Assembly: GCA_951406725.2 (NCBI GenBank)
Contig: OX597828.1
Coordinates: 10,726,001-10,790,000 of the forward strand
Origin: Octopus vulgaris
Taxonomy: Eukaryota
DNA length: 64,000 nucleotides
Direction: 5' to 3'
Positions 1 to 64,000 of this stretch are shown in pieces (position 1 is the stretch's first letter; each line of letters begins with the position of its first letter). A program made the translations under genes and the position numbers. The notes under the pieces are model-generated. The model had not been told where the DNA came from, ran no database searches, and saw only the letters and a list, made by a program, of their open reading frames with translations.

Positions 1-27
1 ATATATATATATATATACATACATACT

Positions 28-65
<38 letters not shown>

Positions 66-68
66 CAT

Positions 69-161
<93 letters not shown>

Positions 162-180
162 TAGATAGATAGATAGATAA
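1..180. repeat. Compound (TA)n/(TACA)n/(TAGA)n microsatellite
   Basis: Directly visible di- and tetranucleotide runs. Confidence 0.95.
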
Positions 181-399
181 ATATGCGCAAAAGTACATCC
201 AAACTGAGACAACGAAAATAACATTAATACCAATAAAAAAAAACAGACATAGTTAGTTATCAGCAAGTAATATCAATAGAGGTTGATCTCAGAGGAAACT
301 CTATGTCGTATCATGGTATACAAGAGTGAGACAGGATTTCTATTTTCATAACTCTGCATGTACTAAACGTATACACGGGGATATACACAAAAATATACT

Positions 400-417
400 T
401 ATGTATATACATATGTA

Positions 418-465
<48 letters not shown>

Positions 466-567
466 CATATATATATATATATATATAAATGTATGTATGG
501 ATGTATGTATATATGTATATATATATATATGTACATGCATATATATATATATGCACACACATACACT

Positions 568-600
<33 letters not shown>
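400..600. repeat. Compound (CTAT)n/(TA)n/(CA)n microsatellite
   Basis: Directly visible; explains the spurious IYIY/HTHT ORFs here. Confidence 0.95.
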
Positions 601-601
<1 letters not shown>

Positions 602-1047
602 CGGAGATGTACTTGCATAGCAAGTAACCTGATCCGAGATCGTGTGGTGGAACGAAAACAATTGCAGCGAGGAAGGTGTTTATAAGCCATTTAAGAAACA
701 CTAAAACCGTTAGATTCACTTCAACATTTAAATTTAATTTGTCAAAATATTTTCGTCACTTTGAGACCGAGTCCTGTTCACTGACAAGATTTCGTGCAGC
801 ACCGAAACTTGTAAGTGAACCGGTCGCGGTCTCAAAGCGACAAGGATTGAAAATTAAAAATCCTTTCGAGAATTTATCCATAATTAGTGGTTTGAGTATT
901 CTACTGCTGTTTCTAGCACAAGGCTTTCGTATTTGGAAGCCACTTATTCACAGATATTTTTATGTGAATTATATATTGTCTATTGACTATTTTTTTTTGT
1001 GCTAGGCCACTGGTAAAAATAATTTCTATAATTCTTATTACCCTAAT
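601..1047. mobile_element. Short repeat element with internal fold-back, PLE-terminus-like, sitting between (TA)n tracts
   Basis: Imperfect inverted repeat 755-794 vs 803-841; flanked on both sides by (TA)n; minus strand has a stem-GAAA-palindrome layout like the other PLE-type ends in the window. Confidence 0.4.
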
Positions 1048-1065
1048 ATTATATATATATATGTT

Positions 1066-1275
1066 CGTGTGTCTATGTTTGTCCCTCCACCATCGCTATA
1101 TAACCGGTGTTGGTGTGTTTACGTCCACGTAACTTAGCGTTTCAGCAAAAGAGACCGATAGAATAAGTACTAGGCTTGCAGAGAATAAGTCCTGGGATCG
1201 ATTTGTTAGAGTAAAGACGGTGCTACACCATGACCACAGTCAACTGACTGAAATCAGTAAAAGAATATAAGAATT
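1066..1275 (+). mobile_element. SINE family A, 3' half
   Basis: Matches the 3' half of 5749-6198 (gagaccgatagaataagtactaggctt...gactgaaa..agtaaaag). Confidence 0.8.
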
Positions 1276-2754
1276 AAAGAATATTTATGTGTGTGCATGT
1301 TTGGGTACGTGTGTGTGTGAATGTGTGTGCGTCTGTATTAAACTGATAATTTACCTCCTTTAGGTTTTTACAATTTTTAAAAATAAACGCGCTTTTGTGT
1401 GTCTGTGTGTCTGTGTGTATATATATATATATATGTATGTGTGTGTGCGTGTGCGTGCGTGTGTGTGTGTCTGTGTGAATTTAATTTCTTTGTTAGTCAT
1501 AATAATTTTTCTCCGAGGAAAAAAAAATGTTGATATTTAAGTAAGAAATCATAAGCCTCATCACTGAATTTCGGATATAAGATAATTGTAACATAGTGCA
1601 CTTTGGGAAAGTCCTGTAAAGTCGATATATATCGTGCGAGTAAGCCGTCTGCTTTACTTGCCCGATGATTCTTGCTTTTCTATATTGTTACTAAGGCATT
1701 TATTAACATAACCAAGTCTGCCAATAATTATTAGGTATAGATGTGATTTTCTCATGACAATGGAGAAGCTGCCGGTTTCGTTGCAGCTGTGGATATGTAT
1801 TCAAATCTCTTATTTCAGAGAAGATATTCTCAATTTACTGGACATCTTAACATCTCTACCTAAACATGATACTTCTTTTCGCCCCAAATTACTATATCAG
1901 GTTTGTTTTGTTTGACTTGGTGGAAATTTTAATGGAAACGTTCCTCTATGTGTGCATATATCTATGTATTTATGTATTTCTATGTGTGCGCATGGATGGC
2001 AATGGCTGCCGTTTAGAATTTCTGCACACACATATATTCATAGATTTGTGCATTTTCTTTTTTGGTTTTCAAAATAAATGTCAATATCGTTATATGCAAA
2101 AATATTTTATAACAAATGTGCATAAAATTTGGATCTATTACCAATATAAGGACATTATAAATAACCTTTATCACAAACAATAAACACTGTAAAATGTAAC
2201 ACTACAATCCTGAAACTACATTTAGCTAGTATTTTTCAGTGAAATAAATCGTTATTCAAACATCAGATTAATCCACTTACGTAATTCAGATATGATATAG
2301 ATTTTTTTTATAGTAAAATTATTTTTTCATTCAACATATTTTTATAAAATGCATGTGACGTTCCACCTCTTAACCAAATTCTTTTCAGAAGGCCGTACAC
2401 TAGATTCATTTTCGCTGTTAACATGAATGCTACGATATAATAATGTTGACATTTCATTTGAGCATTTCAGTTCAGAAAGCTTGAAAATGCGAAAACAAGA
2501 GAGAAGAAAAATAATGGAGATTTAAACTAAATAGAAAGGAAGAAATGTGCGTGTGAGTATGTGTGTGTGCGTGTGAGTATGTGTGTGTGTGTGTGTGTGT
2601 GTGTGCTATTGCTGGTGTATGTGTCGGTGTACACAGAGAAACAGACAAGTAGACGGCGACAGAAAGTGAGAGGCATATTGGTGAATAGATTTATAAAGCT
2701 AAATGTTAATGAACGAATGTATGTATATATGCTTCTCTGTCTATCCGTCTGTAA

Positions 2755-2788
<34 letters not shown>

Positions 2789-3321
2789 ATGTATGTTATA
2801 AGACTACATGTATTAATATTTGTGGGAGGTTACATAGGTACAAACCTGTACGTATATATGAGTGCGTTAGTTTCTCGCCTCTTTGGGTATGTGTCATTGT
2901 GTATCTAGATGTATAGGCGTTTATTGTATGTATTAAGATTGTGTGAGTACGATTCTTACCGTTCCTACGTTTTCACAAAAGCAAATCTAATGTTTTAGAT
3001 TATCTGCCAATTATTTAGGTTTTTTGCTGCTTTTTTGTTTGTTTTTTTGGACATTTTTTTTCAGGATCTGACAATGAAAGATTGAATAAAGAATAAAAGC
3101 TAGGAAGGTCCAATATCTCTTCAATCTAGCAATAACCAATATTGCTTTATTCTTTTCAGGCAATCTTTAATGCCCACTAATGGTGTTGATTGTGTGAATT
3201 ATGAAAACCACCTTTTACACAAGAGCCAATAATATTAATCAAAGAAATCTCTCCACACCCTACACACTATCGTTTTAGCAGCCTGTGAACTAGCAGAGAC
3301 AGAAAAGGGAAATGAAAAGAC

Positions 3322-3365
<44 letters not shown>

Positions 3366-4229
3366 AGAGATAATAAACAATCAAAGAAAATAAAAGAGTA
3401 AAAATGAAGAAAGGCAGAAAAATGTACAATAAATGTTAATGAAAGCCAATATATGAAGAAAAATTAATGAAAGAATTGATGAAATGAAATAGTAAAAATC
3501 TCTCAGAAGTAAAAGTGTTGAACAGGGGGAGATAACATGCTGATACGTAAAAGAACCGTATTCAAACGAACAGTGTATAAAACTAATGGTTAAAAGTAAT
3601 AGAGGACAAAAATAAAAAAAAGACATAAATAAAAGCATAAATGAACAAGTTCAGAGGATTGTAAAAAAATAATAAATAATGTAAAACGTTAGAAATATCT
3701 ATAATTTAAAGAAATATATAGAACCTCGATTTCTATTGAATGTAGGCATTGTTATATATAAAAAAAATATACATATAATTTCAAAGAAATGAGAATGCTA
3801 TCTCTCTCTCGTTCTCCCTCTCTTTCTCTCTTTCTCCCCCTTTCTCTCTCTTTCTCATTCTCTTTTCATACAAGCTTTTGTGTCTCTGAAATATAATTGA
3901 CTCATCTTTCTCTGCAATTATATAGGTAAGTTAGAGTGAAATATATCCCATAAATAAACAAGATTACTCGAGTACTTCGTTGAAATGAAGTACATCTGGA
4001 ACAAGCCACTCTAATCAAAACCATTTCTTTCCAACGGATACTTATATAAAGGGTGAACCTATATCATACAAGGCTACCAAATAAGCAATTCTAATGGTGA
4101 CACTCTATTACTTTTCGAGTATAACAGTTCAATTTTAAAATATTTATGATATTTCCTTCTTTTTTCTAAATGGGAATCATGTTCAACTTTAAATAGGTGA
4201 AATTCATCTCTTGAAGCTAAATAACGTAT

Positions 4230-4700
4230 CAGTGTCTCTACAGTTCAGAGAAGGGATTTCTAACATTCTTTCGTAATGAGGTATCGAATTATCTTTAGCA
4301 GGAAGAGTTGGTACCAGTAGATGACCATCGAGTCAGCAGACTTTACAGCGACCCCGGTCACCTTTATACAAGATACTGGAATGTCATTGAAAATGCCATT
4401 GACTTGGAAGTTGGATTTATAACGGTATAATGGTATTGATAGAAAGAGTAGATAATACAACGGGTATGGAAGATGATGGACTATCGAGGATGGTTGCAAT
4501 TATCAGAGAGTAAATTGCGTATACGATAGCCGGGTTAAAATAGAGAAAATAGAAATTCGAATAACGGCTCCTTGTAGAGATGAAGTACTGATGTGGAATG
4601 TGAGGAGGAAAGAAATACTGGAAAGGGTAATTGTATGTTAATTTGCTCATCATCGTTGGCAGGCAAGCTTTAACAGGTTCTGCACGATCCAGTGCGAGGA
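4230..4700 (-). pseudogene. Highly degenerate LINE reverse-transcriptase relic (CR1/Jockey-like)
   Basis: Minus strand near 4340-4410 reads LPSQW..IPV..YKGDRGRCK across frameshifts, resembling the P..WK.A.V.P..KKGD motif upstream of RT domain 1; otherwise broken. Confidence 0.3.
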
Positions 4701-5748
4701 AGAACTGGAAATTTTGATCGGAGTTAGTCTCAGTGTTAGTATCTTGTCTAGAGAGCGAGTGTAGTTGTATCGTTTATGGGAAGAGGTTAAGTGATTTTAC
4801 AGTGAATACGGTGGAACCAAGTAAATGACACAATGAGCCGTAGGATTCTTTAAAAAAGCCAATGTGGTAGATTGAAGACGTAAACAAAAATGTGGGTATG
4901 AAAAGAGTTGAGATGTCACAGAAGTTAAATAGGAAATCCAAAGCTGGGGTGTAACAATATTACAGGAGATAAAAGAAGTTATCTGAAACGTGTGAAAATA
5001 ATGGTGGCGATATATTCAACACAGATAGTTTCAATGTGTACTTTATGTACATAACAACAGCTCTGAGCCCAGTAAATCTTTTGCGCGTCATATCAATCCC
5101 ACAATCTACGCCTAACACTAATTTTCTCCAATATCGTGGTGCATCTACAAAAATTTGATTTTTCTTTTGGTGGGTAGTGAGAAAGTTTTTTTTCATTCTC
5201 TGATCAACTACTAGTTATTTCTCCATTTAGTCTGTACTCCTCATACTCAGCAATCAAATTGACTATTATTCTCAATTTATCTCTTCTCACAACTAACACC
5301 CCCTCCGACATCACTTTCCTATTCAATGTCCCTCTACATTCACTATCATCCTACAGTTACTTGAAGCGAAATTACGCGAGCTTCGTGATCTGGGGTAATA
5401 CATAACAAACGCTAACCATATCTACGCCTATTGCACACTCACATGCTATACTGTTTCTACTCCACTGTCTACCGCTTTCCGATGCCGGACATTTAGCTTC
5501 CTAGGAGATCAAGCGGATTATGGGCGATGTTGTTATGTTGATGCGAGAACAATGAAGCACTCCATCTCCTCAGCAACTTCCATGTGTTTCTCAAGCTTCG
5601 TTGCCATCATACGCACCGCAGCCAACAATGTTCCTCTACTATCATACCCTAAATTTCATTGTCTGCACATTCCTTCCTGCGAATACACCCACAAACCAAA
5701 ACAACGACCATCTCCGTTTGTTATTAACCCGCTCAAACCATCTCCATA

Positions 5749-5908
5749 GGCGCAGGAATGGCTGTGTGGTAAGTAGCTTGCTTATATCAACCACACGGCT
5801 CCGGGTTCAGTTCCACTACGTGGCACCTTGGGAACGTGTCTTCTACTATGGCCACAAATCCTTGCGAGTGGATTTGGTAGACGGAAACTGAAAGAAGCCT
5901 GTCGTATA

Positions 5909-5962
<54 letters not shown>

Positions 5963-6198
5963 CGTGTGTGTGCGTGTGTTTGTGTGTCTGTGTTGGTCCC
6001 CCCAACATCGCTAGACACCCGATGCTGGTATGTTTACGTCCCCGTTACTTAGCGGTTCGGCAAAAGAGACCTATAGAATAAGTACTAGGCTTACAAAGAA
6101 TAAGAATAAGTCCTGGGGTCGATTTGCTCGACTAAAAGGCGGTACTCCAGCATGGCCGCGGTCAAATGACTGAAACAAGTAAAAGAGAAAAGAGAGAG
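5749..6198 (+). mobile_element. SINE family A, full length (tRNA-derived head, internal (TA)n(GT)n, AAAAGAG tail)
   Basis: Box-A-like TGGCTGTGTGG and box-B-like GGGTTCAGTTCC; clear homologues at 1066, 13355, 47320 and 62587. Confidence 0.9.
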
Positions 6199-7037
6199 TA
6201 TCTCTAAGTAGTGTGACCAACACTTTTCTATTTTATAAACGGCACTCTTTTTCTACATTACTGCAACTCACCCATTACTTCTCCAAATCATCTACATACC
6301 TACATCCCCCCCCCCCAATAATTTTTTACTGTGGACGGTATGTCGATTCTCACAATACAAAATTCATTCTTGATTAATTTTCAGCCAAGACTTTCACCTT
6401 ATACGCTGGATCCGCCAAATAGCTGTAAGGTTTTATTTCCACTGAGTTTGTGTTTCAAAGGCAACGTTTCTGATATCTTCAATGACGCCTTATTAATCTC
6501 TGCTATCATCACTACGTATTCATTTGTAAAATCTCAACATCTCTCTATTTCAAGTCTATCTTTTCCCTTTTCTACTCTCTCTCCATGTAATTCAGTTATC
6601 CCACTTCTTTGGCCTCTTTTCCAGGAATCTACCTTTGAAGCTAAGCTCCAGCAAATGTTTTACGCCCATGCTGTATGAGATTAGACTATCTTTGACGCAG
6701 TTGGCTACACAGCTTGAACTAGTCACAATCTGTCACCCATTACCTGAACAACATCTAAATTAAACATATATCTTTAAATTCTACATCTCCCCTCAGATTC
6801 TGGCTGTTCCAACTCAGTATTGCTCAAAATTTGCATTTTCTTTTCCCAATCTGACCTAGATCCAAATTTTCCTTTATACATGTCCGTAACAGATGCGGCC
6901 TTTCCATCAATGCTCGCCCAAGACAACCTGGAGAGTTACCAGTTCCTGCTGTTGCCTTAATGCACTATTTGACAATTCTACTCATACACATTTGCATACT
7001 GTTCTTTCAGAACACGCTTACGAACATATACCTTCTT

Positions 7038-7342
7038 GTTGTTTGTTCCTTCTCGAGCCATGCCTGTCTCATAAGGGCCGGTTTCTCGGTTTCTTGGCGT
7101 ATAGGTTTCCCAGCTGGATGGGACGCCGGTCCGTCGCAGGTGAGCTGCAAGATGCAGGAGGAAAGAGTGAGAGAAAGTTGTGGCGAAAGAATCAGCAGAA
7201 GTTCGCCATTACCTTCTGCCGGAGCTGCGTGGAGCTGAGGTATTTTCGCTCATAAACACACGCATCGCCGGGTCTGAGATTCGAAACCGTGATCCCTCGA
7301 CCGCGAGTCCGCTGCTCTAACCACTACACCATGCACCTCCAC
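7038..7342 (-). mobile_element. SINE family B, full length, tRNA-derived
   Basis: Reverse complement of 10335-10629; direct repeat ACATATACCTTCTT at 7024-7037 and 7341-7354 (target-site duplication); (CAA)-type tail. Confidence 0.9.
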
Positions 7343-8481
7343 ATATACCTTCTTAGGAAGCATTGAAACAAGCGAGAATCTACACGGCCTCCATACATTT
7401 CATAATGAATAGTTCTATCTATAAACATCAAGAGCATCAGGAATGACCAAACAAGCATCAGTAATTGCAGCAGTGATTTCAAGTGACCAGCATTAATGTT
7501 TCGATGGTTTTATGCGGTCATTCTGGTATCTGCAGACGACCTAACTATTGAAAGAATGTTTGATAATATTTCCAAAAAACCTTAGACGATGGCTTCGTTT
7601 GAACTTGGCTGGTCCAGATCTAAAAAGGAAAAGTACAACAAAATATTTAGCAATAATATAAATTTCAATGGACATATCAAACTAGAGTTTTTTGCACCAT
7701 AGATATATACCACCATGACTGATCACAACAAGAACAACAAGAATGCCAGCAATAACATACGTGTGACCATTTAAGTTAGTGTGTAACGTTTCGTTTTATT
7801 CCGTATAACTTGTTTTATGGGACTTGTCTGAAACTTGTGACCGGCATAGAGGAAGCAGCTGCTACGGGAGGACTACATTAGAAAAGCGAATTGGTAAAGG
7901 AGACTTGCACTTATTTTAGGCACTTTTATGAGAAAATGGCCAATTCATGTTGTTTATGTTCTCTTTGAATTTCAGCATTCATGTACTAAAATACAAATAC
8001 GAAACGCACTCAAACACATTGAGAAGAAGGAATAATAACAAAATATTACAAATAAAAAGGATAGCAAATACGTATATTACTCACAACTGACATATATGTA
8101 TCTCTCACTATCTATCTAGCTATCCAGCCTTCAATATACACATACATACAGGCATATATATATGTGTGTGTGTGCGTGTGTCTATGTATGTATGCATATA
8201 TGTATGTATGACATACATGTATATTTGTATGTATATGTAAGTGTATTAGTAATCCAGAACTATTGAAGCAGGCATTGTTAAAAACGGCTATTTTTGTACA
8301 TACAGAGAACTATACATGCTTACATACAAGCATTCACACATACACACATACATATAAACATGCATCCATCACCCACATATATATGTATAAACATATATGT
8401 ATATATATATATATATATGTATATCTATATATGTGTGTGTCTGTGTGTGTGTGTGTGTGCGTGTGTGCATATATACATATA

Positions 8482-9020
<539 letters not shown>

Positions 9021-9080
9021 CATGCAGCCTTTGCGCCCCATCTTCCTCTCTATTGATACATGTATTATCCATCTATCTAT

Positions 9081-9220
<140 letters not shown>

Positions 9221-10334
9221 CAGATGTATATCTACACATACATACATGCACACTCATACACATACATGCATATATATATATATATATACATATGTATATA
9301 TATATATGTATGATGTATGTATATATGTATAACTGTGTATGTCTATACACACGCACATTATATGGTTCAGCTGCCTTACATCAATGTGTAGCTAGCTGAG
9401 TCCCTCCAGAAATACAACTCTTTCAAAGAAATACCAAGCTGTGAGTAATAGCGATTGGTATGGTCACTATTAGAATACGGTAGTTGTGTTGAATTTACTT
9501 TGGCATATTTCGCTTTTTCGAATTAGCAATATACACCCTGTACACGCTTTGATTTCATTTGAAACATTTCTCTAACCTTAAATCGACACATTATTTTTGA
9601 AAGCATTCTTTCTTTCACCACGCCAATTCTACGATATCTAGCCACTACATTCATCACCCTACGTTTTTTTCTTTTTGCTTTTCACCTTTAATATTACAAT
9701 TTCGTTATCATGTCACCTATATCTTGCGACTTTCATGTATATTCTACATGTTTTCATTATTGAAACGACCCAGCAAATTTAATTCCCCGATTCCCCGATC
9801 CACTTCCTTTAACAATTCTCCTCTTTACCATCGGTTTCATTTAACCTTGGCACATATTTAGTTCTAGATATCAAACTTTACTTGAGAGTAACCGTAGAAT
9901 ACTATAATAAATATGCCAGTATGTTCCTTTTGTCTACCTTAATGTGTTTCAAAGTGTTTGAGTTGTTTGAATCGTGAAATTGATTTTCAAATTATAAGTG
10001 TCAACATTCGACAAGGTAATATTTAAAAACAAAAAAATTACAACCGACAGTTCAAGCACTATTTTCTCTTATCGTATATAATTTCGTTGAATCTAATAAT
10101 TCTTGACATTCCTAAATTTTCAATTTAGATATATATATATATATATATAATAAAGATTATTTGTACATTTTTTCTGTTTTTCATAATATACCGTTACATT
10201 TATCAATTCTTGGTTTTGATATATACCGTAAAATTAATTCCCATTATATTGCTTTTAAAATTTTTTACTATATATTTTTTAAAGAATATATTAAATCTCA
10301 TGTTTTTTTTTGTTTTTTTTTCATCTCTATTACA

Positions 10335-10629
10335 GTGGAGGCACATGGCCTAGTGGTTAGAGCAGCGGTCTTGCGGTCGAGAGATGGCGGGTTCGAATCT
10401 CAGACCCACAATGTGTGTGTTTATGAGCGAAATACCTAAGCTCCACGCGGTTCCAGCAGAAGGTAATGGCAAAACATCTGCTGACTCTTTCGCCACAACT
10501 TTCTCTAACTCTTTCCTCTTGCAGCTCACCTGCGATGGACCGGCGTCCCGTACAGGTGGGGAACCTATACGCCAAGAAACCGAGAAACCGGCCCTTATGA
10601 GCCAGGCATGGCTCGAGAAGGAACAAACA
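10335..10629 (+). mobile_element. SINE family B, full length, tRNA-derived
   Basis: Box A TGGCCTAGTGG, box B GGTTCGAATCT; CATCTCTA on both flanks (eroded TSD); homologous to 7038-7342. Confidence 0.9.
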
Positions 10630-11149
10630 TCTCTAGCACTCACATTCATAACACCTTATTGAAGTATGACCCGTTTTACAAACGTTTTCTCTTTTGCTGC
10701 CTTTAGTTATCTCAGTTAACAGCGTACCCTTCTACTTGGCTCAACATACGTATGTGCGTATGTGTGTGTAGGTATGCGTGTGTGAGTGTGTTTGTGTTTG
10801 TCCACGCGCGTGTGTACATGGGCGTGTGTAGGCGAGTGTTCACGTAGATATTTGTGTGTGTTCGCCTCTACGTTTAAGGAGGTGAATTAAAGGGTTGTAG
10901 CGGAGGCATAAGTCTGTGGAGTCAGTCTGCGTTTTGCTTATGCATTGATGGTTGGGAACCCTGTCTTTCTTTGTATAGCAGCCAGGGCTGGGGAACAGCC
11001 GATGATAAGGTGGTTTGAAGTTCACCAAGAGGGCGTACCCAGCACACACACCCGTTTAGATGCAGGGACAAAGAGAATTCTGCTTCTTTGTCTCATTTCC
11101 ACTGGAGGCTCCGTGACTTCCGGAATAAAACACCCAGTATCGAATGAAC

Positions 11150-11820
11150 CAAAACGTTCCGCTCCAGAGAGCAATATGTCGTCATTTCCCTATTCTCTTT
11201 TGTACGGTCACAACTAGAATACTACTGACTCTGTGGTCTCTCGGCAATAAACTAAACATTACGTGTGTTGAGTCACCCCAGAGAGCAATCACTAAGAAAA
11301 TATTGGGCTTAACTAATCTTGATCACTGAACTGCCGTAAAACATTGACTCGTTATTGTCTCTAGCTCTGCCGTGAGCGCTATATCGTTTGAGCAATATGG
11401 AGAAAATACAACTAGTATTAGCCAAACGAATTTGACATCAGATTAGGATCCATCTAAGGCTGAGGCCACTGTCATGCACCTTCTACATAATTTAGGCTCA
11501 GAACACACACATTCACTGCAACATAATTTCTTTTCATCAACAGGCACTGCTTTACTTATCCCAAATGAAGTCAAAGAAAAAGTTCCCATTACCTTCAAAT
11601 GTATGCTGGACAACTTTCTTCAAAAGATAAAAGATAAATCAGCTATACCTGAACACCTTACAGTCAACAATAATTCTTGGATGGGCCATGGTACCACAAA
11701 ACCTGATTTAAAGATGGCTTTACAGATCCTATCATTTGGTATTATTAAGTTATTTTTGTGTGTCCAATCTTTGACCAAAACATATTTAAGTCTGGTCCAA
11801 TCTTTGGCCGAAACATATCG
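11150..11820 (+). pseudogene. CR1-like LINE, 3' end of ORF2 plus tail (degenerate)
   Basis: Translations LWSLGNKLNITCVESPQRAITKKILGLTNLDH, RERYIV and FKCMLDNFLQKIKDK resemble the CR1-group C-terminal motifs LWSP..LE.VQR..TK.I.GL, RRERY and FK..LD.FL..IPD.P. Confidence 0.65.
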
Positions 11821-12886
11821 GAGTTATCTAAATTATCTATTAGTATGTTTGAATTTGGGGTTAATCGGAAGGAAGAATAGTACATATAGAAATAGGTATG
11901 CGTTGAAGAAGAAATTAGAAACATTAGGCCCAGGCTAATATGTAATATTCTGCCAAGTGCTGGAGATAATTCAAGGAATATGTTGAGGCCTTTTCTAACC
12001 GGGAAAAATAAACGCTTAGTACATCGATAAATGTAGATTGTACGCAACTCAGTGAATAGATAACCTAGAAACGCCATCTAGCAAAATAATAATTTTTAAG
12101 ATTAATTTTAACATATTTAATGAAGGGATCATTGAGTTAACTGGAAATAACGATGCAGTAAGGAAGGGAATATATTAGTCAGTAAACGACTAATATCATT
12201 TTTATTATATTGGTAAGTACGTGGCTTCAAACGTAATGGGATATGCAGAAAACGATTTATCCTAGATAGCTAGTGAAGACGAAGAATAATTCGAAGACAC
12301 AAAAGGTTCTTTACGTCTACCATATTGCAGGACATACTGTCACATAAGTAAACAATTCAATTTCTATATAGGCAATAAGTTTGTTATGAATGTATATATG
12401 TTCGCAAATAAGTACATTTGCCATTCCACCAGTAAGCTATTAAGTCGACAATGTGTGCTATAATTTAAATTATTACCAATCTATGTACATGTTTTTAAAG
12501 ATGCAGTGATACAGATATGAAAATAGTCAACTTAATACGCTATATGATCGAAGGATACACGAGGGAAATATTTTCAAAATTAATGTAAACAAGAAACAAA
12601 AATCTACATATATGTTGTATATCTTCGAGAATGATGTAAAGGAATTTAAAACTAATGCTTACTGGGTCGAAAATGGTTTTACTACAACCCTCTAGAGACG
12701 TAAATATCAAAACACTGTAAGTTATGCTGTGGAAGAAAATTATATCTTTAGAACATTTATTTCGAAAAATGAAGCTTCATTTCGGGCAGATAAACAAATT
12801 TAAATATACATTGAATCACATTTACCGACATATATATTATCATAAATATCACCGCTAAACATTCTCAAACACGCGCGAACACACGC

Positions 12887-12938
<52 letters not shown>

Positions 12939-13354
12939 GCATATATATATACTTATGTATATATATATATATATTTTTATATATATATATATGCATATAT
13001 ATTGCGTATATATATGTATATATATACATATATATATATAGATGTATAGGTGTAGGTATATAAATGTATAAAATGTATATATCATGCATAAATGCACACA
13101 GCATAAATGACGTTACATAAGCACATGTATGTATAGATATACACATACACTTACAATACGTATTTGCATATATATTGGTACATAAATAAATACTGACACA
13201 GCAGGGAGTTTAAGAATGTTGGTTGTAGGCACGCCATCGTATGCTCGCTCCCACTGGGCAAATGTGTTTTACACTATATTCTTATTGACTGTTTGAGCAC
13301 AAACAAGCGTGCGTAAAATTTGAAAGATGAAAAACCGAATAGAAACAATCATAA

Positions 13355-13765
13355 CATGGCTGTGTGGAAAGTAGCTTGCTTACCAACCACATGGTTCCGG
13401 GTTCAGTCCCACAGCGTGGCATCTTGGGCAAGTGTCTTCTGCTATAGCCCCGGGCCGACCAATGCCTTGTGAGTGGATTTGGTAGACGGAAACTGAAAGA
13501 AGCCTGTCGTATATATGTATATATATAGATGTGTGTGTGTATATGTTTGTGTGTCTGTGTTTGTACCCCTAACATTGCTTGACAACCGATGCTGATGTGT
13601 TTACGTCCCCGTCATTAGCGGTTCGGCAAAAGAGACCGATAGAATAAGTACTGAAACTTACAAAGAATAAGTCCCGGGGGTCGATTTTCTCGACTAAAGG
13701 TGGTGCCCCAGCATGGCCGCAGTCAAATGACTGAAACAAGTAAAAGAGTAAAAGAGTAAAAAGAG

Positions 13766-13766
<1 letters not shown>
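13355..13766 (+). mobile_element. SINE family A, near full length
   Basis: High similarity to 5749-6198 and 47320-47732; (AAAAGAGT)n tail. Confidence 0.9.
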
Positions 13767-13803
<37 letters not shown>

Positions 13804-13869
13804 TAAGTATAGATGAATGGATGGATGGATGGATGGATGGATGGATGGATGGATGGACGGACAGATGGA

Positions 13870-15195
13870 TGGCTATACCGGTTCAGTAATAGTAAGTGAA
13901 AAATTAACCATTTGCGCTAAATGGACGATCTGGAGCCCTTTAGTACGAATGGAAAAGAGACAGATTCTTTAATACCGACTGCAAGACTCTTCAGCAAATA
14001 TATGGGCATGGAATTTGGCATAGATAAGTATGCAATATTAGACATGAGAATGGGGCATGTAGTCAACAGTAAAAGCATCCAGTTCCCAGATGGCTTGACG
14101 TTAAAATCATTGAAAGGAGGAGTGAGTTATAGGTATCTGGGGGTATTAGCATCTGATAGGGTAATAACTATAAAAACGAAAACTAAAATTGAAAAGGAAT
14201 ACATCAGAACAGCTAGGAAGCTAATGAAGTCAAAGCTAAATGGTTCGAATCTAGTGAAAGCTTTAAATACTTGGGCAGCATCATTAGCTCGATACTCAAC
14301 ATCTTTTCTAGATTGGACAAAAACTTAATTACCAAGGCTATACATAAGAACTAGGAAGGAATTCAATATGAATGGAAGACTCCGCCCAAAGGCAAGAGTA
14401 GCGAGATTATTCTTACCTGGATTGGAAAGCGAAAGGGGGTTAATATCAATAGAAAGACTGCGTGGAGTTAGCTTGAGTAGATATAGACTCCTATGTAGGT
14501 AATCGTGAAGAAAGAGTATAAAAAACTACTAAAGTCACAGCAAGACATAGGGAAATGAAAAACCCGAAGTTGAAAGCCAGGAAAAAGGTGAAGTCATGGC
14601 ATAACAGATTTCCATAGATAGTTGCGGCAAAAAGTAGTAGTGAGACATTGTTATAGTTGCAGCAAGGAAAGCTGAAGAGGGAAATAGAAAGTTTATTAGT
14701 AGCTGCACAAGACCAAGCGTTAAGGACTTATTGGATAAAAGCAAAGAAAAACAAATTTATTCCCAATGTAGGTTATGTAAATCAAAAGAAGAAAGCGTTA
14801 CTCATGTAGTAAGGCACAGAAAGAATACAAGAAAAGACATGACAGCCTAGGGATAGTAAACCACTTGGAATTACGTAGAAAGCTAGGATTTGAGCATACT
14901 GATAAATGGTATGAATATGAACCTAGTAAAGTATTAGAAAGTTTTAAAAATATTAGATTTTGTAGGACTATAAGATTCAGACTGCGAGAGTAATAGAACT
15001 TGAGGGCCTAATTTAGTAGTTGTAGACAAAAAGAATAGAAAATACCAGATAATTGACTTTACAGTCCAAAATATTGTTATTGGGAACCGCTAGGATACTT
15101 AGGAGGATCCTAGGCATCTAAGTTTACTTGTTGTAGCCCAATGTTAGGATTTTTTTCTTTTTCAACAGTCTAATCTGTTGTGTGTATATGAAAAT
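13870..15195 (+). pseudogene. R4/Dong-type non-LTR retrotransposon, 5'-truncated (RT C-terminus, zinc knuckle, restriction-like endonuclease)
   Basis: ORF 13921-14328 has MDDL, MEFGIDK, YRYLG and SKLNGSNLVKALNTWA..RYS; downstream broken frames give CRLCKSKEESVTHV, KRHD, KWYEYEP and RPNLVVVDKKNRKYQIID, the layout of R4-clade elements. Confidence 0.85.
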
Positions 15196-15575
15196 AGCAA
15201 ATATTCTGATCAGTACCACAGATTTGCTTGTCATTTATTTGGCCTTAACCAGTTGAGCATGTCCCTTAGTGGTTGACGGTATGTATATCTCTGATCACGA
15301 GCAGAAATAGTGGGGGAGTATCATAGCTATGTGCTAAGAGTATTTCTTTGGGGTTTGGATAATTCACATTTGGAAACATAGGTGTTACGTTCAACATCCT
15401 TAAACAAACCTTATTCAGGAACCTTTTTGAGCGGGATGGGCTATTCGATCTGCAGAAAACTCTAACTGGGTCCCACCTGCAAGATCATGTGCTGTGTATA
15501 TTGATATGTGATCACTATGTCGCGCACATGTGGTTGTGATGCATGAACCTGGTGTACTCTTATAAGACTGGGCTT
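15196..15575 (-). mobile_element. Interspersed repeat family E (partial)
   Basis: Reverse complement of ~47870-48250. Confidence 0.75.
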
Positions 15576-15643
15576 CGTACATTTTACACTTTGATGGCGA
15601 ATAATAATATTTGAAAAGAATTGATGTAACTTTTGTCTGTATC

Positions 15644-15687
<44 letters not shown>

Positions 15688-15721
15688 TAATGGTGATGAT
15701 GATGATGATGATGATGATTTC

Positions 15722-16470
15722 ATTTATTTGGGACAAGTGTGAAGGTTGGATGGGATAAAGAGACAGACATAATTTGTTGGAGTTACATATGATAATGAAA
15801 TGATGAAAAAAATAAAGTATACACGGCATACACTGGAAAAGAGGGCACATATGCATAGCATGCAAAGGTAAAAAAAAAGGAGGATAGAGATGTGACACTC
15901 CTGATACAGGAACACCTCTAGTGATAATCGAGGAACCTCAGTCTCCGAAATTTCCCTGATGCTCGAGAAGCAAATGCTCTCTCCAATTCCATCTCTCCGA
16001 CTGACAGGTCTACACTTAGAGAGGTACCATCCACTGTTGCCATTTTGGAAATTTGTTTTTAGCCACTGCAACCGACTCAAATTCCTTTAGGATAGTGCTG
16101 ACCGTCTCCACCTCGGAGGCGTCCGACATTATGACGGTGACATCGTCTGCGTATGCTGACTCTGCCCTTCCTTATCCCAGTTCGAAATGGATGCCCCTTA
16201 GCTGTTCCAACTTCCGCAACTGTGGCTTTTCGCTAACACCTTATCCAAAATCTTAAACTCCTCTGTGTTTAGCAGAGTTATGAGCCAAAAATTTTCTAGT
16301 ACGTCCCCATTGTCGGCGTCCTTCCTCAGCTGTGTCGCTAAAGCTCTGCTAACAGCACTTGGAATTCTCCTGTTCTGTTACCAGTTGCACCAGACGTCTG
16401 TGAAGAGGTCAGCAAAGAAATTTGGCATGAATACATAGAAATCGTAGGGCGGATCATCCAAGCTGAGGCA
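15722..16470 (-). pseudogene. Tx1/L1-clade LINE relic, internally deleted, with AATAAA and (ATC)n tail
   Basis: Minus strand gives LDDPPYDFY..MPNFFADLF, LRKDADNGDVLENFWLITLLNTEEFKILDKVLAK and SAYADDVTVIMSD..KEFESV; 3' end reads aaataaatgaaatcatcatc. Confidence 0.75.
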
Positions 16471-16616
16471 TCTACCACCGATTTGTGCAATCGCTGATCG
16501 GCTCCCAAATGTCGGTGGCTGTTTTCACCTATCACATAACCTCGTGCCAGTTGCACATTATCATTCATGAAGGGCCCTCCTAAAGTCTTCTTCTCCGGCT
16601 TTAGCCGAAAGGCCTA

Positions 16617-16900
<284 letters not shown>

Positions 16901-17214
16901 ACTATATAGAGATGCACACGCATATACACACACACACGGTAGCACACAAAAACATACACCTATACGCGTATACACACTTTCACATATGTACATGCATGAA
17001 TGTGTGCTAAATGTATCTGAACTTTCTGAGGTATTTCATCAAAGATTTTACGGAACAATTGTTTCCCAGTGCTTTTTTAAAAGATTTGTACGTAACGTAC
17101 AGGACACTTTTGCCAAAATACTCTGTTACATATTAAACTAGCTTTTGTCTCCAAGTGATGTGAGCGAACAACTATAAACAGTCAGACACACACCTTTTCA
17201 CATATATAAGAGGG

Positions 17215-17346
17215 GATCCATATACCTTATTCACCCACAAAGCGTTTGTCGATTCTAGATTGATGATATTTACCTGAGGAGAAGTGCAGTAGGACTGAAA
17301 CTGAAGCCGCATTGGTGCAAGGCATTTTTCTTAAACACAGAGCCAA
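17215..17346 (-). mobile_element. Old, degenerate SINE-A-like head
   Basis: Reverse complement ggctctgtgtttaag...gtttcagtcctactgc...ctttgtgggtgaat parallels the SINE-A 5' half. Confidence 0.4.
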
Positions 17347-17421
17347 GTCTTGACCAATGTATAGCAACATATCAAAATACATGCAACCACACACAGACAT
17401 ATGCGTCATTTTATATCATTC

Positions 17422-17475
<54 letters not shown>

Positions 17476-17478
17476 TAT

Positions 17479-17534
<56 letters not shown>

Positions 17535-18109
17535 CATATATATGTTTTTGCATATGTGTGCATTTGTAATCACATATACACAAAACACACACACACTCGC
17601 AAGCAAACACACAAGTCCACATGCATACACACCAACGCACAAACACACATACGTGTCTACATATTCCCCCATGAGAAAAACTACATTAAAAACTGCTTTC
17701 CTTTGAGACTCGCTAACAATTGCTTCTATGTTTTGCCTTGGTTCCTTCAAATAAAATGCAAATTTCAATTCATTGAAAAATATTTGTATGTCATCCAATA
17801 CATCACCATCTAACTGATAGATACTATTTCAAGTGTCACCAATTATCTTCAAGAAACTTCAGAAATTTCAAGTAATTTCTGCACATGATATATATGCCTA
17901 TATGTTTTGCTATAGCGTAATAGATTTCAATCATACATGAATGAATGATTCAAAGTATTTATGATGTTTAAATATTACCTTAATGTTATTTGGATGATGT
18001 ATTTAATAATGTATAAGAAAAAAAGCAAGATTGATTTGTTTCTCTTTCTCTCAGTAGCTACAACTTTATTACTCGTAGGTCAAATCGAAACCCTCAGCTT
18101 AAGTTTCAT

Positions 18110-18416
18110 CATATTCTGTTGTGTCTGGGGAGAGTTATTTTTATTTTTGTGCCTTATAATGTAACACACTCACCGGTAAAATTCCCACTTATTTCTTATT
18201 TTTATTTTCCTAAAATTTTCGTTGCGTGCTGCAATCTTTTCAACGAAAATTTTAGGAAAATATAAATAAGAAATAAGTGGAAATTTTACCGGTGAGTGTG
18301 TTACATTATAAGGCACAAAAATAAAATGACTCTCCCCAGACACAACAGAATATGCCTCAACACACGAACTCATATAAAGAATTTTGCAAACCAAATCCCA
18401 AAACGAAGTACATCAT
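18110..18416. mobile_element. PLE-terminus-like repeat (family P3) as a tight fold-back
   Basis: Arms 18110-18224 and 18241-18354 are near-perfect reverse complements with a 16-nt spacer; homologues at 19141-19346 and 40794-40982. Confidence 0.75.
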
Positions 18417-18647
18417 ATAGTTTTGATGAAAAGTGCCGATATCCTTGCTAGAAAGTATTTATGTATAAATATATGTTCATATATATATCTGCGTGTATGC
18501 AAGGCTGTGTGTATTTATTAGTGTGTAAGTATGTATGCAAGTGCGCTTATGTATTCCTGTATACGTGTGTGGATTTATGTGTTTGTAATTGTGTGTGCGT
18601 GCGTGTCTGCGTCTGTATCCGTGTGTGTATGTTTGTGTGAAGGAAGT

Positions 18648-18810
18648 AGAGGCGCGTATCTTGGTGGTTAGCGGGTGCAATCACGATCGTAAGATTGTAG
18701 TTCCTATCCCTGACCCGGATAATGTGTTCTACTCTTGACAAAACTCTATTTCTCATTACTACAGTTTATTCAGCTCGCCAAAATAACTAATCCTATGACG
18801 GACTGGTATA
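18648..18810 (+). mobile_element. Degenerate tRNA-derived SINE
   Basis: gaggcgcgt..ttggtggttag head and decayed B-box (agttcctatccc), similar to the SINE-B head. Confidence 0.35.
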
Positions 18811-19140
18811 TTCGCCACAGAATCCAGCAACTAGTTTCGGAAAGGAACTTTGATCCGTTGCTTCGTTTTTGTTGGATTTTTTTCTAGTATCTTTTTCGGT
18901 TTATGAAAAATTTTATATGAATGAAGGAGTGTTATGACGGTGATTCGGAAAGTGAACTACAGAATATGTTTTTTTACATCTAAAATTTCAGAAAACTGGT
19001 GTGTTTTTACTGGTGGAAATTATACCTTTCAAAAGTGATAAAACCAACGATTTGTGCTAACGAATACTACACATGCTTTAATTGTTAAGAAGTAAAAATA
19101 CGAGGAAATTATTTGAAATTTTAGAAAGGAATGATATGCC

Positions 19141-19346
19141 ATGAATATTTCGTTTTTGGATTTGGTTTGCAAGATTCTTTATGTGAGTTCGTGTGTTGAA
19201 GCATATTCTGTTGTGTCAGGGGAGAGTCAATTTCTTTTTGTGCTTTATGATTCATAAAAATAAGAAGTGGAAATTTTACCGGTGAGTGTGTTAAATTATA
19301 AGGGACGAAAAGAAAATGACTCGCCCCAAACACGACAGAATATGCC
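19141..19346. mobile_element. Family P3 repeat, second fold-back copy
   Basis: 19141-19250 is inverted relative to ~18305-18416; ~19201-19248 pairs with ~19298-19345. Confidence 0.7.
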
Positions 19347-19674
19347 ATGAATACTTTAGAGCAAATAGTAAACAATTTAAAGTTCTTTTGTTTTTCACGT
19401 GAGCATGAAGTGTAAGTTCCTGTAACATATATTAATAAATACGTATAGCACTAGAACTGAAGTCTTATTAGAAAATATATAGTCTGAAATATATTGAAAG
19501 AAATTTGCCACGATGTTTGCATGTTGTCTGCTCGACGCTTTTGGACAAATTAATTGACATGGAAGTCTTGAATATAAAACTGTGTCCACGTTACTAGACA
19601 GATGTTAAGCGAATTCATGTCATGTGTGTTAATATTCTTTTTTACTATTGCCCTGAAACTTTTAATGAAAGCAG

Positions 19675-19777
19675 CTAGTTGATTAGATCGACAAGTATGC
19701 AACTTGTATGTATTTCATCAATTCCGAAAGGGATAAAGGCATAGTGGAACGAGGGAAATTAGAACTCGAAGGTAAAA
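19675..19777 (-). mobile_element. SINE family C fragment (degenerate)
   Basis: gattagatcgac..caacttgta..ccgaaagggataaaggc..gaactc matches the SINE-C core. Confidence 0.45.
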
Positions 19778-21976
19778 TTACCCTAGTCAAATAAATGGAT
19801 GTAACTTGTCAGGCATGTAGAACCGATTGATGGGGAATCCAAGATGGCCTCTGGCTATCCGGGCTCTGCTGGTCAAAGCAGGCCACATGACGTTATTAGT
19901 TTGGTGACGACATAAATCCTTTTTTTCGAATTCCTTGAACCCTATACTTGACTAAGGGACAGAGGCTTGGTTGCTAATAGGAAACGTCCACTGGTGGGTG
20001 TGTTTTGGCGTGCTTATACCTGGTGATTACGTGTGAGTGAGTGCGTCTACTGTGAGCAGGTATGAGACTATTGAGTATGTATGTATTCGCGCAACCTGAC
20101 GCATAAATGCACACAGAGACACTCATTCACACACACACACAGACATAAACACACACGCATGCATATATATGTATGTGTGAGTGTGTGATTGTATGTATGT
20201 ATGTATGTATGTATATTGCTGACTATTCAGACCGCATGAATTTGTTTTTCCCGCGGCCACATTTTGTAGAACCCTACGTCATCATGGTCTGCAGCTGATC
20301 TGTAGCCCACTTTCGACAAGTGGTGAATATGCATCGAGACATGGAGAAAGAGATCTAGTAAATAATAAGGGCCGGATGGAAATCTTCGCCATCAAGAAAG
20401 ATGTGCTCAAAAGTAAGTTGAATAGAGCCTCACGCACCAACCTCTTCATGAGTTTAGGCAACACGGCACGTCAAATGAAGCTTGAATTTTCGTTTATTTA
20501 ACTTGAAACTTCAGTTTTATTCCTGGGTTCAATGTTGTGCATATAAATCTAGTTATTGTGCCACAATACAACTTGCGCAAATAACTGTCAGTAGCCAAAT
20601 TTGAAATCAAATTTGCAAAGTTTGCACTCCAAGATATTGTATAAAATGCCCTTGCTAAACACAGATATGAATACAGCTCTACCTGGTAACTATTTACGAC
20701 TAACAGGAGTAGATTACTTAGTAATTGTAATAGATATAAAAATAGAACGGTGGCAGTTAATGTTTGGTGTGAGATCAAGTACTTTAATACATTTTGGACT
20801 CTACCAGCTTTGGTATTTCTTACGATTCAATTTAAGTATTCTGTTTTACTTTCAAAAAATGGTCAGCCTATATAGAGCGGACATTTTGTAGAATATTTTA
20901 AAACGAGATGCGATAAGTGGTCTCTAAATTTCACAAAAATTACCTCATGGGAATTATATGTTGTATGACGTTGATTGGTGTTTTTTCTCTGATTATCATT
21001 GAAGTTTAAATGTAATTAGGAAACTATTGACATGTCATTCTATTAGTAGTATCATAAAAATTGTTAGATAGTAAAAATAAGATCAAAATGGCTGACCGAT
21101 ATTGTGAAACTTGTGTATATTCATTTTATATTTATTTTGTATTTACTTTTTTAGTAAAGATGTATTGCCTTGTCTAACTTCAATTTCCTTTCCATCAAAA
21201 TAGAGTAAATACATCTCAATACAAACAATTTCATCGTGTCTTACTAATAAAAGCCATTTTTATTTGATTAAAAATAACCATAAGTAATATAAATACGGCA
21301 AAAACATTGTAAATAAAAACTGGCCGAAAAGAGAAATAAAATGGAAAGACAAGAGGTACGGCAATAGTTTGTGTCTATCATTAGCGAACGAAGACACTTA
21401 TATAGCAATCCATATGTCTCCCTCGACACAGCAATGGAAAAGAAACGAACAATATAATAAAACCTACGTGAATATACGCGAAGAAAGGAGAAAGAAAAAA
21501 AGATATATATGAATAAAATACTGAAAACGAACAAGTGTTTGATTTAAAAGGTGTAAGAACGGCAAAAGAAATACAGGTAATAAAAATAAGCTCGATAGAG
21601 TAGAACGAAGGAAAATCTACTAGAAATTTTCGCCATTATTTATAGTGCAGGAAGAGAAGAAAAAAATATCATAACGGAAATTTCAGACGTACAAGAGTTC
21701 ATGGCATTAAAACAAAGGGAATTAAACTGAAATGGGCACTGAGTTGGAAAGATAAGAAAATCTTTGAAAAATAACATTGTGCACACAAATATACATACAC
21801 AAAGACACACACAAATATGCATGAGTGTATATATGGACACTCCACCATAAATGCACAGATACACACAGGCACACTGAGCTATGCAACCACATACTCTCAT
21901 ATACAGGTATGGAATAAATAGTAAAACTGGAAAACAGGCGCGATTAAACGTAGTCGCATACTTACGAGCATGTACG

Positions 21977-22026
<50 letters not shown>

Positions 22027-22532
22027 GAGAGAGAGAGATACATACATATATATATACACATATATATATCGATAGATAGATAAATACATACATACATATA
22101 CATATCTGTGTATACATACATGTATATATATATCTATATGTATGTATTTATATACATATATATGCGTTTAGATGCGTAAAGAACAGGAATGTATAGGATA
22201 TATACATTCATAATTCATGTATACCTGCGTGACTCTGTATGCCCCAATGTCTGTGAGTGTAAATGCGTGCAGATGAGGAGGGAGAGATGGAGAGGGACAA
22301 AAGGGGACCAACATATCAGTATATACGTACAGATATAATTTTATGCATCTGTTTAAATATATATGCACATTTTTATTCCTGGACAGGCAAATATACAAAA
22401 TATATGTACACACACACATACATTCACATATACATACATGCGCATCTTAAGTATACACATGTTTTGCATGGATAAATATGTATATAAAGGCGCACAAACA
22501 TACATATATTCATATGTATATATTTCTTTCCA

Positions 22533-22565
<33 letters not shown>

Positions 22566-22576
22566 TCACACAGGCA

Positions 22577-22654
<78 letters not shown>

Positions 22655-22798
22655 CAAAGAAACAGAAAGCAAGTATATATGAACGCATGAACTTATATGT
22701 TTATAAGTATGAAAGAATACATCTCACAGTGTAAATACACTCAAAATATGCACAGTTATTCTCTCTCACACATACACACGTTTCTCTGTCTCACTGTG

Positions 22799-22836
<38 letters not shown>

Positions 22837-23114
22837 GAACTCACCCCACACACAACAATACTCCCACGAACATCACATATATCTTTATAAGGCTATAGAT
22901 GACTGTTTATGCCTACATTATAAATCTTTGCATATTGTTCTCGTGCCAGACGCCACTTTTGCACACAGCCTATTCACTTGAAGTCTTTGCCCAATTATAT
23001 GTATTTCTGTTCCTACTCTTACATACTCCTACACATAGCTTCAGCACTTTATACTTATTTATCTCAGCTACCTATATTTGCGGATCACACAAAAAAAGCA
23101 AAATTACCGTGATT

Positions 23115-23229
23115 TATATGTGTGTCTATATATATATACACACACACATATATATATATATATATAAATATATATATACATACTTATATATATATATGTA
23201 TATATTCATATATATATACATAAATATAC

Positions 23230-23275
<46 letters not shown>

Positions 23276-23322
23276 TATTTATGTATATATGTATATGTAT
23301 ATATACATATTTATATATATAC

Positions 23323-23375
<53 letters not shown>

Positions 23376-23575
23376 CATAAATATACATATATATATATGT
23401 ATATTTATGTGTATATATACATATATATATATGAACATATATATATATACACACATATATATAAACAGATATATATATATGTTTGTATATAAGTATGTAT
23501 ATACATATACCTGTATATAACAACATTCACACACAAACACACATATGTATGTGTGTGTGTGTGTGTGTGTATGTG
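23115..23575. repeat. Long degenerate (TA)n/(TATG)n/(TG)n tract
   Basis: Directly visible. Confidence 0.9.
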
Positions 23576-23967
23576 TATTTCAAGGAAGGTAATGAAGATG
23601 GTAATAATAATAAAACTAATAGATTACGTGTGTTTCTGGGGGCGGGGTAGTTGAAGAGATATATAGATGGATACTTACACACGCGCACACAAACATACAC
23701 AGTCTCACAATCGCTCGTATGTTCACCCCCCCCTTGTAACCATATAATAAAATATATATTTCTTATATCAATATAGTACATATACATATAAAAAATATTA
23801 TAACACATGAATGCATCCATCCCCACGCACACATGTGTGCAAAATTATGCGTATATATACAGAATTTACGCACGACACGTATTCCCGACTCTTACACAGA
23901 CACCCCACACACATACACACACACACGCAAACAAAATTAGAGGATACATAAAGACATGTATGTGTTT

Positions 23968-24033
<66 letters not shown>

Positions 24034-24051
24034 TATATATATATATATAAT

Positions 24052-24119
<68 letters not shown>

Positions 24120-24197
24120 GTATTTTCATACAACCACAGACAAACACATACGCATAAGCGCACATACATACACACACATATAGAGAGAGAGGTAGCT

Positions 24198-24239
<42 letters not shown>

Positions 24240-24246
24240 GTGTATG

Positions 24247-24282
<36 letters not shown>

Positions 24283-24739
24283 TATATATATGCATAAATA
24301 TATTGTATGTAGTAAGTTCGGTCAAACTAACATGCTCCGATAGAAAGCATGTGAAGAGATAAGATTGATGAGCGTGTATAGAGAGAAAGTAATAAAGAAA
24401 TGATTCTATATCGAACAGACTTCAATGATAGTGGTAGGGTTTAACGTGTCAAAAACGTGTTGAAGAGCGTGATTTAAACTTTGACTAAAGTAGAATACAT
24501 ACTGATACATTAGCAAATATGGCTGGAGTGGCTGTGAACTAGAATTTCTCGTTAGAGAGAGAGCACGCTTCGATAACCTCATGCAAATTGAAGGCATATA
24601 TCACTGATCGTTTATTACAATTGCCTCTTTGTGGAGCGGCCATCTTGGTTGAGTGAACTGATTAAAAACAGGAGGCAGACAGACGCTCTCGTATAGACGG
24701 ATTGTGGAAGGAAGGCAAGCGAAAAAGAAGGAAAATAAG

Positions 24740-24767
24740 ATAATGATGATGATGGTGTTGCTGCTGC

Positions 24768-24846
<79 letters not shown>

Positions 24847-25269
24847 GGTGGTGGTGGTGGCGGCGGCTGTGGTGGTGGCGGCGTCGGTGTTGATGGTGGT
24901 GAGTGGAAGGAGGAGTGTATGAGAAAAGATATTGAACATCATCCGCTAGGTTAACAGTAGGAACACCAGTTACAACAAATATGAAAAATAGTAGCAACGA
25001 AAACAACAACAGTAAGAAAAAAAAGGCAATAGCAACGGCGACGATGACGAAGAGGATAATCGTCATCATCATCACTATGATGATGATGATAATGATGATG
25101 ATGATGATGATGAAGGTTGTGGTGGTGGTGCTGGTAGTGGTGGTGATGATGATGGTGATGATGATGGCGATGGTGATGATGATGATGATGATATTGCGAT
25201 AATGAAGACGTCGACTACAACGGTGAAGAGGAGGGTGTTGTTGTTGACGCTGAAGGAGAAGGAGAAATA

Positions 25270-25300
<31 letters not shown>

Positions 25301-25520
25301 AAGAAAAGAAGAAGAAGAAGGAGGAGGAGGAAGAAGGAGGAGGAGGAGAAGAAGAAGAAGAAGAAGAAGAAGAAGAAGAAGAAGAAGAAGAAGAAGAAGA
25401 AGAAGAAGAAAATGATGGTGATGAAGAGCAGGAGGATGTAGACGACGACAACGACTACGAGAGAGTGGATGAGGAAGATAAAGGCGATGAAGAGAAAGAA
25501 GAGGAAGTAGAGGAAGAGGC
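24740..25520. repeat. Compound trinucleotide array (GAT, GTT, GGT, GAA, GAG)
   Basis: Directly visible; source of the poly-L/Q/H/K ORFs 24601-25564. Confidence 0.9.
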
Positions 25521-25922
25521 GAAGGGATGATAAATATTTCTTTGAAGAACAACAATAACTGCAATATGCATCACGGCGTATAAAACCACCGCGAATAGAT
25601 CATCGCCATAAGAGCTACAATCAAAACAGACCAGAAAGTGTAAGTTCGAAAGCGAAGCGTGAGGGCAAAATAACATATATTTTCCGAGGATTAGTTTAGT
25701 GACTAATACATAAATATAGAGATAGATGAAAAATATTAAGGATAGAGCAAGATAAGCTCTCGTTTGTAAAATGATGAGTGGAAACCTCTTCTGGATAAAT
25801 CTCCCGTCTTCTAGTCACTTTTGACTATCGGTTAACCATTTCTTCTTTCATATATGTATTTATGTACGTATCTGTGTGTGTGTGTGTGTATACATACATA
25901 CACATAGATATGCTTGGGTGTG

Positions 25923-25992
<70 letters not shown>

Positions 25993-26766
25993 CATATGTG
26001 TATATGTACATACACATAAATATGCATGGATATATATATATATACATATATACATATGTAAATATATCTTATACACACACACACGCACGCACATATATAT
26101 TTATATATCGCTGCATAAACGCTTCACCCACTTAGCATTCAATGGTCTTCTACGTTGTAAATTTAACCTTTGTAACGAAGTCAAGAGCAATATTTTCCTC
26201 TCGCCTCTCTCTTGTACCACCTTCTGTTTCTGTCACCTGCTCTCTCTCTCTCTCTCTCTCTCTCATTTTCTATCTCTCTCTCTCCTTCGGTCTCACTCTC
26301 ACTTGCCTACAAAGCCACACATTTTCTACACATGCACACACACACACACACATACACACACACACAAATGCTACTTATATGAATGTATTTTACATGTCCG
26401 CATGTCTATATCGATGCCCATACACGTAAATTGATAGGATTAAGTTCTTTTTCATCATTCTCTGTATGCGTATGTGTGTAAGTCTATGTGTGTGTATGTG
26501 TGTGTATGTGTGTGCGTGTGCATCTTTAGGCGTGCTCTTATGCGAGTTGAAGTACTTGATCTATATATGTGAATTCGTCTGAGTCTATGTAGCATATGTG
26601 TAAACAGCTACGTTCCCACGTATTAACGTGTCTGTTTTTAACACTTGGATATCCAAACGTTGCTTGCGTATATTTGAGTGTGCGTATATTTGAGTCTATT
26701 TGTATGTACATCCGATCGGATGTATAAAAGTGAGGGCTTCTCTCTTTCTCTGTTTTCTTTCTCTCT

Positions 26767-26834
<68 letters not shown>

Positions 26835-27344
26835 TTATACACATGTGGGTGTCTATGTGTACGTGTAAGTTCGTGGCTACGCAGTCTATGAAAAATGTGT
26901 TGGAGTTAAGTGTCATCTAACTTTGAAAGTACTGCCAACTTATGCATATCTTTATATAACAGAATATAGATCATCTAAGCGGTTATTAAATGTTGGAGAT
27001 CAGTTTTAAAGAAAATTTTCCAACTGTATTTTATGTAGATACGTCAAACTCAGAGCATTTTAGTTCCTGCTCTCTTATGTCAAACAATTAATTTCTTCTC
27101 ATAAATAACTCTGGTAACTTCATCAAATATCTCTGCTTGAATAGGATCTCCCGGAGAGATCCTACCCAACCTGTAGACAAACATATCTATTCTATTGATA
27201 AATCCGAATTATAAATTATTTAATGATAGAAGGTCACACATAAGCGTTGGCCCAGTGGCCGAAATGCTGAAGGTTTTAATCAGTACACTGAGACTGTCTT
27301 TCAACTGCGTTTCTACAAAGATCAGAGGTGTTATCTGTTGAGAG

Positions 27345-27441
27345 TTGTGTGTGTGTGTGTGTGTGCGTGTGTGTGTGTGTGTGTGCGTGTGTGTGTGTGT
27401 GTGTCTGTGTGTCTGTGTGTGTCTGTGTGTGTGCGTGCGTA

Positions 27442-27505
<64 letters not shown>

Positions 27506-27510
27506 TGTGT
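27345..27510. repeat. (GT)n microsatellite, left boundary of tandem duplication
   Basis: Directly visible. Confidence 0.95.
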
Positions 27511-30500
27511 GATTGAGTAAGAATTATGAGATGATTTCGCAGAGCAGAAAATATTAGTGTACGACCTTCTGTGAGAAATTCGTATGGTTGAATGTAAAAA
27601 CTTGAAATAACGATAGATTTCTAAAGGGACACATTCTTGAAATCAAAAGCTTTTATCGCTCTTTGATTAATAGTCGAGGTTGTTAACAGTATTTATTATA
27701 CTGGTGCATCGTAACCAAATTTTCCCTTACAGTGTAATTGTTCAGACTGGAATTTTTTTTCAAGAGATACTTGGAAGGGTATTAGAGTGCCCAAGACGAA
27801 ACCTGATAGAAAGAGTGGCGGCTCATATCTAAATTGCTTTGTTTCTTTCACGCAAATGTGTTCTAGTTGAGCAAATCAGTTATCAAAGACGATGCAGTAG
27901 GGATCAATCTGCTGTCAAGTATATCTAGCTCTGAATTATCTAACTTTTGAAGATTGTGAGTTGTTATAGGAAATTGATTCGGGCACTGCTTTAGATGGTG
28001 GCTAAAATAATCATAAGTGTCGGAATGGCAGATTCTTTAAAATGCAGGATGCAATTCCTTTAAATCGGTCGTCTTCGATCTGGGTTCAGATTCTGACGAA
28101 GGAAAAATTTGTGTTTCCTTTCTCCTTCCACAGTCGATAAATATAGTATCAGTCAAAGGCAGTATTTGGTCAATTAATAGAGGGCCAATTCTTAACCCGA
28201 CGCGTACTATTGCTTTAAATGGTAAAAATGGACGAAACATCGCGTGATTTAATTTCTGCTCTCACTTGATAAAAAAAAACATTTCTTTGATTAAAAACTT
28301 TTCTTCTCCGTCGCATCGATAAAAAATTGTGAAGAAACTCAAACTTAATATCCATTTTTTCATTCGCTATTACATAGTATAATTCTTAAATATGAAGTTT
28401 ATTAAAATTAGATAACATATAAAAACCTACCATGATACCACACCAGTTTTAATTCGATAAGTCTTTCAAAGACCAATACAATAATATTTATCCTCACTTT
28501 ATGATTTCAACGTCCATAACTATTGTCTCATTGTCTACAATTTTTAGACATTTGATATATTTCTCTTTATTTTGACAAGAGAATCACTCTTAACATTGCT
28601 ACTTCATAACTAAGAATTCGTTTAAATAAATTTGCTGGCATTTAAAAACAAATTATCATCAGTTTTAGAAAGTAGAAATGCAAAATAGAAAAAATGAAAT
28701 TATTTACATTCACCAATCGTAAATAAAGATATTCAGAAAAATAATCTTTTTGTATTTGATTATAAAAAAAAAATGAAATCTATATATATATAGGTATAAA
28801 GAAATATATACATATGCACATGAATATATGTATGTTTGTGCACCTTTATATACATATATAATCTGTTTCCACTTCACTATTGTCGTAGCTAATCTTGCAA
28901 CATAATTCAGAGGGAAAATAGTGTTTTGATTTCGAAGAGGTTAAAAATGATATTGAATATTTCGTTACTATGAAACCTGAAGATTTTACGCCCAAGGGAT
29001 CAAATTTCCCAAATAAATGTGGTGATGTTATTTATAGGAAGTGGGGACATTATCTTCATTGAATACATCAAGTAAGACCAAAGAACCCTGTCTTGCTTTC
29101 TCGTCTTTATATCCGACTAGACATTCGTTCCAAGCTAATACATACGTTGCTATGAGTAGATCTGTGTTTTATGCAAACGTTTTGCGTTGTAATGCGTGTG
29201 TACGTAGAATACATCAGTCTATTGCCAATCAGTGATTGTCTCCTATTGTTAGGACATACTGAAAAGTGAGAGGACAGAAAGTAAACAACCTTTCAATAAG
29301 AAAATAATTTTCCTACTGTGCATGCCTGCGTTTGTGTGTGAGTGTGTATGAATGTGTGTGTGTGTGTGTGTATGTGTGTGTGTGATTGAGTAAGAATTAT
29401 GAGATGATTTCGCAGAGCAGAAAATATTAGTGTACGACCTTCTGTGAGAAATTCGTATGGTTGAATGTAAAAACTTGAAATAACGATAGATTTCTAAAGG
29501 GACACATTCTTGAAATCAAAAGCTTTTATCGCTCTTTGATTAATAGTCGAGGTTGTTAACAGTATTTATTATACTGGTGCATCGTAACCAAATTTTCCCT
29601 TACAGTGTAATTGTTCAGACTGGAATTTTTTTTCAAGAGATACTTGGAAGGGTATTAGAGTGCCCAAGACGAAACCTGATAGAAAGAGTGGCGGCTCATA
29701 TCTAAATTGCTTTGTTTCTTTCACGCAAATGTGTTCTAGTTGAGCAAATCAGTTATCAAAGACGATGCAGTAGGGATCAATCTGCTGTCAAGTATATCTA
29801 GCTCTGAATTATCTAACTTTTGAAGATTGTGAGTTGTTATAGGAAATTGATTCGGGCACTGCTTTAGATGGTGGCTAAAATAATCATAAGTGTCGGAATG
29901 GCAGATTCTTTAAAATGCAGGATGCAATTCCTTTAAATCGGTCGTCTTCGATCTGGGTTCAGATTCTGACGAAGGAAAAATTTGTGTTTCCTTTCTCCTT
30001 CCACAGTCGATAAATATAGTATCAGTCAAAGGCAGTATTTGGTCAATTAATAGAGGGCCAATTCTTAACCCGACGCGTACTATTGCTTTAAATGGTAAAA
30101 ATGGACGAAACATCGCGTGATTTAATTTCTGCTCTCACTTGATAAAAAAAAAACATTTCTTTGATTAAAAACTTTTCTTCTCCGTCGCATCGATAAAAAA
30201 TTGTGAAGAAACTCAAACTTAATATCCATTTTTTCATTCGCTATTACATAGTATAATTCTTAAATATGAAGTTTATTAAAATTAGATAACATATAAAAAC
30301 CTACCATGATACCACACCAGTTTTAATTCGATAAGTCTTTCAAAGACCAATACAATAATATTTATCCTCACTTTATGATTTCAACGTCCATAACTATTGT
30401 CTCATTGTCTACAATTTTTAGACATTTGATATATTTCTCTTTATTTTGACAAGAGAATCACTCTTAACATTGCTACTTCATAACTAAGAATTCGTTTAAA

Positions 30501-31238
30501 TAAATTTGCTGGCATTTAAAAACAAATTATCATCAGTTTTAGAAAGTAGAAATGCAAAATAGAAAAAATGAAATTATTTACATTCACCAATCGTAAATAA
30601 AGATATTCAGAAAAATAATCTTTTTGTATTTGATTATAAAAAAAAAATGAAATCTATATATATATAGGTATAAAGAAATATATACATATGCACATGAATA
30701 TATGTATGTTTGTGCACCTTTATATACATATATAATCTGTTTCCACTTCACTATTGTCGTAGCTAATCTTGCAACATAATTCAGAGGGAAAATAGTGTTT
30801 TGATTTCGAAGAGGTTAAAAATGATATTGAATATTTCGTTACTATGAAACCTGAAGATTTTACGCCCAAGGGATCAAATTTCCCAAATAAATGTGGTGAT
30901 GTTATTTATAGGAAGTGGGGACATTATCTTCATTGAATACATCAAGTAAGACCAAAGAACCCTGACTTGCTTTCTCGTCTTTATATCCGACTAGACATTC
31001 GTTCCAAGCTAATACATACGTTGCTATGAGTAGATCTGTGTTTTATGCAAACGTTTTGCGTTGTAATGCGTGTGTACGTAGAATACATCAGTCTATTGCC
31101 AATCAGTGATTGTCTCCTATTGTTAGGACATACTGAAAAGTGAGAGGACAGAAAGTAAACAACCTTTCAATAAGAAAATTAAATAATTTTCCTACTGTGC
31201 ATGCCTGCGTTTGTGTGTGAGTGTGTATGAATGTGTGT

Positions 31239-31270
<32 letters not shown>
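27511..31270 (+). repeat. Two-copy near-identical tandem duplication, period 1873 bp
   Basis: GATTGAGTAAGAATTATGAG starts at 27511 and 29384; identical 67-aa ORFs at 28037 and 29910 (offset 1873); both copies end in (GT)n. Confidence 0.95.
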
Positions 31271-31271
<1 letters not shown>

Positions 31272-31807
31272 AGTTTGTGTATTTGTGTGTGTTTATGGGT
31301 TCCCGTAGCAGTCTCTTTCATTGTCTGATTTTGCAAACTTTCTGTATGGAATTTTGATTCTTTCCTGTATAAGTATTCGTTATTATATAAGCATGTATAT
31401 TCAAACTTATTCCGTTGCCATATCCACATGGTATTACCAAATATATATTTAGCGATTCTTCTTCGTTACTTCAGCAGACACACAGACAAATGTTTATTCA
31501 TGTGGGTGCCTGCGTGATTTTGTTTCGCAATCATTTGATTATAGAGATAAATGTGTGTGTGTTTGTTTGTGTGTGTGCACACGCGTGTATGAGTGAGAGT
31601 GTGTGCGTGAGTTTTCCCAGATTATAACATATATAAATATGTATGTGCCTGAGTATACATATATATAAATGTGTGTTTATGTGTGGAGGGTGTATATATA
31701 AATGTATGCATGCATATGTTTATGTACATATATATTTACACACATATTTATATATTCATATATATGAATATTTATGTATATATATAAATATATATATATA
31801 TATATTC

Positions 31808-31897
<90 letters not shown>

Positions 31898-33620
31898 GTA
31901 TATATTTAAGTATATATTTGTGTGAGTATGTTTCTATGTACATACATAATACATAGACATTTAGACGTATACATTTGAATTTATGTACATATGCATGCAT
32001 CAGTAAATCTGTTTGCTACAATCTTGCCCAAATTTCAGGAAGCCAAGTATTACTGCAAACTTCACACATAAATGACTACTTTCTCTCATTACTTGAAGCA
32101 GTGTCTACGACAGATTTCATTTCCTTCTCTGCTGCAGATATTGCTTTTAGAAAGGAAAGGACTTTATAAAGTCATCACCGTCCAATATGAACATAAAGTA
32201 TGTATGCCATTGATCGCAGCGGTATTAGAAACGGATATACAGAATGCAAAGGCAGCAGCTGAGTTGAGTTGAGAGGATGCCGGACGTCTATGACAGTAGA
32301 TTCCTTAGTTTACGTTCGGTTATTGAACTTGTTTTATTCATGAACATCTGATTTGTGTTATCTAGCAGTATTATAGACAACATTGGTTATGCGCGGATCT
32401 TATTTACAAGCTTGTGTTGAATCTAATATATTCGGTTTCTTTATTATTTGAAATTTAAATATTTTTCAGACGGTTCTTCGGTTGCAGTGACCTCAGTAAA
32501 TTCATCTAATTATTCATCTAATTAACAGATTGAGAGACAAATTTAGTCCACTTGTGATATTTGGGTTGTGTCGCCAAACATCATTTGCAGACTTTAGAAT
32601 ATTTGGATAAAGTATTGAATTCTTCTTTGGATAAAGGAATCAATGACTTGTCAGGCAAAGCTATTCATGCAATTAGTTCAATTAAGTAGGTCATTCCTTG
32701 CAGTGCTCTATATCGACAGCAATTATTTACCATGCACTTCTGTAAAGAAGACGACAGAGGGTTGTATCCTAAAGTATTGAAATTGAAGTTTCTGTAATGT
32801 AATATCTTCGAAAAGAAAAATAACTTTTAAAAGAAAAACATAATAAATTCATAAATCTTACAACTGTATAACTATTGATTTTGCCTTGTTCTCCTGTTTA
32901 ATATGCTTATTCATTTAGAATATAAAGTCATACACATGTTTACACACGCAAACACAAGTATATACATATACATGCGTATATATTATACATATACACATAT
33001 ATATATGTATACGTATTATATATTTGTGCGTGTGTGTGTGTGAGAGAGAGAGAGATAGAGACTTAAATACAGATAATAAAAGAAAGAAGAATGCTAATTC
33101 CAACGGCAACGTATATAATGGTGCTACAAATAAATTATGAAGAGCTAACTCAGAAATTTTGAAGGAAGGTCGCTCAGCAGTTCGGAAGTAGCAATCAAAT
33201 TTCCCTCAGATATCATTGTTTCGAACTACATAGGGCAGGAATGTTTTGCGTAGTCTAAAGAGAAACGGATGTGATAATAGCTTGATAATTCTCATTAATC
33301 AGCGATATGCAGGTATCATCACCACTGAGGAGTGTCCATAGACGTATAACAGTGTTATTGCAATGCAACGCATGATCATTAATTATATATCAAGGAGACA
33401 ATGAAATCTACAATTTTTAGATAAACAAATTATTTCGTTAATTACTTAAACTTCACTTCATGGCTACCATACAAGTTTTCAAGAAATAAACGACAATTTT
33501 ACGAACTTCATAAATTCATAGGCACTAACGATGTCATATATTTAGTGTATATATCATATATAGTACATTATTTACATTATTTAAAATTAACGGATATTTG
33601 ACCCTATATTGTTTGTTGTT

Positions 33621-33666
33621 AACTCAACGTTTTGGCTGATATACTCTCCAGCCTTCATCAGGTGTC
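33621..33666 (-). ncRNA. Minimal type-I hammerhead motif, G12A mutant (probably inactive)
   Basis: GACAC-CUGAUGA-A-GGCUG-loop-CAGCC-AAAA-C-GUU-GAGUU. Confidence 0.6.
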
Positions 33667-33733
33667 TTAGGGAAATTTCGAACCTGTGTTCTTATTCCTA
33701 GGGTATTTTACCATGTTTTTGTTGTTGTTGTTG

Positions 33734-33827
<94 letters not shown>

Positions 33828-33911
33828 CTTTATTAATGTTATTATTATTATTATTCAGGTCACTGCCTGGAATCCAACTCGGAATCTTGGGTTTAGTAGA
33901 AATTTCCTCAA

Positions 33912-33957
33912 GACACCTGATGAAGGCTGGAAGGTATATCAGCCGAAACGTTGTACT
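33912..33957 (+). ncRNA. Minimal type-I hammerhead ribozyme motif with canonical core
   Basis: GACAC-CUGAUGA(33917-33923)-A-GGCUG-GAAGGUAUAU-CAGCC-GAAA(33945-33948)-C-GUU; palindromic AACGUU helix III; stem I eroded in this copy. Confidence 0.7.
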
Positions 33958-34059
33958 AACAGCAAAGAAGATGAGGCCAAATATCCGTCAATTATAAATA
34001 ATGTAAATAATGTACATAATTTCCCACCTCTTAAATATAGAACTGTATTATCATATATA

Positions 34060-34137
<78 letters not shown>

Positions 34138-34283
34138 TTGTGTATCATATGTATATATACACACACACAACATATTCTATAATTGTACAAAATTCACCAA
34201 TAAAGGTTGTTTTAATGTACTGACTACTTGGTAAAATTATTATTAACCAATTAATGGATTAATTAATTAATTAATTAATTATA

Positions 34284-34358
<75 letters not shown>

Positions 34359-34586
34359 TGTATGCGCTTATTGACTGCGGGATTCGGCCATGGAAAAATT
34401 CCATTAAGACGTCGAGTGTCAAAAACAGTTAAGACCTGTAACCAGGCGAAGCAAATTTCCCTGTAGATGAAGGAAAACGATGGATATCGATATTTTTATG
34501 TTGTTTCAGCTCGTCACCATCTTATAGATGAGCTATTTTGAAACGAATTAGAATAACTGGTCTGAGGTATATAAGCGTAAAATCTA

Positions 34587-34856
34587 CCCGCTGATGTGCA
34601 GTAGGGCTGCGCAACAGAAATAAAATTCAATTTTGAATTCGGATTAGTTCTAATAGTGTAAACATTATCGATGTCACATACTTCAGGCGTGCTTTTTGCT
34701 TATGTACTCATTGGTTGCAGTAGTCGTCTAGGGATCATACAGGTGTACACAAAACGCAAACATTATGTGACATCGGTAATGTTTACATTATTAGAGTTAC
34801 ATCTTATTCGAAATTTAATTTTGATTCTGTGAGCGGCACTGTTGCACATCAGTTGA
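34587..34856. mobile_element. MITE with ~90-bp imperfect terminal inverted repeats, TA-flanked
   Basis: 34591-34680 (CTGATGTGCA...TGTAAACATTATCGATGTCACATA) pairs with 34764-34852 (TATGTGACATCGGTAATGTTTACA...TGCACATCAG); TA at 34585-34586 and 34857-34858. Confidence 0.7.
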
Positions 34857-35689
34857 TATATTCTACACGATCTGAATATGTGTGTGTAAGTGCGTGTGTG
34901 TGTATGCATGCGTATATATATCTATCTATTTGTAGACTTAGTGCTGAAACCATTATAACTAAACTTTCAAGCTTTTTTGCTTTATAATTTTGAATATATA
35001 TATATGTAGGAAAACTAGAAGTTAAAAATGCACTGAGAATAATTAATATATTTTTTATTACTGTCTTTAATGATTTAACCAGTTTCGCAGTTGACACTGA
35101 TTTTCAAGATGTTGAAATAGAAAGACATGGATTATATTGCAACTGTCTTGCTTCTGACTAGTGTTTGAAGCTTTCCCTATTTTTATAGGGAGTTCATGGC
35201 TCAAATTAGCAAATGTTTTGAATAGGATTAGATTGGCAGAGGATAGTTAGATGACTGGTCTTAGAAATTTTTGTAGGTTCCTTGCTACGTCCGTATGTTA
35301 GTATCAAATGACAATGTTTGGCGTCGTAAGTTAAGGTTGACATGGTTGGATGAATAGGTCTAGTGACAGTAGCAAACGATCAATTCTCTGAATGTTTTCT
35401 GTCAAGTCTTTGTAGATAATGAACACTTGATTATGTTGAGAACCTTTTGTACGTTTCCTGCTGCGCCCTTGTTTTAGTGTCACGTAAAAGTATATTTTTG
35501 CGCCAAAAATAATGGCCGACACGATGGACTGAACATGTTTAGTTACAATCGAGGCACTCTAAATTTAATCTGCCAAGTGTGAGAGAGGACAGGAGTCGTT
35601 TGCATGTAGTCCTGTGGCTAAAGTTTATGTTGTTTGCAGTGTAGGTTCTTCACGTTAAGTGGCAGAATGAGTTTTGTGTGCGAATATCT

Positions 35690-36110
35690 ATTTACAGACA
35701 AATGAGGCGGTTCTTTTCGTGTCCTCCTTATCATCCGGCTGCAATGCTGTCGCGAATTCCCGTGACTCTCAACCGCCACCCAATTGGGCATGTCAGAGGT
35801 ATTACAGTGTATGTTGTTACAAACCTGCATGATACTGGTCTTGGTTTGTCGTCCTCTGCTACTTCTTCCTTGCGTAGGATTACAAAAATGAGCTTCTCTA
35901 GCAATTTCCTGCGAATATGACTGATGCTTCCTACATAAATTCAAATCTCATCGCTCAGCAATGAATGCGTTCTGCTGAAGTCTCGTCTCAGGCCTCAGTG
36001 TCCGATGAATCAACTACAGAGTCAACACAAAATCTTGGATACAAAATAACAATTTCGACAATTTTGAGGTAGTCTGGAGTAATCTTTGTATCTTTGACAC
36101 TCAAAACCTA
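35690..36110 (-). pseudogene. RTE-like LINE 3' relic
   Basis: ORF 35618-35944 contains FCNPTQGRSSRGRQTKTSI, like the RTE-group C-terminal W.P..G.R.RGRP..T motif. Confidence 0.55.
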
Positions 36111-36207
36111 AAAGGTAATTTTCCTGAATGAATTTTTCCAGTAGCCAATAGGCACACACAGAAACACGTATATTATCTGCTGGTTTACATTGATAGAACT
36201 GCTTAAG

Positions 36208-36365
36208 TCGGTGAGCTGGCAGAGTCGATAGCCCGCCGGACAAAATGCTTAGCAGTAGTTCGTCTGTCTTTATTTAAGCACCAGTGAAACACTGAGGTCG
36301 ATGTAATCGACTAGTTCTCTTCCATGAAATTTCAGGCCTTGTGCCTATATTAGAAAGGATTATTA
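36208..36365 (+). mobile_element. SINE family C, internally deleted
   Basis: GGTGAGCTGGCAGA head, CACTGAGGTCGATGTAATCGACT core, GGCCTTGTGCCTA..AGAAAGGATTATT tail. Confidence 0.75.
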
Positions 36366-37483
36366 GAAGTGCTTCTAATTTAAAATAAATAGTAATTCTC
36401 CATTCTTACTCTACATCGTCTTATATTATTTAAAAGGTAATGACAAACCTAATTTAAAATGTTCAAATATAATTCTTATATTTTTACCTTTGTGTGATAC
36501 ATTAATTGGGAATAGATTGAGAAACTCCGGTAGTGTATGGAAGTTCCACGTACACATAGCTGTAAAATAATAACCTAATTTTATTGAAAATATATACTGT
36601 TATAGAGATAGACAATATATATATAGTAGTGCTAAAAATTGCAATCTAACTAAAGAATGTCATTCACTTCAATATTGGAGAGTGTGAAAAAAAAAAACGG
36701 AAAATATTCAGAAAAAGCGAGGTGAAAAGAGAGACATACTTTAATACTGCAAATATTGAAGAAGCGACATAAAAATTTAAATATCTAGTAAAAATAAATA
36801 AGTACAATATTATTGACCTGCATATGTGAAATTGTTGCTAATAGCTAGATAAAGTGTTATGCAGTTATTGTTTTGGAAATATCATTTTTGAAAGATCCCT
36901 GCCTTTCAGATCTCACCCATATGGTTTAAAACTATAAACACGATATCATATTACATCGCTTTTGTCAAAGTTTTGTTTCGTTTTTGTATATGTTGGCTTT
37001 CTTTTTCCCTCCTCCCGAATATATCGTCATCTGCACAACACTGAATTACTGAAGCTGTTTCATTTGTCAGTTGAGAGTCAAAGTTACTTCACATAAGACT
37101 ACTCGCGTCATAACAATCAAGACTGACAGGTGTTAATGAAGTATTCTATCTTAATGCCAAAGCAAACTGATCTTACTGTTTTCCGATGAAGTGTGGGGCA
37201 GCACCTTAGCGAGTGGTAATACAAAAGCTGTCTGTATTTGGCAAATATTTGAATTTTGCACCAATCTGTTTACCTAAAATTTCCATGTATAAGTTTACAC
37301 GATGTTTCCAAGTGACGACCTGGTCGTATATTTAAAGTAACACAAAAAGCTTTCTACGTGTCATTAGTTGTCAAAAACATTTCACTCTGCTATTTAACTT
37401 GCTATTTATTATTTATATATCTAGTTAGCGGCATCAAATATACTGTGAAACAGACTTAATAAAACATTATGTATGAGCTCATC

Positions 37484-38290
<807 letters not shown>

Positions 38291-39732
38291 GATATGTATG
38301 AGTCTATAAGCACAATCTGTATGTGTATATCTATGTGTATAATAGATGGCTTACTTTATTCTTTTGCTAAAAGACCGCGTTTAAATGATGCTTCCGTTAT
38401 TGTTGCTCGTACAGTCACAGTTGTCGTTGTCGTCTTCGTCATAAATTTTGTTGTAGCTTTCCTTGTTGTTGTCGTCGTCTACTTTATTTCTTCAAACAGC
38501 AGGGCGATAAATAATTATCTATAACCATACTCCTCCATCATCTGGCTGACTCACTTAGTTCTCTTTTTATTTATTCATCTGTCGCTTCGTTGGTGTAATT
38601 TACCCAAAATTTGCACCAGCATTCTGTGCTATTTTCTATCTGCTTCGTCAACTACACATCATATCTGTCTATTTATTTGTCCAGCTTTTGTGTAAAAGTT
38701 GTGTTTTATTTCATCCTTCAGCATTTCTTTAGCCAGTAAATAGTTGCTATTTCTTTGTCCAGTGTTCCAGTGTAGAGCAATCATTCTGACAGTCACTGGA
38801 AAATGTCTTGTTTATCAAGCGATACGCCATTATTCCAAGGGTTCTTGGCAACATTTTGGACATTCCATCTGTCATACAGATGAATTTTAAAACGATATGT
38901 CTTCCTCTCACCGATCACCAATCATTTTCGTAACCGACTTTACTTGTTTTCTTGCTACATTTCTCAAGTTATTTCATCAAAAGTTATTTAAGGTCTGTGT
39001 TTTGATAGATTTATATAAAGCAACATAAACAGCTATGAGAGGAGAACATCAGACCAACAGACTCGCACACACATGCGATTTAACATAGTATAAAGTGACT
39101 GAGTTCGACAATTGTTTCAGGAAAATGATCATCCATACGAGAAAACATTATAAAGTCATTTTTTAAAACTCGGAACAAGTCACAAGAAATTAATTTTATT
39201 TTATTATTTTTAAAATTTTTTTTTGTAATGATTTGATATCGTATCTTCAACTTTTTATTCTCAAACGAAACGAGAGTCTTGAAAAATCAAGTAACTGCCG
39301 TTGAAGCGTTATATACATTTATCCAGATTCGGGAAGATCTCTTTATATATATACACAGATGGAATTCATCCACATTGAGTCCACATCAGTAAAGTAGAGT
39401 TGCAAATATTTGAATGATGGATAAACGAGTAAAGAGACTGCCGTAATGGATGTAAGATATTGAACGTACTAGAAGTAAGCGAAACGCATTTTCATTTTGC
39501 CGAATCCTTATGGTAGGAATATACTAGAGTAATTTCAAACACACAGGTAATCCACACATCAGGCAAAAAACATTCGCATTAATATCATATACATGCACAC
39601 ACATACACCCACACAAACGCACACACGTACACACATACATACACACACATATATATTAACAAAACTGTCCGACGAACGGGAACGTGAAACTGAGTAACAG
39701 CTTTTGTTATATTTCTGCTGCTTTTAAATAAA

Positions 39733-39772
<40 letters not shown>

Positions 39773-39964
39773 AAAGCAATTAAGATTCAAGTGAGTTCTG
39801 TTGAATTCACATGAATGCGGTACTTAACTTAGATGCACCAGAAATCTATATGTTATTAACCATAAGATAATGCGGGGTGATTATAAACAAGAAAAAAGGT
39901 GGTCTTCGTACGAAACAATTGTACCGAAATATTGATCCATTTTGGTGCTTTTTTCTTGTATATC

Positions 39965-39993
<29 letters not shown>

Positions 39994-39995
<2 letters not shown>

Positions 39996-40790
39996 GAAGA
40001 GTTCACGGAAAAAACAAAAGACGAAGACAGGTGGTGTATAAAACAAACAAATGTATTAGTATAACGCTAAGGAATAGAACATCTCTTTTATGTTTCGAGC
40101 TTGCGCTCTTCTACAGAAAGGGACACAGAAAAAAACAAGGAGAGAAACTAGAAGAGAAAAAGAAATGTGTGTACTGGCTACCGATCTATCATGGCGACTG
40201 CCGGACAGAAGGGTCACACAGGAGGGCGAAGAAGTAGAGGAGATAACAAAGTAAAGATGCCACTGAAAACGAAGGTGCCTGTGTATAAGAGAGCATTATG
40301 AGCGTGTGAAAGACGGCTAATGGTCTTGACGTGTGCGTGTGTGTATGTGTAGGTGTGAAAATGTGGGGAAGGGAATTGGTCAGTGCCGGTGTGTGGGTGG
40401 TGTGTTGTGATGTTGTTGGGAGGTGGGGGAGGCGAGAGTGGGGAAAGCACGGGTGAGGTGTGGGTTAGGCTGAGGTTTGGTTAGATTTGGGGTATGTGGG
40501 TAGGTAGAGGGTGGGGTTAGATTAGGGTCTGTTGGTAGGAAGAGGGTGGGGGTAGCTGTGGAGTATGTGGGAGAGGGTGTACGGGATGGGATGGGGGGAT
40601 GGGAAGGATAGGGAAGGTAGAGTAGGAATGTGTAGGGGTGGGGTGAGCTAATGGGGGAACGTTGACGATGAGGGGGAGGGGGAAGGTAGGTATGTGAAAA
40701 GAGAGAGAGAGAGTAAGATAGAAGAGAGAAAGAGAGTAAGAGAGAAGAGAGATAGAGAAAGTGAAAGAGTAAGATAAATATATATATATA
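39994..40790 (-). mobile_element. Family P2 PLE-like 3' region with long G-rich (plus-strand) segment
   Basis: AAAACAAAAGACGAAGACAGGT..TGTATTAGT..ACGCT..GGAATAG shared with 53095-53240 and 8609-8735; bounded by (TA)n. Confidence 0.55.
40085..40120 (-). ncRNA. Variant minimal hammerhead motif (CUGUAGA core)
   Basis: CUUU-CUGUAGA-A-GAGC-GCAA-GCUC-GAAA-C-AUA-AAAG. Confidence 0.55.
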
Positions 40791-40793
40791 TAT

Positions 40794-40982
40794 ATTTCGT
40801 TTTTTGATTCGGTTAGCGAGATTATTTATATAGGTTCGTGTGTTTAAGCATATTCTGTTGTGTCTGGGGAGAGTCATTTTCTTTTAGTGCCTTATTATTT
40901 AACACACTCACCGGTAAAATTTCCACTTATGTCTTATTTTAATTTTCTAAAATTTTCGTTGCGTCTTGCAACCTTTTCAATA
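40794..40982. mobile_element. Family P3 repeat, single copy between (TA)n tracts
   Basis: GCATATTCTGTTGTGTCTGGGGAGAGTCATTT..AACACACTCACCGGTAAAATTTCCACTTAT shared with 18110-18224. Confidence 0.75.
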
Positions 40983-41608
40983 TATATATATATATATATA
41001 TTCGTCTAATTATCTGTGGTATATGTATATCTAAATATATGTATATATTTTTTTTATAATACATAATGTTTACAAGTAAGCGTTGAGACTGAAAGGCTAT
41101 AGGGCATAAATTATCGCCCCTTCGGTTAAAAAAGCTGGCAAATTATTTGACTGAGACAAATCTGTAATCCTGATGTAATTCTATAATGATGTTTAATGCT
41201 GGTAATGCGTTTGAGCATGTGGCAATATCACAATCATGTAAAGCTATTCAAATATTCTCACCAGATTTTTCTCGGAACCGAATTAATTATAATTGCAAAT
41301 ATTAGCAACTCAATTAGAATAAATTAATTATTCCAAACCAGCGTTGATACAGAGATAACTTGACTTGGCAAACCTCAGTTCCAGCTTCTATCGCATAACT
41401 GAGAGTTGGGTGAAGTGATACATTTTTTTCATCGTTATTGTTTTTATTATTTCACTTTTCTTGTCTGTAATGCGCACCCTCCATGGATATTCGGGTGGAG
41501 CTCTGAATGCGTTGCCTATGCGCCCGTTGTTTTGCTTCTGTTTTGGAATATTCTACCGAATTCATATGACTCCAGGGGATTAATATATGTGTAAATATAT
41601 GCTTAAAC

Positions 41609-41812
41609 CTGGTAGAGTCGCTAGCAAGCCGGGTAAAATGCTTAACTGCATTTCGTCCGCCTTTACGTTCTGAATTCAATTTCTGCCGAGGTCGACGTTG
41701 CCTTTCCTCATTTTGGGGTAGATAAAATAAATACCAGTTGAAAACTGGGGTCCATCTGATCGACTTATCCCTTCCCTCGAAACAACTGGACGTGTACCGA
41801 AATTTGAGATCA
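41609..41812 (+). mobile_element. SINE family C
   Basis: TGCCGAGGTCGAC.TTGCCTTTC..GATAAAATAAATACCAGTTG..ACTGGGGTC core. Confidence 0.75.
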
Positions 41813-42473
41813 GTTGAAGTTATGTATATATATTTTTATATATATATATATATATATATGCTTCAGTCTTGAGATCCCGGCCAGGTATGTCTCTGCATTA
41901 CTTCCTCACACAAAGACACTTATATGAATTATTATTGTTTACTATCTACCTATTCTGATTATCTTTATTTCTCGATCGATATAAATGGACGGTTAGTGAA
42001 TTTCGTTTAATTATCATTATCGACTTTCAGAGCGACAAATCAATCAGGACATGTCCGTCTTTTTGCGAGTCACATAACAACAATACTCGCTCTGTGGATT
42101 ATCATGTCCCACTGCATGAACAATCTATCATAAAACTTTACTGGTCCATCTTTGTACCATTTTAGAGTGACGAAATAGGAGAGTCAACAAAAATTATTTT
42201 GCTGTATTTGATTTGGATCTGTGCCATTCTTAGTTCAAAATCTACTGTAGAAAATTTACCTGACACTCTTCAAGTATTAACGATATAACGAGCCAGTCTT
42301 TATTCATCCCTAAATTTTTCTTGATATGAAAACTTTCACCCCTCAATTTGTTCGTCGATCTCACAATTATGCAAGACCCTTGTTTACCATGCAATATGTT
42401 CTATCTTTCAAGACATTGTGTCTAAAGAGAAATTAACGTAACTAACATCGATAACATCATCATTATTATTATA

Positions 42474-43038
42474 TTGGGTTGTCCGGAAAGTTCATGCCGA
42501 ATTATAGTAGCTTACATTCCGACTTATTTTAGAACATGGTTGAGTCCATAAAATAGGATATGACTACACTTCCATTTAGAGCACAGTGTAAGCTATCTTT
42601 TCGTGGAAGAAGGCTTATGTTCCTATAACCTGTGTTAATTCTGTAACCTTTTAAAATGGAAGATAAAAAAGTTCATTTTCGGCACTTGATGCTTTGGGAA
42701 CCAGAGAAAAATTGCTGCAGCTCGGCTGGGATGTGTTATCCCATCTCTATATTCACCAGATATTGCTCCTTTGGATTTCCACTTATTCAGATCTCTTCCG
42801 AATAGTTTTAATGGTAAAAATTTCAATTCCTTGGATGATGTAAAAAGATATCTTGATGAATTCTTTGCCACGAAACGACCTCAGTTCTGGGAAGAGGCTA
42901 TTTTCAAGTTAAAGGAAAGATGGAGATGCATTGTGCAACAAAATGGTTCATATTTGGTTGATTAAAAATGTAATGGCAAGTATTTATTGACCTTTTTCTT
43001 TCCCTTAAAAATCGGCACGAACTTTTCGGACAACCCAA
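42474..43038 (+). mobile_element. Mariner transposon, internally deleted (565 bp), with TIRs and TA duplication
   Basis: TIRs TTGGGTTGTCCGGAAAGTTCATGCCGA and TCGGCACGAACTTTTCGGACAACCCAA; TA at 42472-42473 and 43039-43040; N-terminus MEDKKVHFRHLMLWE joined to YSPDIAPLDFHLFRSL..LKERWRCIVQQNGSY. Confidence 0.92.
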
Positions 43039-44845
43039 TAGTTTTAGCTGTTGTTAGTGTTCTTCAGTAGCTGAAAGTGTTTGTGTCTTTTATTCCTCCC
43101 TGAGGACAACATATTATTTGTTAATTTTATTATTTTATCTTATTACTAAGCCAACCAAGGTTATAATGGTCTGTTCGAGTGTTTTTGTTCCTCGTCTATC
43201 AGGGAAAACTTTTGAAAGGAGAAGCATATTTTAAATCAGATATTGTTTTCAAAATGGCTTCTACACTTCCATCTTTGCTTTCACACCACAAACAGGAAAT
43301 TTGAACGTAATTTTAAATGTGAAACTCTTTACATTCAGAACCTCCTACACACAATACCACAGAATAACAACCAACAGTAACAGAAACACTAGTCCCAATA
43401 ACAACAATAACAATACCACCACCAACAACAGCGTCATTAACAACTACACAGCAGTTATAACAATAGCAGTAACAGAGGAATTATATCTGAGTAGCATCCT
43501 AAACAAAATCAGTAGCGGGAATGAATGATTCATTGTCACTGCAACAATTCCCCTTCGACAAACGCACATCGGCATTTTGAAGATTCACATGAAAGGAATA
43601 TAAGGATCGTGAAGGAAATATTATCTCCAAGAAATATATTGAAATTGGATGAGTATGGGGAGCATTGTCCGAGTGAGCAGGCCATTTCTGAACATATGCG
43701 TATAGATGAGAGTAGGATGATTAGACGATGGCGCTTGCTGTAGTGTTCAAAGATCCAGTGGATAATTCGTGCTTCCCCTGAGTAGCCCTCAGATCTCTAT
43801 TTTTATACGCTTTTTTTTTTTAGCATATTTCATTGTACCGTCCTGTAATGCCCCCGCAATTTTTGTTCTTATCAATTCTTTTGATTTTTAAAAATTCAAA
43901 TATTACCATCATATTTGTCATTACTAATGTTGCTGTCGATGGGTATGATGATGATGATGATGATGATGATGACAACGACGACGACGACGACGACGCCGAC
44001 GACAATGATAATGATGATGAGTTCCATTAGCGTGGGCCATGTCCATCGTTATAAAATGTTTCATAAATTGATGTCAACGAACTACTGCAATAACTTAAAC
44101 AGACATATGTTTCCTCTGGATTGTATGTCGGAATTTCAGTATCTCGACTCATTATTTCAGAATTATTCTAACATTGGCGTGGGAAATAACTTTAAAGAAA
44201 CAGAAGCAACACATAACCGTGTGGATCCTTATAACTACAACTAAAGAATGGGTAAAGTAATAACCAGGTATTTAATGATTTAATGATATATGCAGCTTCG
44301 TAAAATATTAACGTTCTGAGTAAATGTAAAACATACAGAGCTTTTATGTGGCTGAAAACTGCCTCTTCTGATTCACTCGAGTCAGAATGCGGTCAATAAC
44401 GTACAAGGCTCACTAGGTACGTCATTCATAGTTCTGAAATAGAATTCTGATATATCTTGAAGTCATTAATGATTAAAATGGATCGATTACATGAAACTGT
44501 ATTTAAGCTCTGATTGAGCTGACCTAGTAGTAAAGATTTTCAGGCCTTTACCATCTGTTATTCTATTCTATTTATTTATGCTATATCTCAGTCGGTGTTA
44601 TCCTGTGGCTAGTTGTCTCTGATTTAAGACACTAAGTTGTGTTTAAAGAGAATTAAGCTGTTGTTTTTAGCAGATTAAGCGACTCCCTAAAAGCCCTTTC
44701 GTTAAAGCATTATCTGGGACTAAAATACATACATTCATATTGTGTGGTAGCAGCTACCTCGACAACGACTTGAAAATTTAGAATTACGCAGCATTTACAT
44801 TAAATAAGTATATCAAATGATTTGTGAGTGTGTGTGTGTTTGTAA

Positions 44846-44892
<47 letters not shown>

Positions 44893-45654
44893 TGTATGTA
44901 TGTGTGTGTGTGTGTGCACATATATAAACACACAAAATACGAATATCTCCATTTTAGAAAGAGCAATATCTTTATTGGGAAGTAGATCCTTATTGTATCA
45001 TTAGATTAAGAAATCACCGCACAGCTGTTAATTTCTACTTAACTGGCAATCTAGGTATCTCAGCAATAACAAGAATTTAATGATTATGTTGTCTGTTACA
45101 ATTCTATGATTGGCTATATTGCTAGACTCAATGGTTTCCTAAATAACTTTAAGATTTACCTATTGGCACTTAATTCATTATTAGCGATAGTCACTGACTT
45201 ATTAATGTTTTCAGACATTTTGTCATTGGTTTCACATGAAATATAAAATCCGATATATCAATAAGAAATTGGAATTTTAAGAGAAATCGCCGGCCGACAG
45301 ATGTTTGCAATAATATATCATAAAACAAAGAACTGATTTCTAACTTTAGTTCGGAAACAAATAATAGACTTCGTTTTCAATGTAAATTCAAGAATTTTTT
45401 TTTTGTCTTCGAGTAGATTGGTTATAAATGCTATCTCGAGGGTAATAGCGACACATGTTATAAGAGATGGTGGTATGATTCAGAGATCAAATTAATTCTG
45501 CCGATTTCAGGAACACTCTCCCTTTCTCTCTCTCACTTTATATATATATATATAAAGGGAGAGAGCAAGGGGGTTAGAGATAGACAGAGAGCGAGTGAGA
45601 GAAACAGACAGATAAACACACATATATGAGTATGTATACATACTGAGAGAAACA

Positions 45655-45767
<113 letters not shown>

Positions 45768-46577
45768 TTTTATTTCCATATTCGGATAGACACCATGTAG
45801 TATACTGTTTTAAGCCACTTCACAGTATACGGCCACATGGTCTGAACAACAATACGGATGTATAAGCCACTGGATTTAGTACAGGAATTCCTTTGTGTCT
45901 GTTGGGTTAATATCAAAAGATGTGAAACAAGCGATGGAATTCACGGGATTATTTATATATACGTTTATATATATATATATATATATAATACAAGATGGGA
46001 CAAGAATACAAAACATCCGGACAACTGGGTGATACAAAAAGGGACAACAAAACATCCATATAGATGATACAAAAAAAAACAAGGACGACTCCAATCTGAC
46101 CAGCCTCAAGGAAAAACTAAGCTAAGAGCATTAGATTCCTAGGGAAAAAGCACACACACACACACACACCCACGCACATATATATGTATATATATACATA
46201 CATATATATATATATGTATGTATGCCTTACGAATGTGTGCCCGTGTGTTGTATGTGATTATTTATATATGTATAAACGTATTAAATTGCGATTCAAATTA
46301 ACACGCTGGCGATTAACTGAATTATAACAAACCAGATTTCAATTTTTCGAACACAATGCTAGGCAGTTTTTTGCACGAAGTGCTGATGAGGTTATTACCT
46401 TTATTTCATGTATTTCCTGGAATTGCCCTTGTACATTTTTGTAAAACTATACACAACATTAGAAGACATGAATCTGAGGAACTATGCTAGATACAAATCT
46501 CTCCTTATACTCGTATATGCATATATATGTATATATTTATTTATGTATATATATGTATATGTGTATATATGTGTATA

Positions 46578-46615
<38 letters not shown>

Positions 46616-46669
46616 TATGTACATACCTACATATATATGTATATATACACATGCATATACGGGTACAGG

Positions 46670-47115
46670 ATATAAAAAAATGTTGAACACAATGAGAAAC
46701 GAAAACATAAAACAAAAACATAGAAACGAACTTTATTTCGAACAACGAAAAAAAAACAGAGAAACGAAACATACAACATAAAGAATATTCCCCTTCTTCA
46801 GTTGTCCTTGTTTCATCTGCTCCACGTTCGAAGGCAAGGACAAGACGCGACGCCATTGAAACAGTCCTTCCCGCAAAGGAAATTAAATAAAATTTTGGGG
46901 GTGAAATTGGTAAGAAGAACAGTGAGAGCAAAGCAGTAAAAACAAACGGTGAGGGCTCTTAAGCCGAGACGATAGGAAAAATATTCTGAATGCGATGACG
47001 ACGAGCTCGTGAAGGAGACATTATAAGCACGACCTTTCTTTTCGAAGGTTGTCGGCAGGAAAACAGATTATCTTTCGTCACGCATCATCGACGAGGGAGT
47101 CGAGGAGAAGGAGTG
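46670..47115 (-). mobile_element. Possible PLE 3' relic
   Basis: GC-richer island; minus strand has a pyrimidine-rich tail with CUGAAGA-AGGGG near 46790-46802 and a frameshifted RLG.LKSPH.L reminiscent of PLE endonuclease ends. Confidence 0.3.
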
Positions 47116-47319
47116 TAAATTTAAGTCATAGTATATATATTCATGTAATCCAGTAGTACTTATAACAAAAGCACCTCAATATATCATTCTACAAGACTTT
47201 AGTTCACCTGAGGAGGTAACTTAAATTCTGCATTGATTTGAAAGAATTTTAGCATTTTGCATTAACGCTGACATGTGTGTAATTTATTTATTATGAAATA
47301 TATTAAAATAAATTCAACA

Positions 47320-47732
47320 GGCGCAGGAGTGGCTGTGTGGTAAGTAGCTTGTTTACCAACCACATGGATCCGGGTTCAGTCCCACTGCGTGGCACCTTGG
47401 GCAAGTGTCTGCTACTATAGCCTCGGGTCGACCAATGCCTTGTGAGTGAATTTGGTAGACGGAAACTGAAAGAAGCCCGTCGTATATATGTATGTATATA
47501 TATATATATATGCGTGTGTGTGCTTGTGTGTCTGTGTTTGTCCCCTTAGCATTGCTTGACAACCGATGCTGGTGTGTTTATGTCCCCGTTACTTAGCGGT
47601 TCGGCAAAAAGAGACCGATAGAATAAGTACTGGGCTTACAAAAGAATAAGTCCCGGGATCGAGTAGCTCGATTAAAGGCGGTGCTCCAGCATGGCCGCAG
47701 TCAAATGACTGAAACAAGTAAAAGCGTAAAAG
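47320..47732 (+). mobile_element. SINE family A, full length
   Basis: GGCGCAGGAGTGGCTGTGTGGTAAG head through GAAACAAGTAAAAG tail. Confidence 0.9.
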
Positions 47733-47865
47733 CCTAGATATTTTAAGTTACGAAACAATTTGTCATGACACTTGAATTTTCTTATTGGTAAATAAAGTCT
47801 CATGGAACCATTTCTCTGCCATTTATGACTATATATATATGTATGTATATAGCCCAATATACCCA

Positions 47866-48345
47866 TCATGACTACCCGCCTGATAAGGGTACACCAGACA
47901 CATGCATCACAACCATATGTGCGCGACATGGTGATCTCATAAAAAGATAAACAGCACATGACCTTGCAGGTGGAGCCCAGTTAGAATTTTCTTCAGGTTG
48001 AGTAGCCCATCCCGCTCAAAAGGTCCCTGAATAAGGGTTGTTTAAGGATGTTGAAAGGACCACACATGTTTCCAGAGGTGAATTATTCAAACCCCCAAAG
48101 AATCCCTCTCAACACATGGCTATGATGCTCCCCCACTACTTCTGCTCGTGATCAGAGATGCACATATCGTCAGCCACTAAGGGACATGCTCAACTGGTTT
48201 AAGTCAAACAACTGACAAGCAAATCTGTGGTAATGAGCAGAATATTTGCTGTAGCCCATCTTTTATACCAAGATAAAACAATGTACATGATAACACTTCC
48301 AATCAGTTAAGATCAGAAGCCATGAGAGCCACTGCCTGGTACTGC

Positions 48346-48346
<1 letters not shown>
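47866..48346 (+). mobile_element. Interspersed repeat family E ending in (ATT)n
   Basis: Homologous to 15196-15575; runs directly into a long (ATT)n array, as expected of a retroposon 3' end. Confidence 0.75.
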
Positions 48347-48614
<268 letters not shown>

Positions 48615-48632
48615 GTATTGCTACTATATACA

Positions 48633-48770
48633 TAAGGCCTGAAATTTCGTAGTGAGATCAAGTCGATATGGAAGGCAAAGCTGACCTCGGCAGGATTTGA
48701 ACGGAAAACATAAAGAGCCTGAAGATTTGATGCAAAATATTTTTTTTCCAATGTTATAACTGTTCCGCCA
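48633..48770 (-). mobile_element. SINE family C fragment
   Basis: AAGGCCTGAAATTT and AAGGCAAAGCTGACCTCGGCAGGATTTGAAC match SINE-C. Confidence 0.6.
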
Positions 48771-49774
48771 ATTTACATATTTACGGCAGTGCTCTCCGCG
48801 TGTGTATGGCAGTGTCTTTTGAGGGACGGAGAATTTGTGTTCGTATGTTAAATCTGTTGTTAATGGTTATACGTTTCATTGTTACTTCCGTTATTTCTTT
48901 CGAATACTTATTGTATATAATATACAGTTTAAGAGTTAAATGTGACTTTGTTCATTCAGATCTGATATGGCGATAGACTAACGCACATCAACAATATAAC
49001 AGCAACGTGAAAACTGCATCGCTGTTTCTGCTAGTACAAACAACCACACCGGTGCTACAACCGATACAACACTTTGAGAAAAGCCCTACATCACACCAAA
49101 CTCCACTACACAAACCATCTTCCATTAATTAATGCATCACCGCCACGAAAATAATACAATGGCGACTCCTACAATTATTACAATACAATTCTTTAACCGA
49201 AACCTAATTTCCTTGCCATCTTTGCCGTTGCTACAACTGTTACTGCTACTGCTGCAACAAAACAGCTATGACAACAACTAGCGCCATTTATTTATCTATT
49301 TATTAAATTTATTGTATTTTTTCTCGGTCCTTTATTTTTGAAAAAAAAAAATCAGAATATATTTTTCATCATCAAATAACAAACATTCTTTACACAACTA
49401 AATCAGGATGGAAAATTTTTAAAAGATTGTTAAGATGAAAGTCATTTTGGCATTGTTTTTCGCCTAGCACCGTCCGTCTAGCGAACCATTTACATTCCGT
49501 TTCTAAGTACTGGCTATTTGCAAGCCAATTGTATTCACAGAACAACAGTGGATTCCTATAATTGAACTTATAATTGAACAATAGCCTTTCTTTTTTTCTC
49601 AACGGCAGTTTATGGCGATGTCATAAGGATGCGGACAAAACCCGAACAAAACAAAACACTAACACACAAATACACACGCGCATACAAAACAGAACACGTG
49701 CAAAAATAAATGTGTATCTGTGTATGCATACGAATATGTTTACATATGTATATAAATATGTATAAATATATATA

Positions 49775-49821
<47 letters not shown>

Positions 49822-50492
49822 ATATATATTCATATATATATGTGTATGTGTATATACACCCATATATATATACACATATGCATATATATATACATGCATA
49901 TATGTATATATATTTATATATATATTCATATATATATATATGTGTATGTGTATATATATATTTATGTATATGTAGTTACGTGCATACATATGCATCTGTG
50001 CTCACATACATACATAGGTATACATATGCACGCATGCTTACACACGCACTTATCGTATACACATCGTGAACTAAGAGTACAGGCAGCTGCACATAATGAC
50101 GCACATCAACAGATTCAGTCACACATAGTGAGATATATACATCACATATACAAACAGATTTTTACAAAACATTGTTTGGAAAACAATAAAACAAGGCTTC
50201 CTTGATAAAAAGAAATAAAAACAAAAAATAAATAATTACAAACAACAAAGATATAAAAGAACAGCGAGAATGCCAATAATACAAGACTTACAGTTTCTGA
50301 TAAACATTAACTAAAGAAGAAGGAAAAATAATAATGTATTTTTACAAATATTCTTTTCAACAAATCAGGAAGTTTATAAGTTTTAATATTGATGTGTTGT
50401 ATATATTAGAAAGAAAAGAAAATGTAGGCAAGCGAGAAAGAAACAAAAAAAAGGTTAAGAAGAGATTCAGTGACCGACAGATAGACAGACTG

Positions 50493-50493
50493 G

Positions 50494-50581
<88 letters not shown>

Positions 50582-50644
50582 GAGATAGATAGACATAGAG
50601 AGATAGATAGAGAGACAGATAGATGGATGGAATAGATAGATGGA

Positions 50645-50687
<43 letters not shown>

Positions 50688-50765
50688 CATTGATAGATAG
50701 AGAGATACATAGCTCCATAGATAGTGAGGTAGATGATAGATAATAGATAGATTGATAGATAGATG

Positions 50766-50809
<44 letters not shown>

Positions 50810-50829
50810 CATAGATAGATATATGGATG

Positions 50830-50901
<72 letters not shown>

Positions 50902-51011
50902 CATAGATATATAGATACATAGGTAGATGATAGATAGATAGATAGATGCATAGATGGATAGATAGATAGATACATAGATGGATAGATAGATAGATAGTTT
51001 GATAGGTAGAT

Positions 51012-51082
<71 letters not shown>

Positions 51083-51110
51083 GGATAGATGGATAGATGG
51101 ATAGATAGAT
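50493..51110. repeat. ~600-bp degenerate (GATA)n/(GATG)n array
   Basis: Directly visible; source of the YLSI-repeat ORFs. Confidence 0.95.
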
Positions 51111-51699
51111 AAAGCTAGAGAGAGAGAAAGAGGGAGAGAGAGGGACAGAGAGATCAAGGGATACATATTACAGAGAGATAGAAAAAGAAACAGAGTCAAG
51201 CAAATGAAAAGTAAAGAAAAGCAGGGGGATAAATATTAAGAATACGAATGACGTTAATGGCTAAAATAAATGAAGAACGGGAAATTGCATCAAATATAAC
51301 GACTTGAGCGGCGTTAATAATATTTATTCTAATGTTATTGCTACGCTTGATAAGGATTTTATGAACAGCAACGATAATAACAATAAGAACAAACAATTAC
51401 AGCAGCAACAGCAGCATCACTACCAGCGGCAGCTCAGCTGATGCAGTAACAACAACAACAATAATAACTAAAAATAAATGTTTGTCAATTACCATGGTGA
51501 TAGTGACGACGACGACGACTACGGTGATGATGATGATGATGATGACGACGACGACGGTTAATGATGATAATAAAGAGGTGTCGGGGATTGGAGGAGATAA
51601 GGAGAAGCACGGAGACGCTGGAGACGGAGAGAAAATAATAATAGAAATTACTATGATTACCATCATTATTATAATCATGGTACTTATTATTATTATCAT

Positions 51700-51742
<43 letters not shown>

Positions 51743-51789
51743 TTTCCAATTAAGTTACATGCACATTATATGACCTGCGAGACCAAGGC

Positions 51790-52400
51790 TCTCTATATAG
51801 ATCAAGATTTAACTAAATTATATTGTTGTACTTATAACGTAGGTAATATTTGTGAAAAAGGCCATGAACGTTACTTAACCTAATTTCCCGTATTGGTCTT
51901 CTATCTACTTTAAAATATATTACCAAAGATGTCGCAGGAGAAGAGACGAGTAGCATCCATACCGAGAAATTTTACCCTCTATAGATACCACAGAGTCAAA
52001 CCGAACTTGCATAAAGTCACTCGCAAACATGCTCCAGTCCCAGACACACAGGCCACTTCTTCTGCGTCTGTTTCTTCAAAGGATGCTTTTAGGGCATCTA
52101 CTCCACAGTCGGGATTGTTTCTTGCGCCCCGTGAGCCTTCCCGATTCATATGTCCCTCCTCTTTTCATTAGTGTTCTTGTGCCGAATTCATCAAGTACTG
52201 CACTTATCACTACGAGCAGTCATTCCTTCATTCGCAGAACATCGGGTCGCGAGTACTCCACCACTGATTTTATCTTTCCTGCAGTTCTTGATTTACAAAT
52301 GTTCAAAAGGAAAATTAATGGCATAAATATCACCGGTCCAGGAGGGCTCTGCAAAAGCCATGGTTATCACAGACCCAGTAAGTATATAAGAAATCACACA
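51790..52400 (+). pseudogene. CR1/Jockey-group LINE 3' relic
   Basis: RRVASI..LYRYH and SFIRRTS..FPAVLDLQMFKRKINGI resemble the C-terminal HRR.VA.L..FYRY and SFIPRT..FP..YNLQ.FK..VN motifs. Confidence 0.55.
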
Positions 52401-53094
52401 GTGACTCCTGCATTCAATCCGTTACGTACAGCAGTACAAGCTCGCTCGCCTTTCTATTCTAGAGTCTTAAAATACGACAGAAACATTTTATAAGCATATC
52501 ATTTGTTGAAAACAGCTTTCGAGTAAAAAGGATGTATTGTCATCATTTCAAATGCAGAGAGCACGATATTTAGTTGGAGAAAGTCGCAAGTAATCTCATC
52601 TAGTTGTCATTTGCAGAGATTCAGCATAAAGCTAAGTTCTTCAGTAAGTGTAGTATGAAAGATTAACCTATATTTCTTGCAATACACGCACACAGCAACT
52701 TACAAATAAATAATTATTTTTCATTATGCACGTGAGCTAATGATGAAGGCACAGGTACCGGGCAGTTTGTTGTGTATTTGAACAAAATATTTTCTTTCAT
52801 ATTGCTTTAGCGCTGTGTGGAGACAGTGATGCCACGGAATAGACCCAACGCTTCCTTTGAGTGTCCTAAAGAACAAATAAAAGAGTTTGAGGTAGGATTA
52901 CTCAAAACAGACCCTTGGGTTGGGGGCATGTTGCCTGAGTGATGCAAAGGCATCATCCGCCGGGAGTAGTAGGGATTATCAACAAATGATAGATGCAGGG
53001 ATACGCTGTTACAGCGCATGACCCCATACTACTGCTTCTCTCCGCCTCCTCCTCCTACTACTACTACTAATACTACTAATACTACTAGAGTTTA

Positions 53095-53640
<546 letters not shown>

Positions 53641-53912
53641 ATATGCACATATAGTTACACTTCAAATGTGTACCTCTGTATGCAGGCTATATAATACTAC
53701 GTTTCACCTTAGTAATTTATACTACGGCATACACTCTACTCTTACACTATATCAAACTATACCACACGATGATATCAAGTTTAATTTAAATCATTAATAT
53801 TTATGTTTTTTTAATAAAGAACGCGAATACTTCGTTAGACTTCATCTTTTTTAATCATGTCAGTTTTAATCTATAACATGACACCGTTTACTGCTATGTT
53901 GGTTAGTTTAGA

Positions 53913-54128
<216 letters not shown>

Positions 54129-54162
54129 CATACATACACACTCATGTATTTAAGTATAATTT

Positions 54163-54374
54163 AGTTTCAAATGTTGATACAATGCGAGTAATTTGTAGGG
54201 GAGGGGGAGCTTGATTATGTCACCCCAGGATTCAACAGGTACTTAATTTGTCAACGCCGAAAGGATGACAGGCTAAGTCGACCGCGGCGCTATTCTAACT
54301 GAGAAAGTTAATTCAGTAGAAATGCCGCTAAGCATTTTGTCCGGCGCGGTAACGATTCTGCCAGCTCGCTGCCA
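54163..54374 (-). mobile_element. SINE family C
   Basis: Reverse complement of the GGCAGCGAGCTGGCAGAATCGTTA head and core; GTATAATTTA occurs on both flanks (possible TSD). Confidence 0.75.
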
Positions 54375-54763
54375 TAGGAACGTATAATTTAATAAACTTA
54401 TATATCAAATATATTATATTCAATATTACATTATGTTATATTACATTATGCGCACCGTACATCAAAGGCATATACCTCTTGTTTCTATAAAGAAAAATTT
54501 TTAGCACTTGACTCAACCCTTCCTTTCGGATCACAGGGAGGACCTGAGTAGTTTTCCAGCGCTAATTTTCACAGAGTAACATACAGAGAGGAGAGAAAAA
54601 GAAAGAAAGAAAAGAAGGAAGGCAGGAAGAACGAAAGAAAGAGCTATATTTGAGAGATGAAGGGAAATTGAATAAGAGAATTGTGGGAAACGAGAAAGAG
54701 GGAGAGATTAGTTGACACCAGCTCTCGGTTTCTTTCACAATTATTCAAAGGATAATAGAAATG

Positions 54764-55157
54764 AATATTCTTTTCTACTCTAGGTACAAAGTCCGAACTC
54801 TTTCGAGCGGGGCGAGGTGGCAGTCTATTAGTTCGACCCTAGTATGCAACTGGCAGACTTTGAACTTAGACGTAAAGACACACGAAATATCGCTACGCAT
54901 TTCGCCCGGTGTGCTAACGTTTCTTATTTCTTTATTGCCCACAAGTGGCTAAACACAGAGGGGATAAACAATTACAGACAAAAGGATTAAGTCGATTACA
55001 TCGACCCCAGTGCGTAACTGGTACTTAATTTATTGACCCTTAAAGAATGAAAGGCAAAGTCGACCTCGGCGGAATTTGAACTCAGATCATAAAGACATAC
55101 GAAATATCGCCAAGCATTTCGCCAGGAGTGCTAACGTTTCTGCCCGTTCGTTGCCTT
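54764..55157 (-). mobile_element. SINE family C, dimeric form
   Basis: Head segment (acgaaatatcgc..gcatttcgcc..gtgctaacgtttct) occurs twice, at ~54880-54925 and ~55098-55141. Confidence 0.8.
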
Positions 55158-56172
55158 AAAATAAAGGCATATTCCTTTATTTAACAATCACTGAATATAT
55201 AAAAATCAAATTTGACTTCGGCAGAATTTCAAATCGAAGTACAAATGATATACGCTCTAATCACTCTGCTTATCCATATTATATACTGCTAAATACAAAT
55301 AACATTTTAGTGTTGGCATCAAACAGGAAATACAGAAGATCTACTTACTCCGGATTTGAGGTTAAAAAATAACAAAGCTCCTCGCAATCGAAAACTAGAA
55401 CAAATTATTTCGTATAATTATTGTGATTTGATTTTATTTCAATGACGGAGAATATTTTCTGTTATACTTCAACAGGAAGACTTCTATTTAGAAATCTCGG
55501 TTTTGAGCGGAATCGTAAGTTTAAGAGTATAAGTGCGATAGCACTCTCTTCTCTTCATAGCTTCTGTGAAACTATTTTTGTTGTAAAAATAAAAAGAAAA
55601 AAAAAGAAAAAAAAAAGAAAATTGTTGGCTTTGGAATTTAGCTGATTGCTTTGAACGAGTAAATCAAGACAAAAATGGGTCTGCTTTCGATAAAATATGA
55701 TAGACACTTATTGTAATTTCTTATGACTTGATAACGAGGAAAATTTCACAGCATCTATTAGAAGCTGATCTATTCGTGGCGGGAAACTTTACACTGGCTG
55801 CTGCCGCTGAATCGATTGTCTGAAACAGCAAACAGATTAGCAGTCCAGTCACATGGCCTGCAATCAAATTAGAGGGCCGTACGTATACCATCAACGAAGA
55901 TTACCGTTCGCATTTGTCTTTTTCACTGGGAATCGCAATAGCATGGAATCTAGTTCATCATGGCTTATGCGTGATGCGACTATATTCACTATTCGTAATC
56001 CTAATGGTAGCACTAAATCGTAATTTTGTTAAAGCTGATAATAGATAAAAGTAATTCTTGTAGATTTTGAAGCAAATGCCTCCTCATTCAAGAATCTTAG
56101 CATGATGAACACACATAATAGATCGGGAAGTGAAAAAAAATTATGCATTTATGCAATAACTAAACTAAAGTT

Positions 56173-56216
<44 letters not shown>

Positions 56217-56548
56217 TGGTTAAGATACATAATTAGAAATATAGGAATGCGAACCCACACACATACACACTCATATGGATTGAGGACATGATAATGTTTC
56301 CTGTATTTACGCATTCACTTAAGTAGAAACGCTAAACTAGAAGTGAGATTATCAATCGCAACCCATACTAACCTACTTCTGTATGAGTGCGTGTGTGTGC
56401 GTGTGTGCAAACGTGTATGTGTATGTGTGCATATGGTGTGTGCTTGAAGGTTTTTGTATATGTCTGTGTATAGAGAACTAAATCATTGTAATGCTAAGCC
56501 TGACCCGAATATTCTAGATCTCTGTTGATATGCGTCGTGCTATGAGTT

Positions 56549-56643
<95 letters not shown>

Positions 56644-56678
56644 TACATACAAATTAAAATGTATATAATATATATATA

Positions 56679-56728
<50 letters not shown>

Positions 56729-57009
56729 GTATATATATATAAGACACACATCCATGCAGAATCGTCTGTACATATAAGTAGATAAATAATTATAATTCTC
56801 CAACTGCGTGAGTGCATGTCTTATGAGATATAACAGGTTTATCAAGCAAATGTATTATACATACGCATATGAAATCGTGTGGAAGTGTGTTTGTGAGACT
56901 GTGTGAGCGTGTGCCTACGTGTGTGTGTGTGTCCATGTGTATGTGTTTGTGTAGTTTCAGGTATTTGCCCACCTTGTCAAAATGGGTTTTTATTGAACTT
57001 ATCTAAATA

Positions 57010-58561
57010 TAGTGCCTATATAAATATATTTTGGTAGGTACAATTGTTTAAAGGAAAAACAGCAGTTTTTTGACACAGCATGTCTCTGCCTTGGAAATCA
57101 AACAAATGTTTAATTTCCAAAATATTTTTTTTATTTTAAGGAGCAAACAGAGAAACAAAATAATTGGATAGTTCAAAATTATTGGTACTTCTACAACATT
57201 CGGTTATCAATCAGTCAATAGTGTATCAATTGTGCTCAATAAATGATACACCTTCGATCTTCATGGTTAGCTTTCAATTCGCTTCACGCATAGATAAGAA
57301 AATAATTTAGCCCACCTTCAATCGTATACTATTCCCACAAAATGGCCTTCTTGCTTTCACTCTTTTCTTTAGCCCCCATCATAATGTTTCTATCAGACCT
57401 TCAACTGGCCATCGGGCAAGATCTGTCTTGCTTTCTTTCTATCAATTTTAGATTAAAAGTGAGGTATGTTTGGGATCATTGTCCTGCTTGAAGGTCCATC
57501 GGCGTCCTAATCCCAAAAGTTTCGCCGACGACTTCTGATTTTCAGTCAAACTATCGACATAATTTTCTTTTTCATCGTTCCTTCAATTCGAATTAGCTTT
57601 CCAGTGACTTGAACAGAAAAAAACTGTTCTACAGCGTTATGTTACCTCCACCATATTTGAACGTAGGGATGGCATTCTTCGGATTGTAGCCTTCTTTATC
57701 CTTCAATTGGTAGTCCTTTCGTTTTAAACGAATAACCTGTGTTTGGTTTCGTCAGACCAGAGAACAGAGCAACAAAAACGTTCAGGCTTCTTCAGAAAGT
57801 CCCTCGCCAACTTCATACGGGCAGTTAAGTTCTTCGTCTTCAACAATGGCGTCTCAGAGTGAAGGTACGCCTTGAAGCTTCTCTGTTGAGAGCTCGGGTA
57901 ATCGTTGACCTTGAAGTATTTAAACAGATAGTTCTCATTGTTAATCATTTTGATTAACATCCACTCATCTCCTTCTGAAAAGCACTTCTTTCTGCTGAGT
58001 TCACTCCTGTTCTGTAACAAACCGGTATCTTGATGCTTCACGATTATGATGCGAACAGTAGATCTAGCCATAGATAATATCGTATACGCCTCTCCAGCAA
58101 CTCAACATCAATAATATTTTTCCTAAAGCCAGAACTGTACGCCGTACTGTCGCAGACAAGATCGTTTGTTGACCCAAAGAAGGCTGTTAAAGGATTGTGC
58201 GAATGAAAATAAATAGCCTTGTCAGACGTTTTTCGAGGAGTTTGTGTATTTTAGAGTTTTCTAAGGATTACGAAATCTCTATAATTCGACACGTATTCTT
58301 ATATGGTAGGCCAAATCAAGGTTCTTTGCAACGCAATAGTCAAATCTTTATGCAGGTGCCAATAATTTTCAGCCGTGCTTGAAATTTTTATCGATTGAAA
58401 TTACCTTATTATACACCGGCAGATGTTCTTTCGCAAATTCTATACCTCAGTCGTTCATATTATTGTGACATAAGAGCACTTTCGTGGTTATCAAATTTCC
58501 GCAAGAAATGCAATAAAAAATCCCTTTTTAGCAAATGTGTCAATAATTGTGCTCATGAGTG
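57010..58561 (-). mobile_element. Decayed Tc1-family DNA transposon
   Basis: ORF 57724-58071 has ARMKLAR..VLWSDETK; other frames give PTFKYGGGNI and GRRWTFKQDNDPKHTS; subterminal repeats (CAATAATT) at ~58353, ~58533 and inverted at ~57171. Left end approximate. Confidence 0.85.
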
Positions 58562-59449
58562 TATACGCTGTATATGCGATATTTGTCATAAAATTACTGA
58601 TTTCAATTTGTGGTATTTAATTCCGAAAAATAGTCCCTAAGCACTACAGCACTACAGCACGGCACGTATTTATTTGATTCTGTATAGAAAAGTATTACTG
58701 AGTTTCGGTTGTAACTTTTAATGCACAGAACCTAATAATGTCAAGCGCTTGTTTCAGCAATCTATCGATTATACCACTCTGGTGGTGTCAATGATCATAT
58801 GTACTATATAGCGTATCTGGTGGTATTGGTCTGTCATTCAGAGCTATCTCAATGTTTGACTGGTACTTTAGAAAACGATTCACCGGGGTTATAACGTAAG
58901 GTTAAATTCGACGCTATTGTGCCAATCCTTCAATTTTGCTACTCTGGTAAGAATAGTGATGACGGTCTTCAGCTATGTGTTTCCTTATATTTAAAACAGA
59001 TTCTGAAATTATCATCGTCAGTATTTTTGCTATTATTCATGTTCTTGTTATTATTAATTCTGTCGTTGTTTTAATATTTTGGTTGTTATTGTTGCTTATA
59101 ATTGGAAGTGAGTGGATGTACAAAATACAACTCCCTCTGAGATCAGACTATTCATTTATTGAAAAACAAATATTTTTTAACAAACAAACGTAGAATATAT
59201 TCTAATATATAAATAAGAACGATTTTTTTGTTTCTGATAACGCCAATAGCGATGGAAGAAATCTTGTCAGTGCTGCTATAGAAAAAGCGAATTCATTGGT
59301 AAAGTGTTTGAACGCCTGGAAGAAAAAGGGGAAAAGGAACAACATTTTACAAAATTTAGAACATCGTTTGCCTATATAATTAGCCTTATATAAATCAGCA
59401 GAAATGTGTTGCCGAAATAGACAGGTGTTTTTACCTGTCGTCATAGAAA

Positions 59450-60264
59450 TATTTAGAAGCTTCGGAGTATACGTGCAATGATTTATTTTCCATCATAGCA
59501 GAGCATATAGAAGTGTGAACATAAGGACATAATAAGGAGAGATGTAGAGTTGGTGCACTACATATCTTCCCAGAGTATTATGCGACATGTGGAGTTGGCG
59601 TTTCGCGCATCTTCCACATGGTGTCCCCATATATGATGACAGAATGCAAAGGGCATTAGTAATAACCGTCAACCTTGGATTTTCGCTACCTGTGATAGAG
59701 AGGAGATGAGCGCAGAAATAACATGAAATAATACCGTGCCATGTGGCTATCTGTATAAATATGCAAGCGCTAATATCCTTCGAAGAGGACTAATTTAAAG
59801 CTCGGATTCGTATCATAATATTGGTGCAAAAAGTAAAACAATTATATTTGGTTGTAGAATAGGATGTTTAAGTAGCTGTAAAAAAGTCGTATCAGGATTT
59901 TCTGCCCAAAATAGGCAGAAATCATCAAAGGGAGAACGGCAACAAAAGGCCCGGATCAAAATCTCGTTGTACCAGAAGTCGATATCCCAGAAGACAATGG
60001 ATCCGCTCCAAGTGTTATCACACCATCGTTTGACAAGATGAAAGCTTGACACGGCAGTTAGTGGAACTCACTGAAAGGTGTGCTGCATATTAATAAAGGA
60101 ATGCCGGTAATATATGAAAAATATATTCTTTTCTACCCTAGACACAAGGCTCGAAATTTTTGAGGAGGGGGCCAGTCGATCCTAATACGCAACTAGTACT
60201 TAATGTATCGACCTCAAAAGGGTGAAAGACAAAGTCGACCTCGGCGGAATTTGAACTCAGAACG

Positions 60265-60311
<47 letters not shown>

Positions 60312-60960
60312 CACCGCTAACAATTTCGCCCAGCGTACTAACGTTTCTGCCAGCTCACCGCCTTGTATGAAAAATATATTAGATGAAGGCTGATTGAGAG
60401 ATTATATTATTAGGAGACAATTGCAGCTGACGTTGCTGGCGATTGGAATGAGCCTCAATCATTTCTTCAGTGCGACACACTATGGTTGCGTTGTCATATC
60501 AAATCACGTGCTCTATGACACGGCACAACTAAAAGCCATTCATTGGGCATCTAAGGCAGAGGTATATCACTGCAACTGAACCGCAATTCTTACTTCAATT
60601 GATCAAAATGAAAGCATCCTTTTCCATTCCAAGGATATCGCTTGATTCTCAATATGTGTTTAGGTGGGAAGTCCAACACAGGGTGCTCGGCATTTGGAAT
60701 TTAGTCACGCACAGCCCTCAACTAGTCACGCAATGTGGTCGGTGGAACGTCCGAATATGGCGTTCAAAGAGAGTAAATGAAGCAGGAATTTCTGCGATAT
60801 TCTCCTGGTAATTCAATGGGAAACTTATTCGAAAGATGATCGAATATGGCGACTAGGGTGTATGTGAACGGTTCTTGTCTGAGCATGAAGCTGTAAGCTT
60901 GTAAGCGAAATGAAAAGGAAGACATGGGCCTTTAATTCTCCGTGATTGGTTCCAAGCAAG
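59450..60960 (-). pseudogene. Ancient LINE RT relic interrupted by a SINE
   Basis: GC-richer block; minus strand near 59920-59985 reads TSGTTRF*SGPF..FDDF, loosely like SGVPQGSVLGPLLF..NDL; very eroded. Confidence 0.3.
60128..60365 (-). mobile_element. SINE family C with internal (TA)n and 15-bp TSD
   Basis: TATGAAAAATATATT at 60113-60127 and 60366-60380; AAAGTCGACCTCGGCGGAATTTGAACTC core. Confidence 0.88.
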
Positions 60961-61545
60961 TAACTCACAAACTGAGGAATTTGGTTTTCTGAAATTATGT
61001 TGTTACTTGTTTTCATAGTACTTTTAACGCATCACACGCAAATCTCCATCATTGTATATTCTGGTTTCTGAGGTTTTGAGGCTTCCTCTCAATAAATAAA
61101 TGTGTGTGTGTGTATATGTGGGACAGAGTGTGTGGGCTTTTGTTTTTGTATATAGGTGTTTGTGTGTGTGTTTATGTAGGTATTATGTGTATGTATGTAC
61201 GTATGTATGTATACATTCATTCGGGCTTCTCGATATTTTAAAGTTTAATTTTTAATGGCAAGAATCCAGTTGGACCGCATATTGAATTATCAGCAAAGTA
61301 AATTAAAATGTACATAATGTCAATCTACATACATTTAAATTCCTCTTTTTTTTTTTTAGTTTCCGAGCAAAAATTTCATTTTAGAATGTATTTTATAACA
61401 CAAAATTTTGACACTTTTATCACATTGATTTGGCATTCTTGATTCGACCCGTTCTCGAACTTAATATAAATACACGTACATTTGTATAAAGTAATTGAAA
61501 TTACTATACACACGCGTGCACAAACGCACACACCTATACACATAT

Positions 61546-61625
<80 letters not shown>

Positions 61626-61684
61626 AGATAGATAGAAAGATAGATATAGATATAGTTAAAGATAGATAGACTTTTATATACATG

Positions 61685-61756
<72 letters not shown>

Positions 61757-62586
61757 TATCGCTGTATATTTTATGCCTTTCGCTATGTATTTGCATGTCA
61801 AAACACGGTTAGAGTGCATCTAAATCGAGCCTAATACAAATCTTATGCGCTCAGTTTCGACAATTACATGTCGTGCAAGCTCAAGTGTAATCATTTTTAG
61901 GCCAATATTACAAATAAATTTCAGAAATGGTTGGCTTGTCAGGTTCACTTCGGTATATTAAAATTTCGTAACAGGCTCTATGGCCACGAAATTATAAATA
62001 GTAAGACATGTATTACACATCGTTTTCTCTTGATATATATTCGATTCATCTACATCACGTGGATTTAAATTCTGCAGTTGCTATATTGTATTAGAAGCTC
62101 TTATTCAGAATCGAAAGTATTGTGAAAATGCCTTCTATGATTTCCTTCACGAAGAGAGCAAGGTGTATGGTTTTGAACTACACGCAGCTCTGTACTGATG
62201 GATCGGATTATGCAGTGATAAGGAAACATGTACAAATACATAAATACATACACGCACACACACACACACATGTAAATATGTGTGTGTGATAGTATGTATG
62301 TATATACATACTATCACACACACATCACACACAATTATATACGTTTTTATCATTTTTTTTGGAAATTTACTTAATCATTGGTATTTTATTGTTATTTTAA
62401 TTTTAATATTTCTATTAAATGTAATTTTCAAGATGGTGTAATTTAATTGTTCATTTTGAATTGATAAAATGTGTTTTTTTCTAATTTTATATATATATTG
62501 TATTGTGTGAAATTTGATTTAGTATTTCTAAATTGAATTTTTTTCCCTGTAAGTTAGGATTAATATTCCCTCAAATAACTATATAT

Positions 62587-62972
62587 TTACTCTTTTACTT
62601 GCGTCAGTCATTTGATTGCGGCCATGCAGGAGCACCACTTTTCATCGAGCAAATCGACCCCAGGACTTATTCTTTGTAAGCCTAGTACTTATTCTATCGG
62701 TATCTTTTGCCGAATCGCTAAGTTACGGGGACGAAAATACACCAGCATCGGTTGTCAAACGATGTTGGGCAGACAAACACAGACACAAAGACATATACAC
62801 ATACATGTATACGTATATACGACGGGCTTCTTTCAGTTTCCGTCTACCAAAGCCACTCACAAGCCTTTGGTCAATCTGAGGATATAGTAGAAAACATTAG
62901 CCCAAGTTGTCACGCAGTGGGAATGAACCCAGAAGTATGTGGCTGGTAAGCTAGCTACTTACCACACAGCCA
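62587..62972 (-). mobile_element. SINE family A
   Basis: Reverse complement of 5749-6198 from TGGCTGTGTGGTAAG to AGTAAAAGAGTAAA. Confidence 0.9.
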
Positions 62973-62995
62973 CGTATGCATGTATGTATGTATTT

Positions 62996-63065
<70 letters not shown>

Positions 63066-63481
63066 GTATTTACATACATACACATATATATATATAAGTA
63101 CAAAATAAGGGATTACCTCAAATTGACTACTAGGTTGCTCCCAGTTAGGTATTCAAAATATGTTAATCAACGGTTAACCTATAAATGAAATTCAGTTCTT
63201 ATAAGAAAAGGAATTAGAGGAATATTCCATTAAGAACTCAGGCCTCTAAGCAGGTATCACTATGGCAACTCTCTCAGTCATGGTCAATAAGATGATTACA
63301 CGCTACGATCCTTTCTTCCAAGAACAGTTGGAAACAGCAGAAGTGAGTTAGAAGGTTTAACCTTAGTGCGCATGCACAACACAAGTTGAAGGTAAATCAA
63401 CGCCAAGCGTCCTTAAACCGTTTGCTTTATCTTCGTTACGATGGCAATAGTCCGGATACTTTTTGATCAGATCTCGTATAC

Positions 63482-63528
<47 letters not shown>

Positions 63529-64000
63529 CTATACATCCAGAAACAATATGACCATCTGTGTAATCTTATAAAGAGCAAAAAACCTTTTCTTTCATCTGCA
63601 GGTCTTATCGACATGCAAATTTTTTATGATTTCCTTTCTGACGAATGAAATATTTGTCGGTCATTTAGAAAATGATATTTTTAATCGTACATATTATTAG
63701 AGATCATAACCTTGTTCTCTTTTGTAGATGAAATGACGGATATTTGTATATGACGTACAATAAATTGGTGGAATTGACACAGATGTTGGAATGCCGTACC
63801 ATAACTTTAGAGGCTTTTGATTTAGAGATATTTATATATCTCTGTACGAACACACCTATTTATCGATTTCATTCTCGTCGGATAAAACAGAAAGTGACAC
63901 AAATATTATAAGATTCAAGATTCAATTCAAAAGACCTAGAAACAGTAATTTTACAAAAGTCCTCCCCATATATATATATATATATATATATAGATATAGA

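What the first reader, a model, noticed from the sequence alone, without database searches (positions are those of the whole stretch)
33563..34015. tRNA-headed, microsatellite-bearing, hammerhead-containing element with an inverted second ribozyme: candidate Penelope-mobilised SINE/retrozyme
Seen: the minus strand reads a tRNA-like segment (CTACTAA loop, then GAGTTGGATTCC B-box-like, 33899-33855), then (AAT)n(AAC)n, a second GGTTCGAAAT motif, a hammerhead and an AT-rich tail. The tRNA-like head is cut off by an inverted 117-bp copy of the hammerhead end. The two ribozyme copies carry different lesions (left G12A, right eroded stem I), so their consensus GACAC-CUGAUGA-A-GGCUG..CAGCC-GAAA-C-GUU-GUGUU is complete. 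Established: PLE terminal repeats carry minimal type-I hammerheads with a short palindromic helix III that cleave as dimers; PLE insertions often have an inverted 5' terminal repeat; the schistosome Sm-alpha repeat is a precedent for a tRNA-related repeat with a hammerhead. Inference: a Pol III-transcribed, self-cleaving, non-autonomous retroelement that parasitises PLE enzymes and spreads (TAA)n arrays.
Basis: partly seen in the sequence, partly recalled or inferred. Interest (0 to 1): 0.78.

Follow-up and report, generated by a model that had tools for sequence, protein, structure and literature searches.

The report
Penelope terminal repeat with tRNA-like promoter
This is a decayed, head-to-head pair of end-repeats from an abundant Penelope-type retrotransposon whose end-repeat starts with a tRNA-derived segment, which likely lets RNA polymerase III transcribe it, an arrangement otherwise known from non-coding parasites such as SINEs.

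Summary
Observation confirmed; interpretation revised. The unit (tRNA-like head, (AAT)n/(AAC)n, minimal hammerhead, AT-rich end) is a real family: 1,690 exact matches of one 34-mer. The insertion runs about 33565-34045, inside a 13-bp target duplication. It is not a separate parasite: it is the pseudo-LTR of a Penelope/Poseidon-type element. In 22 of 30 RT loci the head starts 23 nt after the RT-GIY-YIG stop codon. In 11 of 30 N-terminal loci the unit's end runs in frame into the ORF, so the hammerhead is coding sequence. In 47 of 48 inverted pairs only one arm carries the 30-nt tail, the published Penelope signature. Solo and ORF-linked copies show no diagnostic differences. The unusual part is the head: tRNA-Arg-like with boxes A and B, forming the element's 5' end (24 of 30 heads stop there), and absent from 38 related Penelopes. 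The ORF also has no recurrent TTTT run in 2.36 kb (P about 0.03), hinting at Pol III transcription. Pol III use and cleavage are untested; this copy lacks box A and both ribozymes are damaged. The scan had not noted this before.

The parts
33552..33564 (+). left target-site duplication (13 bp)
   Evidence: identical to 34049-34061
33563..33715 (-). pseudo-LTR body, tail-less arm: linker, first codons of the Penelope ORF (start codon mutated in this copy), hammerhead, AC-rich region
   Evidence: matches family body positions 1-153 of 183
33621..33666 (-). minimal type I hammerhead, copy 1 (G12A and one stem-I mismatch)
33675..33684 (-). second box-B-like motif, inside the ORF start; role unknown
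   Evidence: sequence; family position 32-41
33716..33854 (-). (AAT)n(AAC)n tract, 139 nt; 18-736 nt in other copies
33855..33899 (-). 3' part (positions 38-82 of 82) of the tRNA-derived head; box A absent
33869..33880 (-). box B, with one C>G change against the family
33899..34045 (+). inverted, 5'-truncated pseudo-LTR arm (family positions 37-183)
33912..33957 (+). minimal type I hammerhead, copy 2 (core intact, two stem-I mismatches)
34016..34045 (+). about 30-nt Penelope 'tail', present on this arm only
   Evidence: 47 of 48 inverted pairs have it on exactly one arm
34049..34061 (+). right target-site duplication (13 bp)

Best explanation
The locus is a decayed insertion of two head-to-head terminal repeats (pseudo-LTRs) of an RT/GIY-YIG Penelope-type retrotransposon, and that repeat begins with a tRNA-derived box A/box B segment that likely serves as the element's RNA polymerase III promoter. 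Shown: the order ORF stop, 23 nt, head, (AAT)n, ORF start with hammerhead, tail; in-frame continuation of the tail into the ORF; one tailed and one tail-less arm; target duplications; a sharp 5' boundary 13 nt upstream of box A. Inferred: RNA starts at the head; the element's own protein nicks AT-rich DNA on both strands and starts reverse transcription internally at two sites (tail end and about 30 nt upstream), as shown in vitro for the lizard element PAc; copying from the first pseudo-LTR back to the RNA 5' end yields solo units, and the two primed strands (or a fold-back at the small 5' hairpin) join in the middle to give inverted pairs. The hammerhead is inferred to be a dimer- or protein-dependent regulator that is not needed for insertion; cleavage would cut the start codon off the ORF. 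This copy is dead.
For: Head follows the ORF stop in 22 of 30 RT loci; the other 8 lose homology before the ORF end (L158/L159 and L166/L172 look like duplicates). Tail runs in frame into the ORF in 11 of 30 N-terminal loci, one more interrupted; the N-terminus, hammerhead codons included, is 45% identical over 260 aa to full-length homolog P0085. Tail on exactly one arm in 47 of 48 pairs, 42 of 43 without five doubtful pairs (expected 50%, p 2e-13), matching PMC3846280 and PMC11167929. Shared flank word of 10 nt or more in 16 of 48 pairs vs 0.35% of mismatched pairs. Arms of one locus share variants slightly more than permuted arms (17 shared, 1 of 2000 permutations). Of 30 unselected heads reaching position 7, 24 stop within positions 1-7 and 6 continue into the ORF end. 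Head aligns colinearly with host tRNA-Arg after a 6-nt leader (z 9.2); a host-tRNA profile scores 10 bits or more in 13 of 30 family loci, 0 of 38 related Penelopes, 0 of 30 Neptune-like loci. No recurrent TTTT on the sense strand in 2.36 kb of ORF; 3 observed vs 11.6 under synonymous shuffling in 7.7 kb of overlapping copies; 74 relatives show 1.13 times their null. No solo-specific variants (52 solo vs 40 ORF-linked bodies).
Against: Pol III use is not shown. The TTTT deficit is modest once copies are counted as one master (P about 0.03), was noticed during the analysis, GGGG runs are absent too, and 2 of 41 composition-matched relatives also have none over shorter stretches. An uncapped Pol III RNA is a poor mRNA, so protein may come from another transcript. 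The head has lost the cloverleaf. Two RNA-seq runs show both strands equally, 85-89% of reads running on into unrelated sequence, no start or end pile-up, and depth that follows the genomic copy gradient, i.e. passive read-through. Which arm reaches further 5' is mixed (21 tail-less, 15 tailed, 11 equal), so a single simple fold-back model does not fit all pairs. No intact full-length ORF was seen; copies are 5-7% diverged.
Confidence: 0.62

Rival explanations
1. Same anatomy, but the tRNA-derived head is a captured relic: the element is transcribed by RNA polymerase II (from the pseudo-LTR or by read-through), and the lack of TTTT is chance.
For: Known PLE pseudo-LTRs have Pol II-type motifs (PMC3846280); autonomous partners are expected to need Pol II (PMC10886601, PMC5786205); no cloverleaf; T-run P only about 0.03.
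Against: The 5' boundary sits 13 nt before box A, the spacing expected of a tRNA-type start (recalled); both boxes match consensus in the family; T-run deficit is not seen in 74 relatives or in Neptune-like elements of the same genome.
Confidence: 0.22
2. One reading: solo units are a self-propagating SINE lineage, transcribed by Pol III from dispersed solo copies and mobilised in trans by the Penelope protein. Internal initiation would make any such transcript usable whatever flank it ends in.
For: Solo heads outnumber ORF-linked heads about 4 to 1 (6 of 30 have the junction; 2,269 vs 886 exact 17-mers); solos keep both boxes; the pseudo-LTR majority has no TTTT.
Against: No diagnostic solo variants, and the 60-codon frame is still open in the majority sequence. 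In PAc the minimal template extends beyond the RT start sites (first 172 nt of ORF), which a solo ending at the tail may lack. Nothing is shared beyond the tail among 67 tailed arms except one local duplicate.
Confidence: 0.14
3. Chance nesting: a tRNA SINE with an (AAT)n tail and an unrelated hammerhead fragment that targets (AAT)n.
For: Other elements do insert into these (AAT)n tracts.
Against: Head lies between ORF stop and hammerhead in 22 of 30 RT loci; 25 of 29 heads have the arm downstream; target duplications enclose head and arms together.
Confidence: 0.02

Closest known systems
Penelope/Poseidon EN+ PLEs: PAc of Anolis (PMC11167929), Pen2/Pen2a of Adineta (PMC3846280), Cercyon of Schistosoma (PMC4209133)
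   Same: RT plus C-terminal GIY-YIG ORF; pseudo-LTR containing ORF start and hammerhead; about 30-nt tail on one of two inverted repeats; target duplications near 10 bp; 5' palindrome; opposite-strand hammerhead pairs 100-700 bp apart from truncated copies.
   Different: The pseudo-LTR starts with a tRNA-derived box A/box B head and an expandable (AAT)n tract; sense strand lacks TTTT runs. No such head was described in the passages read.
TRIMp3 elements: Cassandra (5S), Helenus (tRNA), Ajax (PMC10886601)
   Same: Small-RNA-derived Pol III promoter inside a terminal repeat.
   Different: Those are non-coding LTR elements needing an integrase partner; here the repeat belongs to a protein-coding PLE.
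tRNA-derived SINEs, including octopus OK/OR1/OR2 (Ohshima and Okada 1994; paper not held, only cited in PMC4758252 and PMC10886601) and schistosome SM-alpha (PMC8490949)
   Same: tRNA-like head with both boxes, short dispersed copies; SM-alpha also has a type I hammerhead.
   Different: No LINE-type 3' end; the 3' part is a PLE ORF start with two alternative ends; microsatellite is internal. Identity with OR1 or OR2 could not be checked.
Animal non-LTR retrozymes (bioRxiv 10.64898/2026.07.22.740005; PMC7229834 listing only)
   Same: Type I hammerhead, derived from PLE pseudo-LTRs.
   Different: Retrozymes are defined as head-to-tail tandem units; these copies are solo or head-to-head, with one direct repeat seen (L110).

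Membership tests
EN+ Penelope-like element (Penelope/Poseidon type) | ORF with RT followed by GIY-YIG endonuclease | tested here: met
   Family level, not in the window copy: 569-aa natural frame L248, RVT_1 E 2.7e-6 just under cut-off; 2,923 homologs with PF00078/PF26215; GIY-YIG motif seen by eye, Pfam not significant.
EN+ Penelope-like element (Penelope/Poseidon type) | pseudo-LTR that contains the ORF start and follows the ORF end | tested here: met
   22 of 30 RT loci; 11 of 30 N-terminal loci.
EN+ Penelope-like element (Penelope/Poseidon type) | 30-40 nt tail on one of two inverted repeats, with target duplication | tested here: met
   47 of 48 pairs; window has tail on right arm and a 13-bp duplication.
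EN+ Penelope-like element (Penelope/Poseidon type) | clade placement: no CX2-5CXXC linker before the endonuclease; RT phylogeny | tested here: inconclusive
   Linker absent in L248 and homologs, present in the Neptune-like control; the tree had no labelled clade references.
minimal type I hammerhead (min-HHR) | core, extra nucleotide after A9, G10.1-C11.1 pair, palindromic 15.2-16.2, 4-5 bp helix I | tested here: met
   Family majority has all (features from PMC4209133); core intact in 24 of 64 unconditioned arms; both window copies damaged.
minimal type I hammerhead (min-HHR) | self-cleavage as dimer or with protein | not testable with these tools
   No read-end pile-up in two RNA runs, which cannot show such ends reliably.
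tRNA-derived SINE (SINE2) | tRNA-related head with boxes A and B | tested here: met
   Family level; window copy lacks box A.
tRNA-derived SINE (SINE2) | transcribed by RNA polymerase III | not testable with these tools
   Only indirect: 5' boundary and T-run deficit.
tRNA-derived SINE (SINE2) | non-coding lineage distinct from its autonomous partner | tested here: not met
   Whole unit is the partner's own terminal repeat; no diagnostic variants in 52 solo vs 40 ORF-linked bodies (small, differently selected samples).
non-LTR retrozyme | head-to-tail tandem units each with a hammerhead | tested here: not met
   Window is head-to-head; among 89 loci mapped one direct tandem of bodies stands out (L110).
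non-LTR retrozyme | circular RNA | not testable with these tools
   No end-to-start joint among the listed joints (best-supported rows only).
TRIMp3 (Cassandra/Helenus/Ajax) | true LTRs with primer-binding site and polypurine tract, 4-5 bp duplications | not tested
   PBS/PPT not searched; duplications here are about 7-13 bp. Considered an analogy only.

The most novel reading that the evidence does not exclude
An autonomous, protein-coding retrotransposon whose entire 2.7-kb RNA is made by RNA polymerase III from a captured tRNA promoter, with the coding strand purged of Pol III terminators, and whose 5' end doubles as a SINE-like unit that seeded tens of thousands of hammerhead- and microsatellite-bearing copies.
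Probability: 0.27. Interest if true: 0.86.

Novelty: new variant of a known kind. Interest (0 to 1): 0.6.

Why it matters
How PLEs are transcribed and what their hammerheads do are open questions. This family offers a defined start site, a candidate promoter with two mutable boxes, and a ribozyme placed just after the start codon, so each can be tested. If Pol III makes the full RNA, it breaks the usual split between Pol II autonomous elements and Pol III SINEs and raises the question of how an uncapped RNA is translated. It also shows a route by which 'SINEs' arise as a Penelope's own terminal repeat, which affects repeat annotation in this genome, and it links the element to the spread of (AAT)n tracts that other retroelements then enter. 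The window copy itself is an ordinary dead insertion.

Tried and rejected
Rfam and ARAGORN found no tRNA or hammerhead in the window or in two better copies. The first partner search (Pfam GIY-YIG) returned mostly Neptune-like families with their own hammerhead variants and no shared arm; rejected as partner. A strict A/B-box regular expression found only 3 of 30 own-family heads, so its zero in relatives was discarded and replaced by a tRNA profile. Protein searches with the 52-aa N-terminus gave one gene model that has absorbed the repeat and short translations of similar repeats, no full PLE. Viral contigs held no relative. Sequencing-run search: no RNA holder listed; two raw RNA runs were added by species label and laid. 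Folding energies did not favour the monomer hammerhead over alternatives and were uninformative. Ohshima and Okada 1994 and Lunse 2017 were not held. Earlier scan notes: nothing relevant. Copy-number estimate of about 54,000 arms rests on 2 of 64 and is only an order of magnitude.

Full report
Observation. The window shows the described parts. The inverted arms are 117 nt and 86% complementary; the hammerhead 14-mer occurs only in them. The right arm extends to 34045, and a 13-bp direct repeat at 33552-33564 and 34049-34061 encloses the whole insertion. Rfam and ARAGORN see neither tRNA nor ribozyme. The genome is 2.80 Gb in 227 contigs; an 89% hit to an Octopus sinensis gene model suggests an octopus (inference).

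Family. The arm gave 3,544 first-look candidates and the head 458, 40 scored each. One exact 34-mer of the hammerhead occurs 1,690 times, control 0. Full copies have an 82-nt head with box A at 14 and box B at 57, a microsatellite (18-736 nt, median 56, in 54 of 67 measured gaps that are pure), and a 183-nt body. 25 of 29 head-selected loci have the arm downstream; 20 of 30 loci picked by the 34-mer have a head upstream and 18 of 30 an inverted arm. Non-CpG divergence is 5-7%.

Insertion signature. Of 48 head-to-head pairs, 47 have the last 30 nt on exactly one arm (42 of 43 after dropping L011, L035, L059, L060, L115; the window is one of the 48). Flanks share a word of 10 nt or more in 16 of 48 pairs vs 0.35% of mismatched pairs. 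Arkhipova 2013 (PMC3846280, passages) describes a 31-bp tail optionally on one of the inverted pLTRs, 8-10 bp duplications and 5' palindromes. Frangieh 2024 (PMC11167929, parts 1-2 of 4) shows that the tail lies between two internal RT start sites, that both target strands are cut and extended, that the hammerhead overlaps the ORF start, needs protein to cleave and is dispensable for insertion in vitro. Cervera and de la Pena 2014 (PMC4209133, part 1 of 4 and passages) report opposite-strand minimal hammerhead pairs from truncated PLEs, with the features seen here.

Partner. A GIY-YIG search found Neptune-like families without the arm. A different RT fragment noticed in L113 retrieved 6,970 candidates, 150 scored, 30 fetched. 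In 22 of these 30 the head starts 23 nt after the ORF stop, followed usually by the body; the other 8 end earlier. Searching with the N-terminal DNA (234 candidates, 30 fetched), the tail continues in frame into the ORF in 11 of 30, with a head upstream in three and a full ORF-end/pLTR/ORF-start junction in L193. The N-terminus is homologous to a full-length PLE from another organism, hammerhead codons included. So the unit is the pseudo-LTR of this element. The endonuclease lacks the CX2-5CXXC linker, which fits Penelope/Poseidon (PMC8557442, passages); the tree lacked labelled references.

Solo copies. Exact 17-mers number 2,269 for the head start and 886 for the ORF junction. Of the first 30 head hits, 6 follow the ORF end, 18 abut an inverted copy and 6 abut other flank. 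With a truncation risk of 5-20% for that short interval (my estimate from the depth gradient), 24 of 30 stopping there has P below 1e-11, so most solos come from RNA whose 5' end is the head start, or from a strong RT stop at its small hairpin. No variant separates solo from ORF-linked copies beyond a 3-nt deletion and a CpG change commoner in the ORF-linked set; the samples were small and selected differently.

Head and polymerase. Among 30 host tRNA genes of six amino-acid types, the head is closest to tRNA-Arg (z 9.2 and 7.7) and aligns colinearly after a 6-nt leader; other types were not sampled. A profile of ten host tRNAs scores 10 bits or more in 13 of 30 family loci, 0 of 38 related PLE 3' regions and 0 of 30 Neptune-like loci. 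The sense strand has 0.31 TTTT per kb over 72 kb of copies and no site shared by more than 11% of copies across 2.36 kb. Codon-matched expectation gives P about 0.03, the rate in 41 composition-matched relatives 3e-4; 74 of 80 relatives analysed show 1.13 times their null, Neptune-like elements 16 in 3.9 kb. GGGG is also absent. This is suggestive, not proof. Two RNA-seq runs (about 6% of each read) show both strands equally, 85-89% run-on and no pile-up of ends: passive transcription, silent on Pol III and cleavage; they do hold reads joining ORF end to head.

Mechanism. Shown: anatomy, linkage, two 3' ends, duplications, 5' boundary. Inferred: transcription from the head, likely by Pol III; internal RT initiation in the first pseudo-LTR gives solos, in a downstream one gives ORF-bearing 5'-truncated copies; priming from both cut strands or fold-back gives inverted pairs (arms share variants slightly above chance; 5' reach is mixed). 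How an uncapped RNA would be translated is unexplained; ribozyme-induced cap-independent translation is reported for RNA viruses (PMC13725137, abstract only), but cleavage here would remove the first start codon.

Novelty. PLE-derived non-autonomous hammerhead repeats are known (bioRxiv 10.64898/2026.07.22.740005, parts 1-3 of 5; supplements not seen). Pol III promoters in terminal repeats are known for non-coding TRIMs (PMC10886601, passages). Ten library searches showed no listing for a PLE with a tRNA-derived pseudo-LTR; octopus repeat papers read (PMC13282606 parts 1-2 of 3, supplement unread; PMC8967140, PMC4758252, PMC5786205, PMC8490949 passages) do not mention it. Repbase, Dfam, SINEBase and the 1994 octopus SINE paper could not be seen, so prior annotation is possible. 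Verdict: new variant of a known kind, interest 0.6.

Noticed in passing
L053, L056, L117, L126, L021, L039 (inside or replacing the (AAT)n tract): 3' ends of LINEs with (AAT)n tails sit inside the element's microsatellite; translations show a zinc knuckle and restriction-like endonuclease motifs (zf-RVT E 1.3e-6), probably Dong/R4 type (label recalled). The PLE may spread targets for these LINEs.
   Followed up: partly
L009, L018, L019, L024, L192: A second repeat family ending in (AAT)n directly precedes the body in several loci; not identified.
   Followed up: no
L061-L097, e.g. L091:1445-3790 +: Young Neptune-like PLE family with many 781-aa open frames, (TA)n targets and a U3-A8 variant hammerhead in its terminal repeat.
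   Followed up: partly
P0003: An Octopus sinensis gene model (isoform X2) begins with 38 residues taken from this pseudo-LTR's ORF start, a possible exonisation or prediction artefact.
   Followed up: no
L259 (G000:C2:16238330-16239095): Tandem array of a 150-bp unit spanning the ORF end and the first half of the head, a satellite born from this PLE junction.
   Followed up: partly
L104:297 +, L110:436 +, L064:2377 +: Other hammerhead families with different stems occur in the same genome.
   Followed up: no
window 27454-31263: Tandem duplication of about 1.9 kb, 99.2% identical.
   Followed up: no
window 34577-34866 and 18110-18354: Short elements with long terminal inverted arms (MITE-like) near the finding.
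   Followed up: no
P0009, P0010, P0016, P0071, P0075: Diverged (45-64%) translations of similar pseudo-LTR starts in the protein library, suggesting older subfamilies or other species.
   Followed up: no
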